A DNA stretch of 64,000 nucleotides from Clostridia bacterium (GTDB lineage Bacteria; Bacillota; Clostridia; Christensenellales; UBA1242). Numbering within the stretch: the stretch's first letter is position 1; each line of letters starts with the position of its first letter. Location: the NCBI GenBank assembly GCA_045594425.1, contig JAZNYK010000006.1, forward strand, positions 138,619 through 202,618, written 5' to 3'. A program made the translations under genes and the position numbers. Shown one piece after another: positions 1-64,000 of the stretch. The notes under the pieces are model-generated. The model saw only the letters and a program-made list of their open reading frames with translations. It was not told where the DNA came from and did not search any database.

Positions 1-606
1 ATTTTGAGAAACAATTCTTTTAAAATTTTTCAACAATAATTCAATATTATCGTACCCTGTCATTGTTAAAAATGCATTTTTAAATGAGTTATCTTGGTTG
101 CTTTGTAAAAAGAAATCACCAATTTTTTCACCATCAAAAAAATAAAATTTAAACAAATTTGGTGGAATTATATGAAGTAAATAATTTTCAAAATCAAGTA
201 ATTCATCACCAGCTAATTCTAAATTGTTTAAAGTAATTCTATAATTTTCTTTTACTTTTTTACCTTTCAATGACCACTCTCTAGTAATAGTATAAACATT
301 ATTATACATACCATCATCAAAAAGCAAATCTAATTCAACTTTAGCATAACCGTCAATTAAACTCTTTTGATTATCATTTATAAGCTTGTAAATTTCTTCA
401 TAATAATGTTGGTTTGTACTTTCATAGCCATAAGCCCTATGACCATAAATACAAGTTCTTAAAGATGTGAAAAATGTGGTTTTTCCTGCACCATTTTTTC
501 CACCAATTAAAATAATATTCTTATCTTTATTATTACAATCTATTTCAAAAACATTTTCACCAACATATGGGCCTACATTATAAAGAACTATCTTTTTTAT
601 CTTCAT
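1..606 (-). CDS. dndD: DndD, DNA sulfur-modification SMC-like ATPase (5' part only; gene runs off the left edge)
   Basis: Not in the supplied ORF track because no stop lies in the window. The reverse-strand ATG at 606-604 overlaps the dndC stop by 29 nt. My translation is MKIKKIVLYNVGPYVGENVFEI...IGGKNGAGKTTFFTSLRTCIYG...FYFFDGEKI. It has an N-terminal Walker A and the FDGE motif typical of DndD, and it sits in dndB-C-D order. Confidence 0.75.
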   Translation of the reverse strand, partial: MKIKKIVLYNVGPYVGENVFEIDCNNKDKNIILIGGKNGAGKTTFFTSLRTCIYGHRAYGYESTNQHYYEEIYKLINDNQKSLIDGYAKVELDLLFDDGMYNNVYTITREWSLKGKKVKENYRITLNNLELAGDELLDFENYLLHIIPPNLFKFYFFDGEKIGDFFLQSNQDNSFKNAFLTMTGYDNIELLLKNFKRIVSQN

Positions 607-1978
607 TTTTTAAACCTTCTTTAATGCTATCTACATGCAACCAACCTTGATTTACAATTTTATCAAAGTCTTTTTGTAGCTTATTTCCTCTTGTGTAATA
701 TTTATATTTATCAATTGATAATAACAGCTTTGACATTAATTCAAATGGAATATCTGAATCTTCAGCAGCTGTTTTAATCTGTTTAATTGTTCTATCATCA
801 TATAAAGGTGTTTTATATTCATCCCAAGGCAATTTCTTACCCTTAACCTTATAATAGGTATCCACTAACATTCTTCTAGATAAATCACCTTCATAATCCC
901 AAAGATTATCAATAATTTTTAATTCCTCTTCTGTAATTAAAGAAAAACCAGTTTCTACTTCAAGTCTCAATAATTTTTCTAATATAATTCTTCTTGCTTC
1001 AAGTTTAAATGGTCCTAAACCAACTTCACCATTAGCCTTATTATAAACTGAACCATTTCTTCTTTTATTATCTCTATACTTTGTATCACTTCTAATTGAA
1101 ACAAGCCAATTTCTGAAATTCCTTAATGGGATAAGTTCCGTTGAACCATGATTGATGAAATTTTGTAAAGACTTATCTTCTTTTACAATCGTACAACACC
1201 AGCAACCAAATCTTGAATTTCCAGTTACTGGAATTTTATCTTTATCAATTTCTCCAATAACACTTTGTTCTTCACCCATATCTTCACCTTGATACAAGTT
1301 GAACAAATATTTCATATCAGTACCCCAAGGGCTTTTAGCATCCCCCTTTAACAAGTACTCCCAAACAACTTCATTTTTTATTTTTGTTAATGGATTATAA
1401 ACATATGCATTTTCAATCTCTAAATGTGGCGTTAACAGTTTACCTTCAATTTCTCTAGAAGAAATACTTCTATTTCTTGCTAAACTTTCATCTTTTCTAA
1501 CACCTAATAAAATAACAACTTCACCATTTTCTTTAATCTTATTGTAAACAAAATTATTCATAGGATGGATTTTTAATCTTTCAGTACACCATCTAAATCC
1601 AGGTGCTTCTGGAGTTGGGTATCCTAAACCAATAACTAAAGACCAAAAAGTTTTATCTAATTCTGGATGAATAACTGTAGCTTCAATATTAAGATTTTCA
1701 GACTCAGAACACTTATTTATTGCTTTAGAAGAGTTATTCATATAACGACCTACAATTGGATTTTCAACCATTGTATCTGACGTTACAACAAATATTTTTT
1801 TTGTTCTTTCATTAGGTTTCAGTCTCTGCACTGCCTCATAAACAAGAGTAACTAATAGTGTAGAATCTTTTCCGCCACTATAACCAATTAACCATGGTCT
1901 ATTATCGTGTTTATAAACAACCATTATTTCGTTTATTATATCTTCAAATTCTTGAAATTTATCCATAAGCAATACCAT
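578..1978 (-). CDS. dndC: DndC, DNA phosphorothioation PAPS-reductase/ATP-pyrophosphatase-like protein
   Basis: 466 aa. It has a PP-loop (GYSGGKDSTLL) near the N-terminus and a cysteine cluster (FGCWCCT). It abuts the dndB stop (TAG|ATG) and overlaps the dndD start. Confidence 0.85.
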   Translation of the reverse strand: MVLLMDKFQEFEDIINEIMVVYKHDNRPWLIGYSGGKDSTLLVTLVYEAVQRLKPNERTKKIFVVTSDTMVENPIVGRYMNNSSKAINKCSESENLNIEATVIHPELDKTFWSLVIGLGYPTPEAPGFRWCTERLKIHPMNNFVYNKIKENGEVVILLGVRKDESLARNRSISSREIEGKLLTPHLEIENAYVYNPLTKIKNEVVWEYLLKGDAKSPWGTDMKYLFNLYQGEDMGEEQSVIGEIDKDKIPVTGNSRFGCWCCTIVKEDKSLQNFINHGSTELIPLRNFRNWLVSIRSDTKYRDNKRRNGSVYNKANGEVGLGPFKLEARRIILEKLLRLEVETGFSLITEEELKIIDNLWDYEGDLSRRMLVDTYYKVKGKKLPWDEYKTPLYDDRTIKQIKTAAEDSDIPFELMSKLLLSIDKYKYYTRGNKLQKDFDKIVNQGWLHVDSIKEGLKNEDKKDSSL

Positions 1979-3040
1979 CTATTTTAATTTTTTTAATTCT
2001 TCATTTGTTAATGGTAAATCAATTAAAGTCTTAATTTTAATAGAAGCAATTAAACTAGCGTCTTCATTATTTTGCACTTTACCATCTTCTCTAATAATGC
2101 TATTTTTCCAATAGTCATTAGTTCTAGACCAATTTATATTTTTTATACGAGGTAAATAATCCTCCAATTTATATTCTCTATTTTCATACAAAAAAGAACC
2201 TAGTTTACCAAATGCCATAATAGTTACAGCAAGAGTAATTATATAATCTTCTCGCAGACTTTTTTTTGTAAGTTCCTTATTCATCACTTCTTTCCATTCA
2301 GCTATATTCTCAGAAATTATTGTCCAATACCTAAATAAAAATTCTTCATCTTCTTCAGTAAAATCACCCTTTATAATCTTTTTATTAGCTTTATAGAGAT
2401 TATTTAAAGTAAACAATTTAGAAGAATTCTTACCTAAATTATCTTTTTCTTTATCTGTAAACATATTAAAGAAAGGAATTTTATTAATAATATTAGATGT
2501 TGCAACACCTACTTTATCCCTTCCATCATATAAAGTGGATATCGAATTAGAAGTCTTTACAGCATGTTTATTCAAATCTGTAAACATTTGCTGACTTCTT
2601 TTTAAACCTTCATCCTTAAACATAACAATGGAAATTGTTTCATTCTCAAGTGATGGGTCTTCTAAAATCGCTTTATCTATAGCCGCCTTTCTATGTTGAC
2701 CATCATTTATTAAAAAAACTGCATTCATATCAACTTCAAGAACACCCAATTCTTCTATTCTATCATTAGGTATAAATTCAAATTTACCATCTATTGAAGC
2801 TGATAACGCAGAAAATACATATGAATTTCTATTATCTAAAATATAATTTGTAATCTCAGGAATTCTCTGTTCATTTAATTTCCTTTGTGCTCTAAACTCT
2901 GGTAAAACGATATCGTTTCCATTATTAACAAACAATTTTGATAATAACCCCATTGGAATCATTGTAATGTAATAATCATTACCAGCTTGATGTCCCTTTA
3001 CAGCAGGAAATTTATAAGAAAAATTCATAAAAAACCTCAT
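1979..3040 (-). CDS. dndB: DndB, DGQHR-domain regulator of DNA phosphorothioation
   Basis: 353 aa. The N-terminus is YKFPAVKGHQAGNDYY and the family-defining DGQHR motif is present (FLINDGQHRKAAI). The start could be ATG 3040 or the better-spaced ATG 3028. Confidence 0.85.
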   Translation of the reverse strand: MRFFMNFSYKFPAVKGHQAGNDYYITMIPMGLLSKLFVNNGNDIVLPEFRAQRKLNEQRIPEITNYILDNRNSYVFSALSASIDGKFEFIPNDRIEELGVLEVDMNAVFLINDGQHRKAAIDKAILEDPSLENETISIVMFKDEGLKRSQQMFTDLNKHAVKTSNSISTLYDGRDKVGVATSNIINKIPFFNMFTDKEKDNLGKNSSKLFTLNNLYKANKKIIKGDFTEEDEEFLFRYWTIISENIAEWKEVMNKELTKKSLREDYIITLAVTIMAFGKLGSFLYENREYKLEDYLPRIKNINWSRTNDYWKNSIIREDGKVQNNEDASLIASIKIKTLIDLPLTNEELKKLK

Positions 3041-3046
3041 AAAAAA

Positions 3047-3074
3047 ATATACTTAAGTACATACTTAAGTATAT
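3047..3074. promoter_or_regulatory. 28-bp near-perfect palindrome (two TACTTAAGTA units), candidate operator of the dnd operon
   Basis: The sequence is ATATACTTAAGTAcaTACTTAAGTATAT. Only the central dinucleotide breaks the symmetry. It lies 7-34 nt upstream of the dndB ATG and overlaps the predicted -10. Confidence 0.4.
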
Positions 3075-3096
3075 TTATTTTAGTTGAATCAGTCAA
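3068..3096 (-). promoter_or_regulatory. Putative sigma70-type promoter of dndBCD
   Basis: Reverse strand: TTGACT (3096-3091), 17-nt spacer, TATACT (3073-3068). Confidence 0.4.
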
Positions 3097-3123
3097 TAAA
3101 TTATATATGCATATTGCATATAA

Positions 3124-3624
3124 TTAATCTTCTAACAAACATTTTTCTATTTCTTTAAAATCAATATTTAACCCATCAAAAGTATTAGATAAAAAACATT
3201 TTAGATTGTCCATTGTTACCATTTCATCTTTATCTATTTGCTCTTTTAGCTTTTTAACACCATAATTTGCAAATAATGTTAAAAAATCCATTCTTTTAAA
3301 TTCAATTTTTGATGAACTATTAAATGCTAAGTCTAATCTTTCATCTTCAGTCAACGAAATAGTTTTAGATGTAATTATAGCTGCCTGAAAAAGATAATCT
3401 AAAACACCTGTTCTATTGTTATTTTGAATAACATTTCTAGGAACGCTTTTAGAATCATCATTTTCTGTTGTGTTAATTTCTATTTGCTTATCATAAACTA
3501 TTCCAATAGCTACACATAATATATAAACATTATAATGCAGTGGTGAAGGAATAATATCACTTAGTAAATCTATGGTTTCAGACCAATCTCTACCCTTTAG
3601 CAATACGTCGCTCGTTAATTCCAT
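3124..3624 (-). CDS. Hypothetical 166-aa protein, translationally coupled to the upstream DndD-like ATPase
   Basis: ATG 3624 overlaps the ATPase stop by 10 nt (ATGGAATTAA). I recognise no motif. It may belong to the uncharacterised 'dnd system-associated' small-protein families, which needs an HMM search. Confidence 0.6.
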   Translation of the reverse strand: MELTSDVLLKGRDWSETIDLLSDIIPSPLHYNVYILCVAIGIVYDKQIEINTTENDDSKSVPRNVIQNNNRTGVLDYLFQAAIITSKTISLTEDERLDLAFNSSSKIEFKRMDFLTLFANYGVKKLKEQIDKDEMVTMDNLKCFLSNTFDGLNIDFKEIEKCLLED

Positions 3625-5567
3625 AAAAAGCCCTCCTTTACACTTGCAACATTCTTTTCTAAATTACTTTGAATTGTATAGACTTTACCAACTTGATCTT
3701 TTCCAAACAATGATTGTAGCTCATCTTTTGAAAACAAAATAACTTGTGGAGCGTATTCTGGAATAGTATCTATAACGTTTTGTCTTTGTTCAAAATCAAG
3801 TTTAGAAAATGGACCATCTAAAATTAAAGGATATTCTTTTTGCAATACCGAAGCTTCTTCTTTTAACAATTTTAAAATACCACCAATATATGCAAAAGAT
3901 ACAACAGCAAATTGTCCTTCAGATTTTGATTCATCGTTATATGTGTCTGTTACTTTAAAATGAAAATCTTCCCTAACCTCAACAGTCCTTTTACTTGTCA
4001 ACATCTTATCTATAAGATATTGAATAGATTCTTGTAATTTTTTACTATATATTTTAGCCGTTTCATCTAATTTTGCATCAAAATACATTTGCGCTTTCGT
4101 AAGTAATTGCATTTTTTTATCAATTATCTGGTTATTTGCAGAATTTTGAATAGCTTCATCATATCGCTTCATTTCTTTTTTCAAATATAGATTCAATTGA
4201 TTTAGCTTTTCATCACATTCTCTTATTTTTTCTTGAGTATCCTTCATTTCTTCTTCAGCTTTTTTCCTATCAATGATAAGTGGTTCTATATCTCTACTCA
4301 ATTTAAGCTTTCCATCAATAGCCACAATATCATCTTCTATTTCTTTTATAGATTTTTTATAATCTAAAATATCTGAAATTATTGAATCTAATTTCTTTTC
4401 ATCAAAATTATTAACATATTTTTCAGCAGCCTTAGTAAAATCATCATACATTCCCTTATATGAATTAGGCGGCAATAATTTAAAGAAATTTTTTAAAATT
4501 TCTCTTTCTGTGTCTCCAATACATCTTCCACAAAGGCAAACATCTTCTTTTGTTAACGCCTCTATTAAAGGTTTATTAACTCCTGTAATAAGTTTATCCT
4601 GAGCAACTTTTAACTTCAATTTATTTTTTGCATCAAGAACAACCTTGGAGATAATGGCTGTTGGAACCATATCAACAATATTCTGACCAAAGGATAACTT
4701 TTTATCTGAAATTGATTTAGTCATCAAATCTCTATTTTTCTTTAATTTTGATCTTTCTAACTCATATTCCGTCGCAGATTTCACTGACCCTATTTGTTCA
4801 GATAAATCAGCTACATTTTTTGCAGCTTGAGAAAAATTTTGTTTTAATGTTACTAATTTACTCTGCAATGTTTCAATATTACTTTGCACATTATTGATTC
4901 TCATCTTTTGATTTGCAGACTCATCTGCATCATATGATAAATCTTTATTTAAATATATTGAACCAATCGCTGTAGTTCTAAGATCCTTATTACCTATATG
5001 TTTTGAAGCCTTTTCATAAATATTTAAATCAAAAATTGAATAAATAGCATTCCTTAAAGAAGACGCTGACTCAGAACCTTTAACTTTTAAATCTGCTATC
5101 ATATTTTCGCCATCAAAAAAGAAATATTGAGAAAGCCCCTTTGGCATTAATTCTTCAATTACAGATTTTGGATTATTAACTCTATCCCAATTATTTTCAC
5201 TATTTTTCTTTCTTAAAATAAAATCTTCATCTAACTGAACACTTTCAAACAAAGCCTTTTTGTAATTTACCTGTCTTAACAATGTATAATAATCATTATT
5301 GTGTTCAAAATCTAGTTTTGCATAAACTCTGAACTCTTCACCGTTTTTTAAAGATGCTTCAAATTCATGATTATAAAGTTTTTTGCTTGCTGTTTTATTA
5401 AAATGAACTTCGCCATAAAAAACCCATTGAAACAATTGATGCAAAGTAGTCTTTCCATCACCATTTTTTCCATATATAATAGTAACTTTTCCATCACTAG
5501 CAAATTCAATAACATTTTTATCTTTAAAATTACGGAAATTTTCAAACTCTAATCTAATTATTTTCAT
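3615..5567 (-). CDS. DndD-family / SMC-like ABC ATPase (second copy in the cluster)
   Basis: 650 aa. It has a Walker A (GKNGDGKTT) and an FFFDGENM motif shared with the DndD fragment (FYFFDGEKI). The long central region is Lys/Glu/Leu-rich and coiled-coil-like. The C-terminus has a Walker-B-like YPLILDGPFSKLD. A GAAGAGG SD lies upstream. Confidence 0.75.
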   Translation of the reverse strand: MKIIRLEFENFRNFKDKNVIEFASDGKVTIIYGKNGDGKTTLHQLFQWVFYGEVHFNKTASKKLYNHEFEASLKNGEEFRVYAKLDFEHNNDYYTLLRQVNYKKALFESVQLDEDFILRKKNSENNWDRVNNPKSVIEELMPKGLSQYFFFDGENMIADLKVKGSESASSLRNAIYSIFDLNIYEKASKHIGNKDLRTTAIGSIYLNKDLSYDADESANQKMRINNVQSNIETLQSKLVTLKQNFSQAAKNVADLSEQIGSVKSATEYELERSKLKKNRDLMTKSISDKKLSFGQNIVDMVPTAIISKVVLDAKNKLKLKVAQDKLITGVNKPLIEALTKEDVCLCGRCIGDTEREILKNFFKLLPPNSYKGMYDDFTKAAEKYVNNFDEKKLDSIISDILDYKKSIKEIEDDIVAIDGKLKLSRDIEPLIIDRKKAEEEMKDTQEKIRECDEKLNQLNLYLKKEMKRYDEAIQNSANNQIIDKKMQLLTKAQMYFDAKLDETAKIYSKKLQESIQYLIDKMLTSKRTVEVREDFHFKVTDTYNDESKSEGQFAVVSFAYIGGILKLLKEEASVLQKEYPLILDGPFSKLDFEQRQNVIDTIPEYAPQVILFSKDELQSLFGKDQVGKVYTIQSNLEKNVASVKEGFLWN

Positions 5568-5703
5568 CTTTTAGAACCTCTTCAACTGCTTCCAAAATTT
5601 CTGAAACAATTTCCCTTTTGTTTTTATTGTTTTCTGTATCAAATTTATCAGTAGAATGACTTTTTTCTATAGATTCAATCTTACTAATAAGTTTATTTAC
5701 CAT
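5554..5703 (-). CDS. Unlisted 49-codon ORF filling the helicase-ATPase gap (hypothetical)
   Basis: My translation is MVNKLISKIESIEKSHSTDKFDTENNKNKREIVSEILEAVEEVLKDENN. The ATG at 5703 lies 8 nt after the helicase TAA, and the stop (5556-5554) lies 11 nt inside the ATPase gene. It is below the ORF-track size cutoff. SD spacing is poor, so coupling or reinitiation would be needed. Confidence 0.35.
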   Translation of the reverse strand: MVNKLISKIESIEKSHSTDKFDTENNKNKREIVSEILEAVEEVLKDENN

Positions 5704-5710
5704 TTCCTCA

Positions 5711-7741
5711 TTATTCATCAATATCTACCTCCAAACTATTTTCATAATCCATAACAATATCCTCTCTGCGAATTCCATATGCAGAAATTAATTCAATTAA
5801 TTTTATTTCATTTTCGTCTTTATTTAAAGATAATCTGTTATATTCGTTGTACCTTCTTAATTCTATTTTAGTAATATCAGAACTTCCCAACACAATTACA
5901 TCATAAATATTAGCATATTTCTTACCTTTATATGTTCTTAAAATTCTTCCCCTTCTTTGAACAAATTCTCTGTAATCATCATTGCTTGATAATATTAAAG
6001 CCGATTCAATAGATGGAATATTTATACCCTCATCCAAACATCTAATTGCGACAAGAGATGATATTACACCTTTATTAAAATCTTCCACCATATCCATTCT
6101 ATCAATCATGTTTTCAGTCGCTGTAAATTGACTTGCTTTTATATTTAATTCACTAAGTACATTTTTTATAAATTGAATATGCCTTAATTCTTCTCCATCA
6201 TCTCCAAGCACTTTACCATCTCCACAGTAAACTATGAAATGCTCTTTATTTTTTACAAGATTAATAATACTTTCTATTTTATCAATCTTTTCTTGTACCA
6301 TAGAAATTGTTCTTAACTTTCCTCGAGCAGCAATTATCAATTTATCTTTGTCAATTAAAACACCATCTTTAAAACAAGTTATCATCATTTTTTGGTATTT
6401 ATCAAACATTTCTTCTTCTGAAGGTGTTGCATGTACAAATATAGGATAGTAATTATAAGGCACCAAATAACCCTTTTGAAGAGCAACTTCTATAGGTAAA
6501 TCAAAAACTTTTCCTCCAAAGAAATCCATTAATTCATTTGCTTTTACAATATTATTCTTGCTTACAGGAGTTGCACTTAACCCTAGCATATATTGATATT
6601 CATCATTTAAAGAAGACTCTCTTTCAGTAAATCTATGTGCTTCATCAACAATTAATAATTTTTCCTCAGGTATCTTCTTTACTACATTCTTAAACCTATC
6701 AAGGTTAAATGAAGATATCGTTGAAATAATAATAAGTTGTCTATTTTCTGAATATTTCTTTCTTAGTATTTCTTCTTCAATTTCTGAATTCCATAAACTA
6801 TTTTCTGAAGAAACCATAACTATTTTTGCATCAGGAAATGCTTTAATAACATCTTCAGACCACTGTCTAACCAAGTGTTTGTATGGCGCGCAGATTACAA
6901 TTGTAGATTTGTGATTTTTTACTAGTTCCTTAGCAGAATAAATTGCAGTCCAAGTTTTTCCAGTACCTGTTGCCATAACATAAAATCCATGATAATTATT
7001 AGCAACCCAGGCATCAATTGCCTGTTTTTGATAATCTCTCAACTCTATTCCTGTTGATACTTTCGCAGTTTTTTTAATATCTAACACTTTTATCACATGT
7101 TGTTTTAATGCATCTTTTACTTCAAGAGTTAAATTGAATTCATTTTTTCCATTCCACAACTTATCAAACTCATCCAGTTCATCCTGCACATATTCATTTT
7201 CTATTTCATTCCAACTTTTAAATACTCGTATTTTTTCATAATTGTTCTCATATGCATTTAAACTCTCGTTTGGTGAACCGACAAAACAAATTTTATTCCC
7301 TACATAATCCTCAAGAATTGCTAATTTATCATGGTACATACCAATTCCATTTGTAACCACGAGTTTAATATCTAATATATCATAAGCAATTAATTGAGAG
7401 ACAATTTCCAAATCCTCAATCGGTAATTTTGATAATTCTATATCAAAATCATTGAAAAACGAGTTTGCAATAATTTCTTCTCTTTTTTGATATCCCTCTA
7501 ATATAGCTTTTACATCTTCATCACTTAAATGTGGGCTTGCTAAAAGTTGGATTTTACCCCTATTCCTTGCTAGTGCTGAAACACCTTCTAATAAAGAATT
7601 AAAAACAGAGCTTGAAAAAAATCCAACACTTCTTTTATATACCCTTGTATTTTTCAATGCCGGATTTATAAAATCATTAAGTATATTGGAACCACCATAA
7701 CTAATATAACTTCTTTGCAACTCTAATTCTTTAAAATTCAT
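5711..7741 (-). CDS. HKD (phospholipase-D family) nuclease fused to a DEAH-box SF2 helicase; restriction-endonuclease-like
   Basis: 676 aa. The N-terminal part has an HxKx4D...GSxN motif (YHDKLAILED...GSPNES). Helicase motifs follow: ATGTGKT (Walker A), LIVDEAHRF (DEAH), LSATP (III) and QRRGRILR (VI). It starts 2 nt after the upstream gene's stop. Confidence 0.8.
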   Translation of the reverse strand: MNFKELELQRSYISYGGSNILNDFINPALKNTRVYKRSVGFFSSSVFNSLLEGVSALARNRGKIQLLASPHLSDEDVKAILEGYQKREEIIANSFFNDFDIELSKLPIEDLEIVSQLIAYDILDIKLVVTNGIGMYHDKLAILEDYVGNKICFVGSPNESLNAYENNYEKIRVFKSWNEIENEYVQDELDEFDKLWNGKNEFNLTLEVKDALKQHVIKVLDIKKTAKVSTGIELRDYQKQAIDAWVANNYHGFYVMATGTGKTWTAIYSAKELVKNHKSTIVICAPYKHLVRQWSEDVIKAFPDAKIVMVSSENSLWNSEIEEEILRKKYSENRQLIIISTISSFNLDRFKNVVKKIPEEKLLIVDEAHRFTERESSLNDEYQYMLGLSATPVSKNNIVKANELMDFFGGKVFDLPIEVALQKGYLVPYNYYPIFVHATPSEEEMFDKYQKMMITCFKDGVLIDKDKLIIAARGKLRTISMVQEKIDKIESIINLVKNKEHFIVYCGDGKVLGDDGEELRHIQFIKNVLSELNIKASQFTATENMIDRMDMVEDFNKGVISSLVAIRCLDEGINIPSIESALILSSNDDYREFVQRRGRILRTYKGKKYANIYDVIVLGSSDITKIELRRYNEYNRLSLNKDENEIKLIELISAYGIRREDIVMDYENSLEVDIDE

Positions 7742-7743
7742 TT

Positions 7744-9288
7744 TTATAACTTCCCAGTAATAAATTTTTTAATTTCTTCATCAGAAAACATATCTTCAGC
7801 GTCATAGTCATCATCAAGCAAATCGATCCACAATGATATTTTATTTAAAGCATCACTTATTATATCTTTTTCTAAAACAGAAGTTATTTCAACTGATTCA
7901 AATGGTAGGAAAAGCAACTGTGACATTTTAAAATATCCATTACTTTTACATATATCTACGAACTTATTATACTTTTCCTCAATAAAATTAAAATCAATAT
8001 TTTCATCGTTGTTTAAAGCGTCTTCTAATGTACTTCGTGAATAAGAAGAGAACTTTGTATATATAAAGTTAAAATCTTTTTTCTCATAATAAACTATACC
8101 ATCTTTTAAAGATATAAAATTCAAGTATGTCGATTCTGCGTTATATTTTGTCTTTACAAAATGTTTAATATCTCCAAGTGATGTACCACATTCTTCACAT
8201 ATTTTATCAACAATTTTTACTGCTTGTTCTGGACCAAAATTTACATTTAAATAATAATCGATACTTAGTTTTGTAGGTTTTATGAAATCCTTTTTTGTTT
8301 TTGACAATAACTTTTGACCATCAAAATCACACAACTCTTTTAATTTTGATAAATTATTAAAATTAACTTGTATTAAATATTCAACAGATTTAGCAATCAT
8401 AGAGTGCCAACTATCAACAAAAATTTCCTGACCATTTATCTTAAATGAAACAATTTTTGTCATCTTAAATACATCTCTATCTGAAGGTTTGCTAATTAAA
8501 ATACAATCCTCTGTTAAATCCGGAGCATTTCGTGAAGTAATACAGCTAAAAAATTGAAGATACAATTTTAAAATAATGTTTACCGACTTTCTTATATCTA
8601 ATCTATCTGCATATCTCAAATCAATATAATTAATAAATTTTTTACTATGTTTTAAAAGTTCGGTTTTTGAATCCATTAAAACTAATGGAACTCTTGCACT
8701 GCTCACTTTAAAGAAGATATTATCTATTTTTGAAAAATAATCTATTTTCGCATCCGCATATTTTTCAGATTTCCCCTTAAAATTCATTAACCATTTCTTA
8801 AATTTAAAATATAAATCCTCTTTAACAAAATTTTGAATTTCTTGAGGCTCGTCACATGCCTTTCTTTTATATAAAACTTCTACTTTATCTAAATCTATCT
8901 CTGCATATTTGAGTAACTCTCTGATAAGCCATAGCAAATGTAAAGAATCCGTATTTGTCTCCACATAAATTCCACTTCTTGAAATCTTTGGAGAAATAAA
9001 TTTATGTTTTTCGTTATTTGAAAAAAATTGTCTCTTCGTCCAAGGAACTTCAAATGTTGAACAATTGAAATAAAAATCTTTTTTAAACTTATCAATGTAA
9101 TCTATGGTTTCTACAACAGCGTTAGCCCATGTATTTACATAAATTATATCATTATTGATTTTAATAATATATGGTCTTGAATATTCGTATTTATTGACAT
9201 AATCAAAAAAATCAGCCTTGTATAATCTTCCACCCTGATATAATACAACATTATGCTTATTAAATAATTCTTTTTCCTTATCAATCAT
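7744..9288 (-). CDS. Hypothetical 514-aa protein with an internal duplicated motif
   Basis: The ORF is long, uninterrupted and tightly packed in the operon. I see no catalytic motif. Two related ~30-aa segments occur: YIIKINNDIIYVNTWANAVVETIDYI and VSFKINGQEIFVDSWHSMIAKSVEYL. Confidence 0.6.
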   Translation of the reverse strand: MIDKEKELFNKHNVVLYQGGRLYKADFFDYVNKYEYSRPYIIKINNDIIYVNTWANAVVETIDYIDKFKKDFYFNCSTFEVPWTKRQFFSNNEKHKFISPKISRSGIYVETNTDSLHLLWLIRELLKYAEIDLDKVEVLYKRKACDEPQEIQNFVKEDLYFKFKKWLMNFKGKSEKYADAKIDYFSKIDNIFFKVSSARVPLVLMDSKTELLKHSKKFINYIDLRYADRLDIRKSVNIILKLYLQFFSCITSRNAPDLTEDCILISKPSDRDVFKMTKIVSFKINGQEIFVDSWHSMIAKSVEYLIQVNFNNLSKLKELCDFDGQKLLSKTKKDFIKPTKLSIDYYLNVNFGPEQAVKIVDKICEECGTSLGDIKHFVKTKYNAESTYLNFISLKDGIVYYEKKDFNFIYTKFSSYSRSTLEDALNNDENIDFNFIEEKYNKFVDICKSNGYFKMSQLLFLPFESVEITSVLEKDIISDALNKISLWIDLLDDDYDAEDMFSDEEIKKFITGKL

Positions 9289-9318
9289 ACAACTTAATCC
9301 TATAGTTTCTTCAAAAAA

Positions 9319-11265
9319 CTAAGAGTTTATCCTTTCAATAAACTTGGTAATAACCTTCTTTTTAAATTCTAGATACTGATTCGTCTCAAACACAAATACA
9401 AATCTTGACCCTATTTCTCTTTCAATATCATCTTCTTCTGTTAATGATTCAGTATAATCACTAAAAGTTTCTTCTGCTTCTTTTATATACATTTTTGTAT
9501 AATCACATTGAACTTCAGATAGTTTCGTCTTTAACAATTCTATTTTCTTACAAATTAAATTATTTTTTAATAAGGTCTCATTTATCTTCTTAGGAATAAA
9601 AATAAAATTAAATACATCATCTTTTAAAAGTCTAATATTTTCAGAATAGTTACAACTAAATTCTTTAGTTCCAATCTTAACTATATATTTTCCAGAATCA
9701 TTTATCAAAAAATGTTCTACCGAAAAATTATCAACAGAATTCAAATAATCTGTTAATTTCGAATAAGCACCACCTCTAATAACAATTTTTTCGCCTTTTA
9801 TTTGAAAAAAATTATAAATAGATGCAAGCATTTTTGCTTTGTATTGTTGCGAAATATTTAAACCATCTTCATCGACATTAAATTGCGTATTATTTATATT
9901 TCTAGTTAACCACTCTAAAGTTGTCATATTTTTAATTTTACTAAGCAACTTTACTTGTATATTTTTTTCTTTTATTATATCTGTAATCATTTCAGTATTT
10001 TTTCTTATTTTTGATAAAGATAATAAATTACAATACATAACAATAGAATAAATCGTTTCTGCAATCTTTTTTCTGTTTAAATCATTAGCATCTTGTAATT
10101 CTAAAAAGTACTTTATTATAAATGCATTCGTAATAAGCATCGTTTGATCTTTTAATATCGTAGAAATATAACTATTTATAATATTATACTGCACATTGGA
10201 TATTTGAGCTTTTGTTAAGATATCTTTTAACTTTGGAGATATTCCAGAAGGATTATTTTTTATTTCAACAAGTATTTCTAATATTGAATTCAACCTTTTT
10301 AGCATATTTCTAAAATATGTTTTATTATTGACAACTTTTATTATATGAGTACCCTCATAATACATCGAACCATCTATTTCAATACTATGTTTCAATAGGA
10401 AGTCTTTTCCAAATCGTACATCCATATATTTCTCATTTAAATATAAATCACAATATAAGAAATGTTGTAACATATCAACAATTTCATATTTTTTCTTTTT
10501 AAAACCCTCATTGAAATTAGAGTTTAACTGCTTTAACATTCTCCATGATTGTTTTATTTCATCGCCTGAATCAATAGAATATAAATAACTAGCAAAAATA
10601 TCTTCATCATCCAATTGAACGCCTTTTAAATTAACATCTAAAAAATATTGCATACCTTTACTTGATGAAGTATCACTAGAAACAATAACATTAAAAACAC
10701 TGTTTTTTAAATTTTGTAAAAAATCAGCAACTTTCTCTTTATTATTAATAACTTGACACTGTGTAATTTCTTTGTAAATTAAACAGTAAGAATCTAATTG
10801 CCTGTAATAATCTAAAGTTACAATGTTATTAATTTGCTCTTCATTTAGACCATCTAAAGTATAATTATTTTCCCTTAATTTCTGAAATGATGGAAAATTC
10901 TCAATTTTTAAAGAACATTGTTCAAATATATCTAAGTCTTCCTCATATTTGCTTCTTATATAATCCAAAATCATTAATAAAATAGTAATTCTCTGTTGAC
11001 CATCTATTATATCAAATACATTTCCACCACTTTCTTTTAAAATAATATTTCCTAGGAATATATTGTTTTTTGACAAATCTCTAATTAATTCTAATAGTTG
11101 CTGTTTACCCCATCTTAATTCTCTTTGAAAGCTTGGAATGTTATACTCTCTACATGGAGCCAATACTTTTACTTCCGAATTTCCACTATTTGTTTGTATA
11201 TTAATTTTAGATTCTTTATTATGTAAAAAATATTCCAAATTAATAATAGTACCAAAAAGATCCAT
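9319..11265 (-). CDS. DUF262 (ParB-like, DGQQR) protein with a degenerate DUF1524/His-Me-finger-like C-terminus; GmrSD/SspE-like architecture
   Basis: 648 aa. The N-terminus has IPSFQRELRWGKQQ...DIIDGQQRITIL. The C-terminus has VEHF...NFIFIPKKINETLLKN. An AAAGGAG SD lies upstream. Confidence 0.7.
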   Translation of the reverse strand: MDLFGTIINLEYFLHNKESKINIQTNSGNSEVKVLAPCREYNIPSFQRELRWGKQQLLELIRDLSKNNIFLGNIILKESGGNVFDIIDGQQRITILLMILDYIRSKYEEDLDIFEQCSLKIENFPSFQKLRENNYTLDGLNEEQINNIVTLDYYRQLDSYCLIYKEITQCQVINNKEKVADFLQNLKNSVFNVIVSSDTSSSKGMQYFLDVNLKGVQLDDEDIFASYLYSIDSGDEIKQSWRMLKQLNSNFNEGFKKKKYEIVDMLQHFLYCDLYLNEKYMDVRFGKDFLLKHSIEIDGSMYYEGTHIIKVVNNKTYFRNMLKRLNSILEILVEIKNNPSGISPKLKDILTKAQISNVQYNIINSYISTILKDQTMLITNAFIIKYFLELQDANDLNRKKIAETIYSIVMYCNLLSLSKIRKNTEMITDIIKEKNIQVKLLSKIKNMTTLEWLTRNINNTQFNVDEDGLNISQQYKAKMLASIYNFFQIKGEKIVIRGGAYSKLTDYLNSVDNFSVEHFLINDSGKYIVKIGTKEFSCNYSENIRLLKDDVFNFIFIPKKINETLLKNNLICKKIELLKTKLSEVQCDYTKMYIKEAEETFSDYTESLTEEDDIEREIGSRFVFVFETNQYLEFKKKVITKFIERINS

Positions 11266-11299
11266 ATTTTCTCCTTTGCAAACCCTTGTATTTATTTAC

Positions 11300-11308
11300 A
11301 TTATAACA
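11300..11308 (-). promoter_or_regulatory. Extended -10 element (TGTTATAAT) upstream of the DUF262 operon
   Basis: The reverse strand reads TGtTATAAT about 35 nt upstream of ATG 11265. The -35 is weak. Confidence 0.35.
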
Positions 11309-11375
11309 TACAAATAAAATTTTTCTATAAAATTACTGAAGAAAAACAGTAAATTTTACATTTACCGTTTCTTAT

Positions 11376-12452
11376 TTAAGTTTTCCATTTAAATATTGTT
11401 GCAATTTTATTTTTAATGTTAACTGTATAAGCAACCTTTCCTTTTGAATTCTTTATTATAATTTCAAAATTATCACAAGGTATTATTATTGACATCTTAT
11501 TGATGTACTCATTTATATCCTCCTTTTGTAATTCAACAAATGTTTTTAATGTAAGAAAATATACACCCATCTTATACTCACTGCTTAAAATTTCTATCCC
11601 ATAATTCTTTGATATTTCCATAAGTATTATTTCTTTACCTTCAAAGCAATCTACAGGAACACTTTCCTGGTGTAATTCTAAAATTTTTTCATCAAACAAA
11701 GAATGATATTCAATAAATATAACATCATAAATTAAACGAAATAAGCATCCTAAAGTATCTATTTTAATAGTTATTTCTTCTAAATCCTTCAATTGAATAA
11801 CTTTATTAACTCTTCCATTACTGTATGTAATATGAATATCTTCACTCCTATCCATTCTGTAACTTTTATGTTCAGCAATATTTCTCCATTGGTTGATATT
11901 GATATCATTTAAATATTCATTAAAAATAAATTTATATACTGGATCAAATTCTGAAAGTCCACCTACCATTTCTCCCAGTGTTTTTGTTCTTTCCTTGTTA
12001 CAAAATAAATTATAATGCAATAATATTTGTGGCTTAATATATACTTCAACCACAGTATTTATCAAATTAAATAAATATTGCATTTTTATATTCCCTTGTT
12101 CTGGAGGTTCATAATTATTTATCAAAGCATTCTCTGCAAAATGTCTAAAACTATCTGATATATTACAATAATTTTCATTGATAATCTCACTAAAATATTC
12201 AACATCAGCGGTCTTATTTCTTATTAAATTAAGAATATCATTTAAAATATCCTTATCACTAAAAAATTGTTTAACTCTTTTATAATAGGTATAATCATAA
12301 TTTAAAACCCCAAATTCGCAAATTTTTTTCAACTCTTGCTTACTAGTAATAAAAAATATTTCCTTTAATTCATTATAAACATCCTCTACTGTAAATCTTC
12401 CACATTGTGCCATCTCGTTTTTTAAACTTTTAAACAACTCTTTCTTATCCAT
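11376..12452 (-). CDS. Hypothetical protein with HEPN-type R-x4-H motif
   Basis: 358 aa. The only recognisable element is NQWRNIAEHKSY (RN-x3-H). It appears to be its own transcription unit, with an SD (AAGGGGA), an upstream promoter-like TTGATT-16-TGgTATAAT and a weak AT-rich hairpin downstream. Confidence 0.55.
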   Translation of the reverse strand: MDKKELFKSLKNEMAQCGRFTVEDVYNELKEIFFITSKQELKKICEFGVLNYDYTYYKRVKQFFSDKDILNDILNLIRNKTADVEYFSEIINENYCNISDSFRHFAENALINNYEPPEQGNIKMQYLFNLINTVVEVYIKPQILLHYNLFCNKERTKTLGEMVGGLSEFDPVYKFIFNEYLNDININQWRNIAEHKSYRMDRSEDIHITYSNGRVNKVIQLKDLEEITIKIDTLGCLFRLIYDVIFIEYHSLFDEKILELHQESVPVDCFEGKEIILMEISKNYGIEILSSEYKMGVYFLTLKTFVELQKEDINEYINKMSIIIPCDNFEIIIKNSKGKVAYTVNIKNKIATIFKWKT

Positions 12453-12569
12453 ATATCCCCTTCGAATTTAAATAATATTTCATATAAACCTTTACATTAT
12501 CTTATAATTATACCACAATGTCTTATTAAATCAATAAATTCGACATTTTTTGCAAATATAATGATGCTA

Positions 12570-12592
12570 TACCATCATTTTCCTCCTTTTTG
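12570..12592. repeat. Left arm of an imperfect inverted repeat (contains the reverse complement of an SD)
   Basis: The arm is TACCATCATTTTCCTCCTTTTTG. The core TTTCCTCCTTTTTG is the perfect reverse complement of 12752-12765. Confidence 0.5.
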
Positions 12593-12642
12593 TGGGGTTG
12601 TTTGAGGGGTTTTAGGATATCAGGTTTTTCGGCTGGGTCAAA

Positions 12643-12668
12643 GGCAAAATTTATTTTGCCATTTTTTT
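12643..12668 (+). terminator. Terminator-like hairpin with T-run, with no obvious upstream + strand gene
   Basis: The hairpin is GGCAAAatttatTTTGCC, followed by ATTTTTTT. Confidence 0.4.
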
Positions 12669-12751
12669 ATTGTGCTGAATTTGAAACATAAATTTTGGCT
12701 TTTTCTTTGACTCATCCGTGCAAACCTGATTTTTTCTTTGGTAAATTTTTT

Positions 12752-12774
12752 CAAAAAGGAGGAAATTATGTTAC
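12752..12774. repeat. Right arm of the imperfect inverted repeat (contains the SD of the mini-ORF)
   Basis: The arm is CAAAAAGGAGGAAATTATGTTAC. There is a 14-nt perfect complement with 12578-12591/92, plus 6/8 matches in the extension when one gap is allowed. Confidence 0.5.
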
Positions 12775-12851
12775 CGAAAGTTCACACGACTTCACATCAA
12801 CTTCACATAACTTCACATTGTTTTACGTATTTTTCACATTGTTTTACATAA
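12768..12851 (+). CDS. Candidate 27-codon mini-ORF (MLPKVHTTSHQLHITSHCFTYFSHCFT)
   Basis: A strong SD (AAAGGAGGAAATT) precedes the ATG. The peptide's repetitive Ser-His content is a by-product of the TTCACA DNA repeats, so coding is doubtful. Confidence 0.25.
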   Translation: MLPKVHTTSHQLHITSHCFTYFSHCFT

Positions 12852-12859
12852 ACTTCACA
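12781..12859 (+). repeat. Array of six TTCACA boxes in helical phase
   Basis: Boxes start at 12781, 12791, 12802, 12812, 12833 and 12854, giving spacings of 10, 11, 10, 21 and 21 bp. TTCACATTGTTTTAC occurs twice (12812, 12833). The array ends 58 bp upstream of the recombinase ATG. Confidence 0.6.
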
Positions 12860-12916
12860 CAATCTCATAACACTTTTTAAAAATCTTAGTTATTCTAAAA
12901 TCAGGAGGAAAAAAAT

Positions 12917-14425
12917 ATGAAGACAGCAGTTATTTATGCAAGATATTCAAGCGATAAGCAAACCGATCAATCTATTGAAGGACAACTTCGAGTTTGCAAT
13001 GATTACGCAAATAGAAACAAAATTTTAGTTGTTGGCACATATATTGACCGTGCAACGACAGGAACTAATGATAATCGTATTGATTTTCAAAGAATGATGC
13101 GTGATAGTTTCAAAAAAGAATGGGATTATATCTTAGTTTATAAACTAGATAGATTCTCAAGAAACAAATACGAGATGGCTATGCACAGAAAAACTCTCAG
13201 GGATAATGACGTTAAAATTTTATCAGCCAGTGAGCACATACCCGAAACACCCGAAGGAATTCTTATGGAATCTTTGCTTGAAGGTATGGCTGAATATTAC
13301 TCAGCTGAACTATCTCAAAAAGTTAAAAGAGGACAAAACGAAAACAGACAAAAAGGACTATATACTGGAGGTCCACTTCTTTATGGTTATCAAGTAAAAG
13401 ATAGATCTATATCTATCAACGAAGACGAAGCTCAAATTGTCAAATATATTTTCGAAAGCCATGCATCAGGAAAATACGCCAGAGAAATTTGTGAAGAGTT
13501 GACTGAAAGAGGCATTTACCACATAGGCAAACCATTTCAAGAAAATACTGTCATTAAGTTTTTGAAAAACGAAAAGTATATTGGCATTTATAGACACGGG
13601 GACGAAGTTTTCACAAACATCTACCCTGCTATAATTCCAAAACATTTGTTTTATGCTGTAAGAGAAAGATTGGCTGCAAACCATTATGGAAAACATTCAC
13701 TAGAAACAAAATATCTTTTAGGCGATAAACTCTTTTGCGGTTATTGTGGACATAAAATGCTATCCACTTCCGGTGCCGGAAAAGATGGAGTTCTTCGAAG
13801 ATATTATAATTGCCACGGCAGAGTTAAATTAAAAACCTGTAAAAAACGCAGCGTTAGAAAAGAACTTATAGAAAACCTTGTTGTTGAAGTTACTTTTAAA
13901 ATTTTTGAAAACAAAGAAAACTTAAATTTTCTTGCCGATAAAGTTATTGAACTTCATAATTCAAAAATTGAAAACCATTCAGTTCTTAATATCTTAGAAA
14001 AAGAAAGAGATGAAGTAAGTAATAATCTTAACAACATTATGATGTGTTTAGAACAAGGAATAACAAGCGAATCAACAAAAAAGAGACTTCTGGAACTTGA
14101 TAAACGATTAAAAGAATTGAACGAAAAGATATCACTAGAAAAGCAAAAAGACAGAAAACCAATTCTTTCAAAAAAAGATGTTATATACTTTATAACCCAT
14201 CAATTAAAACAAGAACCCGACGTAATAATTCAATTACTAGTCAAGAAAGTAATTATTTATGACGACAAAGTTGAAATTATTTTTAACTACACTCACAAAA
14301 AGGACACCCTTGATTCCCTTCAAGAGTGCCCTTTTTATATTGACAAAATTTCAAGAACAATCAAAAATACGAAAATCAATCAAAATGATTATGAATTGAC
14401 TTTTGAACTTGAAGCTTATTTTTAA
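12917..14425 (+). CDS. Large serine recombinase
   Basis: 502 aa. The N-terminal resolvase/invertase domain reads AVIYARYSSDKQ...IEGQ...DRFSRN. A recombinase domain follows, then a Cys-rich zinc-ribbon region (CGYCGHKM...YYNCHG...C) and a coiled-coil-like tail. An AGGAGG SD lies upstream. Confidence 0.85.
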   Translation: MKTAVIYARYSSDKQTDQSIEGQLRVCNDYANRNKILVVGTYIDRATTGTNDNRIDFQRMMRDSFKKEWDYILVYKLDRFSRNKYEMAMHRKTLRDNDVKILSASEHIPETPEGILMESLLEGMAEYYSAELSQKVKRGQNENRQKGLYTGGPLLYGYQVKDRSISINEDEAQIVKYIFESHASGKYAREICEELTERGIYHIGKPFQENTVIKFLKNEKYIGIYRHGDEVFTNIYPAIIPKHLFYAVRERLAANHYGKHSLETKYLLGDKLFCGYCGHKMLSTSGAGKDGVLRRYYNCHGRVKLKTCKKRSVRKELIENLVVEVTFKIFENKENLNFLADKVIELHNSKIENHSVLNILEKERDEVSNNLNNIMMCLEQGITSESTKKRLLELDKRLKELNEKISLEKQKDRKPILSKKDVIYFITHQLKQEPDVIIQLLVKKVIIYDDKVEIIFNYTHKKDTLDSLQECPFYIDKISRTIKNTKINQNDYELTFELEAYF

Positions 14426-14510
14426 TTGCATTAATTAAATCATAAATGACAATCTAACCTTGAAATAATTTTTAAATTTTGATAAAATACACGTAAGGAG
14501 AAAAATATAT

Positions 14511-15368
14511 ATGTATCACAGCTGTTCTCAAGATGAATTAAGATCCCATTGCAAACAAAATTTAGAAAATTTTGAAATTTGGGCAAGAAATTTAATTCAC
14601 GAAAAAATGCTCGAATCTTATGGTGTTAATTATATAAATTATCAAAAAGACGATGGAACCTTTTTACTAAAAAGAGAACTTCGTGAACATGTGTCAGGAA
14701 TGTTAAAAAAAAATCCAGAAAGATGTAAAAAACCTGTGGATACATTGTTTATAGATGATATTATTTATATTTTATGTCACAGCACATTATACAAATCTTT
14801 ATTTAAAGAAGCACTAGACGAAATTTACCCAGACGGATGTTCAGAAGTAAGAACCATACTATCAAGGCTAGTCCCTATCAGAAATTCTCTTTCTCATTCA
14901 AACCCTATATCTATACATCAAGTTGAAAGAGTGATATGTTATACACATGATTTTATTGAAGGATTAAAAATTTATTACACAAAAAAAGGAAAAGAAAAAA
15001 TGTGGAATGTTCCATCTATTATAAAAGTGAAAGACTCTTTAGGAAATGTTTTTGAAAATTTAAATAATGACAAGCACACTATCGTTCTTGAAGTAAATCA
15101 ACAATTATATTGTGGTGATAGTTATTCTGTTGAAGTTGAAATTGATCCGTCATTCTCTAAATCTAATTATGATATAGTTTGGAAATGTAAAAATAAAAAC
15201 CTAAAAGACCAAACATCAAATACTTTAAATTTAAAATTTACCCCAAAAGATGTTGGTATGTTATATGGAATTCACTGCACAGTCATTTCAAAAAATGAGT
15301 GGCATAAATTCACTCTTCATGATAGTGAAATTTTACTTTGCCTAACAATACTTCCACCTAAAAACTAA
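14511..15368 (+). CDS. Hypothetical protein with HEPN-type R-x4-H motif
   Basis: 285 aa. The N-terminal half has LVPIRNSLSHSNP (RN-x3-H), and the C-terminal part is beta-rich. An AAGGAG SD and a TTGAAA-17-TAAAAT promoter-like element lie upstream. Confidence 0.55.
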   Translation: MYHSCSQDELRSHCKQNLENFEIWARNLIHEKMLESYGVNYINYQKDDGTFLLKRELREHVSGMLKKNPERCKKPVDTLFIDDIIYILCHSTLYKSLFKEALDEIYPDGCSEVRTILSRLVPIRNSLSHSNPISIHQVERVICYTHDFIEGLKIYYTKKGKEKMWNVPSIIKVKDSLGNVFENLNNDKHTIVLEVNQQLYCGDSYSVEVEIDPSFSKSNYDIVWKCKNKNLKDQTSNTLNLKFTPKDVGMLYGIHCTVISKNEWHKFTLHDSEILLCLTILPPKN

Positions 15369-15600
15369 TATCAAATTTTATAATATATATTTTATATTTT
15401 CTACCCTATTACAATAAAATTGAATAGTGTTAAATCTTCATAAACCCCGATATTTTTCAGCATTTATAAAAAAATAGAGTTAATAAAAATGAGTGCCGCA
15501 GATGGGTTTTTGAACCCCATAAGATTAATATAATGGTTGCATATGATTAACGTCAAGTTTATCTGATTTTGAGATATTAATATGTGTGTTTTTGCAAGCA

Positions 15601-15629
15601 AAAAACAAGCCAATAAAGTTGGCTTGTTT
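15601..15629 (-). terminator. Rho-independent terminator of the methyltransferase gene
   Basis: ACAAGCC-loop-GGCTTGT, followed by a T-run on the reverse strand immediately after the stop. Confidence 0.6.
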
Positions 15630-16418
15630 TTAAATCTTTTTTAGGATATCTAAAATGTGTGAACTTGCACCCAAAAGTTCTGGTCGTTCGCAAATGCTCA
15701 TTTGGTATTTTTTATAAATCTCAAAATCTTCAGATGAAAGTTTGTTGATGACGGGTCTAATATAATCAGTTGCTCCATCAACTCCAATAATTTTCACTCT
15801 TTCAAGACCTGCATCATCCTTGAGTTTATTGATTTCTTCAATCCTCACATAACTATACAAATCTTCTTTGCCAGTGATAGTTTGAAAAGAATCATCTAAT
15901 TTGCCTTCAGATAACACCTTTTGCAAATTGCCTTCTTTGAACGCATAAGTGATAACAGCATATTCATTCATTAAATACATAATCAAAATATGACCATCTT
16001 TTCTAACAATGCGCTTTGCTTCATTGATAGCCTTAAGTTTATCTTGGTGTGAAAACAAATGATAAGTTGGTCCAAACAAAAGAACAATATCAAAACTTTC
16101 ATCTGCAAGTTTAAGTTTAATTGCATCACCATGCTTTGCAACAACCTTATCAGATTTCATCTTTATCTGACTAACATTCTTTTTAACGTATTCAACAGCC
16201 GTTACATTATGTCCTTCATCAGCAAGAAGAACCGAATATCTGCCCGTGCCTGCTCCAATATCTGCAATATCAAGACCTTTTCTGTCACCAATTATTTCAT
16301 GAATATATTTCATTGCAACAGCAAATTCAACCTGACCGTGTCTTGAAAGCAACCTTTTATCTTCATTAAACTTGTTATAATATTTTTCTAATTCATCCAT
16401 AAACCACCTATAACGCAC
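15630..16418 (-). CDS. Class I SAM-dependent methyltransferase (small-molecule type)
   Basis: 262 aa with SAM-binding motif I (DIADIGAGTGRYSVLLA). Confidence 0.7.
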   Translation of the reverse strand: MRYRWFMDELEKYYNKFNEDKRLLSRHGQVEFAVAMKYIHEIIGDRKGLDIADIGAGTGRYSVLLADEGHNVTAVEYVKKNVSQIKMKSDKVVAKHGDAIKLKLADESFDIVLLFGPTYHLFSHQDKLKAINEAKRIVRKDGHILIMYLMNEYAVITYAFKEGNLQKVLSEGKLDDSFQTITGKEDLYSYVRIEEINKLKDDAGLERVKIIGVDGATDYIRPVINKLSSEDFEIYKKYQMSICERPELLGASSHILDILKKI

Positions 16419-16614
16419 AAATTATAACAAAATTAACAATATATTTCAATAAAACCTAACAACAAATTATTTAAATCCAATATATTATTTAAATAAATAA
16501 TAATAAAATTTTCACCATTCACCCAAATTTATAATCATTATTGACAAATGATTTTCATTTTGATAAAATGTAACCAGATGCGTGACAAATCTATACACAA
16601 AAGGAGATACAATC

Positions 16615-17103
16615 ATGAGCATTATAGATAATTTGTTTCATCATGATGAAATCGAACCTGCAGACCGCAAAGACTATTTGATTGCACTTGTTCAAAAGTT
16701 TAAAGCAGAAAATCGTTTCCGCGAAGTTGACGAGGGCGTGCACGTTGCACAAGGACAATCTTTTGGCTCAAATAAAGAAACTCAACAATCTGTTGACTTT
16801 GTAGCAATTGACATCCCTGCTGACACAACTTATTCTCACTCAAGAGTAAGCAATGAAGGCTTTAAATATGATATTTATTCATTCCTTTCAGGAAGAGAAT
16901 TTGGATACATTGTTTTAGACGGAAAAGATATTGAATATGCAATCACTGGAAATGGCAACAACTTTGAAGAATTCAAAGATAACAAAATTGCAAAAATTCC
17001 AGAATCAAAAACTGTTGGCGGTTTAACATCTTTGGAAGGATTTGCTGAAGCAATCACAGCCATTCGTGAATATCAAAAACAATCTCTTTCACTTGCAAAA
17101 TAG
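16615..17103 (+). CDS. Hypothetical protein
   Basis: ATG 16615 is preceded by AAAGGAG; the GTG extension in the ORF track is unlikely. TTGACA-17-TAAAAT lies upstream. I recognise no motif. Confidence 0.55.
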   Translation: MSIIDNLFHHDEIEPADRKDYLIALVQKFKAENRFREVDEGVHVAQGQSFGSNKETQQSVDFVAIDIPADTTYSHSRVSNEGFKYDIYSFLSGREFGYIVLDGKDIEYAITGNGNNFEEFKDNKIAKIPESKTVGGLTSLEGFAEAITAIREYQKQSLSLAK

Positions 17104-17142
17104 TCAGGTTCAACACGCTAGTTAATTGAAAGCATCAAAAAA

Positions 17143-17173
17143 GAAGTAGATTCTCATCTACTTCATTTTTTTT
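17143..17173. terminator. Bidirectional terminator between convergent genes
   Basis: GAAGTAGAT-tctc-ATCTACTTC, flanked by an A-run and a T-run. Confidence 0.7.
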
Positions 17174-17179
17174 GCGCAA

Positions 17180-17947
17180 TTATTTTTCTTTTTTCTGATT
17201 CTTTTTTGTTTCTTCTAAAAACTCTTTTTCAAATGTCATTTTTCCAAGTTCGTTACAACGATTGCAAAGAACTTTCAAAATATCTTCACGAGTTTTGTGT
17301 GTTTTTAAAAGTTCGGAATATTTAACAGGTTTATCAATCACATAAACCTTGTCTTGTTTTTTGAAATATGTCACGTAAATAGGAACATCAATTCCCTTTT
17401 TATAAAGTGTTTCTGCAAGCAATATGCAACCCGGATGGAATCCTTCAAGTTCAGCCAAATAGCCTTTGCTTGAGTCTTCTGGAAAAATGACAACACTTTC
17501 GCCATTTTTAATAGCATCTTCACTTTCACGAAGTGTTTTTAAAAACCTTGAATCTCTATAAGTCGAAATTAAATTAAATCCACTATAAAACATATTTGTA
17601 AGCGGGCTTGCAAGCAAACAAAACAATCTTGCAAGATGCAAATTCCAATGTTTTTTCTCATGATAATACACTTTTGTTTGATAGGCATACATTTTGCGAA
17701 GTCCTGAATTCATTTCATGAGCACCCCACATACGAAGGGCATCGTTATTATAAATTTCAAGTGACATTGGAGCATCCGTTCCTTCATGGTTGCTCAAAAT
17801 AATTGAACCATATTGAAATTTTTCACCAAGATACACAAATGCAGGTCTTTTATAACGCATTCTCATCATTTGTTTCAAACATTTAAACCATAGTTTTCTT
17901 TTCTTTTTTGGCATTTCCTGAATTTTTTGTTCTTCCATAAAAGTCAT
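17180..17947 (-). CDS. Lysophospholipid (PlsC-family-like) acyltransferase
   Basis: 255 aa with an NHEGTDAP segment and FPEDSS, resembling acyltransferase blocks I and III. The His-Asp spacing is atypical. Confidence 0.45.
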   Translation of the reverse strand: MTFMEEQKIQEMPKKKRKLWFKCLKQMMRMRYKRPAFVYLGEKFQYGSIILSNHEGTDAPMSLEIYNNDALRMWGAHEMNSGLRKMYAYQTKVYYHEKKHWNLHLARLFCLLASPLTNMFYSGFNLISTYRDSRFLKTLRESEDAIKNGESVVIFPEDSSKGYLAELEGFHPGCILLAETLYKKGIDVPIYVTYFKKQDKVYVIDKPVKYSELLKTHKTREDILKVLCNRCNELGKMTFEKEFLEETKKNQKKEK

Positions 17948-18093
17948 CCTTTTGTATTGATATTTCCACCATATTGTAACACAAAATAATAAAATCCTTA
18001 AACAAAAAAATAATAAAGTTAAACAAATTTATCTAACAATTATATTTTGTTACAAGTTTTGCAATGTGTTATACTTGAAAAAAGAGGATTTTT

Positions 18094-18507
18094 ATGGATT
18101 ATCAAATTACGCACAACTTTCCCACTAATCAAGAGTTTAATGAACTATTTGAATCTGTTGGTTGGGGGTCTAGAGATTACAACAAAATAAACCGACACAG
18201 AACGTCTTCTTGTTTTAGCGTTTGTGTTTATTTAAAAAACAAAATTGTTGGCATGGCAAGAGTGGTTGGTGACGGCTCATATTTCACAGTTTATGATGTC
18301 GTGGCAAGAAAAGAACATCAAGGCAGAGGAATCGGCTCTATTTTGATGTCAGAAATCATAAATTGGTATGAGTCCATAAAAGACGATGACACATACTTAT
18401 ATCTCGGCGCAAGCAGTCAAAAAGAGGCTTTCTATGAAAAATTTGGTTTCAAATCAAGACCATATCATGGAATTGGTGCCGGTATGAAATATGACCCAGA
18501 AAAATAA
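18094..18507 (+). CDS. GNAT family N-acetyltransferase
   Basis: 137 aa with acetyl-CoA motif A (HQGRGIGSILM). Confidence 0.75.
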   Translation: MDYQITHNFPTNQEFNELFESVGWGSRDYNKINRHRTSSCFSVCVYLKNKIVGMARVVGDGSYFTVYDVVARKEHQGRGIGSILMSEIINWYESIKDDDTYLYLGASSQKEAFYEKFGFKSRPYHGIGAGMKYDPEK

Positions 18508-18517
18508 GGAAAAATAT

Positions 18518-19003
18518 ATGGAAATAATTGAATTTAACAATTCTTATAAACAAAACGTTAAAAACCTTTTGGTTGAACTGCAAGAGCATATTGTTCAAAT
18601 TGATTGTTTAGGTTTAAATATAATTTCAGACGATTATCCTGAAAAATATTTTGAAAAAACATTAAATGAAACAAGCAATAACAAAGGAAAGATTTTTTTA
18701 GCAAAAAATCAAAACGAAATTATTGGAATGATTGCCTGTTTTGTATACTCTTATAATGAAGACGACAAATTAGATTACGCCTGCCCCACCAAAGGCATCG
18801 TGTCCGAACTTGTTGTGAGTTCAAATAACAGACAATCAGGTGTTGGAAATGCACTTATTTCACACGCTGAAACATACTTAAAAAACATTGGTTGTGAATA
18901 TGTTCAATTAGAACTTTTTTGTGAAAACATTTGCGCAAAAAATTTCTACGCAAAACATGGTTATCAAGAAAGATGTGTAATATTATCAAAAAAACTTAAT
19001 TAA
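18518..19003 (+). CDS. GNAT family N-acetyltransferase
   Basis: The start is at MEIIEF, after AAGGA. It has an RQSGVGNALI motif. Confidence 0.7.
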   Translation: MEIIEFNNSYKQNVKNLLVELQEHIVQIDCLGLNIISDDYPEKYFEKTLNETSNNKGKIFLAKNQNEIIGMIACFVYSYNEDDKLDYACPTKGIVSELVVSSNNRQSGVGNALISHAETYLKNIGCEYVQLELFCENICAKNFYAKHGYQERCVILSKKLN

Positions 19004-19014
19004 AGGAGCCACTT

Positions 19015-19479
19015 ATGAACACTCAAAAACTTATTGATTTATTAATGCAAAAAAATTATAAAATCGCCTCTGCTGAAAGTTGCACTGGTGGTTTGTTTGC
19101 AAGCACAATCATCAGCCACCCAAACACATCATCAATCATAGATTTAAGCATCGTAACATATGCAAACGAAGCAAAAATAAAATATGTTAATGTTAACCCA
19201 AAAACAATTGAAAAACACGGTGTTGTAAGCGAGGAGGTTGCTGGTGAAATGGCAATTGGAATTGCAGAAGCAAGCGGCGCAAACATTGGCGTAAGTTTCT
19301 CTGGAATTGCCGGACCAACTGGTGCCACCGAAACAAAACCTGTTGGCATGGTTTGCATTGGCCTATGCATTAATGGTTCACTTTTTACATATACAAATTA
19401 TTTTAAAGGTGACAGAACTTCTGTTAGAACTCAAAGTGTTGAATTTGCAATAAATAAACTTCTTGAATTATTGCAATAA
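19015..19479 (+). CDS. pncC: CinA C-terminal domain / nicotinamide-nucleotide amidohydrolase PncC-like
   Basis: 154 aa with IASAESCTGG and GIAGPTG motifs. Confidence 0.75.
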   Translation: MNTQKLIDLLMQKNYKIASAESCTGGLFASTIISHPNTSSIIDLSIVTYANEAKIKYVNVNPKTIEKHGVVSEEVAGEMAIGIAEASGANIGVSFSGIAGPTGATETKPVGMVCIGLCINGSLFTYTNYFKGDRTSVRTQSVEFAINKLLELLQ

Positions 19480-19557
19480 TTTCATGCAAAAATGTAAAAT
19501 TTCGAATAAATAAAATAAAAAAATACAAAAAAGCCATAAAATTATGGCTTTTTATTT

Positions 19558-20811
19558 TTAACATCTTCCAACATCTGTATTATCACAAGAACGGTCTTGA
19601 AGTTCTTTTGTTGGATGTTCGGTTAATTGATAACGATAATCTTTTCCATTCTTTTTAATATACTCTTCAATCACCAAATGGCTCGCAACATTATTTTCTG
19701 CCTTATTAACTTGCTTGTTGTATTTTTTAAAATCAGACTTATCAGAAAGGTCTTTTGATTCAATATATCCTTCACGGTCTTTTGTCATATGAATAGTATC
19801 TTTAATAACCTCTCTAATATATTCAATATTTCCATTAAATTTCAAAAGGTCTGGGAAACATCCACCATCTGGGAACAAACACTTCCACTCTTTTCCTTCA
19901 AAACGTTCAAGCAGTTCTGCTGCTTTTTGCAAATGTCCACACTCTTCATAATAGAGTTGCTCATACACCTTTTTTATTTCTGGGTCACGTTCATCCATAT
20001 AACAAGAATAATACAAATAACATTCTGTATATTCATGCATAACCCAATTTTCAAGCCAAGTGCAATTTGTGTCAAGCAAACTGCCATATTCAGAAACGTG
20101 TTGTTCTTCAATCATCGCAATTTCAGCATAAAGTTTTCTTCCAAGTTCTGTTGGATGATGATTTCCAATGTTCATATAATAATTCATTGTTTGTTGTTCA
20201 GCCGCCGTAATTATGTTTGTTGCAAGTTTTGTGAACGGGTCAGCACTTAAATTGCAAATAAACTTATTAATAGAATCTCTTGGGTGTCTGTGCTCTGAAA
20301 TGGTTGGTCTGCCAGGCATGATTTCAGTATATTCTTTAGTAATACCTTGAGCCGAAATACCCTGTTCCATTTCAAGCAAATTCGAATATCGATACAAATG
20401 GTCAAAATCTTCAAGCAAAGCAAAATTCAATGCACTTCTAACATTTTCATCTTCAACGTGTCTTGCAAGTATTGCGGTTAAATCAACCGCTAATTGTTCA
20501 TAAGCAATTGTTGTTTCAAGATTGCTTTCATCAAGAGGTTTTAAACTTGCAATCATTTTTTGTTGTTGCTGCTCATGTCTTCTAACCATTGCAATTTCTC
20601 GTCTTAATTCATTGTTGTTGCAATGCCTTGAAAATTGATGTAAAAACCAGTTTGATTCAAACTCTGTTCCATTCATTAAAATCACCCTAGTTTTAGTGTA
20701 AGGTGACGCCGTGTTTTTATCATAAGGTGTCAAGTTTAACTGTTTCCAATCTTTATATGTTCCGTCTACAGGAACAGCATTTTTCTCTTCAAATGGGTTA
20801 ACTTTTTTCAT
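19558..20811 (-). CDS. Ferritin-like (di-iron carboxylate type) domain protein
   Basis: 417 aa with repeated E-x-x-H elements (MIEEQHVSEYG, YYEECGHLQ). The family assignment is tentative. Confidence 0.4.
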   Translation of the reverse strand: MKKVNPFEEKNAVPVDGTYKDWKQLNLTPYDKNTASPYTKTRVILMNGTEFESNWFLHQFSRHCNNNELRREIAMVRRHEQQQQKMIASLKPLDESNLETTIAYEQLAVDLTAILARHVEDENVRSALNFALLEDFDHLYRYSNLLEMEQGISAQGITKEYTEIMPGRPTISEHRHPRDSINKFICNLSADPFTKLATNIITAAEQQTMNYYMNIGNHHPTELGRKLYAEIAMIEEQHVSEYGSLLDTNCTWLENWVMHEYTECYLYYSCYMDERDPEIKKVYEQLYYEECGHLQKAAELLERFEGKEWKCLFPDGGCFPDLLKFNGNIEYIREVIKDTIHMTKDREGYIESKDLSDKSDFKKYNKQVNKAENNVASHLVIEEYIKKNGKDYRYQLTEHPTKELQDRSCDNTDVGRC

Positions 20812-20917
20812 ACATATCCTCCAAATAGATACTGCCCCAAAAAAACTAAAATTATACCCAAAATATTATTTGCAAAAGAAAAAATGCCATTTTTAGGCAT
20901 TTTTTACATATTTTTTA

Positions 20918-21517
20918 CTAATTTTTTGACTCATCTGCAGTTTTTGATTCTGAAACAGCATCTTCATTTGCAGGCTTTAGTTGATATTTTTGTGATGCTA
21001 TTTGAAGATATAAATATATTCCATTAACAAGAGATTCCAAAATAAGCATCGTTCCCAAATAAATCGAAATCAAAAGTTGAGGCACTGGCGTGTTACATAA
21101 AACTAAAAGTGCAACACCTAGAACAATTTCAAAACCTCCAATAATAATCTTGCTTTTTTGTGTATCCTTTCCCTCTTTTTTTGCTTTGATATTATCATAA
21201 ATTCTGGCGAGCCCCAAAATAACAACTATTACACTTATAACGGAAACAAAAAATGATGGAACAAAGATAAGCAAAACACCAACTGCTACACCACCAATTG
21301 CATGAAGAAGCGACAACGAATCTCTGCCATCCATTGAAAGTATGCAATAACTAATGAGATAAAATATTCCATATCCTAAAACTGCAATGCTTAAAATTGT
21401 TTTAACAATATCGATACCCGATTGCGATAACGCACAAAATAAAATACCAAATATAAATGCACAAACAGAGGCAATCAAAACAACCCACTGTTTTCTGTTT
21501 AAAGTTTTTGTATTCAT
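20918..21517 (-). CDS. Integral membrane protein (about 6 TM segments)
   Basis: The start is at MNTKTL (ATG 21517), after AGGAG. The protein is strongly hydrophobic. Confidence 0.6.
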   Translation of the reverse strand: MNTKTLNRKQWVVLIASVCAFIFGILFCALSQSGIDIVKTILSIAVLGYGIFYLISYCILSMDGRDSLSLLHAIGGVAVGVLLIFVPSFFVSVISVIVVILGLARIYDNIKAKKEGKDTQKSKIIIGGFEIVLGVALLVLCNTPVPQLLISIYLGTMLILESLVNGIYLYLQIASQKYQLKPANEDAVSESKTADESKN

Positions 21518-21576
21518 AAAAATTCTCCTGAATTTATTATACATCAAAAAAACATTAAATCAAACAATTTGTTTCC

Positions 21577-23415
21577 TTATTTAACACCTATTCTATGGTA
21601 ATCGTTCAAGAATATTTTTAAAACATCAATTTGGTCTTGAAGAACCTTTCCGTTATCGGTGTCTTTAACCATCAATCTCTTTTTGTATAACTGAACTTCA
21701 GTGGTTTCTGACTTTAAATCGATTTTTCGTTTAATGGCCTCTCTAGTTTTGCAAAACGGTGCATGAGTTGTAAGATAAAGCCCATGTGAGTTAGACATTA
21801 ATGTATATCCGCCAATACCTGTTCGTTTGTGATAAACTTTTGACAACCCACCATCAATAATTATATGCTTTCCATTTGCACTAACTGGACTCTCACCATC
21901 TTTTACTCTAACAGGCATATGACCATTAATTATGTGTGAATATGGACCACTTGCACCAAATTCTGCTAAAACTTTATCACAAAAGGCTTCATCTTTAACA
22001 AGGTCGTAATATGGATTTTTATTTTCCTTGATTTTTTTGTTAGTCATGTATGTTTCATAGGTTCTCATAACATCTCTTCCAAAAAGAGGAGAATTTTTTC
22101 CACACCATAAAAACCACATAAAATCAATTGAATATTTATCTCTGTTGTTATATGCCGACAATACAACTCTATTGCACTTGTCATAAAGTTCTTTTCCTGA
22201 GTAAAGTTTGTCACCAATTTGAATTTCTGTAAAATTTCCTTTTTTATCACAAGGCACACAGCCATGCATAAGCAAATTATTGTTATAAACCAAATACATA
22301 CTGCCTTGTCTAATTAAAAAACTAATGTGTTCTTTTAATCTTTTGCTTTGCATAAATTCTTGCTTTAAAATTGCAATCAAAGACAACTCTTCTTCTGAAA
22401 GTTCGTCATCTTTCAACAAAATTCTATCATCCATATTCCATTCTGGATGACGGCGTATAATTTTATTTTCAATTTTAAATTGCAAAATTGTTATAGCCTT
22501 ATGCATTTTTGCAAGCAACGGCTCATCATCAAACGGATTTGTGTCATTTTCAAAATCTTTAATTTCAAAATTAGCACAATAATCATCTTTATAGTGTTTT
22601 ATCGCAAAAGTTTCAAGGGCTCGAAGATTTATGCCGTAAGAACTCTCTAGAATTCCAAGATTTTTATATCTGCAATTAATTCTTATAATGTTTGCAATGC
22701 AGGCAGTATTCCCCAAATATGCACCCATCCACAAAACATCGTGATTTCCCCATTGAATATCAAGTGAATGATAAGACATAAGCCTATCCATAATTATATC
22801 AGCACCTTTGCCCCTATCAAAAATATCACCAACAATATGCAAATGGTCAATTGCTAGTCTTTGAATAACTTGACACAATGCAATAACAAAATTGTCACCT
22901 TCGCCAAGTTCAATTATGCTAGACAAGATATTTTCATAATAACTTTCTTTGCTGACTTCTTCAGACATATTGATAAGTTCATCCATAATATAAGCATAGT
23001 CTTGAGGGAGTGCTTTTCTAACCTTGCTTCGGGTGTATTTGCTTGAAATTTCCTTCAACACACGAACCAAATTTAACAAGGTCTTTTTATACCAACCAGT
23101 CATATCTTTTTCAGTTCTAGCAATCAATTTTAGACTTTCTTCTGGATAATAAATAAGTGTTAACAGGTCTTGAATTTCCGCACTTGTCATATAATTTTTA
23201 AATATTGCTTCAAGTTTTAATCTAATCACACCTGACGCATTTTTTAATATATGAATAAATGTGTCTGCTTCCCCATGCAAGTCGCTCAAAAAATGTTCTG
23301 TGCCTTTTGGAAGGTTTAGAATTGCCTGCAAATTTATTATTTCACTAATAACTTGATTAGGTGATTTAAAAAAGTTATTCATTAAATTATTATATTTTTC
23401 TACTTCAACTTCCAC
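21577..23415 (-). CDS. fbp: Fructose-1,6-bisphosphatase, class 3
   Basis: 612 aa. IINLQAILNLPKGTEHFLSDLHGE, GDIFDRG and GNHD metallophosphatase motifs match the Firmicutes class-3 FBPase. Confidence 0.85.
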   Translation of the reverse strand: MEVEVEKYNNLMNNFFKSPNQVISEIINLQAILNLPKGTEHFLSDLHGEADTFIHILKNASGVIRLKLEAIFKNYMTSAEIQDLLTLIYYPEESLKLIARTEKDMTGWYKKTLLNLVRVLKEISSKYTRSKVRKALPQDYAYIMDELINMSEEVSKESYYENILSSIIELGEGDNFVIALCQVIQRLAIDHLHIVGDIFDRGKGADIIMDRLMSYHSLDIQWGNHDVLWMGAYLGNTACIANIIRINCRYKNLGILESSYGINLRALETFAIKHYKDDYCANFEIKDFENDTNPFDDEPLLAKMHKAITILQFKIENKIIRRHPEWNMDDRILLKDDELSEEELSLIAILKQEFMQSKRLKEHISFLIRQGSMYLVYNNNLLMHGCVPCDKKGNFTEIQIGDKLYSGKELYDKCNRVVLSAYNNRDKYSIDFMWFLWCGKNSPLFGRDVMRTYETYMTNKKIKENKNPYYDLVKDEAFCDKVLAEFGASGPYSHIINGHMPVRVKDGESPVSANGKHIIIDGGLSKVYHKRTGIGGYTLMSNSHGLYLTTHAPFCKTREAIKRKIDLKSETTEVQLYKKRLMVKDTDNGKVLQDQIDVLKIFLNDYHRIGVK

Positions 23416-23589
23416 TTAAAATTTTCTCCTAATATAGATTACGCTAAATATTACACCAATTTTAAGCAATTTCGCAACGGAACAAACAACGCTTGCAATA
23501 TCAACTTTTTATAATTCTTATAATATTTTTTTAAGCATAAAAAAAACGAACCATTAAAATTGGTCCGTTTTTATTATTTTTTTGATTTT

Positions 23590-24339
23590 TTATGCTCTTG
23601 CGCAACCATCAACAGACAAAATTTCACCAGTTACATAAGATGCCATATCACTTGCAAGATAAACAAATGCATCAGCAACTTCTTCCGGTTCACCAACTCT
23701 GTTAAGTGGAATTGTCTTTTTAATACCTTCTCTCATTGCTTCAGGAAGATTTGCAACCATATCGGTGTTTGTAACACCAGGTGCAACAGCATTAACTCTA
23801 ATGTTGTCTGGAGCAAGTTCACGAGCAAGAGATTTTGTCATTCCGTTAACAGCAAATTTTGATGTTGGGTAAGCAACGCCTGCTGGTTGACCATAAATTG
23901 AAACCATTGATGATGTGTTAATGATAACACCACCGCCTTGTTGTTTCATGATTGGAGCAACCGCCCTTGAACCATAGAACACTGCATTAACATTAAGAGC
24001 CATAACACTATCAAAATCTTCAGGTTTGTAAGCATAAAGACTTTCTCTTGCAGAAACACCTGCGTTGTTAACAAGAATGTCAACTCTGCCATATTTTTTT
24101 GCAACTTCTTGAATTGCACCTTCAACTTCAGCGTAGTTTGTTAAAGTTGGCCACATTCCAGAAACTTCAAATTTTTTGTTAATTGCTTTAAGTTCTGCAA
24201 CTGCTTTTTCAGCACTTTCTTTTCTCGAACCAAACAAAACAACTTTTGCACCATTTTCAAGATATTTTTGAACAATTGAAAAACCAATACCTCTTGTTCC
24301 ACCGGTTACAATTGCAACCTTTCCTTTTAATAATTCCAT
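23590..24339 (-). CDS. SDR family oxidoreductase (FabG-like)
   Basis: 249 aa with TGGTRGIG, NNAG and YxxxK (YPTSK) motifs. Confidence 0.75.
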   Translation of the reverse strand: MELLKGKVAIVTGGTRGIGFSIVQKYLENGAKVVLFGSRKESAEKAVAELKAINKKFEVSGMWPTLTNYAEVEGAIQEVAKKYGRVDILVNNAGVSARESLYAYKPEDFDSVMALNVNAVFYGSRAVAPIMKQQGGGVIINTSSMVSIYGQPAGVAYPTSKFAVNGMTKSLARELAPDNIRVNAVAPGVTNTDMVANLPEAMREGIKKTIPLNRVGEPEEVADAFVYLASDMASYVTGEILSVDGCARA

Positions 24340-24415
24340 AAAAAACCCTCACTTTTTTGAATATTTTTTATTTTTTGACTATTTTTTGATGTATTTTTTC
24401 TTAATTTTGCAGTTT

Positions 24416-25837
24416 TTATTTTTTCAAATATTCATCAATTGCACTTGCAGCAACCTTTCCGGCACCCATTGCAGAGATAACTGTTGCAGCCCCAGTAACA
24501 GCATCACCACCAGCATAAACACCTTGTTTTGATGTTGCACCAGTTGTTTCTTCTACAATAATGCCACCCCACTTGTTTGTTTCTAAACCTTTGGTTGTTG
24601 CTTTGATGAGTGGATTTGGAGAAGTTCCAATAGCCATGATAACAGTATCAACATCAAGTATAAATTCACTGCCCTTAACTTCAACTGGTCTTCTTCTGCC
24701 ATTTTCATCAGGTTCACCAAGTTCCATTCTGATACATTTCATGCCCTTAACAAACCCATTTTTAGGGTCACGTTTGTCATCAGGGTTGTTGTAACCCAAA
24801 ATTTCAACTGGATTGTTTAAAAGTCTAAAATCAATGCCTTCTTCTTCAGCATGTTCAACTTCTTCTTTTCTTGCTGGAAGTTCATCCATTGAACGTCTAT
24901 ATACAATGTAAACTTTTTCAGCACCAAGTCTAAGGGCTGTTCTAGCAGCATCCATTGCAACATTTCCACCACCAACAACAGCAACTTTTCCACCTTTCAT
25001 GATTGGAGTTGTTGTGTTTGATTCATATGATTTCATAAGGTTTGCTCTAGTTAAAAATTCATTTGCTGAGTAAACACCATTGAGTGATTCACCAGGGATT
25101 CCCATAAATCTTGGAAGCCCTGCACCACTGCCAACAAACACAGCCTTGTAGCCCATTTCAAAAAGTTCATCAATTGTGATTGTTTTTCCGATAACAATGT
25201 TTGTTTCAACTTTAACACCCATTGCTTTTAAACCATCAACTTCTTTTTGAACAATTGCTTTTGGAAGTCTGAATTCTGGAATGCCATAAACAAGCACACC
25301 ACCCGCCTTGTGAAGTGCTTCAAAAATTGTTACTTCATAGCCCTTTTTAGCAAGGTCACCAGCACAAGTAAGCCCAGATGGACCAGAGCCAACAATTGCA
25401 ACTCTTTTGCCATTTTTCTTTTCACATTTTGCAGGTTTGTTTGAATGAGCATTGTGCCAGTCAGCAACGAATCTTTCGAGTCTGCCAATGCCAACAGGTT
25501 CACCTTTTATGCCACGAACACACTTGCTTTCACATTGTGTTTCTTGTGGACAAACTCTTCCACAAACTGCTGGCAAACTTGATGATTTTGAAATAATTTG
25601 ATAAGCCCCTTCAAAATCACCTTCTTTAATTTTTGCAATAAATTCTGGAATATGTATTTTAACTGGGCAACCACTAACGCATGGCATATGCACACAGTTC
25701 AAACATCTTTTTGCTTCGTCAATTGCAACTGCTTCTTCGTAACCAAGAGCAACCTCATCAAAATTGTGTGCTCTCATCTTTGGGTCTTGAACAGGCATTG
25801 CATTTTTTTGATTAGACATATTTGGAAGTTCTGCCAT
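24416..25837 (-). CDS. nfnB: NADPH-dependent glutamate-synthase small-subunit homologue / NfnB-like FAD-FeS oxidoreductase
   Basis: 473 aa. It has N-terminal Cys clusters (CLNCVHMPCVSGCP; CGRVCP...C), GSGPSG and GGGNVAMD dinucleotide folds, and is paired with the NfnA-like gene. Confidence 0.7.
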   Translation of the reverse strand: MAELPNMSNQKNAMPVQDPKMRAHNFDEVALGYEEAVAIDEAKRCLNCVHMPCVSGCPVKIHIPEFIAKIKEGDFEGAYQIISKSSSLPAVCGRVCPQETQCESKCVRGIKGEPVGIGRLERFVADWHNAHSNKPAKCEKKNGKRVAIVGSGPSGLTCAGDLAKKGYEVTIFEALHKAGGVLVYGIPEFRLPKAIVQKEVDGLKAMGVKVETNIVIGKTITIDELFEMGYKAVFVGSGAGLPRFMGIPGESLNGVYSANEFLTRANLMKSYESNTTTPIMKGGKVAVVGGGNVAMDAARTALRLGAEKVYIVYRRSMDELPARKEEVEHAEEEGIDFRLLNNPVEILGYNNPDDKRDPKNGFVKGMKCIRMELGEPDENGRRRPVEVKGSEFILDVDTVIMAIGTSPNPLIKATTKGLETNKWGGIIVEETTGATSKQGVYAGGDAVTGAATVISAMGAGKVAASAIDEYLKK

Positions 25838-25839
25838 TG

Positions 25840-26682
25840 TTACTTAACCTCCTTTTTAAATAAATTGCAAGTGTCTTCATGCGCTTTTCTTTCGAAATCA
25901 CGATACATTCCACTTCTCCAAATGGCTTCATCAAAATCAACTTTGTAACCATCAAAATCAGGTCCATCAACGCAAGCAAATTTTGTTTGGCCATCAACAG
26001 TGAGTCTGCAACCACCACACATACCAGTGCCATCAATCATGATTGGGTTCATTGAAACTGTGCAAGGCACATTGTATTTTTTTGCTGTTTCAACAACAAA
26101 CTTCATCATAATGAGTGGACCAATTGCAATAATTCTGTCAAACTTTTTGCCAGATGCAAGCATTCTTTCAAGTGGAACGCAAACGTTTCCTTGTTCACCA
26201 TAAGAACCGTCATCTGTCATGAGAACAAATTCATTTGATGCTTTTTTGAAATTTTCTTCCAAAATAACCAAATCTTTGTTTCTGAAACCAATGATGCTTG
26301 TTACATTTGCTTTTTGCGCAAAAAGTTTTTCAGCAATTGGAAGTGCAATTGCACAACCAACACCACCACCAACCACACAAACATTTTTAAGTCCTTCGGT
26401 TTCTGTTGCAACACCAAGTGGGCCAACAAAATCTTGAATAAACTCACCAGCATTTTTGTGACCTAACTTTTCAGTTGTTGCACCAACAATTTGGAAAATA
26501 ATTTTAACTAAACCTTTTTTTCTGTCAAACCCAGCAACTGTTAGTGGAATTCTTTCACCATCATCGTCAACACGCAAAATGATAAACTGACCTGCTTCTG
26601 CTTTTTTTGCAACAAGTGGTGCTTCAATGTCCATTTCACAGACTGTTGGATTAAGATATTTTTTGTTAACAATCTTAAACAT
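25840..26682 (-). CDS. nfnA: Ferredoxin-NADP+ reductase-like subunit (NfnA / sulfide dehydrogenase-type)
   Basis: The start is at MFKIVNKK, after AGGAG. It has FAD/NAD-binding domains and a C-terminal CGGC...C cluster, and ends 3 nt upstream of the NfnB-like gene. Confidence 0.65.
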   Translation of the reverse strand: MFKIVNKKYLNPTVCEMDIEAPLVAKKAEAGQFIILRVDDDGERIPLTVAGFDRKKGLVKIIFQIVGATTEKLGHKNAGEFIQDFVGPLGVATETEGLKNVCVVGGGVGCAIALPIAEKLFAQKANVTSIIGFRNKDLVILEENFKKASNEFVLMTDDGSYGEQGNVCVPLERMLASGKKFDRIIAIGPLIMMKFVVETAKKYNVPCTVSMNPIMIDGTGMCGGCRLTVDGQTKFACVDGPDFDGYKVDFDEAIWRSGMYRDFERKAHEDTCNLFKKEVK

Positions 26683-26820
26683 ACAAAACTCCTTTTTTTC
26701 TTCTATTTTCAATATATCACAACAAAATTTTCTTTCAAAATAAAATTATAATAATTTTAAATTTTTGCAGTAAGTAGACATATTATTTTCATTGTGCTAA
26801 AATCATTTTAGGTATAATCT

Positions 26821-27390
26821 ATGAAAATTATAATCTTAACTGGAAAAAGTGGCTCAGGTAAATCTTATGCAGCAGAAGAACTTTCTGTTCTTTTGAATGC
26901 GAAACATTTGCCACTCGACAAAATTTCGCATCAAGCACTAACTACAGATGAACTTAAAAAGTTTGTAAAAAAAGAATTCGGAACTGAGGTTTTTAATGAA
27001 GATGGCTCTGTTAATCGAAAAAAAATTGGAGCCATTGCTTTTTCTAATCCAAAAAAATTGGATAAGTTAAATAAAGTTTCTGAAATGATTATGGAACAAA
27101 TTATCGATTACGAAATTCAAACCTGCAAACAACCATACGTTATTTTAGATTATATGCTTCTTCCAAAAATGAAATACTTTAAACTTCCTAGCATAAAAAT
27201 ATTGCTCACCTGTGACCCTGAAACTCGAAAAAAACGTGTTATTGCCCGTGATAATATTTTAGAAGATTACTTTTATGCAAGAGAACAACATGCCCTTGAG
27301 TTTGAGCCATCAGACTATGACTTTGTGATAAATTCAACAAACCCAATCAACTATGAAAACCTATCAATTTTAATTCAGGAGAACTTTTAA
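26821..27390 (+). CDS. coaE: Dephospho-CoA kinase-like P-loop kinase
   Basis: 189 aa with a P-loop (GKSGSGKS). IGAIAFSNPKKLDKLN and RVIARD resemble CoaE. Confidence 0.5.
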   Translation: MKIIILTGKSGSGKSYAAEELSVLLNAKHLPLDKISHQALTTDELKKFVKKEFGTEVFNEDGSVNRKKIGAIAFSNPKKLDKLNKVSEMIMEQIIDYEIQTCKQPYVILDYMLLPKMKYFKLPSIKILLTCDPETRKKRVIARDNILEDYFYAREQHALEFEPSDYDFVINSTNPINYENLSILIQENF

Positions 27391-27391
27391 T

Positions 27392-28126
27392 ATGATTAGA
27401 AAAACTGCAATCATAACAGGCGGTTTTGGTGATATTGGCAAAGCAACAGCCGAAAAGTTTGCACAAAACGGATACAATGTTGCACTAACCTACTTAAACA
27501 CCTTTGACGCCGAATTTGTAAGCCACTTAAAAACTTATAACATAGAAGTTTTGGCAATGCATTGTGACCAAGCAAGCGAAAGTGAAATTATCAACTTTGT
27601 AAATTCAACCTTCAAAGAATTTAAATGCGTTGATGTTCTTGTAACCTGTGCGGGAAAAGCCGAAGAACCAACCATGCTTATAGACAAAACAGCCGAACAT
27701 ATCGACCAAATCATAAACGCGAACTTAAGAGGCACAATTTTGTTTAATAAAGAAGTTTTAAAACACTTTTTAGAACAAAAAAATGGTTCTATTGTCAACA
27801 TTTCATCAATCTATGGAAACACCGGTGGAAGTCTTGAATCTGTTTATTCTGCTTGCAAAGCAGGCATTATTGGGCTAACAAAATCACTTGCTGTTGAATA
27901 CGCCCCATTTATTAGAATAAATGCAGTTGCTCCTGGTTGCATTGAAACAAAAATGACCAGCAACCTTTCAAAAGTAGACAAAGCCTGTGTTATTGATTCA
28001 ACACCACTTGAAAGACTTGGAACTCCAGAAGATGTTGCAAACGCCATATACTTTCTTGCAAGCGCTGAAAGTTCATACATCACTGGCGAAGTTTTGCAAG
28101 TGTCTGGCGGAGTTGTTAGATATTAA
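27392..28126 (+). CDS. SDR family oxidoreductase
   Basis: 244 aa with TGGFGDIG and YSACK motifs. Confidence 0.75.
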   Translation: MIRKTAIITGGFGDIGKATAEKFAQNGYNVALTYLNTFDAEFVSHLKTYNIEVLAMHCDQASESEIINFVNSTFKEFKCVDVLVTCAGKAEEPTMLIDKTAEHIDQIINANLRGTILFNKEVLKHFLEQKNGSIVNISSIYGNTGGSLESVYSACKAGIIGLTKSLAVEYAPFIRINAVAPGCIETKMTSNLSKVDKACVIDSTPLERLGTPEDVANAIYFLASAESSYITGEVLQVSGGVVRY

Positions 28127-28150
28127 TAAAATAAAAAAAGCAATAAAAAA

Positions 28151-28177
28151 AGATAGCAGAAATCTGCTATCTTTTTT
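28151..28177. terminator. Bidirectional terminator
   Basis: AGATAGCAG-aaat-CTGCTATCT, flanked by A and T runs, between convergent genes. Confidence 0.7.
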
Positions 28178-28179
28178 GT

Positions 28180-30399
28180 TTATACTCTTACATAATTGCC
28201 ACGAATTTGTTGAGGATATAATGATGCACTTGTAAGTGATAACACTTCAAGTTGTTCATCTTCTTCAACTCCTGAAACAGAAGTATAAACTTCCCCATCA
28301 ATCATAAATCTCAAGATGCTGTTAACATAAGTGATTGTTCCTTCCTTTATTCCTGAAACAATGCTTCCATCTGTTGTTTTTACATAATAATATGTGAAAA
28401 CAAATTTCAAAATACCATAGTCATTTGTGATAATCATTGTGCTATTTGGTGTTACGTCATCTGTTGTAACTGTGTCAAGAGCGTAAGTTCCAAGATAATA
28501 AGGAATATCCCATTTGGTAAATGTTTTATAAGTTGAAGAATCACCAGCAACAAAATCAACGGTTGTGCTGTCTGCTGTTTCAGTAAAGTTTAAAACATAA
28601 GTGCTTCCATTTAAAATAACTTTATAAACACCGTCTTGTTTGATTGCCTTGCCCAAAATTTGAGTATCACCAATTCTTGCATCAACAACAAGTTCAACCA
28701 AGTTTCCTGTGTCATTCTTTTTAACTTCAAAATAACTTTCAACTTCAGATGGAATAACAGAAACTGTTTTCCAAGCAAACACTCTTTCTTCATCATGTGC
28801 AAGAATTGGAGCATCATCATTATCAATCAAAAGTGTTGACACTGCAATTGATTCAGCGTAGTTCGCATTTTCTTTATATCTTGTTACAACAACATATCTT
28901 CCAGCAACGCTTGGCGCACCACCATCTGTGCTAGCACCTTGCGCTGATGTTGTTTTTGTGTTTGTTGTAGCATCTGTATAACTTGTGTAATAATCAAATT
29001 TAACCATGTTTTGTTTTGGAAGGTCTGCGCCATTAACACCAACAACTGAAACATAATCAAGTGGAACATTAACCTCTCTGCCAGCAACTACAGAATAACA
29101 ATAGTTTGTGCTAACTTCTGCACTTGCTTTTTGAATATTAACTGAAATTGTTCCAACAGCGTCATTGTGGTTTTCATCACCAACAACATAATAATAAACC
29201 ACGTGATTACCAGCATTTGTAAATCCAATTTCTGTTGTTGAACCTGATGTATAATTAGTTTTTGTTAACTCTGTTGTAGAATAGTAAATTGATGTGTTTT
29301 GAATAACAACATTTGCTTTATGAGCAAATCCATCAAATACACCTGAATAATTGTTCTTTTGAATAACAAGTTCTGCTTTGTTAATCACAAATGGAACTGT
29401 GATTGCAGCGCTGTTAGAAATGCTCCATTTGTAGTTTGCAGAATCTTTAAGTGTGACTGTTATATTGTGATTTCCAGCAAGTGTGTAAACATTGTTAGAA
29501 ACTGTATAAAGTGAAGAATCCGCTGTTTGTTTTAAATTTCCAGTGATTGAAACTCCACTATAAACATAGGTTCCATCAATTTCTGGGGTTTCAACTGAAA
29601 TTTTTGAAACAGCAATGTTTGCTCTGCAAGTTTTTCCACCATAAGAAAGTGTTACATAAGTGTCAGACGCTCTTAATGAATTTGATGTATTGTAGGCAAC
29701 TTCATAACCTTCTGTAATATCAACAACTTTTCCCGCGTTATAAGTTGCAGTTAAAACCAAACCATTTGCATCAAACAACTCAAATGCTGTATAACTTGTT
29801 TTTGTTTGAGGAGTTTTGATTGAAATTGATGTAAGTGTTTGAGCAACTGCAGTAACTTTTATTTTTCCTGTAACTTGTTTATATGTTTCAGTGTCTGTTG
29901 GTGTGAATTTCCAAGTAAATTCTTTTTCACCAACTTCAAGCATGGTGTCTGGCTCAAGCCATTCAAGAGTGCCTTCTGTGTTTCCTTCTGCAAGAACAAT
30001 TGAAACCGTTGAAAGTTTTGTTTCAGCATAAGCCATTCCAGAAACCGAAACATTTATTGTTGGATCTTCTTTTGGTTCAACGGCAACAATTTTATAATTT
30101 CCAGTTAAAGAAGAAAAAGTTGCGGTGTCTGTTGGTGTGAAAGACCAACTGCATTCATTATCTCCCACCACAAGTTCTGTGTCTGGACTAGCCCAAGCAA
30201 TGCTTCCTGCGGTGTCACCTTCTGTGAGTTTTATTTCAATATCAGAAAGTTTTTCACCTGCATAAAACTCTCTTTGTTCAACCTTAACGTTAACTGTTGG
30301 TGTTTGTGGGTCATTCTTGCCTTTTTTGCAAGCAGAAAGCGACACTATCGAAACAGCCACTAGCAAACTTAAAAATAAACCTTTTAACTTGTTTTTCAT
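28180..30399 (-). CDS. Large surface lipoprotein with Ig-like repeats
   Basis: The start is at MKNKLKGLF (ATG 30399). It has a lipobox (VSLSAC). Two ~72-aa repeats occur (...GSIAWASPDTELVVGD... and ...GTLEWLEPDTMLEVGE...), followed by Big_3-like segments. Confidence 0.7.
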   Translation of the reverse strand: MKNKLKGLFLSLLVAVSIVSLSACKKGKNDPQTPTVNVKVEQREFYAGEKLSDIEIKLTEGDTAGSIAWASPDTELVVGDNECSWSFTPTDTATFSSLTGNYKIVAVEPKEDPTINVSVSGMAYAETKLSTVSIVLAEGNTEGTLEWLEPDTMLEVGEKEFTWKFTPTDTETYKQVTGKIKVTAVAQTLTSISIKTPQTKTSYTAFELFDANGLVLTATYNAGKVVDITEGYEVAYNTSNSLRASDTYVTLSYGGKTCRANIAVSKISVETPEIDGTYVYSGVSITGNLKQTADSSLYTVSNNVYTLAGNHNITVTLKDSANYKWSISNSAAITVPFVINKAELVIQKNNYSGVFDGFAHKANVVIQNTSIYYSTTELTKTNYTSGSTTEIGFTNAGNHVVYYYVVGDENHNDAVGTISVNIQKASAEVSTNYCYSVVAGREVNVPLDYVSVVGVNGADLPKQNMVKFDYYTSYTDATTNTKTTSAQGASTDGGAPSVAGRYVVVTRYKENANYAESIAVSTLLIDNDDAPILAHDEERVFAWKTVSVIPSEVESYFEVKKNDTGNLVELVVDARIGDTQILGKAIKQDGVYKVILNGSTYVLNFTETADSTTVDFVAGDSSTYKTFTKWDIPYYLGTYALDTVTTDDVTPNSTMIITNDYGILKFVFTYYYVKTTDGSIVSGIKEGTITYVNSILRFMIDGEVYTSVSGVEEDEQLEVLSLTSASLYPQQIRGNYVRV

Positions 30400-30831
30400 A
30401 AATTTCACCTTTCGTATAATAATAAATTTATTATAAAAAAAATAGATAAAAAGAGCAAACAAACTAGAATAATATTCCAAAATAAAAAATAATTTTTTAA
30501 AAATAGGTTGAAAAATAAAATTATTTGTGTTACTTTAAATCTGTAAAGGAGAAAACTAATGAGATTTTTAATGCCTATTATGCAATATCTCTGTGATTCA
30601 TCTGTCGAATTTGATAGATGTCATTTTTGCGTGGGCAATAAAGATTTTAAGGTTTCTAAAAGATAGGATTATAGTTTTTTATAACAAAAAAACACTAAAA
30701 CTAAACAGAGAAATATTAAAAGCACTGCTCACACCAAAAGCAGTGCTTTTTTGTTTACTGAACAAACACAAAAACTTATAATAAAAACAATATTACTTTA
30801 TTTTTTATTAAACACATTAAGGAGAAAAACC

Positions 30832-31818
30832 ATGAAAGTTATTGAAGTATCAAATTTAAGAAAAACATTTAAAACAAAAAAGAAAGTTTCTGGATTCAAA
30901 AACAAACTGAAAACACTTTTTAAAAAACGTGAATATACAATCAAAAACGCAGTTGACAACATAAGTTTTTCCGTTGAAGAGGGTGAAGCCCTTGCATTCA
31001 TCGGACCAAACGGAGCCGGAAAATCTACAACCATAAAGATGTTAACTGGTATTTTGTATCCAGATGACGGTGACATTAAAGTTATGGGACTTGTGCCAAA
31101 CAAACAACGCACAAAACTCTCATACGAAATAGGTTCGGTGTTTGGACAAAAAGAACAACTTTGGATTCACCTTTCAGCCTACGACAACTTTTTGTTTTTT
31201 GGAAAGATTTATGACATTCCAAAAGCCAAGTTAATTGAAAGAATTGATAGTCTTGCCAAACTTTTTGAAATTACCGATTTTATTCACCAACCAGTAAAAA
31301 GCATGAGTTTGGGTCAAAGAATGAAGTGTGAAATGGTTGCAAGTTTGCTTCATGAACCAAAAATGTTATTCTTTGACGAACCAACCATCGGACTTGACCC
31401 TATTGCAAAAGAAACCTTAAGAAATTTAATCAAAAAAATTAACAAAGAACTAAAAACAACAATTTTCTTCACATCACATGACGTTGGTGATATTGAAGAG
31501 GTTTGCAAACGAGTTATCATTATAAATGACGGAAAAATTGTGCTTGATGACTCAATGAAAAACTTAAAATATCACCATTTAAACAAGAAAATTGTTGAAG
31601 TTAATTTAAAAAATAACGTAAAAATCACAGAAAAAGATGGCATTAAAGTTTTAAAAGGCAAAGACACCCTTTACAAAATTGAAGTTGACATGAACAAAAC
31701 AAGCATGGATGAACTTTTAGGTTTGTTCAAAGCAGACGACATTCAAGATATCACCATTTCAAGCACCCCACTTGAAGATATTATTAAAGATATTTACAGA
31801 GGAAAAGACAATGACTAA
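30832..31818 (+). CDS. ABC transporter ATP-binding protein
   Basis: The start is at MKVIEVSNL, after AAGGAG. It has Walker A GPNGAGKST, signature MSLGQRMK and Walker B LFFDEPT. Confidence 0.85.
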   Translation: MKVIEVSNLRKTFKTKKKVSGFKNKLKTLFKKREYTIKNAVDNISFSVEEGEALAFIGPNGAGKSTTIKMLTGILYPDDGDIKVMGLVPNKQRTKLSYEIGSVFGQKEQLWIHLSAYDNFLFFGKIYDIPKAKLIERIDSLAKLFEITDFIHQPVKSMSLGQRMKCEMVASLLHEPKMLFFDEPTIGLDPIAKETLRNLIKKINKELKTTIFFTSHDVGDIEEVCKRVIIINDGKIVLDDSMKNLKYHHLNKKIVEVNLKNNVKITEKDGIKVLKGKDTLYKIEVDMNKTSMDELLGLFKADDIQDITISSTPLEDIIKDIYRGKDND

Positions 31819-32608
31819 ATACTTAACCGTATTTAAAACCAGTTTCAAACAAGAAAGCAAAACCCTGACAAACACTCTTGTTTCAGTGGTATCTTTCTTT
31901 GTGATTATCTTTATTTTTAATGAATTGTGGGGTTACATTTATGGCGGAAGTGGCATTGCCAGTGCCATAAACGGCTATTCTTTAAAAATGATGATATGGT
32001 ATATGATTGCCGCAGAAATTTTGATGTATGCATTCAATGCAAGAACGGTAACAAAAAGTTTTTCAAATGACATAAAGTCAGGAAAAATTGCCTATGGCTT
32101 AAACAAACCATACAACTATTTTGGTTATCAACTAGCAAACAACACTGGTGCTTTTTGTTGGAAACTTTTATTTTTGATTCCTGCAGCAGTGATTATTGGA
32201 ACCATTCTTTTGGGACCAATCCATAACTTTAGCATTGCATACATTATTCCAATTATCTTCTCATTATTTGCCGCAACCTTTTTAAGTTCTCTCATGTATG
32301 GCATTATTGGACTTTTTGCATTTTGGATTGAAGAAGCAACACCTTTTGCATGGATACTACAAAAATTCAATATGTTGTTTGGATTGTTTTTTCCACCAGA
32401 ATTCTTCCCTACATGGCTCCAACCAATAATCACCTACAGCCCAATTTATGCAACTGTTGCTGGTCCAAGCAAACTTCTTGCAAACTTTTCTTGGGAGCTT
32501 TTTGCAAGGGTCACATTAACTCAAGGCATATATCTTGTTTTGTTTATGGCGATTGGTCTTATTATTTTTAAATTTGGAACAAGGAAGGTATCTAACAATG
32601 GCGGTTAA
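31811..32608 (+). CDS. ABC-2 family transporter permease
   Basis: The start is at MTKYLTVF and overlaps the ATPase stop. The protein is polytopic and hydrophobic. Confidence 0.65.
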   Translation: MTKYLTVFKTSFKQESKTLTNTLVSVVSFFVIIFIFNELWGYIYGGSGIASAINGYSLKMMIWYMIAAEILMYAFNARTVTKSFSNDIKSGKIAYGLNKPYNYFGYQLANNTGAFCWKLLFLIPAAVIIGTILLGPIHNFSIAYIIPIIFSLFAATFLSSLMYGIIGLFAFWIEEATPFAWILQKFNMLFGLFFPPEFFPTWLQPIITYSPIYATVAGPSKLLANFSWELFARVTLTQGIYLVLFMAIGLIIFKFGTRKVSNNGG

Positions 32609-33389
32609 AAATAATATAAAACTAATATTTTCTTACTTTTGGCTTAACCTTAAAAAAGAATGGCAATACAAGCAATCGTTTTTTATGCAAATTTTCATGA
32701 TGATTATAAACGACTTATTCTTTATTATTCAATGGCTTGTTATTTTTGAAATTGTTGATAATATTGGTGGCTATGGATTTAAAGAACTTATGCTTTTGTG
32801 GGCTGTTGCTGCCGGCGGTTATGGTGTTTCCCATGTATTTTTTGGTGGGGCTTGGAATATTAAAGATATGATTTATGATGGAAAACTTGACGTATTTTTA
32901 ACACAACCTAAAAACGTTTTAATTAATGTTAGTTGCTCATCAACATCAATTGCAGCAATCGGTGATATTTTGTATGCGTTTGTTGCCCTTGCAATTGCTG
33001 GTGCAACATGGTGGTGGTATTTGTTAATTATTCCAATTTCTATTTTAGTGGGGCTTATTTATGTTGCTGTTTATGTTTGCTATGTATCACTCGCCTTTTA
33101 TATCAAGCGTGGTGATGCTGTTGCACAGTCAGTTGAAGGAACCATCAATAAAGTTGGAACCTATCCACCACAAATTTTCAGCAATGTTGTAAAATGGCTT
33201 TTCATGACAATTATTCCAGCATTTTTCTATACATTTTTGCCAGTTCAATTCATTATGCTCACACCAAACTTTGGTTGGATATTAATTATGGTTGGTGTAA
33301 CAATTCTTTGGATTGCTCTTGCATTTATATTGTTTAACACTGGTTTAAAAAAATATAACTCTGGTTCCCTTATGGGTGGAAGACTTTAA
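32598..33389 (+). CDS. ABC-2 family transporter permease
   Basis: The start is at MAVKNNIKL and overlaps the upstream stop. The protein is polytopic and hydrophobic. Confidence 0.65.
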   Translation: MAVKNNIKLIFSYFWLNLKKEWQYKQSFFMQIFMMIINDLFFIIQWLVIFEIVDNIGGYGFKELMLLWAVAAGGYGVSHVFFGGAWNIKDMIYDGKLDVFLTQPKNVLINVSCSSTSIAAIGDILYAFVALAIAGATWWWYLLIIPISILVGLIYVAVYVCYVSLAFYIKRGDAVAQSVEGTINKVGTYPPQIFSNVVKWLFMTIIPAFFYTFLPVQFIMLTPNFGWILIMVGVTILWIALAFILFNTGLKKYNSGSLMGGRL

Positions 33390-33403
33390 AAAGGAGTAAT
33401 CTT

Positions 33404-33910
33404 ATGAATGTTTTTATTAGATACGCAAAACCAAGTGAAGCAATGACAACTCAAATCATAAAACACAAAAGTTGGCATTCAGCATATTCTGAAATCTTTA
33501 CAAAATCCGAAATCGATAATCATTTTGAGAGCAAACGAATGGATGGAACCTTCATTAAACGTGTTAAAAAAGTGATTATGAACAAAGACATATTTGTTGC
33601 TGACGAAAACGGTGTTCCCGTTGCCATGATGAAACTTGGAAAAATCAAGCCAAATGCGGAGCATTTAGAAATTGAAGCAATTTACGCACTTCCATCACAC
33701 CAAAGACTGGGCATTGGAAAACTTTTATTTGAACACACAAAATCAATTGCTCTTAAAAACAATATTCACAAAATTAAACTTTTTGCACTTAAACTCAACA
33801 AAATCGGATGTTCGTTCTATCAAAAGAATGGTGGAAAAATAGTTGGCGAAATCAAAAAAACATTCTGCGGAAAAGAAGTTGAACTTGTTGAGTTTGAGTT
33901 CAAGTTTTAA
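33404..33910 (+). CDS. GNAT family N-acetyltransferase
   Basis: 168 aa with an HQRLGIGKLLF motif. Confidence 0.7.
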   Translation: MNVFIRYAKPSEAMTTQIIKHKSWHSAYSEIFTKSEIDNHFESKRMDGTFIKRVKKVIMNKDIFVADENGVPVAMMKLGKIKPNAEHLEIEAIYALPSHQRLGIGKLLFEHTKSIALKNNIHKIKLFALKLNKIGCSFYQKNGGKIVGEIKKTFCGKEVELVEFEFKF

Positions 33911-33919
33911 GGAGGCTTT

Positions 33920-34471
33920 ATGAAATTTTTACTACTTTTTGGCGACAGTGCTGTAGGAAAAATGACTGTCGGTCAAGAACTTACAAAAATAACAGGTTTT
34001 AAACTATTTCATAATCATATGTCAATTGAGCCTGTTATTGAAATTTTTGGGCATTACAATAGACAAGTTGTTGCAGACTTTAGAAATAGTGTATTTGAAA
34101 ATTTTGCAAAAACAGATAACTATGGTTTGATATTCACCTACATTTGGGGCTTTGACCATCCATCTGATTGGGAGTTTGTTGAAAAAGTTACAAACATTTT
34201 TAAATCTCAAGGTGCAGAATGTTATTATGTTGAACTTGTTGCTGACCAAAAAACAAGACTAGAACGCAACAAAACAGAAAACAGACTTAATCACAAACCA
34301 TCAAAAAGAGATATTGAAGCATCTAACAACAGACTTATTAATGATGACAAAAATCATAGACTTGTGAGCAACGATGGTGAGGTGCCTTATGAAAACTATG
34401 TCAAAATTGACAACACCAACCTTTCACCTGAAGAAACAGCCCGAATAATAAAAGAAAAATTTAATTTTTAA
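33920..34471 (+). CDS. P-loop kinase/ATPase-like protein
   Basis: 183 aa with an N-terminal GDSAVGKMTVG P-loop. Its specificity is unknown. Confidence 0.45.
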   Translation: MKFLLLFGDSAVGKMTVGQELTKITGFKLFHNHMSIEPVIEIFGHYNRQVVADFRNSVFENFAKTDNYGLIFTYIWGFDHPSDWEFVEKVTNIFKSQGAECYYVELVADQKTRLERNKTENRLNHKPSKRDIEASNNRLINDDKNHRLVSNDGEVPYENYVKIDNTNLSPEETARIIKEKFNF

Positions 34472-34483
34472 GGAAATACTCTT

Positions 34484-35017
34484 ATGATTAACACAGACAG
34501 ACTATACATCCGAATCCCCACACCTGAAGACGAGCAGATTGTAATGGAACTTCGCAAAGAATTTTTAGAAATTGAAGACCGTATCCCAGGCGCTGGAAGT
34601 TTGGAAAAAATTGAAAACTATAGCGAATGGCTTGAAAAAGTTATCAAAGACTTAAAACCTGAAACAGTGCCAGAAGGCAGAGTTCCGTCTACTCAATATT
34701 TAACATTCAGAAAGACAGATGACAGACTTGTTGGCATGATTCAACTTCGAAACGAACTTAACGACTATTTATTAAAATTTGGCGGACATATTGGTGACTG
34801 CATAAGACCAACCGAACGCAACAAAGGTTATGCAACTGAACAAATTGCAATTGTTTTAAAAGAATGTGAAAAACTTAAAATAAACAAAGTTTTAATCACC
34901 TGCAAAGACTGGAATCTTGCTTCTGCCAAAACAATAATCAAAAACGGCGGCGTTCTTGAAAACGAAATTGCCGATGAAAACGGCGTTATGGTAAAGCGTT
35001 TTTGGATAACTTTATAA
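34484..35017 (+). CDS. GNAT family N-acetyltransferase
   Basis: 177 aa with an RNKGYATEQI motif and an RimJ/L-like layout. Confidence 0.65.
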   Translation: MINTDRLYIRIPTPEDEQIVMELRKEFLEIEDRIPGAGSLEKIENYSEWLEKVIKDLKPETVPEGRVPSTQYLTFRKTDDRLVGMIQLRNELNDYLLKFGGHIGDCIRPTERNKGYATEQIAIVLKECEKLKINKVLITCKDWNLASAKTIIKNGGVLENEIADENGVMVKRFWITL

Positions 35018-35119
35018 ACAATTTATATAAAAGCACCAAATTTTGGTGTTTTTATTTTTTGGTGTTGACTATCAAAATTTTTTGGACTATAATGGCAAAC
35101 AATACAAAAGAGAGGACAT

Positions 35120-35707
35120 ATGGAAAAGTCTGTAAAAAATGTTTATGAAATCTCTTGCAACTGGTTTGCCAACAATGCAGACAGCAAGGGCAAAAAAGAA
35201 AGTTCTTGGAATGGTCAAGTGTTGACCTATGATGACAACGGCTTAATTGGCGTTGCAACCGACAGCGGTTCAATCAGCCCAACACACATTTTGGTTGGTG
35301 TGCTTGTTGATGGCGAAGGGCTTTCAATTGTCAAAATAAACAAAAACAACCCAGACTACGACCCAATTTATTTTGATGCTTTCAAAAACATCAATGGGGC
35401 AAAAAATGCAATGTATGGCGATTTTTCAACCACAACATTTGGTGGCATTATTCCTCTTGGACACGCTTCTTTTGATATAAAGAAAAAACAAATGACCAAT
35501 GAACAAATTTCAAATTTAATTTTTGAATTTAACAATAACGCATTGTCAGTTCAAAACACAATTGGTCTTTCAAATATAATTTTGCAAGAAACATTAAATC
35601 AAAACAACCTTGACATCACTCAAAAAATTCAACTTTTAAGTCAAGTGTTATCTTTCGACCCACTTCCAGACGTCTTGCAAAATCCAACTACTCCACAAAA
35701 CGCTTAA
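35120..35707 (+). CDS. Hypothetical protein
   Basis: 195 aa. I recognise no motif. A hairpin terminator follows. Confidence 0.5.
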   Translation: MEKSVKNVYEISCNWFANNADSKGKKESSWNGQVLTYDDNGLIGVATDSGSISPTHILVGVLVDGEGLSIVKINKNNPDYDPIYFDAFKNINGAKNAMYGDFSTTTFGGIIPLGHASFDIKKKQMTNEQISNLIFEFNNNALSVQNTIGLSNIILQETLNQNNLDITQKIQLLSQVLSFDPLPDVLQNPTTPQNA

Positions 35708-36000
35708 CAGGAACAATCATATTCCTGTTTTTTTATTACAGAAAAAAGATGTTTTAGCCTTGTCAAGAGAACATCTTTTTATTTTGAACAAATTTAAAGA
35801 CAAATATTTTATAATTTGAATCTTTTTCAATCAAACAACTTATAACCACTTTACACATGGTTTTTTAATGATAAAATGGTTAGCAACTAGATAATTGTTA
35901 CAAAATTATGCCCTATGCACAAACAAAAAAAATTGTTGAATTTTTACTTGACACAATTTGTAAGTTTTGAAAATTTCGACATATTGAAGCATTTGTGTGT

Positions 36001-36020
36001 TTGACCAAATTTGACCAAAT
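36001..36020. repeat. Perfect tandem duplication TTGACCAAAT x2
   Basis: Read directly from the sequence, in the long nrdD upstream region. Confidence 0.8.
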
Positions 36021-36124
36021 TGTTAATAAGTCCGCAAGTGCTTAATTTATCAAAGGTTCACGATTTTTTTAAAAATGTATGCCTTTTTTTGAAAATATTT
36101 TATTTTTGTATAAAATGAACAAAA

Positions 36125-36172
36125 ACACAACAACTTGTTGTGGTTGGTTTGCTAAAAACACAATATATTGTA
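36125..36172 (+). promoter_or_regulatory. Two NrdR-box-like palindromes upstream of nrdD
   Basis: The boxes are ACACAACAACTTGTTGTG (36125-36142) and ACACAATATATTGT (36158-36171). Their centres are about 31 bp apart, just downstream of a TTGAAA...TAAAAT promoter-like element. Confidence 0.65.
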
Positions 36173-36252
36173 TTATGGTAATCGAAATCGTTACAATTCT
36201 TTTGTATGATTATTAAAACAAAACAAACGATACACAAAAGGAGAAAGGTCAC

Positions 36253-38430
36253 ATGAAAATTATCAAGAGAAGTGGTGAGGAACAAGAATTTGATTCACAA
36301 AAAATCATCAATGCTGTAAGCAAGGCAAACGTAACAGTTAGTGAAAGATTGCGTCTTTCAGAAGAACAACTTGTTGATATTGCTGAAAACATTGAAAGAA
36401 GATGCAAAAAAATCAAACGTGCCTTGAGCGTTGAAGAAATTCAAGATTTGGTTGAACATCAAATCATGCAAATGGGTGCTTTTGACGTTGCTAAAAACTA
36501 TATCACCTATCGCTATCAAAGAGCACTTGATAGACAATCAAACACAACCGACAAACAAATCATGTCACTCATTGAATGCAATAATGAAGAAGTTAAGCAA
36601 GAGAACTCAAACAAGAACCCAACCATCAACTCTGTTCAAAGAGACTATATGGCTGGTGAAGTTTCAAAAGACCTCTGCAAAAGATTCTTGGTTCCTGAAG
36701 ATGTTATGAAAGCCCATGAAGAAGGCTTGATTCATTTCCATGATTCAGACTATTTTGCACAAAGAATGCACAACTGTGACCTTGTTAACCTTGAAGATAT
36801 GCTTCAAAACGGCACTGTTATTTCAGGCACAATGATTGAAAAACCTCATTCATTCTCAACCGCTTGTAACATTGCAACACAAATCATCGCACAAGTTGCA
36901 TCAAACCAATATGGTGGACAAAGTATCACTCTTACCCACCTTGCTCCATTTGTTGATGTTTCTAGAAAGAAAATCAGAAGAAAAACTGAAGAAGAATTCA
37001 AAACTCTTGGAATTGACGTTTCTGAAGAACAATTAACAGAAATTGTTGAAAACAAAGTTAAAGACGAAATCAACAAAGGTATCCAAACAATTCAATATCA
37101 AGTTGTAACACTCATGACAACAAATGGTCAAGCACCATTTATCACAGTGTTTATGTATTTGGGCGAAGCAAAAAATGAACAAGAAAAGAAAGACCTTGCA
37201 ATAATGATTGAAGAAACATTAAAGCAAAGAATTCAAGGCGTTAAAAACCAAAAAGGTGTTTACATCACACCAGCATTTCCAAAACTTATTTATGTTCTTG
37301 AAGAACAAAACATTCATGAAGATAGCCCTTACTATTACCTTACAGAACTTGCTGCAAAATGCACAGCAAAACGTATGGTTCCTGACTATATTTCAGAAAA
37401 GAAAATGCTTGAACTCAAAGTTGACAAAAATGGTGAAGGTCACTGTTACACCTGCATGGGTTGCAGAAGTTTCTTAACACCATTTATTGACGAAGAAGGC
37501 AAGCCAAAATATTATGGCAGATTCAACCAAGGCGTTGTTACTGTAAACCTTGTTGATATTGCCCTTTCATCAAGAAAAGATATGAAGAAATTCTGGAAAA
37601 TCTTTGATGAAAGAATGGAACTTTGCCACAAAGGTTTGCAAACAAGACACGAAAGACTCACTGGCACACTTTCAGACGCTGCTCCAATCCTTTGGCAATA
37701 TGGCGCTCTTGCAAGACTCAAGCCAGGCGAAACCATCGACAAACTTTTGCATGGTGGCTATTCAACCATTTCTTTAGGCTATGCTGGTTTGTGGGAAACC
37801 GTTTATTACCTTTCAGGCAAAAAACTTACCGAACCTGAAGGCAAAGAACTTGGCATTGAAATTTTGAAAAAACTTAACGAATATACCAAAAAGTGGAAAG
37901 AAGCAGAAAACATCGACTATTCACTTTATGGCACACCACTTGAATCAACAACTTACAAATTCTCAAAATGCTTGCAAAAGAGATTTGGTATTGTTGAAGG
38001 TGTAACAGACAAAAACTACATCACAAACAGTTATCACGTTCACGTAACAGAACCAATCAACGCATTTGAAAAACTTGCACTTGAAAGTGAATTCCAAGCA
38101 CTTTCACCTGGTGGAGCAATCTCATACGTTGAAGTTCCAAATATGCAAAACAACATCCCTGCTGTTCTCGAAGTTATGAAATTTATCTACGACAACATCA
38201 TGTATGCTGAACTTAACACAAAATCTGACTACTGTATGTGCTGTGAATATGACGGCGAAATTGAAATCAAAGAAGATGAAGGTGGCAAACTTGTTTGGAA
38301 ATGTCCAAACTGTGGAAACACCGACCAAACAAAAATGAACGTTGCAAGAAGAACTTGCGGCTACATTGGTTCACAATATTGGAACCAAGGCAGAACTCAA
38401 GAAATCAAAGAAAGAGTTTTACACTTATAA
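36253..38430 (+). CDS. nrdD: Anaerobic ribonucleoside-triphosphate reductase
   Basis: 725 aa. It has an N-terminal ATP-cone (MKIIKRSGEEQEFDSQKI), a C-terminal Zn ribbon (CxxC...CPNCG) and a glycyl-radical motif (RRTCGYIG). Confidence 0.95.
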   Translation: MKIIKRSGEEQEFDSQKIINAVSKANVTVSERLRLSEEQLVDIAENIERRCKKIKRALSVEEIQDLVEHQIMQMGAFDVAKNYITYRYQRALDRQSNTTDKQIMSLIECNNEEVKQENSNKNPTINSVQRDYMAGEVSKDLCKRFLVPEDVMKAHEEGLIHFHDSDYFAQRMHNCDLVNLEDMLQNGTVISGTMIEKPHSFSTACNIATQIIAQVASNQYGGQSITLTHLAPFVDVSRKKIRRKTEEEFKTLGIDVSEEQLTEIVENKVKDEINKGIQTIQYQVVTLMTTNGQAPFITVFMYLGEAKNEQEKKDLAIMIEETLKQRIQGVKNQKGVYITPAFPKLIYVLEEQNIHEDSPYYYLTELAAKCTAKRMVPDYISEKKMLELKVDKNGEGHCYTCMGCRSFLTPFIDEEGKPKYYGRFNQGVVTVNLVDIALSSRKDMKKFWKIFDERMELCHKGLQTRHERLTGTLSDAAPILWQYGALARLKPGETIDKLLHGGYSTISLGYAGLWETVYYLSGKKLTEPEGKELGIEILKKLNEYTKKWKEAENIDYSLYGTPLESTTYKFSKCLQKRFGIVEGVTDKNYITNSYHVHVTEPINAFEKLALESEFQALSPGGAISYVEVPNMQNNIPAVLEVMKFIYDNIMYAELNTKSDYCMCCEYDGEIEIKEDEGGKLVWKCPNCGNTDQTKMNVARRTCGYIGSQYWNQGRTQEIKERVLHL

Positions 38431-38440
38431 GGAGGGCATT

Positions 38441-38965
38441 ATGAATTACGGAAACATCAAAAATACAGATATAGCAAATGGTGAAGGCATTAGAGTTTCT
38501 TTGTTTGTTTCCGGATGCACTCATCACTGCAAAAACTGTTTCAATCCAGAAACTTGGGATTTTTGCTACGGCAAGCCATTCACTGAAGAAGTTGAGGAAA
38601 AAATCATCAAGATGCTTGAACCTGACTATGTTAACGGTTTAACACTTCTTGGTGGTGAACCTATGGAACCTCAAAACCAAAAAGCACTCCTTCCATTTAT
38701 TAAAAAAGTTCGTGAAAAATTTGGAAACAAAAAAAACATTTGGTGCTACACAGGTTTTATCTTTGATAAAGACCTTGCCCCAAACGGAAGAGTTTATTGT
38801 GATGCAACATCAGAACTTTTAAATAACATTGATGTTTTGGTTGATGGTCCTTTTATTGAAGACCTTAAAAACCTTTCACTTAAATTTAGAGGTTCTTCAA
38901 ATCAAAGAATTATCAATCTTCCAGAAACATTCAAAACAAACGAAATCGTTTTAAAAATGGCATAA
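38441..38965 (+). CDS. nrdG: Anaerobic RNR activating radical-SAM protein
   Basis: The start is at MNYGNIKNTD, after AAGGAGG. It has a CTHHCKNC radical-SAM cluster motif. Confidence 0.9.
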   Translation: MNYGNIKNTDIANGEGIRVSLFVSGCTHHCKNCFNPETWDFCYGKPFTEEVEEKIIKMLEPDYVNGLTLLGGEPMEPQNQKALLPFIKKVREKFGNKKNIWCYTGFIFDKDLAPNGRVYCDATSELLNNIDVLVDGPFIEDLKNLSLKFRGSSNQRIINLPETFKTNEIVLKMA

Positions 38966-39065
38966 TCAAAAACACTTGGCTAGTTCCAAGTGTTTTTTTT
39001 GCGCAATTTTTAATAAATTTATGACAAATTATTACATATTGAAAATTTTATGCTATAATTTGAGC

Positions 39066-39911
39066 ATGGAAAATGAAATTTTAGACAAAGCAATCAAAGG
39101 CATTCGCAAAAAATATCATAAAGAATTATTCTCCACATTTGCCAAAGCGTTAAATGAATATGAATTGCTTGAACCAAATGACAAGGTTGCTGTTTGCATT
39201 TCTGGAGGAAAAGACTCTATGCTTATGGCTATGCTTTTTCAAGAATTAAAAGTGCACAACAAGTTCCCTTTTGAACTTGAATTTTTAGTTATGGACCCCG
39301 GATATAGCCCCGCAAACAGAAAACAAATTGAAGATAATGCAAAAACATTAAACATACCAATAACCACCTTTGAAAGTGACATTTTTGACAGCGTGGTTAA
39401 TATTGACAAATCTCCATGCTATGTTTGTGCAAGAATGCGCAGGGGGCACCTATATGCAAAAGCCAAAGAACTTGGTTGCAACAAAATTGCACTTGGTCAT
39501 CATTATGACGATGTTATTGAAACTATTTTAATGGGTATGCTTTATGGTGCACAAGTTCAAACAATGATGCCAAAACTTCACAGCACCAACTTTGAAGGTA
39601 TGCAACTTATTCGCCCACTCTATTTAGTCAGAGAAAAAGATATTATTGCTTGGCGTGATTATGCTGGGTTAACATTTTTGCAATGTGCTTGCAAGTTCAC
39701 AGAAACTGTTCAAGACGAAATTGACAACGCAGATGTATTAAGTTCAAAACGTCATAAAGTTAAAGAACTTATTGCAAGCCTCGCAAAAGAAGACCCTCAA
39801 ATAGAATATAACATTTTTAGAAGTGTTGAAAATGTTAATCTGTCAACAATCATTGAATATAAAGACAAAGACGGAAAAAAACATAATTTTAAAGATGATT
39901 ATGATAAATAA
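39066..39911 (+). CDS. ttcA: PP-loop ATPase, tRNA 2-thiocytidine synthase (TtcA)-like
   Basis: The start is at MENEILDK. It has SGGKDS and CYVCARMRRG motifs. Confidence 0.65.
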   Translation: MENEILDKAIKGIRKKYHKELFSTFAKALNEYELLEPNDKVAVCISGGKDSMLMAMLFQELKVHNKFPFELEFLVMDPGYSPANRKQIEDNAKTLNIPITTFESDIFDSVVNIDKSPCYVCARMRRGHLYAKAKELGCNKIALGHHYDDVIETILMGMLYGAQVQTMMPKLHSTNFEGMQLIRPLYLVREKDIIAWRDYAGLTFLQCACKFTETVQDEIDNADVLSSKRHKVKELIASLAKEDPQIEYNIFRSVENVNLSTIIEYKDKDGKKHNFKDDYDK

Positions 39912-39930
39912 AAGATGATTATGATAAATA
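39891..39930 (+). repeat. Perfect 20-bp tandem duplication spanning the ttcA-like stop codon
   Basis: AAAGATGATTATGATAAATA occurs twice in tandem (39891-39910 and 39911-39930). Confidence 0.9.
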
Positions 39931-39992
39931 AAACCGCAAAAATATAAAAATAATCATAAAAAAATCCCTAAAAAATAGGGATTTTTATTTTT

Positions 39993-40190
39993 TTACTTTG
40001 ATTTATAATACAACATACAATGGCAAAAACCTTCAAACTCTGGGTCTTTAATTTGGTCACGGAACTCTTTGCACATACATTTGTTTTCCTCAATTCTTTC
40101 ACGTTTGCATGGGCAGTATCCACCTGTTTTCTTTAACCCCTCTTGAATAACCTCAACCATTTTTTTGTCTTTATTAAATTCAACTTTCAT
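39993..40190 (-). CDS. Ferredoxin-thioredoxin-reductase catalytic-domain-like mini-protein
   Basis: 65 aa with a CPC-x9-CMC-x15-CHC cysteine pattern. Confidence 0.55.
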   Translation of the reverse strand: MKVEFNKDKKMVEVIQEGLKKTGGYCPCKRERIEENKCMCKEFRDQIKDPEFEGFCHCMLYYKSK

Positions 40191-40201
40191 AACATCTCAC
40201 C

Positions 40202-40576
40202 TTAGGCTTTCCACAAACTATGCAAATTGCAATAAGCATAAACTGCTTCAACCTCATCGCCTTCGCAAAGAGCGAAACTAACCTTTGGTTCGTCACCAGG
40301 TTTTAAAGCCTTTCTTTGACTTCCAGTTTTTGTTTGAAGTGAAACCCATTCAATATAATGTTCTTCACTCATTGGATGTAACACACTTCCAACAACAACT
40401 TCAACAATATTTCCTTTAACTTCATAAACAGGAACGTGTTTTTCAACCGAAGCATCTGTTGTTCCTGCAACAAGTTCTGTCATAGGCGAACCACAACAAA
40501 CAACTGGCACACCACTAGCCTTAACCGACTCCACAATATTTCCACAATGTTTACAAATATAAAATTTTTGTTCCAT
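40202..40576 (-). CDS. dfx: Desulfoferrodoxin (superoxide reductase)
   Basis: 124 aa. It has an N-terminal desulforedoxin motif (CKHCGN...CCG) and a C-terminal SOR domain (HPMSEEHYIEW...CNLH). Confidence 0.85.
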   Translation of the reverse strand: MEQKFYICKHCGNIVESVKASGVPVVCCGSPMTELVAGTTDASVEKHVPVYEVKGNIVEVVVGSVLHPMSEEHYIEWVSLQTKTGSQRKALKPGDEPKVSFALCEGDEVEAVYAYCNLHSLWKA

Positions 40577-40674
40577 AATATAATTCTCCTTTGTTTTATA
40601 ACATATTCATTATACAACAAAAATAATATATTTTCCTACAATTTAAATACTATTTTTAAATAAAAAACACTTCA

Positions 40675-41589
40675 TTATTTTGAAGTGTTTTTCTTTTTTA
40701 TCACAACCTTTTTCTTTTTTGCTGACTGATTATTTTTGTTTGTTGTTTTCTTTTTTGAAGAATCTATTGTTTGTGTTTTTTGTTGTTTTTTATCTTTTGC
40801 TGATTCTTCGGCATTTTCAACTGCAAAAGTAAGTGACATTGAATTTAATTCTTCATTTTCTGGCTTATTTACAACTTCAATCATGTTATCAATTGGTCTA
40901 ACACGTTTTTTAATGAATGTTAAATCTTCAATTTTTACACGCTTTTTAAGAACAAATATTGCACATATTGTGCACACGGTTGCAGCCCCAATAGAATCCA
41001 AAATCAAATCTTTCATTGTATCAAGAACCGCTTCTGTTCCAACAAATGGCTCACCTCTGCCAGACATTGTTGAGACATAGGCTCTTTGCATATTTAAGCC
41101 AAACATTGTGTCAAATGCAAATTCCAAAATTTCCCACAAAGCACCAATTGCAAGGGTTACAGAAAATGCAAAAATAACAACAAATGGTAAACTTAACTTA
41201 AACCCATTTCCATTATCTTTGTTTAAAAGGTTTATAAGCGAGAAACTCAAAAGTGCAATAAGCATTCCAGAGAATGTGTGGAGTGCTGCATCCCACCACT
41301 TAACCTTTACAAAAAATCCCAAGATTTCGCCAAACAAGAAGTGCGCCAAACAGAAACATATAAATAAAAAGTAAACAAATTCAGGAATATCTAAATCTAT
41401 TTTTTTCAAGAACACAGGGAGCATTGAAACAATTAAAAACATTCCACTTTGTGCACAGTTGAACATATAGTCAGACTTAACTGAATGGTCTTCATTTAAA
41501 AACATACCAATCAAACTAACAATAAAAACAATACCCAACAATATTCTGTGATAAATATAAGTCACTCTAGTAAATCTCTTCATTAGCAT
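40675..41589 (-). CDS. Integral membrane protein with Lys-rich C-terminal tail
   Basis: 304 aa with multiple TM segments. The tail is KKKTTNKNNQSAKKKKVVIKKK. Confidence 0.55.
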   Translation of the reverse strand: MLMKRFTRVTYIYHRILLGIVFIVSLIGMFLNEDHSVKSDYMFNCAQSGMFLIVSMLPVFLKKIDLDIPEFVYFLFICFCLAHFLFGEILGFFVKVKWWDAALHTFSGMLIALLSFSLINLLNKDNGNGFKLSLPFVVIFAFSVTLAIGALWEILEFAFDTMFGLNMQRAYVSTMSGRGEPFVGTEAVLDTMKDLILDSIGAATVCTICAIFVLKKRVKIEDLTFIKKRVRPIDNMIEVVNKPENEELNSMSLTFAVENAEESAKDKKQQKTQTIDSSKKKTTNKNNQSAKKKKVVIKKKNTSK

Positions 41590-41704
41590 CCCCCTTTCTT
41601 AAATTTTATAACTCTTATAATTTAATAAATTCTAAACTCAAAGTCAATACTAAATCAGAAATTAAATAATTGTAAAAATTTTGTAAAAGAAAATCAAGAC
41701 ATCT

Positions 41705-42292
41705 TTAGATGTCTTGATTTTTTTGACTTTGTCTTTTGAGACGTTTGAGCACTATTTGCAACTTTGGTGTGTTATACCTTAAAACCATTGTTGGCAAAAT
41801 GTTTAAAAACAAATTAACAATTGCAACCGGAACACCAATCACCAATGCGTATTTTAATGGAAATAAAAATACGCCCAAAAAGCCAACAAAATAGCCAATT
41901 CTGTGAGTTAAAACCCCTTTGTTGCTTTCAATGATAAATCTTTCGATATACTCTGGATTATTTGGGTCATTTAACTTATTTTTTCTAAAACCACCAAGTC
42001 CACCAAGTTCCCAAACTTTATCTTTCCATTTTCTGATTTTTAGTTTTTCATAAAACTTTTGGCAACGTTTTGAAACTTGATAATGTTTGTTATCAACAGC
42101 AAACCACTTGTTAGGCATTTTGTTAACAATTATTGCAAACAAACCGTCAATTGCAAATTGAAACACAGTTGATGCAAAAGTCATCAAAATAACCGCCCAC
42201 CATGAATAACCAAATGTTGCAGTTCCAAAAATTATATTTAAACCTGAAATCACAACATTTGCAACAAATATTATGCTTAAATATAAAACCAT
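41705..42292 (-). CDS. Small integral membrane protein (possibly a CrtO-like glycolipid acyltransferase family member)
   Basis: 195 aa with 4 TM segments. The family guess rests only on size, topology and context. Confidence 0.3.
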   Translation of the reverse strand: MVLYLSIIFVANVVISGLNIIFGTATFGYSWWAVILMTFASTVFQFAIDGLFAIIVNKMPNKWFAVDNKHYQVSKRCQKFYEKLKIRKWKDKVWELGGLGGFRKNKLNDPNNPEYIERFIIESNKGVLTHRIGYFVGFLGVFLFPLKYALVIGVPVAIVNLFLNILPTMVLRYNTPKLQIVLKRLKRQSQKNQDI

Positions 42293-42304
42293 TATTTTCC
42301 CTTT

Positions 42305-43132
42305 TTATTTATCATAAGTAAGTTTTGTTTTATAAAAGTCTTCGTAACACTTAACCCACGCTTTATAATTTTGCTCTTTCATATATTCAATATTTTGCTT
42401 CTTATTAAGTTCTGGCTTTGGATAAATTGCAGGCAATATATTCATTGTGTATTTTTGAACATAAAAACCATCATTATCCAAAACATCGCTGTCTTCCATT
42501 GTAATAAAAATTGGAACAACCGGAACTCCGCTTGAAATTGCAAGTCTAAAGGCACCATTTTGCATTGGTCTTGGCTTTCTATAGTTCCACCACATACCCT
42601 GCTCTGGATAAATCAAAATGTTTTCACCACGCTTTAAAAGAACATCAACTGACTTTAAAAACTTTTTCATTGTTTCTGTGTTTGATGAAAGAGGCAAAGT
42701 GTTACAGTGTTTCATAAACAAACCAAAAGGCGCTGGTGGATTTGTGTAGTTGCCTTCTCTAATAACCTTATACAAAAGTCTGCCGTTCATATAAGGTTTT
42801 AAAGTCTTCCAAACAGCATAGTTATCACAAGGGTTAAAGTGATTGCAAGTAACAATTGAACCACCTGCAACTTTAACAAAGTTTTCAATTCCAACAACTT
42901 TATCAATAATAAGTTGTTTGTTTTTTATCATCTTTTCAAAAAACTTTTGACCTGCAAGGTTTGCAAAAAATGTTTTTATTTTGCTAGAAAGTTTTTTGTT
43001 TAAATAGTCCACTTTGTTTGGCAAAAGTTCAATTGTTTCTGGGTCATCTTCAACATCATGGTCCCAAAGTTGATTTTTTTCAAGTTCGGCTATTTTTTCA
43101 ATTATTTTTAATCTTGATTCCGATTTTTCCAT
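42305..43132 (-). CDS. 1-acyl-sn-glycerol-3-phosphate (lysophospholipid) acyltransferase family protein
   Basis: 275 aa with H-x4-D (CNHFNPCD) and YPEQG motifs. Confidence 0.65.
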   Translation of the reverse strand: MEKSESRLKIIEKIAELEKNQLWDHDVEDDPETIELLPNKVDYLNKKLSSKIKTFFANLAGQKFFEKMIKNKQLIIDKVVGIENFVKVAGGSIVTCNHFNPCDNYAVWKTLKPYMNGRLLYKVIREGNYTNPPAPFGLFMKHCNTLPLSSNTETMKKFLKSVDVLLKRGENILIYPEQGMWWNYRKPRPMQNGAFRLAISSGVPVVPIFITMEDSDVLDNDGFYVQKYTMNILPAIYPKPELNKKQNIEYMKEQNYKAWVKCYEDFYKTKLTYDK

Positions 43133-43147
43133 AATATCAAACTACCA

Positions 43148-44101
43148 TTAATTATTTTTGTTTAATTTCTTTTTAAAAGTATTTTCAGAATGCGAATATT
43201 CAATCGCTTTGATTTGAATGTCAATACCTGCTCTTTCTTTTTTGAGTCTTGCAAGGTCATCAAAACCATCTCTGATTGCGACAATGTCTTCATAGAATGG
43301 AGAATCTTTTGCATATTCCCAGAAATGGAATCCTAAAAACATATCAGGAACGTGCCAAGGTTTTGCTCCAAGTGCATAGTGAACAATTTTTGGAGATTCA
43401 CATTCAACACCTTCAAGTGGTGTTCTGTTCCATTCAAATGGCAAGTATTTAATTTTTCCTCTGCACAAATAGTTCATATAAGATTGGTCTGGGTCAATAA
43501 CATTGAAGTTGTATGTATTGATAAGTTCAACAAATTGTTCTTCAATTTTATTTTCTCTAAATTTTGCGAGGTCCATAATCATGATGCCTGCATTAATATA
43601 ATATTTACTTTCAATTCCAACGGCTTCTTTTGTATAATAACTAAAGATTGGTGAATGTAAAATCCAATTTTCAATAACACCACCAATATAGTTGTCTTCA
43701 AGGTCGGTAAAATAAAGTTCAGAAATATCCCCAAGAACAATAATGTCACAATCTAAATATAAGATTTTGTCATATTGTGGAAACAAAGTTTGAATGAAAA
43801 GTCTATACCATGTTGCAAGACCAAAGTGTTGTTCGATTGGAAGCAAATTTCTAATATCTTTAATATAATCAGAAATGTCTGCAAACTCGATTGTAAAGTT
43901 TTCATTTTCAAGCATTTCAACTTTTTCTACATTTTCTTGTTTTAAACCTGTGTTCAAAACAATAATTTTATATTGATAGTCCTTTGATGCATTTGCAATA
44001 AGTGACCTTATTGTAACATCCAAAAATGGAACATAATTATCGTCTGTTGAAAAGAAAATAGGTATTTCGCCGTTAATAATGTCTTTTTTTAATTTAACCA
44101 T
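43148..44101 (-). CDS. Glycosyltransferase family 8
   Basis: 317 aa with FFSTDDNYVP, YLDCDIIVLGD (DxD) and a GT8-like HYALGAKPW. Confidence 0.75.
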   Translation of the reverse strand: MVKLKKDIINGEIPIFFSTDDNYVPFLDVTIRSLIANASKDYQYKIIVLNTGLKQENVEKVEMLENENFTIEFADISDYIKDIRNLLPIEQHFGLATWYRLFIQTLFPQYDKILYLDCDIIVLGDISELYFTDLEDNYIGGVIENWILHSPIFSYYTKEAVGIESKYYINAGIMIMDLAKFRENKIEEQFVELINTYNFNVIDPDQSYMNYLCRGKIKYLPFEWNRTPLEGVECESPKIVHYALGAKPWHVPDMFLGFHFWEYAKDSPFYEDIVAIRDGFDDLARLKKERAGIDIQIKAIEYSHSENTFKKKLNKNN

Positions 44102-44367
44102 AAAATTTCTCCTTCGTGCTTTTCACGCACATACATTATTGCAAATATATTAAAATTTTACAAGTTTTTACAACACATTTTGCTCCCGACATTTATTCAA
44201 GTTCTGGGAATTGCAAAAAATCATTCCCATTTTCTGGGAATCACCTCTTAAATTATGAAAAATTCAGCACTACAAATTACCATTTTTTGTAACATATACC
44301 AAAATTTTTATTGTAACAGGTTGATTTGTAAAACAAATTTTAGTATACTTTTTGTAAGGAGAATATT

Positions 44368-44958
44368 ATGAAAGACATCAAAAATATTATTGCAGACAAC
44401 TTAATATCCCTTCGAAAACAACACAAACTCACTCAAAATGAACTAGCAGAAAAATTAAATTATTCCGACAACACCATTTCAAGATGGGAAAAAGCAGAAA
44501 TCACTCCAAGTGTTGAAACTTTGGTTCAAATTAGTGAAGTTTATGATGTTTCACTAGAATCTCTTTTAAAAGAAAATGTCATTAAAGAAGTAACTGAAAC
44601 AAGCCGTGCAATAAAAATGAAAAAACTTTCAACAATTTTACTTGGTGTGTCTGTTGTTTGGTTTTTTGCGGTTATTGCTTTCTTTTATATGGAAACATTC
44701 TTTAACTATAACGGCTGGACACTATTTATATGGTCAATTCCACTTTCCTGCTTGGTTTTGCTTGGATTTAACAAATATGTAAACAGCAGGGCTTATAGTT
44801 TTGTGTTTAGCACAATTTTGATATGGTCACTCATCACAAGCATTTATTTGCAATTCCTTAAATATAATTTGTTTTTAATTTATTTCATTGGAATTCCTGT
44901 TCAACTTTCTATTACAATCTACACATTTGTTAGACCAAAAAAACATAAAGAAAAATAA
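44368..44958 (+). CDS. XRE-family HTH regulator with C-terminal membrane domain
   Basis: 196 aa. The N-terminal HTH reads LRKQHKLTQNELAEKLNYSDNTISRWE, followed by 4 TM segments. Confidence 0.7.
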   Translation: MKDIKNIIADNLISLRKQHKLTQNELAEKLNYSDNTISRWEKAEITPSVETLVQISEVYDVSLESLLKENVIKEVTETSRAIKMKKLSTILLGVSVVWFFAVIAFFYMETFFNYNGWTLFIWSIPLSCLVLLGFNKYVNSRAYSFVFSTILIWSLITSIYLQFLKYNLFLIYFIGIPVQLSITIYTFVRPKKHKEK

Positions 44959-45065
44959 AAACACTCAAACATCGTTTGGGTGTTTTTTTACAAAACTTTT
45001 ACAATTAAAATATACTATTTTAATAAACTATATGCTATTATATAATCGTATAATGGAGGCGAACT

Positions 45066-45737
45066 ATGGCTAAAATTTTAATTGTTGAAGACGATAAAGA
45101 CTTAAATGGTTTAATTTCAACCTGTTTTGAAGATAATGGATTTGTCACAACCTGTTGCTACAACGGGCTGGAAGCACTTGAACAATTTGAAAATGAAGAA
45201 TTTGATTTAATTTTAAGCGATATCATGATGCCTGTTTTAGATGGTTTTTCTTTAGTTGAAAAAATTCGTTCAAAAAACTCTAATATTCCTATTATTTTCA
45301 TGACTGCCCGTGATGATAAATTTTCAAAACAACTTGGCTATAAAATTGGCATTGATGATTATATTGTAAAGCCATTTGATATTGATGAACTTGTTTTAAA
45401 AACAAATGCTATTCTTCGCAGGGTTAACATTAACACAACAAACAATTTAACAATCGGAAATCTCACTCTAGACAACATTGAGCACATGGCATATTTAAAC
45501 GGAAATGAACTTGCTTTAACCGTTCGTGAGTTCGACCTCTTATTCAAACTTTTGTCTTACCCAAAAAAAACATTTACAAGGTCTGCTTTAATGGAAGAGT
45601 TTTGGGATTTTGACTCTTCTGCAACATCACGAACTGTTGATGTTTACATGGCAAAACTTCGTGATAAAACAAGCAAATGTGATGGTTTTGAAATTGTCAC
45701 TGTTCACGGGCTTGGATATAAGGTGGTGTTAAAATGA
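45066..45737 (+). CDS. OmpR-family response regulator
   Basis: 223 aa with a receiver domain (DLILSDIMMP) and a winged-helix output domain. Confidence 0.85.
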   Translation: MAKILIVEDDKDLNGLISTCFEDNGFVTTCCYNGLEALEQFENEEFDLILSDIMMPVLDGFSLVEKIRSKNSNIPIIFMTARDDKFSKQLGYKIGIDDYIVKPFDIDELVLKTNAILRRVNINTTNNLTIGNLTLDNIEHMAYLNGNELALTVREFDLLFKLLSYPKKTFTRSALMEEFWDFDSSATSRTVDVYMAKLRDKTSKCDGFEIVTVHGLGYKVVLK

Positions 45738-46789
45738 AACAAAACAAATCAACAAATATAATTGCTTCGGTTTATGGTTTTATTTTGTTTTTCTTCACAA
45801 TATTAATCACATCAACATCTTCAATTATTATTTACTATTTAGCATTTACACGAAGTAACCATAATTTAACAATTGTAATTACCTCTGTTTTAGGCATTAT
45901 CTTGGTCGGTGCTCTTTTATGCACTTTAGTTGATGTTGTTAGAAGAAAATATATGGTTGAAAAACCTGTCAACCAAATCTTGTCAGCAACAAAAAAAATT
46001 GCTTCTGGTGATTTTAGCGTAAAACTTCATCATACTCACGAATATGATAAGTTTAATGAATTTGATGTTATTTTTGACAACATTAACATCATGTGCAGTG
46101 AACTTGCCAAAAACGAACTTTTAAAAAATGACTTTATTTCAAATGTTTCGCACGAAATAAAAACCCCTGTTGCAGTTATACAAAATTATGCAAAGGCTTT
46201 GCAAAGTTCTAAACTATCCGAAGAAAAACGTTTAGAATATTTGAATGGTCTTATAGTTCAAACAAAAAAACTTTCTGACCTTGTTTCAAACATATTAAAA
46301 CTAAACAAACTTGAAAATCAAAAAATTGTCCCAGAAATTGAAAACTTTGACCTTTCTGAACTTGTTAGAGTTTGCGCTATTAATTTTGAAAACCTTATAG
46401 AAAAAAAAGAATTAAAACTTAAATGTGACATTGATGAAATTAAAATAACAAGTTCTTCAACCTTACTTGAAATTGTTTTCAATAATCTAATTTCAAACGC
46501 AATAAAGTTTACAGATAATGGCGGAAAGATTACTATTTCAGTCAAACAAGATGACCGATACGCCATTGTTCAGGTTTCAGACACTGGATGTGGAATATCC
46601 AATGAAACTGGCAAACATATTTTTGAAAAATTTTATCAAGGTGACACTTCAAGGGCTTCCGAAGGCAACGGTTTAGGACTTGCGCTTGTTAAGCAAGTTA
46701 TAGACCTTCTTGGTGGTGAAATTTCCGTCACCAGCAAAGTTGGAAAAGGCAGCACATTTATTGTTAGATTAAAAAAGGACACATTATGA
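45734..46789 (+). CDS. Sensor histidine kinase
   Basis: 351 aa with 2 TM segments, an H-box (SHEIKTP), an N-box (NLISNAIKF) and a G-box (GNGLGLALV). It overlaps the RR stop by 4 nt. Confidence 0.85.
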   Translation: MKQNKSTNIIASVYGFILFFFTILITSTSSIIIYYLAFTRSNHNLTIVITSVLGIILVGALLCTLVDVVRRKYMVEKPVNQILSATKKIASGDFSVKLHHTHEYDKFNEFDVIFDNINIMCSELAKNELLKNDFISNVSHEIKTPVAVIQNYAKALQSSKLSEEKRLEYLNGLIVQTKKLSDLVSNILKLNKLENQKIVPEIENFDLSELVRVCAINFENLIEKKELKLKCDIDEIKITSSSTLLEIVFNNLISNAIKFTDNGGKITISVKQDDRYAIVQVSDTGCGISNETGKHIFEKFYQGDTSRASEGNGLGLALVKQVIDLLGGEISVTSKVGKGSTFIVRLKKDTL

Positions 46790-47679
46790 ATTTTATAAAA
46801 AATATTTGGAACAAAATAAACAAACCACATGGTGTTTGGCTGGTTTTATTTTATATAATGTTTCCGCTTCTTATTGCTGGAACATTAACACTTGTGATTT
46901 TAGGATATTCACAAAATGTATTTAGTTACATTTTGTATGCACTATCTGCAATATCACTCACCTATTTTGTCTACACCATTGTTTATTTTGCGCCATCAAT
47001 GAAATCTAATTTTATTAACTTTTTGCAAAAACACAAATTTACAAACACGCTTCTTGAAAACTATGGATATCGAACAATTGTGTTTTCGGTGTTTTCATTT
47101 ATATTGAATGTTGCATACATTTCATTTGTGGCTGTATTTGCATTTATGAGCCGTTCTGCGTGGTATTTTTCAATCACAATTTATTATATTATTTTGGCAT
47201 TAATGAAAGGCAACGTGTTTTATTCAAAACGAAAATATAACACAGAACTAAAAGAAGCACGTGCTTACCGTTTTGCAGGAATAATGTTCATTGCTATGAC
47301 AATTGCCTTTTCAGGTGTTATTGTTTTAATTTACAAATCAAACAGATATTTTGAATATGCTGGTCTGCTTATATATGCTGCTGCAGCATTCACATTCTAC
47401 AAACTAACACTTTCAATTATAAATATTTTCAAAGCAAGAAAACATGATGACCTTTACATTCAAACAATCAGAAACATCAACCTTGCAAGTGCGTTGATTT
47501 CTATTATAATTTTGCAAGTTGCCATGTTTCAAGAATTTTCACCAGAAAGCAACGTTGGTTTTGCAAACGCATTAACTGGTGGAGCCATAAGTGCTTTGAT
47601 TATGGTTCTTGGCATCTTTATGATTATTAAAGCAAACAAAAAGATTAAGGAGTTAAACACATCAAATGAAAACCAATAA
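46786..47679 (+). CDS. Integral membrane protein, translationally coupled to the kinase
   Basis: 297 aa and polytopic. There is a 4-nt overlap with the kinase stop. Confidence 0.6.
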   Translation: MNFIKNIWNKINKPHGVWLVLFYIMFPLLIAGTLTLVILGYSQNVFSYILYALSAISLTYFVYTIVYFAPSMKSNFINFLQKHKFTNTLLENYGYRTIVFSVFSFILNVAYISFVAVFAFMSRSAWYFSITIYYIILALMKGNVFYSKRKYNTELKEARAYRFAGIMFIAMTIAFSGVIVLIYKSNRYFEYAGLLIYAAAAFTFYKLTLSIINIFKARKHDDLYIQTIRNINLASALISIIILQVAMFQEFSPESNVGFANALTGGAISALIMVLGIFMIIKANKKIKELNTSNENQ

Positions 47680-48067
47680 TGATTTTGAATTCAACTATTC
47701 TGCACCATCAAATGAAGAACGTAAAGAAATTGAAAGCATAAGAAACTCTTATCTTCCACAAAGTTCTTCAGCAGACTCAAAACTTCAAGAACTTCGAAAA
47801 TTAGACAGCAAGGTAAAGAACATACCAACGACAATCGCTCTCGTTGTTGGCATTGTTGGAACTTTGATTTTTGGGCTTGGAATGACAATGGTTTTAGAGT
47901 GGTCAATCACCACTTGGGGCATTATTGTTAGTGGCATTGGAGCAGTTCCTATTATTTTAGCAAACCCATTATTCAAAATTTTCAAGGGGAAATTAAAAAA
48001 GAAATATTCCGCACAAATCTTAAAATTAAGTGAGGAGTTATTAGAAAATGAGAACAAAAAAGTATAA
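47666..48067 (+). CDS. Small membrane protein (paralogue of 50315-50683)
   Basis: 133 aa. It has an N-terminal charged helix, a TM hairpin and a C-terminal charged helix. An AAGGAG SD lies upstream. Confidence 0.6.
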   Translation: MKTNNDFEFNYSAPSNEERKEIESIRNSYLPQSSSADSKLQELRKLDSKVKNIPTTIALVVGIVGTLIFGLGMTMVLEWSITTWGIIVSGIGAVPIILANPLFKIFKGKLKKKYSAQILKLSEELLENENKKV

Positions 48068-48593
48068 CGACTATGACAATTTAACTCTTTATGTAAAAAA
48101 GGTGAAGGCACAACAAATTATTGAAAACTACAAAACATTTGGTTGGCAACTTGTATCAGAAGCCGACAACAAACAATATGAAGATATTGTTGACCTAACC
48201 TTTGAAAGACCACACAAAACTGAAAACAAAGATGAACTTCAACTAATGCAAGTTTATATGGAAGACAAATTAAACGCAATTGGCAAACTTGAAAAAAACA
48301 AACACCCAAAAACAACATCATTTGGATTAATATTTGGTGTTATGGGGCTTGCGTTAATTGTTTTTGCAATATTGTTTAATTTTGGTGTTCTTGCATCTTT
48401 AAACACGGTTTATTGCATTGTTATGGGTTCAGTTGGTCTTTTGTTTTTAATATTAACATTTATTGTGATTCCAAAACTGTATAAAAAAGAACTTAATCAC
48501 TTTAAAACCACTCATGCAGTTTATGAAATGGAACTAAAAGAAATTTGCAAAAAAGCAACCACTCTTTCAGGAGGTGAAAATAATGGCAACTAA
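48048..48593 (+). CDS. Small membrane protein (same architecture, distantly related)
   Basis: 181 aa with a GAGGAG SD and a TM hairpin flanked by charged helices. Confidence 0.55.
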   Translation: MRTKKYNDYDNLTLYVKKVKAQQIIENYKTFGWQLVSEADNKQYEDIVDLTFERPHKTENKDELQLMQVYMEDKLNAIGKLEKNKHPKTTSFGLIFGVMGLALIVFAILFNFGVLASLNTVYCIVMGSVGLLFLILTFIVIPKLYKKELNHFKTTHAVYEMELKEICKKATTLSGGENNGN

Positions 48594-50166
48594 AACATAT
48601 TCATCCCCTGCACCAAAAATAAAAAGCAATGAAAGCATTTATGCCGTTAAAGTTAAAACTGAATCAAATTATCTTGGTGTTTTAAAAACATTAATCGTGA
48701 TTGGCTTAATTGTTCTTCAAGCAGCAATATTAATTGTTTCTTACATATATTTAATGAACTTGTTTAGAACCTACATGACATTTAGCCTTGTGTTTATTGC
48801 AATATCATGTATTCATGTTTTATCAAGTGACTATCACGGCCAAGCCAAAGCAACTTGGGTTATGTTTTTGCTTATATCAATGGGCTTTGGATGTCTTATT
48901 TATTTCTTTTCAGACAAAAGAGTGTTCTTTGGCAAATCGAGCAAAAAATACAACAAAATAATCAACCAAACCGACAAACTTCAAAAACAAACAGACCTAT
49001 CTTTGGTTGAAAACGAAAATGTCAGGTCAAACTGCAAATATTTGCAAAATGCCGGAAATTTTAAAACTCATCTCAATTCAAGAACAACATATTACCCTAG
49101 CGGAACACAATTGTTTGATGAAATTTTAGAAGAGTTTGAAAAAGCAAAGAGTTTTATTTTTGTTGAATATTTCATTGTTTCTGACGGCGTTCTTCTTAAC
49201 AAATTTTTAAGAGTTTTAAAAGAAAAAGTTGCTCAAGGCGTTGAAGTTAGAATGATTTATGACGATATGGGCAGTCACGGAACTCTTTCAAGAAAAACAA
49301 AAAAAGAAATAATTAAATCTGGCATAAAGTTACACGCATTTAACAGACTTATTCCTATTTTTAATATTGGTTTAAATTTGCGTAACCACAGAAAAATTGT
49401 TGTTATTGACGGAAAAGTTTCATTTACTGGAGGTGCTAATCTAGCAGATGAATATACCAACGAAAAACGTATGCACGGATATTGGAAAGATTCCGGTATC
49501 AAAATTGAAGGTCCTGCAACCGACAATTTTACTATTGCATTTTTAAATGAATGGCAATTTTTAACAAATGATAAGATAAACTATAAAGAATATCTTGGCA
49601 AAGCCAGAAGTTTGTCAGTTTCAGAAACATCCGTTCCATTTGTGAGCGGTCCAAACTATCCATATTCTATTGCTCAAAATATGTATGCAAATCAAATTTC
49701 GCACGCAAAAGAAAAACTTTATATCATGACTCCATATTTCATTCCAGATGAAACAATAACAAATCTTATCATAAACAAAGCAAGAGCGGGCGTTGATGTA
49801 AGAATTATTTTGCCTGACATTGCTGACAAAAAATTTGTTTATATTGTTTCAAGAAACAACGCTGAAAAACTTTTAAAGCATGGTGTTAAAATCTACACCA
49901 TGAAACACAGTTTTGTTCACAGCAAAGTTGTTTTAAATGAAAATAGTGCAATTGTTGGTTCAATCAACATAGACCTTCGAAGTTTCAATCAACAATTTGA
50001 AAGTGCGGTTTTAACAGACAGCAAATCAACCATGAATGCTATTGAAAAAGACTTTGAATATACATTTGCAAGATGCGAACAAATCTCTGTAAAAAACCAA
50101 AAACGCAATCGCTTGTCATATAGAATGCTTGCTGGTTTATTTAATCTTATTTCACCATTTATGTAA
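48583..50166 (+). CDS. cls: Cardiolipin synthase (PLD family)
   Basis: The start is at MATKTY, after GGAGGTG. There are two N-terminal TM segments and two HKD motifs (HRKIVVIDG...GGANL; HSKVVLNE...GSINI). Confidence 0.85.
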   Translation: MATKTYSSPAPKIKSNESIYAVKVKTESNYLGVLKTLIVIGLIVLQAAILIVSYIYLMNLFRTYMTFSLVFIAISCIHVLSSDYHGQAKATWVMFLLISMGFGCLIYFFSDKRVFFGKSSKKYNKIINQTDKLQKQTDLSLVENENVRSNCKYLQNAGNFKTHLNSRTTYYPSGTQLFDEILEEFEKAKSFIFVEYFIVSDGVLLNKFLRVLKEKVAQGVEVRMIYDDMGSHGTLSRKTKKEIIKSGIKLHAFNRLIPIFNIGLNLRNHRKIVVIDGKVSFTGGANLADEYTNEKRMHGYWKDSGIKIEGPATDNFTIAFLNEWQFLTNDKINYKEYLGKARSLSVSETSVPFVSGPNYPYSIAQNMYANQISHAKEKLYIMTPYFIPDETITNLIINKARAGVDVRIILPDIADKKFVYIVSRNNAEKLLKHGVKIYTMKHSFVHSKVVLNENSAIVGSINIDLRSFNQQFESAVLTDSKSTMNAIEKDFEYTFARCEQISVKNQKRNRLSYRMLAGLFNLISPFM

Positions 50167-50314
50167 AAACACCACACCATTTGTGGTGTTTTTATTATGC
50201 TTTTATTTTTACAATTCTTTAACAAATTAATTACAAAAAAAATATAAAATTTTGATAATTTGGAAATACTAGTTTCGTATAATAATGTCATAAAGTTAAG
50301 GAGAACACATAACA

Positions 50315-50683
50315 ATGACAGAAAAAAATCAAAAAGAACTCGTTGAAAAAATTAGAAGCAACTATATTCAAGAAACAAAACAAAAATCAAAATTAGACGA
50401 ACTTAAAGACCTCGACAAAAAAGTTAGAAGACCAGCAACCATAGTTTCTTATGTATACGGCATTTTGGGAAGTCTTGTTCTGGGCATAGGTTTGTGTCTT
50501 GCAATGAGAGTTATTGGAAATTTGATGGCTCTTGGAATTGTTATTGGACTTGCTGGCATAGGGATTGTTTCAACAACTCACCTGGTTTATGAAGGCATTT
50601 TAAATAAAAGACGTTCACTATATGCCGATAAAATTGTTGCAAAAAGCAACGAACTTTTAAACGAAACTGAAAGCGAAGGCTAA
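50315..50683 (+). CDS. Small membrane protein (paralogue of 47666-48067)
   Basis: 122 aa. KSKLDELKDLDKKV...GILGSLVLGIGL aligns with DSKLQELRKLDSKV...GIVGTLIFGLGM. Confidence 0.6.
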   Translation: MTEKNQKELVEKIRSNYIQETKQKSKLDELKDLDKKVRRPATIVSYVYGILGSLVLGIGLCLAMRVIGNLMALGIVIGLAGIGIVSTTHLVYEGILNKRRSLYADKIVAKSNELLNETESEG

Positions 50684-50716
50684 AAATAAAAAATAAAATT
50701 TAAGGAGATTAAAATC

Positions 50717-51040
50717 ATGACAGAAAAAAAAGAAAACTTTTTCAAAAAGGCATTCAGAGAAATGAAGGAAGATGCAAAAGCGCAACATGAAGTTGACAAA
50801 GCAAATTTTGAAGCCGCTAAAGCAGAAGCAAGAGCAACTTTTGAAGAAAACAGAGGTTCAAACACTTGGAAAAAAGCAAAAGCAATAGGTAAACAATCTT
50901 GGGATGACGCTCACATGACTCCATCTGAAAGACGTGAAAAAACAAGAGCAGAACAAGCAGAACAAATTGCCGCAGCAAAAGCAAGAACTGAAGAAGCCAA
51001 AGCAAGATATGCTGCTGCAAAAGTAACAAAAAAGAAATAA
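50717..51040 (+). CDS. Hypothetical Ala/Lys/Glu-rich helical protein
   Basis: 107 aa with an AAGGAG SD. The composition is low-complexity and charged. Confidence 0.5.
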   Translation: MTEKKENFFKKAFREMKEDAKAQHEVDKANFEAAKAEARATFEENRGSNTWKKAKAIGKQSWDDAHMTPSERREKTRAEQAEQIAAAKARTEEAKARYAAAKVTKKK

Positions 51041-51091
51041 ATTATTAATCAATTTTCAAACAAAAACACTACCAAATGGTAGTGTTTTTAT

Positions 51092-52756
51092 TTATTTTTC
51101 TGTATTTTTCAATAAATTTTGTTTATCTTTGCGTTTTTTCACAAATGCATAAGTTCCAAACCCAGCAATTATTCCAACGCTTAAAAGTGAAATAACAAAT
51201 GTCACATTTTGAATAGTGGTGCCTTTATAATAAACACAAACCTCACCTTCAATTCCCTGCGTGTTTATACAAATAAGTCCATTATTTGCCTTTTTTATGT
51301 CCGCATTAATTTTTTCGCCATTTTCTGCTGTTATGGTTGCAAAATAACCTTTGTAATAAATCAACGGGATATAATAAACATTTTCACCTTCCTTGGTGCT
51401 GAATGTTATTTGAGTATCAAACTCTTTTCTTTCATAATCGCAAATTATCCCATTTTCCGTGTAAACATTTTGTTTTTCTAATTTTCTATAATCAACATCA
51501 ACAGGCGTCCACTCAAGCCTTCTTGTGCTGATTGAATGGTTAATGTCTGGCTTTACATAAAAATTGAATAGACACATATTGTTATAATAGAACACAAACA
51601 CAGCCAAACAACAAAGAATTACTTTAACCAATTTAATGCGTGTTTTTGAAATGTGTTTTATTTCAATTGCAAACGCAAGTGCAAGCATAATTGAAATTAT
51701 AAAGTTTAATCTGAACGGAAATTGCAAAAATGAACAAATCTTATCTAAATATTTCCATGGAAAGAATGGTGAAACAAACAAAATCATTACCACAGAAAAT
51801 GTTAAAAATTTATCAAGCATTTTTACTTCATTGGTGTTTTCTGTTGTTTTCTTCACAAAAAATCTTAACGCAAAAACAACTATAATAATTATCCCAACAC
51901 CATAAGGGCTTGTGAATCCCAACATTTCAAAGGCATCTTGCGTAGCGTTTGAAGGAATCGCCCAAGGTATGCTTATTTCATATACATCTGAAAAATACAT
52001 TTCAACAAAACTGCAAAGTGAGTATAACCCCACCAAAACAAATGCACCAACAGCCAAAAGTGACTTGCACCAAAACTTTTTGTCTTTAAAAAGTTTTTTG
52101 CTATTGCACAAAACAATCAAAACAAGTGTTATTGTTGCAACTATCAAGGTTGTCATGTGAGATAAAAGCATCCCTAAAAAAGCAACTGAATAAAGCCATG
52201 GCTTTGAATAATCTTCATGAAGCATATTAAACACACCAATAAGCATTATGATAAAAAATATAATTGCAACACACTCACCAAGTGCAGAACGCCTGAAAAC
52301 ATCCACAAACATATATTGTGAAAGCACAAACACTGTTGCGGAAACAACTGCTAGAGATTTATTTTTCAAATATTTGTTTGCTAAAAAATACATCGAAATA
52401 AAAAGTGAAAAGTAAACAACATAACAATAAATCCAAAAAGAACTTTTTAAAGAAAACCCTATAATTCTGAGTATTGCAGGAAAAATAAGAAAAAAGTCTC
52501 CATAAAAAATTGAACTAAAATAGCCACCACCATAATACCAGTCGCTATAATATTTTATTGGAAACTGTCCTGCACGCATGGCGTTTGCAACACCCTCAAT
52601 TCTTGCGGAATGAAAATATAAATCATCCGCTTCAACATTTCCGCCTGTCACAACGAGCGTTAACGTTGCAAGAAATAAAAGTAAAACGCAACAAAAAAGC
52701 ATCGTTAAAAACGATTTATTTTCTTTTATCCTTCTTATAAAATTCTCTTTTATCAT
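51092..52756 (-). CDS. Large polytopic membrane protein, possibly a GT-C-type glycosyltransferase
   Basis: 554 aa with more than 10 TM segments and a C-terminal extracytoplasmic domain plus an anchor. The function is guessed from architecture only. Confidence 0.3.
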   Translation of the reverse strand: MIKENFIRRIKENKSFLTMLFCCVLLLFLATLTLVVTGGNVEADDLYFHSARIEGVANAMRAGQFPIKYYSDWYYGGGYFSSIFYGDFFLIFPAILRIIGFSLKSSFWIYCYVVYFSLFISMYFLANKYLKNKSLAVVSATVFVLSQYMFVDVFRRSALGECVAIIFFIIMLIGVFNMLHEDYSKPWLYSVAFLGMLLSHMTTLIVATITLVLIVLCNSKKLFKDKKFWCKSLLAVGAFVLVGLYSLCSFVEMYFSDVYEISIPWAIPSNATQDAFEMLGFTSPYGVGIIIIVVFALRFFVKKTTENTNEVKMLDKFLTFSVVMILFVSPFFPWKYLDKICSFLQFPFRLNFIISIMLALAFAIEIKHISKTRIKLVKVILCCLAVFVFYYNNMCLFNFYVKPDINHSISTRRLEWTPVDVDYRKLEKQNVYTENGIICDYERKEFDTQITFSTKEGENVYYIPLIYYKGYFATITAENGEKINADIKKANNGLICINTQGIEGEVCVYYKGTTIQNVTFVISLLSVGIIAGFGTYAFVKKRKDKQNLLKNTEK

Positions 52757-52762
52757 AGTTTA

Positions 52763-53269
52763 TTAAGCCTTTACTTGTTTTTCTAGATACCTATAATATC
52801 TTTTAAAAAATGCACCTTGATTAGAATCAAAAGTTCCATCTTCAATTTGTTTTTTTATAACATTTTTGTCAAACCAAGCCACATCTGCAACTTCGTCTTC
52901 TTGCAAAACACATTTAGAAATATCAACATCTTTTTTCAAATAATAAAACCTAAAACAATCATGTCCATCACAACCACTATCAAAAAGCAATAGTTCATCA
53001 CCAGAAATGTCAATCCCAATTTCTTCCATAACTTCAGTTGCCATGCCTTGTTCTGGAGTTTCCCCTGCTTTTGGATGTCCTCCAGTTATTGCCCAATATC
53101 CACCCTTATTTTTAGAACGTCTTTGAAGCAAAAACTCACCCTTGCTGTTTTCAATCAAAATTCCAACAACCATCGGATGACATCCCTCTGGAACAGGGTC
53201 ACCTTTATAATATGTTCTTCCAGTCAACTGACTATTAATATCATATAAATCTCTTAATTCTCTTTCCAT
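52763..53269 (-). CDS. NUDIX hydrolase
   Basis: 168 aa with a Nudix box (GGHPKAGETPEQGMATEVMEEIGI). Confidence 0.85.
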   Translation of the reverse strand: MERELRDLYDINSQLTGRTYYKGDPVPEGCHPMVVGILIENSKGEFLLQRRSKNKGGYWAITGGHPKAGETPEQGMATEVMEEIGIDISGDELLLFDSGCDGHDCFRFYYLKKDVDISKCVLQEDEVADVAWFDKNVIKKQIEDGTFDSNQGAFFKRYYRYLEKQVKA

Positions 53270-53342
53270 ATTTCAATTATAAATTCAAAGCGTAAAAAAA
53301 CGCAATTGTTTTAACTATTTTAAATATATAGCATATAATTAA

Positions 53343-53396
53343 TTGACAGTTGAATAGTTATTCAATTATAATGCTTTTAGTTGAATAATTATTCAA
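53343..53396 (+). promoter_or_regulatory. cadC-cadA promoter with two 16-bp palindromic ArsR/SmtB-type operators
   Basis: The promoter is TTGACA (53343-48), 18-nt spacer, TATAAT (53367-72). TTGAATAGTTATTCAA (53350-65) fills the spacer. TTGAATAATTATTCAA (53381-96) lies between the -10 and the SD. Confidence 0.65.
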
Positions 53397-53409
53397 TTAA
53401 GGAGAATCT

Positions 53410-53787
53410 ATGGGAAAATCAGAACTTGTTTGCGACTGCGAAACAATACATCATGATATTGTTGAAGATGTAAAAAATCACATTTTGCCAGATGACACAC
53501 TGCTTTTAATCACAAATTTTTACAAAGCATTTTCAGATAACACAAGAATAAAAATAATCAATGCACTTGACCATCATGAAATGTGTGTTTGTGATATTGC
53601 TGTGCTTTTAAACATGACAAAATCTGCGGTTTCACATCAACTTAAATATTTAAGAAAACTCAATATAATAAAACCACGAAAAGTTGGAAAAATTGTTTTT
53701 TATAGTTTGGCAGATGACCATGTAAAAACATTATTTGAAATCTGTCATGAACACATCAAGGAGGAACAGAATGAACAAAACAGTTAA
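53410..53787 (+). CDS. cadC: ArsR/SmtB-family metalloregulator (CadC-like)
   Basis: 125 aa with N-terminal Cys (CDC), an EMCVCDIA metal-site motif and a wHTH. Confidence 0.8.
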   Translation: MGKSELVCDCETIHHDIVEDVKNHILPDDTLLLITNFYKAFSDNTRIKIINALDHHEMCVCDIAVLLNMTKSAVSHQLKYLRKLNIIKPRKVGKIVFYSLADDHVKTLFEICHEHIKEEQNEQNS

Positions 53788-55870
53788 AATCGAAGGTTTG
53801 CATTGTCCAAACTGTGCCAGAAATTTACAAAACGAACTAAACAAAATTAATGGTGTTGAAAATGTTAAGATTGATGTTGTTAAAGCAACACTTTATTTTG
53901 AAAGCAAAAACATAGACACCGCGCTTTCACAAATTGTTTCACTAACAAAAAAACTTGAACCAAATGTTCAAATTATTTATGAAAATTCCGCAAAAAAATC
54001 TAACGCAAAACTATGGACTGACATTTCTATTCTTGCTATAGGAATCGCTCTTGCTGTTATTTGCGTTGCAGTAACCTTCCTTCCACCGGTTGCATTTTGG
54101 ATTATGTTTGTTTCATCCGCACTTCTTTTAGGATATCAAACCTACTACAAAGCAATTAGGCTTTTGTTTAAAGGCGTGATTAACGAAAATCTTTTGCTAA
54201 CAATTTCGGTTGTTGGTGCCGCAATACTTGGCGAATATATGGAATCATTAATGGTTATCGCACTTTATTCTATTGGAAAAATATTTGAAGGCTTGGCGGT
54301 TTCAAAATCAAGAAAATCTATTGAAAAATTAACAAACCTTCAACCAGAATATGCCATTTTGTTAAAAGATGGAAAAGAAAAACGTGTTTCACCAAAAGAT
54401 GTTAAAGTTGGTGAAATAATTATTGTTAAACCAGGTGAAAGAGTTCCTATTGACGGCAAAATAATTTCTGGAACTGCAACTCTTGATATGCAAAGTTTAA
54501 CTGGCGAAAGTTTGCCTGTTTCAGCCCAAGAAAATCAAGATGTTATGTCAGGTTCAATTGTTTTGGATGGAGTGCTTCAAATTGAAACTACAAGTGAATA
54601 TGCTTCAAGCACTGTAAGCCGAATCATGAACCTTATTGAACACGCTTCTGAAAAAAAATCTAAAACCGAAACACTTATTTCAAAAATCACAAGATGGTAT
54701 ACTCTTGGTGTAATTATTTGTGCTGTTGCCGTTTGGGGAATTGTTTGGGCAATAACATCTAACCTTGACACCGCCATTTATCGTGGACTTATTTTCTTGG
54801 TTGTTTCTTGCCCATGTGCATTTGCAATATCAGTGCCACTTGCCTATTTTTCAGGAATCGGCAACGCGTCAAGACATGGCATTTTAATCAAAGGTTCAAA
54901 CTATTTAGACGCCTGTGCAAAACTAAATCTTGTTGCATTTGACAAAACTGGAACATTAACAACTGGAAAGTTTATAATTGAAAAAGTTGAATCTCTCAAA
55001 AAAGAATTATCTGAAGAAGATATCGTTTACACCGCAAGCCTTGGAGAACAAAACTCTTTACATCCACTTGCAAAATCAATCGTTGCACACTGCACTAAAG
55101 AACTTGTTTCGGTTAAAAACTTTAAAGAAGTTGCTGGCGAAGGCGTATATTTTACGCATAACAAAAACAAATATTTTGTTGGAAGAAAATCAAAAGACAC
55201 AAAAGCAACTGTTGTTGAAGTTTTCGAAAATAATGAAAAAATTGGAATAATTCACCTTGCAGACCAAATTAAAGACACTTCAAAACACGCAATTGGAACC
55301 TTGTCAAAAATGAACATTCAATCTGTTCTTTTGTCTGGTGACAACGCCGAAACTGTTAAAAAAGTTGTCGATGAAATTGGAATAACAACAGGACTAAGCA
55401 ACCTTCTTCCAGAAGACAAATTTAACTGGATAAAAAATCAAAAAGAAAACTCAAAAAACACAATTGGTTATGTTGGCGATGGAATAAACGACTCACCATC
55501 ACTCATGCTTGCAGACGTGGGCATCAGCATGGGCATCAACGGAAGCCCTGCTAGCATTGAAGCATCTGATGTGGTGCTTGTTGACGACAATCCTGCAAAA
55601 GTTGCAACTGCCATAAAAATTTCAAAATACACAGGCAAGATTGTTTGGCAAAACATAATTTTTTCCGCATTAATAAAATTCACATTTTTGGCTCTTGGTT
55701 CTTTTGGAATCACTGGTATGTTATCTGCAGTTTTTGCCGATGTTGGCGTAACAGTTCTTGCTATTTTAAACAGTATGCGCGCTCTTGCTTACTCGCCAAC
55801 AAAATCAAAGTGTTGCTGCTTGCAGGAACATCACAATCAACACACTCACAAACATAATCACGAGCATTAA
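53771..55870 (+). CDS. cadA: Heavy-metal (Cd/Zn/Co-type) translocating P1B-type ATPase
   Basis: The start is at MNKTVKIEG, after AAGGAGG. It has an HMA domain (GLHCPNCA), CPC (SCPCAF), DKTGTLT, GDGINDSP and a Cys/His-rich C-terminal tail. Confidence 0.85.
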   Translation: MNKTVKIEGLHCPNCARNLQNELNKINGVENVKIDVVKATLYFESKNIDTALSQIVSLTKKLEPNVQIIYENSAKKSNAKLWTDISILAIGIALAVICVAVTFLPPVAFWIMFVSSALLLGYQTYYKAIRLLFKGVINENLLLTISVVGAAILGEYMESLMVIALYSIGKIFEGLAVSKSRKSIEKLTNLQPEYAILLKDGKEKRVSPKDVKVGEIIIVKPGERVPIDGKIISGTATLDMQSLTGESLPVSAQENQDVMSGSIVLDGVLQIETTSEYASSTVSRIMNLIEHASEKKSKTETLISKITRWYTLGVIICAVAVWGIVWAITSNLDTAIYRGLIFLVVSCPCAFAISVPLAYFSGIGNASRHGILIKGSNYLDACAKLNLVAFDKTGTLTTGKFIIEKVESLKKELSEEDIVYTASLGEQNSLHPLAKSIVAHCTKELVSVKNFKEVAGEGVYFTHNKNKYFVGRKSKDTKATVVEVFENNEKIGIIHLADQIKDTSKHAIGTLSKMNIQSVLLSGDNAETVKKVVDEIGITTGLSNLLPEDKFNWIKNQKENSKNTIGYVGDGINDSPSLMLADVGISMGINGSPASIEASDVVLVDDNPAKVATAIKISKYTGKIVWQNIIFSALIKFTFLALGSFGITGMLSAVFADVGVTVLAILNSMRALAYSPTKSKCCCLQEHHNQHTHKHNHEH

Positions 55871-55900
55871 TAAAATTTATTTGCATAAAAGGAGCAAATC

Positions 55901-56410
55901 ATGGAAATCAGACTTGCAGAAAACAAAGACCTTCCAGAACTTAAAGTCATATTTTCACAAATTGTTGAAAATATGAACAAAAACAACATAAAAATCTGGA
56001 ACAAATATTATCCTTTTGAAGAATTTGAATCCGACATAAAAAACAAAAATCTTTATGTTTTGATTGAGCAAAATGAAATTGTTGCCGTTTTTGGTTTATT
56101 TGAAACCACTGGAGGCATGGATAATTTTGAATGGCAAAAACCTTCAGCAAAAGCGTTATATCTTGCACGTGTTGGTGTTAACACAAAACACCTTCGCAAG
56201 GGATATGGAAAATTAAGTTTAACAAATGCAAAACAAATATCAAAACAAAAAGGCTGTGACTATTTAAGACTTATGGTTGCAGATATCAACACTCCAGCCG
56301 TTTCACTATACAAACAAAATGGTTTCACTCAAGTTGCTGGCAAATACATTGAATATTCACCAACCTTAAATGCAAACATCACAGAGTTTGGATATGAAAT
56401 TAAATTATAA
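55901..56410 (+). CDS. GNAT family N-acetyltransferase
   Basis: 169 aa with an LRKGYGKLSL motif. Confidence 0.7.
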   Translation: MEIRLAENKDLPELKVIFSQIVENMNKNNIKIWNKYYPFEEFESDIKNKNLYVLIEQNEIVAVFGLFETTGGMDNFEWQKPSAKALYLARVGVNTKHLRKGYGKLSLTNAKQISKQKGCDYLRLMVADINTPAVSLYKQNGFTQVAGKYIEYSPTLNANITEFGYEIKL

Positions 56411-56447
56411 ACAAAAACCACAACAATTTGTTGTGGTTTTATTATTC

Positions 56448-56861
56448 TTATTTATCATTATTTTCTGCATCAATAACAGATTTTCTTTTGTTTTCAACCT
56501 GTTTAAACCAATAGCGTATGCCACGCCCTGCAAAAGGTTCATCATTATATCTCGGAATAATATGCAAATGTGCATGAGCAACTTCTTGACCACCAGCCTT
56601 TCCAACATTCCAGCCAAGATTATAGCCGTCTGGAGCATACTTTTTGTCTAAATAATTTTTTATTTCAGTCATAAGCAATTTTGTATCCGCCCACTCTTTG
56701 TCTGAAAGTTCAAAAGGCGAACCAACTTGTGATTTTGGAATAATCACATAAGACCCAATCAATGTGTTATTTTTAAGATTATTTGACCTAACACCCATCA
56801 TTGTTTCATTTTCAAACACAGGGTCATCTGTTTCTTCAATAATGATTTCTTGCTTTATCAT
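56448..56861 (-). CDS. HIT family hydrolase
   Basis: The start is at MIKQEII, after GGAGGTG. It has a histidine triad (HAHLHIIPR). Confidence 0.8.
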   Translation of the reverse strand: MIKQEIIIEETDDPVFENETMMGVRSNNLKNNTLIGSYVIIPKSQVGSPFELSDKEWADTKLLMTEIKNYLDKKYAPDGYNLGWNVGKAGGQEVAHAHLHIIPRYNDEPFAGRGIRYWFKQVENKRKSVIDAENNDK

Positions 56862-57041
56862 AAAACACCTCCAGCAACTATTAACAAAATCATGATACAT
56901 CAAAAACAAAACTCAAGTCAATGAAACAACTCTAACCATATTTTTGAAAAATGCAAAAATTTTCAGAACATTTACCCCAGTTGTTTGCTGAGTAATTAAA
57001 TTTTATGATAATATGTTTCTATTATTGCAGACGAGGTAAAT

Positions 57042-57749
57042 ATGAAAATAACAACCATCTTATTTGATTTAGACGGAACATTGCTTCCAATGAACTATGA
57101 CGCATTCACAAAACTATACTTTGGTTCCCTTGCAAAAAAACTTGCACCACATGGCTATGAACCAAACAAATTAATCAAATCTATTTGGTCAGGAACAAAA
57201 GCAATGGTTTTAAATGATGGTCAAAAAACAAATGAAGAAATTTTTTGGGATAAATTTACATCAATATATGGCGAACAATCTATGCAAGATATGCCTTATT
57301 TTGAAGAGTTTTATCAAACAGATTTTGACAATACAAAACAAGCCTGCAGTTTCAATTCACAAGTTCCAAAACTCATAAAATATTTAAAATTGAAAGGATT
57401 TAAACTTGCACTTGCAACCAACCCACTCTTTCCTTCAATTGCAACTCAAAAACGAACAAGATGGGCTGGGCTTGAGCCAGATGACTTTGCGTTTATAACA
57501 ACTTATGAAAATTCAAATCATTGTAAACCTAATCTTGAATATTACAAAGACATCACAACCATTCTTGGTGTTGAACCTTCTGAATGTTTGATGGTTGGAA
57601 ATGATGTTAGTGAAGACATGGTTGCCGAAAGCCTTGGCATGAAAGTTTTTCTTTTAACAGATTGTCTTTTAAATAAGGACGAAAAAGACATTTCAAAATA
57701 TCCTCAAGGTTCTTTTAATGACCTTGTTGATTATATTTCAAACCTATAA
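57042..57749 (+). CDS. HAD-superfamily hydrolase
   Basis: 235 aa with FDLDGTL motif I and GNDVSEDM motif IV. Confidence 0.8.
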   Translation: MKITTILFDLDGTLLPMNYDAFTKLYFGSLAKKLAPHGYEPNKLIKSIWSGTKAMVLNDGQKTNEEIFWDKFTSIYGEQSMQDMPYFEEFYQTDFDNTKQACSFNSQVPKLIKYLKLKGFKLALATNPLFPSIATQKRTRWAGLEPDDFAFITTYENSNHCKPNLEYYKDITTILGVEPSECLMVGNDVSEDMVAESLGMKVFLLTDCLLNKDEKDISKYPQGSFNDLVDYISNL

Positions 57750-57997
57750 AAAGCCTAAAAACAGGCTTTTTATTTTGTGAAAATTTAAACTAATTATGTC
57801 TATTTTTGTAGAAATTCATACTTTTGAATATTTAAACTTATTTAAAAATACTTAAACACAGTTTTTTGCATAAAAACAAATTTTTGAATATTTTGTTGTA
57901 GTTTTCAATACCAAAACGTATTTATTGTTTTTTTTCAACAACTTTTATATTTCATCCAAAACAAATAAAAAAATTTAAAATTATTTTAATAAATTTA

Positions 57998-58026
57998 TTG
58001 ACAAACCCAAACTGGTTTGCTATTAT
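57998..58026 (+). promoter_or_regulatory. Promoter of the tRNA pair
   Basis: TTGACA (57998-58003), 17-nt spacer, TATTAT (58021-26). Confidence 0.5.
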
Positions 58027-58067
58027 ATAAGAGCATTTTGTGAAATGCGTCTATAATATAACTATAT

Positions 58068-58144
58068 GGGGGTATAGCTCAGCTGGCTAGAGCGCCTGCC
58101 TTGCAAGCAGGAGGTCATCGGTTCGATTCCGATTATCTCCACCA
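58068..58144 (+). tRNA. tRNA-Ala (anticodon UGC), CCA encoded
   Basis: I folded the cloverleaf by hand. The acceptor is GGGGGTA/TATCTCC, including the G3:U70 identity pair. The anticodon loop is CTTGCAA and the T-loop is a canonical TTCGATT. Confidence 0.9.
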
Positions 58145-58147
58145 TAT

Positions 58148-58224
58148 AGGACTGTAGCTCAGTTGGTTAGAGCACCACCCTGATAAGGTGGGGGTCGGAG
58201 GTCCGAGTCCTCTCAGTCCTACCA
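58148..58224 (+). tRNA. tRNA-Ile (anticodon GAU), CCA encoded, unusual T-loop
   Basis: The acceptor is AGGACTG/CAGTCCT and the anticodon loop is CTGATAA. The T-arm is GGAGG-TCCGAGT-CCTCT, so the T-loop starts TCC instead of TTC. Confidence 0.8.
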
Positions 58225-58233
58225 AAATAAAAA

Positions 58234-58265
58234 ACGAATCACTTAGGTGGTTCGTTTTTTGTTTT
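58234..58265 (+). terminator. Terminator of the tRNA pair
   Basis: ACGAATCAC-ttag-GTGGTTCGT (one G:U pair), followed by TTTTTTGTTTT. Confidence 0.7.
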
Positions 58266-58581
58266 CTTAGAAATTGAGTTTGACTCGACTCTCTGACCCC
58301 CTACCGAAACTTAAAGGAGACTATTTTTGCTCTAAGCAAAAAAGTCCCTGAAACATTGCCCGCGACTTTTAAGCACACTTTATGTTAGGGCAAATAAGGT
58401 GGGGGAAACCACAAAGCATAAGGTGGTGTATTTAGTCGGAACGGCTTTGTTTTTTTGTTGTAGAAATTCCGACCCACGCCTTTCACGAAACGAAGTGGAG
58501 TATAAGAACTATTCGGTTGTCCAACCTCCTTCTACTATACCCTACCAAAAAGAAACCACGGTTTATCCGTGGTTTTTCTTT
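58266..58581 (+). ncRNA. Unassigned ~300-nt non-coding stretch bounded by two terminators (candidate sRNA or leader)
   Basis: It is relatively GC-rich for an intergenic region. It shows an internal duplication after the T-runs (TAGAAATT...GACCC...CGAAAC...GGAG), repeated ATAAGGTGG and a 7-bp GTCGGAA/TTCCGAC pairing. It ends in a strong terminator. I recognise no known RNA family. Confidence 0.25.
58553..58581 (+). terminator. Strong rho-independent terminator upstream of the YitT-family gene
   Basis: AAACCACGG-tttat-CCGTGGTTT (9 bp perfect), followed by a T-rich tract. Confidence 0.7.
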
Positions 58582-58659
58582 CGACAATATTTTTATTTTG
58601 TTAGCACTTTTTTTATCTTTTGTGATATCATAATATTGGTAATTTTAAAGGAGATATTT

Positions 58660-59562
58660 ATGTATATTAAAACAAGCAAAAAATGGCAAAGTGTTTTAGA
58701 TTTTTCTATGATAATTTTAGGAACTCTCATCATGGGTTTTGCGTTCAGTGTTTTTCTTGAACCAAACGACATTTCAACTGGTGGGTTTTCAGCACTTTCA
58801 ATGATTATCAACACACTTTTTGAAAAAATTGGTGTTAAAGGAATCCCAACATCTGCAATTTATTTAGTTTTAAATATTGGTTTATATTTGCTCGCACTCA
58901 AAACTTTAGGAAAACGATTTGCAATCAGAGCATTGGTTGGAATTTTGTCGTTTTCACTCGGAATGCAAGTGTTTAACATGATTGACTTTAACATCACTTA
59001 TGAACTTTTGATTTCTGCTGTTTTTGGCGGTTCAATCATGGGAATTGGAGTTGGTCTTGTTGTTCGCTTTGGTGGCTCAACTGGTGGCTCTGACATGATT
59101 GCAAGCATCATGAAAAGCAAAAAACCAAATGCTTCACTTGGTTCGTTTATTATTATGGTTGACATGGTTATCATTGGACTTTCATTATTTGTTTTCACAA
59201 ATGGTTTTGAACTTTTGCCTTATACCATCGTTGCCCTACTCCTTTGTATGTATATAACAGACTTCATCAACGAAGGATACAAAGAAGTTCGTGCATTTAA
59301 CATAATCACAACAAAACCTACAGAAATTTCAAATGCAATCATGGAACAACTTTCAAGAGGATGTTCTTGCACATCAGCAAAAGGAATGCACTCAAACAGT
59401 GATAGAAGCATTGTTATTTGTCTTGTTAGCAAATATCAAACAAGCCAATTAAGAACTCTCATTAAAGAAATTGACCCATCTGCTTTTGTTTATTTAACGA
59501 AAGTAAGTGAAGTTATGGGAGAATGGAATCACGCATCTTCTAGTTCTAAAGAAGAAAAATAA
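58660..59562 (+). CDS. YitT-family (DUF161/DUF2179) membrane protein
   Basis: The start is at MYIKTSKKW, after AAAGGAG. It has TGGFSALS and GGSTGGSDMIA motifs and a C-terminal DUF2179-like domain. The long GTG-initiated extension in the ORF track is rejected. Confidence 0.75.
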   Translation: MYIKTSKKWQSVLDFSMIILGTLIMGFAFSVFLEPNDISTGGFSALSMIINTLFEKIGVKGIPTSAIYLVLNIGLYLLALKTLGKRFAIRALVGILSFSLGMQVFNMIDFNITYELLISAVFGGSIMGIGVGLVVRFGGSTGGSDMIASIMKSKKPNASLGSFIIMVDMVIIGLSLFVFTNGFELLPYTIVALLLCMYITDFINEGYKEVRAFNIITTKPTEISNAIMEQLSRGCSCTSAKGMHSNSDRSIVICLVSKYQTSQLRTLIKEIDPSAFVYLTKVSEVMGEWNHASSSSKEEK

Positions 59563-59629
59563 TTAAAATATTTTGCATAATAAAAACCAAGCCTTTTGAC
59601 TTGGTTTTTTTGATTGAAAAAAGCAGGTG

Positions 59630-60286
59630 CTATGCCTGCTTTTGAATATTTTTTACTGTCAATAATCTTTTTCTGTATCCAAAATTTTCAACTTTTTCAT
59701 AAAGTTTAGCACGATATTCTTCGGCTTCTTCATAGGTGTTAAATGTTGGAAGTCTGCCTTCAACAGCATCAAAACCTGCAAGCAAGTTGTTTTCTTTTAG
59801 CCTGTCAAGTTCAGCAACATTTTTAACGCCACGCATCAACAAATAACAGTTTGGCTTGCCAAATTTTTCATAGTTCCAGTTATCTGGGTTGTTATCAAGG
59901 GCATCAAATCCAACAATTGCAACCGCAATAAAGCCACTTTTCATGTAATAGTTTGCCAAAAACTCACCATAGCAATCGCCAAACTTTGCGCCATATTTAA
60001 ATGCGCATCTAACCATTTTTGGCAAGATATGGCGAACTTCGGTTTCCTCTGCTTTTTTGTTGTTTTTGTGAACAGAAATCATTTCTTCGTCTTTGATAGC
60101 AAAGCCAGCAATTCCGTGCCCAATCAAAAAGTTTTGGCTACCTTGATAAACATCTGTGTCACGAAGAATAACAAACGAACCGTGGTCATTGATTAATCGT
60201 GCGTCACGAAGCGAATACCAAAAATCCATATACTCATTATCATTTAATTTCCTAAATCTAGGTCTAATATATACTCTATCTTCCAC
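59630..60286 (-). CDS. Hypothetical protein
   Basis: 218 aa. I recognise no motif. A hairpin terminator is shared with the convergent gene. Confidence 0.5.
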   Translation of the reverse strand: MEDRVYIRPRFRKLNDNEYMDFWYSLRDARLINDHGSFVILRDTDVYQGSQNFLIGHGIAGFAIKDEEMISVHKNNKKAEETEVRHILPKMVRCAFKYGAKFGDCYGEFLANYYMKSGFIAVAIVGFDALDNNPDNWNYEKFGKPNCYLLMRGVKNVAELDRLKENNLLAGFDAVEGRLPTFNTYEEAEEYRAKLYEKVENFGYRKRLLTVKNIQKQA

Positions 60287-60517
60287 ACCAGTATTTTAGC
60301 AATAACCAAATTTTTTATCAACTAAAAACACCTCAAATTTATTTTATTTTGCATAAAGTTAGAAAATTTAGTAATTTAGCGAAAATCTAAAAACAAAAAC
60401 TCGTTTTTACGAATTTAATAATATTTATATTATTACATATTTTATCGGTGGTTAATTTGACATTTTTTGTAATATTTTTTATACTGAAAAAGAACTAATG
60501 ATACAAGGAGTTTTTTA

Positions 60518-62296
60518 ATGAAAAAACGTATATTAAGCGCCTGTTTTGCATTTATTTTAATGCTCTGCCCATTTATTTTATCTGCGTGTGGCGACAAAGA
60601 CCCTGAAAATACAACCCCAACCATAACAAAAATCGAAGTGGTTGGTGAATTTAAAACAACATATTTTGTTGGTGAAGACTTAACCATTGATGATTTGGAA
60701 ATAAAAATCACAAAAAGTGACGGAACAACATCAAATGTGGCTTTAACCTCTGAAATGATTTCTGGATTTGATTCAACAACTGCTGGCGAAAAAACATTAA
60801 CCATCACATATAATGAAAAAACAACAACTGTTGCTTACACAGTTATCAGCCCTGCCGTTAAATCAATTGCCATTTCAACAAGTATCAAAAATGCATACTT
60901 CACTGGTGACATTCTTGACCTTGAAGGAACAAAATTAAACGTTGTTTTTGAAGACGATTCTTCAGCATCAATTAACGTAACATCAACCATGGTTACTGGT
61001 TTTGACACTTCAACTGCTGGCACAAACAAAGAACTCACAATCACTTATGGTGACAAGTCAATCAAAGTGACATATAACGTAACTCAACTTGCAGTTTCTA
61101 GTATTAGCGTAAAAACAAAAATGAAAACATCGTATTTTGTTGGTGAACAACTTGAAGTGGCTGGTGGAATAATTACAGCAACCTACAATAACGGAAAAAC
61201 CGAAGATGTTGTTATAACAAACGCTATGGTTTCAAACTTTAGCACAACGTCTGCAAAAAATGCTGTTTTAACAATCACCTATGAAGGAAAAACCTGTTCA
61301 CAAGAATATTCAGTAACCGCAATTGTTGTTAGTTCAATTGAACTATTGAATAGAGCCGAATTTAAAACTGCTTATTACACTGGTGATGCTATCACCTACC
61401 CTTGCGGACAAATCAAGGCAACATATAATAACGGAACAACTCAAACTGTTAACATCACCGAAACAATGGTTACTGGTTTTGATTCATCAAGTGCTGGCGA
61501 AGATAAAGTTTTAACAATTTCTTATGGCGGAAAAACAACAACTGTTGCCTACACCATCACTGACATTGTTGCAACATCAATTTCAATTTTACCTGAAAAT
61601 CAATTTAAAACAATTTATTTTGTTGGCGAACTTCTTGACACAACCGGTGGAAAACTTAATGTTGAATATAACAACGGAAACACCGAAGTTGTTGACATTT
61701 TGCCTTCAATGGTTATTGGTTTTGATTCACAATTTGAAAAAAGTGGAAACTTAACAATTGCTTGGGGTGGCATAAGCATCAATGTTCCATACACCGTAAC
61801 AATTGTAAAAGTTACAAGTGTTTCACTTGAACCAGGCATGAAAACAACTTATTATCAAGGACAATCTCTTGATGTAACTGGTGGAAAGATTAAAGCAACA
61901 TATAACAACGGAAAAACTGAAATTGTTGATGTTGAACTTTATATGCTTAAATCAAAATCAACATCACAAGCAAAAACATACACAACACAAATCATAACCG
62001 ACTTTGAAGATGAAAATGGTGATTTCTTCACAATTTCATTCTCATATACAGTTATTGCAAGAACAATCACACTAACAACACCATTTAAACTTGTATATGT
62101 TGTTGGAGAAGAACTTGATGTTGATGGCGGACAAATCACAATCACCTATGGAGATGAAACTCCAGATGAAATCATTGAAATCACAGCCGACATGGTTAAA
62201 AACTTTAGCACAACAACCGCTGGTTCAAAAACTTTAAAAATTCAATATGACGGACTCACATCTTCATTAATTGAATATGTTGTAAATGAAGCATAA
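60518..62296 (+). CDS. Surface lipoprotein with seven Big_3-type Ig-like repeats
   Basis: 592 aa with a lipobox (ILSAC). Seven ~75-80-aa repeats follow the pattern x-S-I-x-V...K-T-x-Y-F-V-G-E-x-L...T-Y-N-N-G-x-T...G-F-D-S-x-x-A-G...L-T-I-T-Y-x-G-K-T. Confidence 0.8.
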   Translation: MKKRILSACFAFILMLCPFILSACGDKDPENTTPTITKIEVVGEFKTTYFVGEDLTIDDLEIKITKSDGTTSNVALTSEMISGFDSTTAGEKTLTITYNEKTTTVAYTVISPAVKSIAISTSIKNAYFTGDILDLEGTKLNVVFEDDSSASINVTSTMVTGFDTSTAGTNKELTITYGDKSIKVTYNVTQLAVSSISVKTKMKTSYFVGEQLEVAGGIITATYNNGKTEDVVITNAMVSNFSTTSAKNAVLTITYEGKTCSQEYSVTAIVVSSIELLNRAEFKTAYYTGDAITYPCGQIKATYNNGTTQTVNITETMVTGFDSSSAGEDKVLTISYGGKTTTVAYTITDIVATSISILPENQFKTIYFVGELLDTTGGKLNVEYNNGNTEVVDILPSMVIGFDSQFEKSGNLTIAWGGISINVPYTVTIVKVTSVSLEPGMKTTYYQGQSLDVTGGKIKATYNNGKTEIVDVELYMLKSKSTSQAKTYTTQIITDFEDENGDFFTISFSYTVIARTITLTTPFKLVYVVGEELDVDGGQITITYGDETPDEIIEITADMVKNFSTTTAGSKTLKIQYDGLTSSLIEYVVNEA

Positions 62297-62350
62297 AAAA
62301 TTGTGCATAAAAAAAGACAATCGAACGATTGTCTTTTTTATTTTGTCTTA

Positions 62351-62857
62351 TTATTTCTTTAACAAGTTTTTAACAAGAACTGTTGCACCAGCCAAGATTG
62401 AGCAGATTGCAGCAACAATTGAACCAACTGCAAGAACATAATCGATTTCTGCAGCAATTTTTCCAACGATTGTGTCTGCACCAACTACGAAACTTGGCAT
62501 AATGAAGTAAAGCACACCAGCAACAACAAAACAAACAACTGCAACATAATCTAAAATTTTGCTGCCTTTTTTAGATGCCATTTGAAGTGCTGAAAGAACG
62601 CTACCTGCAATAACAAGAAGAACTGGGAGCAATGCCATGAAAGAGAAAGACAAAACTTTAACATCTTCTTCACTCTTACCAAAAGCAACTTGCAAGCCTG
62701 TGTATCCTCCGTCATTTTTAATTGTTCCGAGTGCTGTTTCAACATCAGGAACTTTTACTGCTTGAACAAAAAGCATAACAACTGCAACAAGTCCTAAAAC
62801 TGCAGCAACTGCATACAAAATTTTGCCAAGGTCTAAACCGCTTTTCTTTTTTGCCAT
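62351..62857 (-). CDS. Integral membrane protein (4 TM segments)
   Basis: 168 aa, hydrophobic, with an AGGAGGG SD. Confidence 0.55.
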   Translation of the reverse strand: MAKKKSGLDLGKILYAVAAVLGLVAVVMLFVQAVKVPDVETALGTIKNDGGYTGLQVAFGKSEEDVKVLSFSFMALLPVLLVIAGSVLSALQMASKKGSKILDYVAVVCFVVAGVLYFIMPSFVVGADTIVGKIAAEIDYVLAVGSIVAAICSILAGATVLVKNLLKK

Positions 62858-62932
62858 AATTTTCCCTCCTAAACATATTATTACATTTTACACCATAAAC
62901 TGTCAAACACATTTTTATTTTGTATATAATTT

Positions 62933-63595
62933 TTAACCCACAACACTTTCAAAATTATAAAGCCCCACGCCTGAAATTTTAAGCATAAAACTGACCGCCA
63001 GAAGCACACCATCAGCAAATGCAACCCTTGAATATGCCTTGTGTGACAGCGAAATAACTTCGTTTTTATAGCACACCTTAACCGTATGCTCACCCACCTC
63101 ACTGCCTAACCGTTCACACAAAACATCAACTGGCACATTTATCGTTTTTTTAATATTTTCAACAAGTTCAAGTGCTGTTCCGCTGGGCTTGTCTAGTTTA
63201 TTTTTATGGTGTTTTTCAAACACAACAACCTGATTTTCACTGCCATCAAAAATATACTTTAAACAATTTTTTAACTTCGCAATACCTATTGAGAAATTTC
63301 CTGCTTTTAAAATTGCTGTCTTTCTGCTCGCAAACTTAATTTGCTGTAAATGTTGGATTGTTTGACCCGTTGCACCAATAATCAAGTTTACTTTATTTTC
63401 TGCACACCACTCTGCCGTTTTTGCAGATTGCCCTGCATTTGAAAAATCAATTATTAAATTTGCATCTTTAATATTTTCAAAATTGTCATTTTTATCAATT
63501 CCAAAAACATCATAACCTGCAGAAATTAAACTTTCAAAGACAACACTTCCCATTTTTCCTTTGTGACCAACCACAATAATCTTTATATGTTTCAT
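62933..63595 (-). CDS. dapB: 4-hydroxy-tetrahydrodipicolinate reductase (short form)
   Basis: The start is at MKHIKIIVVGHKGKMG (ATG 63595). It has the catalytic motif EKHHKNKLDKPSGTA. The 49-codon upstream extension in the ORF track is rejected. Confidence 0.75.
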   Translation of the reverse strand: MKHIKIIVVGHKGKMGSVVFESLISAGYDVFGIDKNDNFENIKDANLIIDFSNAGQSAKTAEWCAENKVNLIIGATGQTIQHLQQIKFASRKTAILKAGNFSIGIAKLKNCLKYIFDGSENQVVVFEKHHKNKLDKPSGTALELVENIKKTINVPVDVLCERLGSEVGEHTVKVCYKNEVISLSHKAYSRVAFADGVLLAVSFMLKISGVGLYNFESVVG

Positions 63596-63662
63596 AGTGT
63601 CATAATATGACCACTTAAAAAAATTGCAACAAAAAAAAGACTTCTTTAACGAAGCCTTTATT

Positions 63663-64000
63663 TTATCTTTGAATTGCAGCATTGCCATTGCTTGCCATAA
63701 ATTCTTCAACCTCTTTTTCAGAAAGCGTTGAAACATCACCATAAAGTGTGTGCTCTAAAATTGAAGTTGCAAGACCAAACTTTAAAGCATACTCTGGATT
63801 TCCATAATCTTTCAAAAGACCATGAACAACACCCGAAGCAAAAGCATCCCCAGCACCAATCCTATCATAAATTGAAAATCTAATAGGACCTTCTGACTTA
63901 AACTCACCACTTCTGCAAATACAATAAGATGAAAGTGAATTGTCACTAGCGGTGTGAACAACACGCTCTGTTCCAAACACATATTCAACTTTTGACTGAT
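63663..64000 (-). CDS. PfkB-family sugar kinase (KdgK-like), C-terminal part; gene continues beyond the right edge
   Basis: It has a GAGDAFASGVVHGL ATP-binding motif near the C-terminus. The reading frame stays open to the window end. Confidence 0.65.
   Translation of the reverse strand, partial: QSKVEYVFGTERVVHTASDNSLSSYCICRSGEFKSEGPIRFSIYDRIGAGDAFASGVVHGLLKDYGNPEYALKFGLATSILEHTLYGDVSTLSEKEVEEFMASNGNAAIQR

What the first reader, a model, noticed from the sequence alone, without database searches (positions are those of the whole stretch)
3124..5567. A second DndD-family ATPase with an overlapping 166-aa partner immediately upstream of dndB
The 650-aa protein shares several features with the bona fide DndD fragment at 1-606. 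These are the N-terminal layout (MK-I-x-L-x-N-F...GKNG-x-GKTT), the FFDGE motif and a Walker-B-like LILDGPFSKLD.

The cluster therefore encodes two DndD paralogues. One sits inside the modification operon. The other is in a separate two-gene unit, coupled by a 10-nt overlap to a small protein with no recognisable motif.

A duplicated SMC-like ATPase suggests a sensor or motor dedicated to the restriction side rather than the modification side. Alternatively it may be an SspC-like activity.
Basis: partly seen in the sequence, partly recalled or inferred. Interest (0 to 1): 0.65.

Follow-up and report, generated by a model that had tools for sequence, protein, structure and literature searches.

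The report
PbeC–PbeD pair of a PbeABCD defence cassette
The second "DndD-like" ATPase and its small overlapping partner are PbeC and PbeD, two parts of the already described four-gene PbeABCD anti-virus cassette that often sits beside DNA-phosphorothioation (dnd) genes, so this is an ordinary new example of a known system.

Summary
A 650-aa ABC ATPase (3615-5567, minus strand) overlaps a 166-aa ORF (3124-3624) by 10 nt, immediately upstream of dndB-dndC-dndD.

It is not a free-standing two-gene unit. It is the distal half of a translationally coupled pbeABCD cassette:
- PbeA: HKD nuclease plus SF2 helicase, 5711-7741.
- PbeC: the 650-aa ATPase.
- PbeD: the 166-aa protein.

PbeC scores 1e-80 on PADLOC PbeC models and 8e-40 on DndD models. 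It has the invariant CxCG "Zn-hook" motif that defines the CxC ABC-ATPase sister clade of DndD. Its model folds as a Rad50-like head with a coiled coil.

PbeD has no direct profile hit. Its position, 10-nt overlap and size match PbeD. Its AlphaFold model shows two strand-helix-helix repeats, and its top PDB match is DndE, though weakly.

Forty genomes, mostly Clostridia, carry the same pbeA-(B)-C-D core; 36 continue into dndB(or a gap)-dndC-dndD, and a dndE ORF was found after dndD in 31 of them. This tandem arrangement is published (Xiong 2019; NAR 2024, PMC10853773).

Verdict: a new member of a known kind, of low interest. The locus-specific oddity is an orphan 514-aa gene upstream of pbeA.

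The parts
5711..7741 (-). pbeA: a 676-aa protein with an N-terminal PLD/HKD nuclease domain and an SF2 (ResIII/DEAH) helicase. The HKD motif HDKLAILEDYVGNKICFVGSPN is at aa 137-158 (nt 7268-7333). Helicase motifs are ATGTGKT (aa 257-263), DEAH (366-369), SATP (389-392) and QRRGR (595-599).
   Evidence: PADLOC PbeA gives E 4.1e-186 over the full length. TIGR04095 dnd_restrict_1 gives E 3.7e-105 but is below its cut-off. Pfam finds ResIII, Helicase_C and PLDc_2. The HKD motif is present in 36 of 36 orthologues.
5554..5718 (-). pbeB candidate: a 54-aa acidic small protein (ATG at 5718; an in-frame TTG at 5721 would give 55 aa). Its start overlaps the pbeA stop by 8 nt (11 nt from the TTG) and its end overlaps the pbeC start by 14 nt. 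A GGAGG lies 6-9 nt upstream.
   Evidence: Searches show the ORF. Gene callers on independent metagenome contigs called a 54-aa gene here. A small ORF of about 50-57 aa in its conserved part bridges pbeA and pbeC in 35 of 38 related loci with both genes, with conserved motifs IVxxMIxFIEEKE and DVVKSILDELE; an alignment of 24 of these ORFs shows the motifs. The window copy is 25-37% identical to them.
3615..5567 (-). pbeC: a 650-aa CxC-type coiled-coil ABC ATPase, the sister clade of DndD. Motifs: Walker A GKNGDGKTT (nt 5445-5471), FFFDGE (5106-5123), CxCG Zn-hook motif CLCGRC (4521-4538), LPPNSY (4458-4475), signature SEGQ (3912-3923), Walker B/D-loop LILDGPFSKLD (3795-3827).
   Evidence: PADLOC PbeC gives E 1.1e-80 against E 7.8e-40 for the best DndD model. 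C344, C346 and G347 are invariant in 31 homologues. C.CG is present in 38 of 38 PbeC-slot proteins and 0 of 36 DndD proteins, and identity is 47% to PbeC-slot proteins against 17% to DndD. The AF2 model has pLDDT 82.5 and shows head, two long antiparallel helical arms and an apex at residues 317-370. Foldseek top matches are Rad50, JetC, Smc and LmuB, down to E 1.5e-16.
3124..3624 (-). pbeD candidate: a 166-aa partner of PbeC. It is predicted to be a DndE-like double ribbon-helix-helix DNA-binding protein with a C-terminal extension of four helices.
   Evidence: It overlaps pbeC by 10 nt and has an AGGAGG RBS. Orthologues at 42-50% identity lie in the same slot in 40 genomes. The family has 188 clusters at 50% identity. 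The AF2 model has pLDDT 83 and pTM 0.80, with elements E7-9/H12-21/H29-44 and E59-61/H63-69/H74-85 followed by four helices. The Foldseek PDB top hit is DndE 4lrv_C (E 0.77, prob 0.63, TM 0.56 on the target), with further DndE chains (4lrv, 5wtu) in the top 50. Three of 78 members hit PADLOC PbeD, best E 2.9e-4. There is no Pfam DndE hit, and hhalign against canonical DndE is not significant.
3029..3123 (-). pbeD-dndB intergenic region. It holds a promoter-like TTGACT-17-TATACT (3096-3068) and two tandem copies of the 10-bp palindrome TACTTAAGTA (3071-3062 and 3059-3050). It is a candidate promoter and operator for the dnd operon.
   Evidence: Sequence and scan. Promoter-like matches in the region as a whole are no more frequent than in shuffles, so this is only a lead.
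1..3040 (-). Modification genes dndB (1979-3040, more likely starting at 3028), dndC (578-1978) and the dndD N-terminus (1-606, running off the window).
   Evidence: TIGR03233 DndB scores 400 bits, above its cut-off. TIGR03183 DndC scores 375 bits, above its cut-off. The DndD fragment matches TIGR03185 at E 1.7e-43. PADLOC finds DndB, DndC and DndD.
7744..9288 (-). Orphan 514-aa gene ending 2 nt before pbeA. It is probably co-transcribed and its role is unknown.
   Evidence: It has no significant Pfam or PADLOC match even at E<=10; the only NCBIfam match is a spurious T4SS_SepA_fam hit (E 0.0029, 17 bits against a cut-off of 110). The homologue search of 5.8 billion proteins returned only a 99%-identical copy from ENA metagenome assemblies. 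It is unrelated to the roughly 890-aa gene that fills this slot in 38 related loci.

Best explanation
The 650-aa protein is PbeC. It is a Rad50-like coiled-coil ABC ATPase of the 'CxC' clade, with a Zn-hook CxCG at the coiled-coil apex, and this clade is the sister group of DndD.

The overlapping 166-aa protein is its obligate partner PbeD, a very divergent DndE-type DNA-binding protein with two ribbon-helix-helix repeats.

Together with PbeA (HKD nuclease fused to an SF2 helicase/translocase) and the 54-aa PbeB, they form a translationally coupled pbeABCD cassette. The cassette sits directly upstream of the PT-modification operon dndBCD(E).

What is shown here: the gene identities, motifs, fold predictions, overlaps and conserved synteny.

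What is taken from the literature for homologous systems: all four pbe genes are needed for PT-dependent protection. The system blocks replication of unmodified viral DNA, and PT-modified virus escapes (Xiong et al. 2019, PMC6459918).

What is inferred:
- PbeC dimerises through its heads and Zn hook and, guided by PbeD, clamps or scans DNA at the recognition motif to read its modification status.
- On unmodified (foreign) DNA it licenses PbeA to translocate, and either nick/cleave or obstruct replication.
- PbeB acts as a small regulatory or assembly subunit.
- Host DNA is protected by PT marks written by DndC/DndD/DndE.
For: - PADLOC: PbeC E 1.1e-80 with full-length coverage, and PbeA E 4.1e-186 for the gene upstream.
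- The DndD equivalog model is matched end to end but far below its cut-off (91.5 against 245.85 bits), as expected for a sister clade.
- CxCG is invariant in 31 database homologues. It is present in 38 of 38 PbeC-slot proteins and 0 of 36 DndD proteins from the same genomes. Average-linkage clustering splits the two groups cleanly, with the window protein in the PbeC group.
- The AF2 model of PbeC has a split ABC head, two long antiparallel helical arms and an apex carrying the CxC motif. Its best PDB matches are Rad50, JetC, Smc and LmuB.
- The PbeD model has pLDDT 83 and two beta-alpha-alpha units. Its top PDB match is DndE 4lrv, and further DndE chains (4lrv, 5wtu) appear in the top 50.
- Three of 78 PbeD family members hit PADLOC PbeD.
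- The 10-nt pbeC/pbeD overlap and the order pbeA-(B)-C-D are conserved in all 40 loci from distinct species; 36 of these continue into dnd genes (dndB was not detected in 4 of the 36), and a dndE ORF was found in 31.
- PMC10853773 states that PbeC is the CxC ABC ATPase, PbeD is the DndE cognate, PbeB is a small protein and PbeA is HKD plus SF2. It also states that such systems lie in tandem with DndDE systems in 936 bacterial and 41 archaeal taxa.
Against: - The 166-aa protein itself hits no Pfam, NCBIfam or PADLOC model, even at E<=10.
- None of 78 family members hits Pfam DndE.
- Profile-profile comparison with canonical DndE from the same genomes is not significant (E 0.12, probability 0.5%).
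- The DndE fold match is weak (E 0.77, TM 0.39 on the query). Homology of PbeD to DndE therefore rests mainly on position, predicted topology and the literature.
- No expression data could be found.
- The mechanism is disputed. Xiong et al. saw no viral DNA cleavage, whereas the NAR 2024 authors (PMC10853773) predict cleavage or abortive self-targeting by the HKD domain.
- PT dependence is not shown for this locus. In the literature, 58% of pbeAC pairs lack neighbouring dnd genes.
Confidence: 0.85

Rival explanations
1. The pair is a second modification-type DndD-DndE module. It would direct PT (or another modification) to a second sequence motif, rather than acting in restriction.
For: - PbeC is homologous to DndD along its full length.
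- The partner is DndE-like in fold.
- PMC10853773 proposes that ABC-DndE pairs recognise target motifs, and that some CxC systems associate with methylases.
Against: - There is no second dndC or dndA, and no methyltransferase, in the cassette.
- The pair is instead fused into an operon with an HKD nuclease-helicase.
- In the only tested system, all four pbe genes were needed for defence and were dispensable for PT modification.
- The CxC motif separates the protein from modification-type DndD in every genome examined.
Confidence: 0.05
2. The pbeABCD cassette works independently of PT. It could be a stand-alone, abortive-infection-like system that attacks DNA, including self DNA, when triggered by a phage. 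The adjacency to dnd would then be only defence-island clustering.
For: - Xiong et al. found that 320 of 553 pbeAC pairs have no dnd genes within 10 kb.
- PMC10853773 argues for decoupling and a possible suicide mode, with PbeB as a released inhibitor.
- L005, L039, L041 and L044 show pbeABCD without dndBCD in the sequence held, although three of these are cut by contig ends.
Against: - In 36 of 40 related loci the cassette abuts the dnd genes (dndB, or dndC where dndB was not detected); in 35 of them these follow immediately downstream on the same strand, and in L024 the dnd operon is inverted.
- Experimentally, PT-modified virus escaped PbeABCD, and protection required the dnd genes.
Confidence: 0.08
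3. The ATPase belongs to another defence ATPase family (SspC, Gabija GajA/OLD, Lamassu LmuB or Wadjet JetC), and the small ORF is an unrelated or spurious gene.
For: - Foldseek finds LmuB and JetC among the strong structural matches.
- Pfam gives only generic AAA_23/SMC_N domains.
Against: - Those structural matches reflect the fold shared by all coiled-coil ABC ATPases, and Rad50 ranks first.
- At the sequence level, 24 of the 25 listed PADLOC hits are PbeC or DndD models; the other is one mad3 model.
- The small ORF is conserved at 42-50% identity in 40 species, with the same 10-nt overlap.
Confidence: 0.02

Closest known systems
PbeABCD of Haloterrigena jeotgali A29 (Xiong et al. 2019, Nat Commun 10:1688, PMC6459918)
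   Same: - Four genes in the order A-B-C-D next to dnd modification genes.
- PbeA has type III Res/DEAD helicase motifs; its PLD/HKD nuclease domain was identified in the NAR 2024 re-annotation (PMC10853773).
- PbeB is very small (66 aa there, 54 aa here).
- PbeC is an AAA_23-type coiled-coil ATPase.
- PbeD is small (152 aa there, 166 aa here).
   Different: - This is a bacterial, low-GC gut Clostridia-like host rather than a haloarchaeon.
- The cassette lies upstream of dndB, which the archaeal dndCDEA lacks.
- PbeD here is too divergent to hit the PADLOC PbeD models directly.
- An orphan 514-aa gene precedes pbeA.
- No function has been tested for this locus.
CxC ABC ATPase-DndE systems (NAR 2024, PMC10853773, and that group's earlier ABC ATPase classification cited there as ref. 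24)
   Same: - CxC(G) Zn-hook motif at the coiled-coil apex.
- Obligate downstream DndE-like partner.
- HKD plus SF2 helicase and a small protein in the same operon.
- Tandem placement beside a DndD-DndE modification system, reported in 936 bacterial taxa.
   Different: Nothing essential differs. PbeB in this clade is moderately conserved and predicted helical rather than 'rapidly evolving, mostly disordered'. PbeD carries a C-terminal extension of about 80 aa and four helices beyond the double RHH.
DndD-DndE of the dndBCDE modification operon
   Same: - Homologous ABC head motifs: GKNGxGKTT, FFDGE, an SxGE/Q signature and the Walker B/D-loop hhhD-x-P-x-x-x-hD.
- About 650 aa with a coiled-coil insert.
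- Small double-RHH partner encoded immediately downstream.
   Different: - Only 15-21% identity to DndD of the related genomes.
- DndD lacks the CxC hook (0 of 36).
- PbeC scores below the DndD equivalog cut-off.
- DndD/E are required for PT writing, whereas PbeC/D are required for defence.
Rad50/SbcC with Mre11/SbcD
   Same: Split ABC head, antiparallel coiled coil and a cysteine Zn hook at the apex. It is the best structural match (E 1.5e-16).
   Different: - Much shorter coiled coil.
- CxC rather than CxxC hook motif.
- The partner is an RHH protein plus an HKD-helicase, not an Mre11 phosphoesterase.
- The residue after the Walker B Asp is Gly, not Glu.

Membership tests
PbeC / CxC-type ABC ATPase | Full-length similarity to PbeC profiles that exceeds the similarity to DndD profiles | tested here: met
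   PADLOC PbeC PDLC02741 gives E 1.1e-80 over residues 3-613 of 650. The best DndD model gives E 7.8e-40. Identity is 47% to PbeC-slot proteins and 17% to DndD.
PbeC / CxC-type ABC ATPase | [quoted passage not shown] | tested here: met
   CLCGRC lies at aa 344-349. C344, C346 and G347 are invariant in 31 homologues. The motif is present in 38 of 38 PbeC-slot proteins and 0 of 36 DndD proteins. In the AF2 model it lies in the apex segment 317-370 between the two helical arms. Zinc binding itself was not tested.
PbeC / CxC-type ABC ATPase | Coiled-coil ABC ATPase architecture: split head and a coiled-coil insert of about 400 residues | tested here: met
   The AF2 model (pLDDT 82.5) has head halves at 1-210 and 528-650 and helices 215-316 and 370-522. 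Foldseek top matches are Rad50, JetC and Smc.
PbeC / CxC-type ABC ATPase | Obligate DndE-like partner gene immediately downstream | tested here: met
   The 166-aa ORF overlaps pbeC by 10 nt, and this is conserved in 40 loci. For the nature of the partner, see the PbeD rows.
PbeD / DndE cognate | Sequence similarity to PbeD or DndE profiles | tested here: inconclusive
   The window protein hits nothing at E<=10. Three of 78 family members hit PADLOC PbeD, best E 2.9e-4. None of 78 hits Pfam DndE. hhalign against canonical DndE gives E 0.12.
PbeD / DndE cognate | Two ribbon-helix-helix repeats (DndE fold) | tested here: inconclusive
   The AF2 model (pLDDT 83, pTM 0.80) has two strand-helix-helix units at 7-44 and 59-85. 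The best PDB match is DndE 4lrv, with further DndE chains (4lrv, 5wtu) in the list, but E is 0.77 and TM is 0.39 on the query and 0.56 on the target.
PbeABCD system | Four-gene cassette in the order pbeA (HKD plus SF2 helicase), pbeB (small), pbeC, pbeD | tested here: met
   PbeA matches at E 4.1e-186. The 54-aa ORF bridges A and C. All junctions overlap.
PbeABCD system | PT-dependent protection against viruses, with all four genes required | not testable with these tools
   Only the adjacency to dndBCD is shown. The function is known from H. jeotgali.
DndD (TIGR03185 equivalog) | Score above the curated equivalog cut-off | tested here: not met
   The score is 91.5 bits against a cut-off of 245.85. 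The protein is a paralogue of the superfamily, not DndD proper.
SspC / Gabija / OLD | Similarity to the family profiles | tested here: not met
   No such model appears among the NCBIfam hits or the 25 listed (of 56) PADLOC hits.

The most novel reading that the evidence does not exclude
The gut-Clostridia PbeD family (166 aa, 188 clusters) may not be a true DndE homologue. It could be an independently recruited double-RHH adaptor whose four-helix C-terminal extension bridges the PbeC heads in a kleisin-like way.

In this particular genome, the orphan 514-aa protein has replaced the otherwise conserved ~890-aa HTH protein upstream of pbeA. It could act as a lineage-specific sensor or specificity subunit. 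That would make this a five-component variant of Pbe.
Probability: 0.12. Interest if true: 0.4.

Novelty: new member of a known kind. Interest (0 to 1): 0.15.

Why it matters
The main value is correct annotation. Automated pipelines leave PbeD, PbeB and often PbeC unnamed; no source in the protein collection gave any of them a name. A second "DndD" next to dnd genes can then be mistaken for a duplication of the modification machinery.

Recognising the cassette shows that this gut bacterium carries a complete PT-based modification-plus-defence island.

The conserved clade of 40 or more Clostridial loci has well-predicted PbeC and PbeD models and a conserved PbeB. It could serve as a tractable bacterial model for the open question of how PbeABCD stops phage: by cleavage or by replication block.

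Tried and rejected
- **Direct family assignment of the 166-aa protein.** No hits in Pfam, NCBIfam or PADLOC, even at E<=10.
- **Profile search of PDB sequences with the PbeD family.** Only a marginal hit to HP0162 (1mw7, E 4e-4 over 70 residues), judged a chance helical match.
- **hhalign of the PbeD family against canonical DndE from the same genomes.** Not significant.
- **Pfam scan of all 78 PbeD family members.** No DndE hit.
- **PADLOC scan of the 10 most distant PbeD members.** No PbeD hit. The three members that do hit were not identified individually.
- **Look-up of the DndC protein to extend the window leftwards to dndE.** No exact record was found. dndE was therefore inferred from related loci only.
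- **Names from source databases.** None were available.
- **The orphan 514-aa protein.** No homologues found, and no relation to the c3 protein that occupies its slot elsewhere.
- **RNA-seq evidence for co-transcription.** No runs available.
- **Promoter and terminator scans.** Counts are at or below shuffled expectation, so operon boundaries remain inferred from gene overlaps.
- **SspC, Gabija, OLD or Lamassu membership.** Rejected on profile scores.
Full report
**1. Observation**

All genes in the first 12.5 kb lie on the minus strand. The 650-aa ORF (3615-5567) and the 166-aa ORF (3124-3624) exist as described. They overlap by exactly 10 nt (ATGGAATTAA), and an AGGAGG lies 8 nt before the downstream ATG.

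The ATPase is a distant relative of the DndD fragment at 1-606. BLASTP gives 24% identity over 189 aa with E 2e-10. The NCBIfam DndD equivalog TIGR03185 aligns end to end (E 4.5e-26) but scores 91.5 bits against a cut-off of 245.85.

Downstream are bona fide dndB and dndC, both above their equivalog cut-offs, and the dndD N-terminus.

**2. What the ATPase is**

Against PADLOC, 24 of the 25 listed matches (of 56) are PbeC or DndD models. The eight best are all PbeC (best E 1.1e-80, residues 3-613), ahead of the first DndD model at E 7.8e-40.

The gene immediately upstream (5711-7741) is PbeA:
- PADLOC gives E 4.1e-186, and TIGR04095 'DNA phosphorothioation system restriction enzyme' gives E 3.7e-105.
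- It has an intact HKD motif at aa 137-158 and SF2 motifs I, II, III and VI.

The 143-bp 'gap' between pbeA and the ATPase is filled by a 54/55-aa ORF (5554-5718/5721). This ORF overlaps the pbeA stop and the ATPase start and has its own GGAGG. Independent gene callers annotated it on metagenome contigs.

So the unit is pbeA-pbeB-pbeC-pbeD, with every junction overlapping. It is not a two-gene unit.

**3. Literature**

Xiong et al. 2019 (PMC6459918) defined PbeABCD in Haloterrigena jeotgali:
- PbeB is 66 aa and PbeD is 152 aa. PbeC carries pfam13476.
- All four genes are required for about 10^4-fold protection against virus SNJ1.
- Protection depends on DndCDEA modification, and PT-modified virus escapes.
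- Viral DNA replication is inhibited with no visible cleavage.

The NAR 2024 study (PMC10853773) re-annotated the system:
- PbeC is the 'CxC' ABC ATPase. It is the sister clade of DndD and is distinguished by a CxC Zn hook at the coiled-coil apex.
- PbeD is its cognate, highly divergent DndE (two RHH repeats).
- PbeB is a small protein, and PbeA is an HKD endoDNase fused to an SF2 helicase.
- DndD-centred and CxC-centred systems lie in tandem in 936 bacterial and 41 archaeal taxa. That is 22% of taxa with a Dnd modification system.

**4. Tests of those defining features here**

CxC motif and clade:
- The window protein has CLCGRC at aa 344-349. C344, C346 and G347 are invariant in an alignment of 31 database homologues.
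- In 40 genome loci retrieved with the 166-aa family, every PbeC-slot protein has C.CG in its middle (38 of 38). No DndD from the same genomes does (0 of 36).
- The window protein is 42-49% identical to the former and 15-21% identical to the latter. Average-linkage clustering separates the two groups perfectly.

Structure:
- AlphaFold2 with that alignment gives pLDDT 82.5. The model has N- and C-terminal head halves (1-210 and 528-650), two long helical arms (215-316 and 370-522) and an apex segment 317-370 that holds the CxC.
- Foldseek against the PDB returns Rad50 first (E 1.5e-16), then JetC, Smc, LmuB and MukB.
- No solved relative is detectable by sequence.

Head motifs:
- The motifs are the DndD-type ones. 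The signature is SEGQ here against SNGEK/SAGEK in DndD.
- Walker B/D-loop is LILDGPFSKLD here against IIDTPFARID/IIDTPLSRLD in DndD.
- The residue after the Walker B Asp is therefore Gly, not the catalytic Glu of Rad50/SMC, and it is invariant in the family.

**5. The 166-aa partner**

By itself it matches nothing in Pfam, NCBIfam or PADLOC, even at E<=10.

It is nevertheless a real, conserved protein:
- 30 clusters lie at 45-52% identity, all 157-175 aa.
- An exhaustive profile search finds 188 representative clusters.

Structure prediction:
- AlphaFold2 gives pLDDT 83 and pTM 0.80.
- The model has two consecutive strand-helix-helix units (E7-9/H12-21/H29-44 and E59-61/H63-69/H74-85) followed by four helices.
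- The best PDB match is E. coli DndE (4lrv_C). Further DndE chains (4lrv, 5wtu) appear in the list, which otherwise holds obviously spurious nuclear-receptor and ribosomal-protein hits.
- The statistics are weak: E 0.77, probability 0.63, TM 0.56 normalised on DndE and 0.39 on the query.

Sequence bridges are thin:
- Three of 78 family members hit the PADLOC PbeD model, best E 2.9e-4, and PbeD is the only family hit more than once.
- None of the 78 hits Pfam DndE.
- hhalign against an alignment of bona fide DndE proteins from the same genomes is not significant. Three representatives of that alignment, one per subtype, match Pfam DndE at E 2e-6 to 9e-37. The short region that hhalign aligns is the topologically equivalent one.

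I therefore call it PbeD by position, size, coupling and predicted topology. Its homology to DndE remains probable, in line with the published statement that CxC-linked DndEs are very divergent, but it is not demonstrated here.

**6. Conservation of the arrangement**

All 40 loci carry pbeA-(small ORF)-pbeC-pbeD with the same 10-nt C/D overlap. They come from distinct species, mostly gut and rumen Clostridia MAGs. Named examples include Eubacterium brachy ATCC 33089, Butyrivibrio sp. Su6 and Ohessyouella blattaphilus.

Thirty-six of the 40 continue into dnd genes; dndB was not detected in four of them. A dndE ORF was found after dndD in 31. Further downstream, 12 loci carry dndA and 10 a DUF262 gene related to the window's 648-aa protein; two others carry a canonical GmrSD.

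The small pbeB ORF is present in 35 of the 38 loci that hold both pbeA and pbeC. It has conserved motifs, and the window copy is 25-37% identical to the others.

The window organism occurs in bovine, goat, sheep and other gut metagenomes.

**7. Mechanism**

Shown here: the identities, motifs, predicted folds, translational coupling and synteny.

Established for a homologous system: PT-dependent defence needs all four genes.

Inferred:
- A PbeC dimer (head engagement plus Zn hook) with PbeD as its sequence- or modification-reading DNA-binding subunit scans DNA.
- Unmodified target sites license the PbeA translocase/HKD nuclease.
- PbeB regulates or stabilises the complex.

Whether the outcome is nicking, cleavage or a replication block is unresolved in the literature.

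Rivals and their weights:
- A second modification-type DndDE pair: 0.05.
- A PT-independent stand-alone or abortive system: 0.08.
- Membership of another ATPase defence family: 0.02.

These are disfavoured by the operon content, the conserved abutment to dnd genes, and the profile scores.

**8. What is locus-specific**

- In 38 related loci the gene before pbeA is 'c3', a roughly 890-aa protein with an RNA-polymerase alpha-CTD-like domain and a sigma-70 region 4 HTH. It has no defence-family match.
- In the window, that slot holds an unrelated 514-aa orphan; the homologue search returned only a 99%-identical copy of it from ENA metagenome assemblies.
- Upstream of it lie a DUF262/GmrSD_N protein and a 358-aa protein. 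Their homologues sit downstream of dndE in other loci.
- A large serine recombinase at 12917-14425 and a GC step mark the island edge.

**9. Verdict**

The system is a new, roughly 50%-divergent member of the known PbeABCD / CxC-DndE kind in its commonest genomic arrangement. Interest is low.

Noticed in passing
window 7744-9288 (-): An orphan 514-aa ORF ends 2 nt before pbeA. It has no significant Pfam, NCBIfam or PADLOC match, and the search of 5.8 billion proteins returned only a 99%-identical copy of it from ENA metagenome assemblies. It replaces the conserved gene found in this slot in related loci.
   Followed up: partly
L005:3149-5872, L010:3201-5867 and 36 other loci, directly upstream of pbeA: A conserved ~890-aa protein ('c3') lies upstream of pbeA. 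It has an N-terminal RNA_pol_A_CTD-like domain and a Sigma70_r4 HTH, and the rest is unknown. It has no convincing PADLOC defence family; only weak MzaA/PglW domain-level hits. It may be an undescribed fifth component of Clostridial pbe cassettes. It is absent from the window.
   Followed up: partly
window 9319-11265 (-) and 11376-12452 (-): A 648-aa DUF262/GmrSD_N protein (DGQQR at aa 88-92; possible degenerate His-Me 'EHF' at aa 517-519) is followed upstream by a 358-aa unknown protein. Homologues of the 648-aa protein lie next to the dnd genes in 10 related loci, in most of them right after dndE; in L014 a homologue of the 358-aa protein follows it. Other loci carry a canonical GmrSD/SspE-like protein there. 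This may be an additional PT-linked nuclease module.
   Followed up: partly
window 3029-3123 (-): The pbeD-dndB spacer has TTGACT-17-TATACT (3096-3068) overlapped by two tandem copies of the palindrome TACTTAAGTA (3071-3062 and 3059-3050). This is a candidate DndB operator and dnd promoter. dndB probably starts at ATG 3028 (GAGG 7 nt upstream) rather than at 3040.
   Followed up: no
window 12917-14425 (+) and about 12500: A large serine recombinase (502 aa) borders the defence genes on the opposite strand. GC rises from 0.24-0.29 to 0.31-0.33 there, which suggests the edge of a mobile or acquired island.
   Followed up: no
L001:1210-3160 and L004:1-1457: Metagenome contigs that encode an identical PbeD protein and are near-identical to the window carry pbeC split into 206 and 424 aa, or truncated with a 166-nt gap before pbeD. 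These are either natural inactivation of the ATPase in some populations or assembly errors.
   Followed up: no
window 58068-58224 (+): tRNA-Ala(TGC) and tRNA-Ile(GAT) lie 3 nt apart. This pair is typical of rRNA-operon spacers, but no large ORF-free rRNA-sized stretch was examined around it.
   Followed up: no
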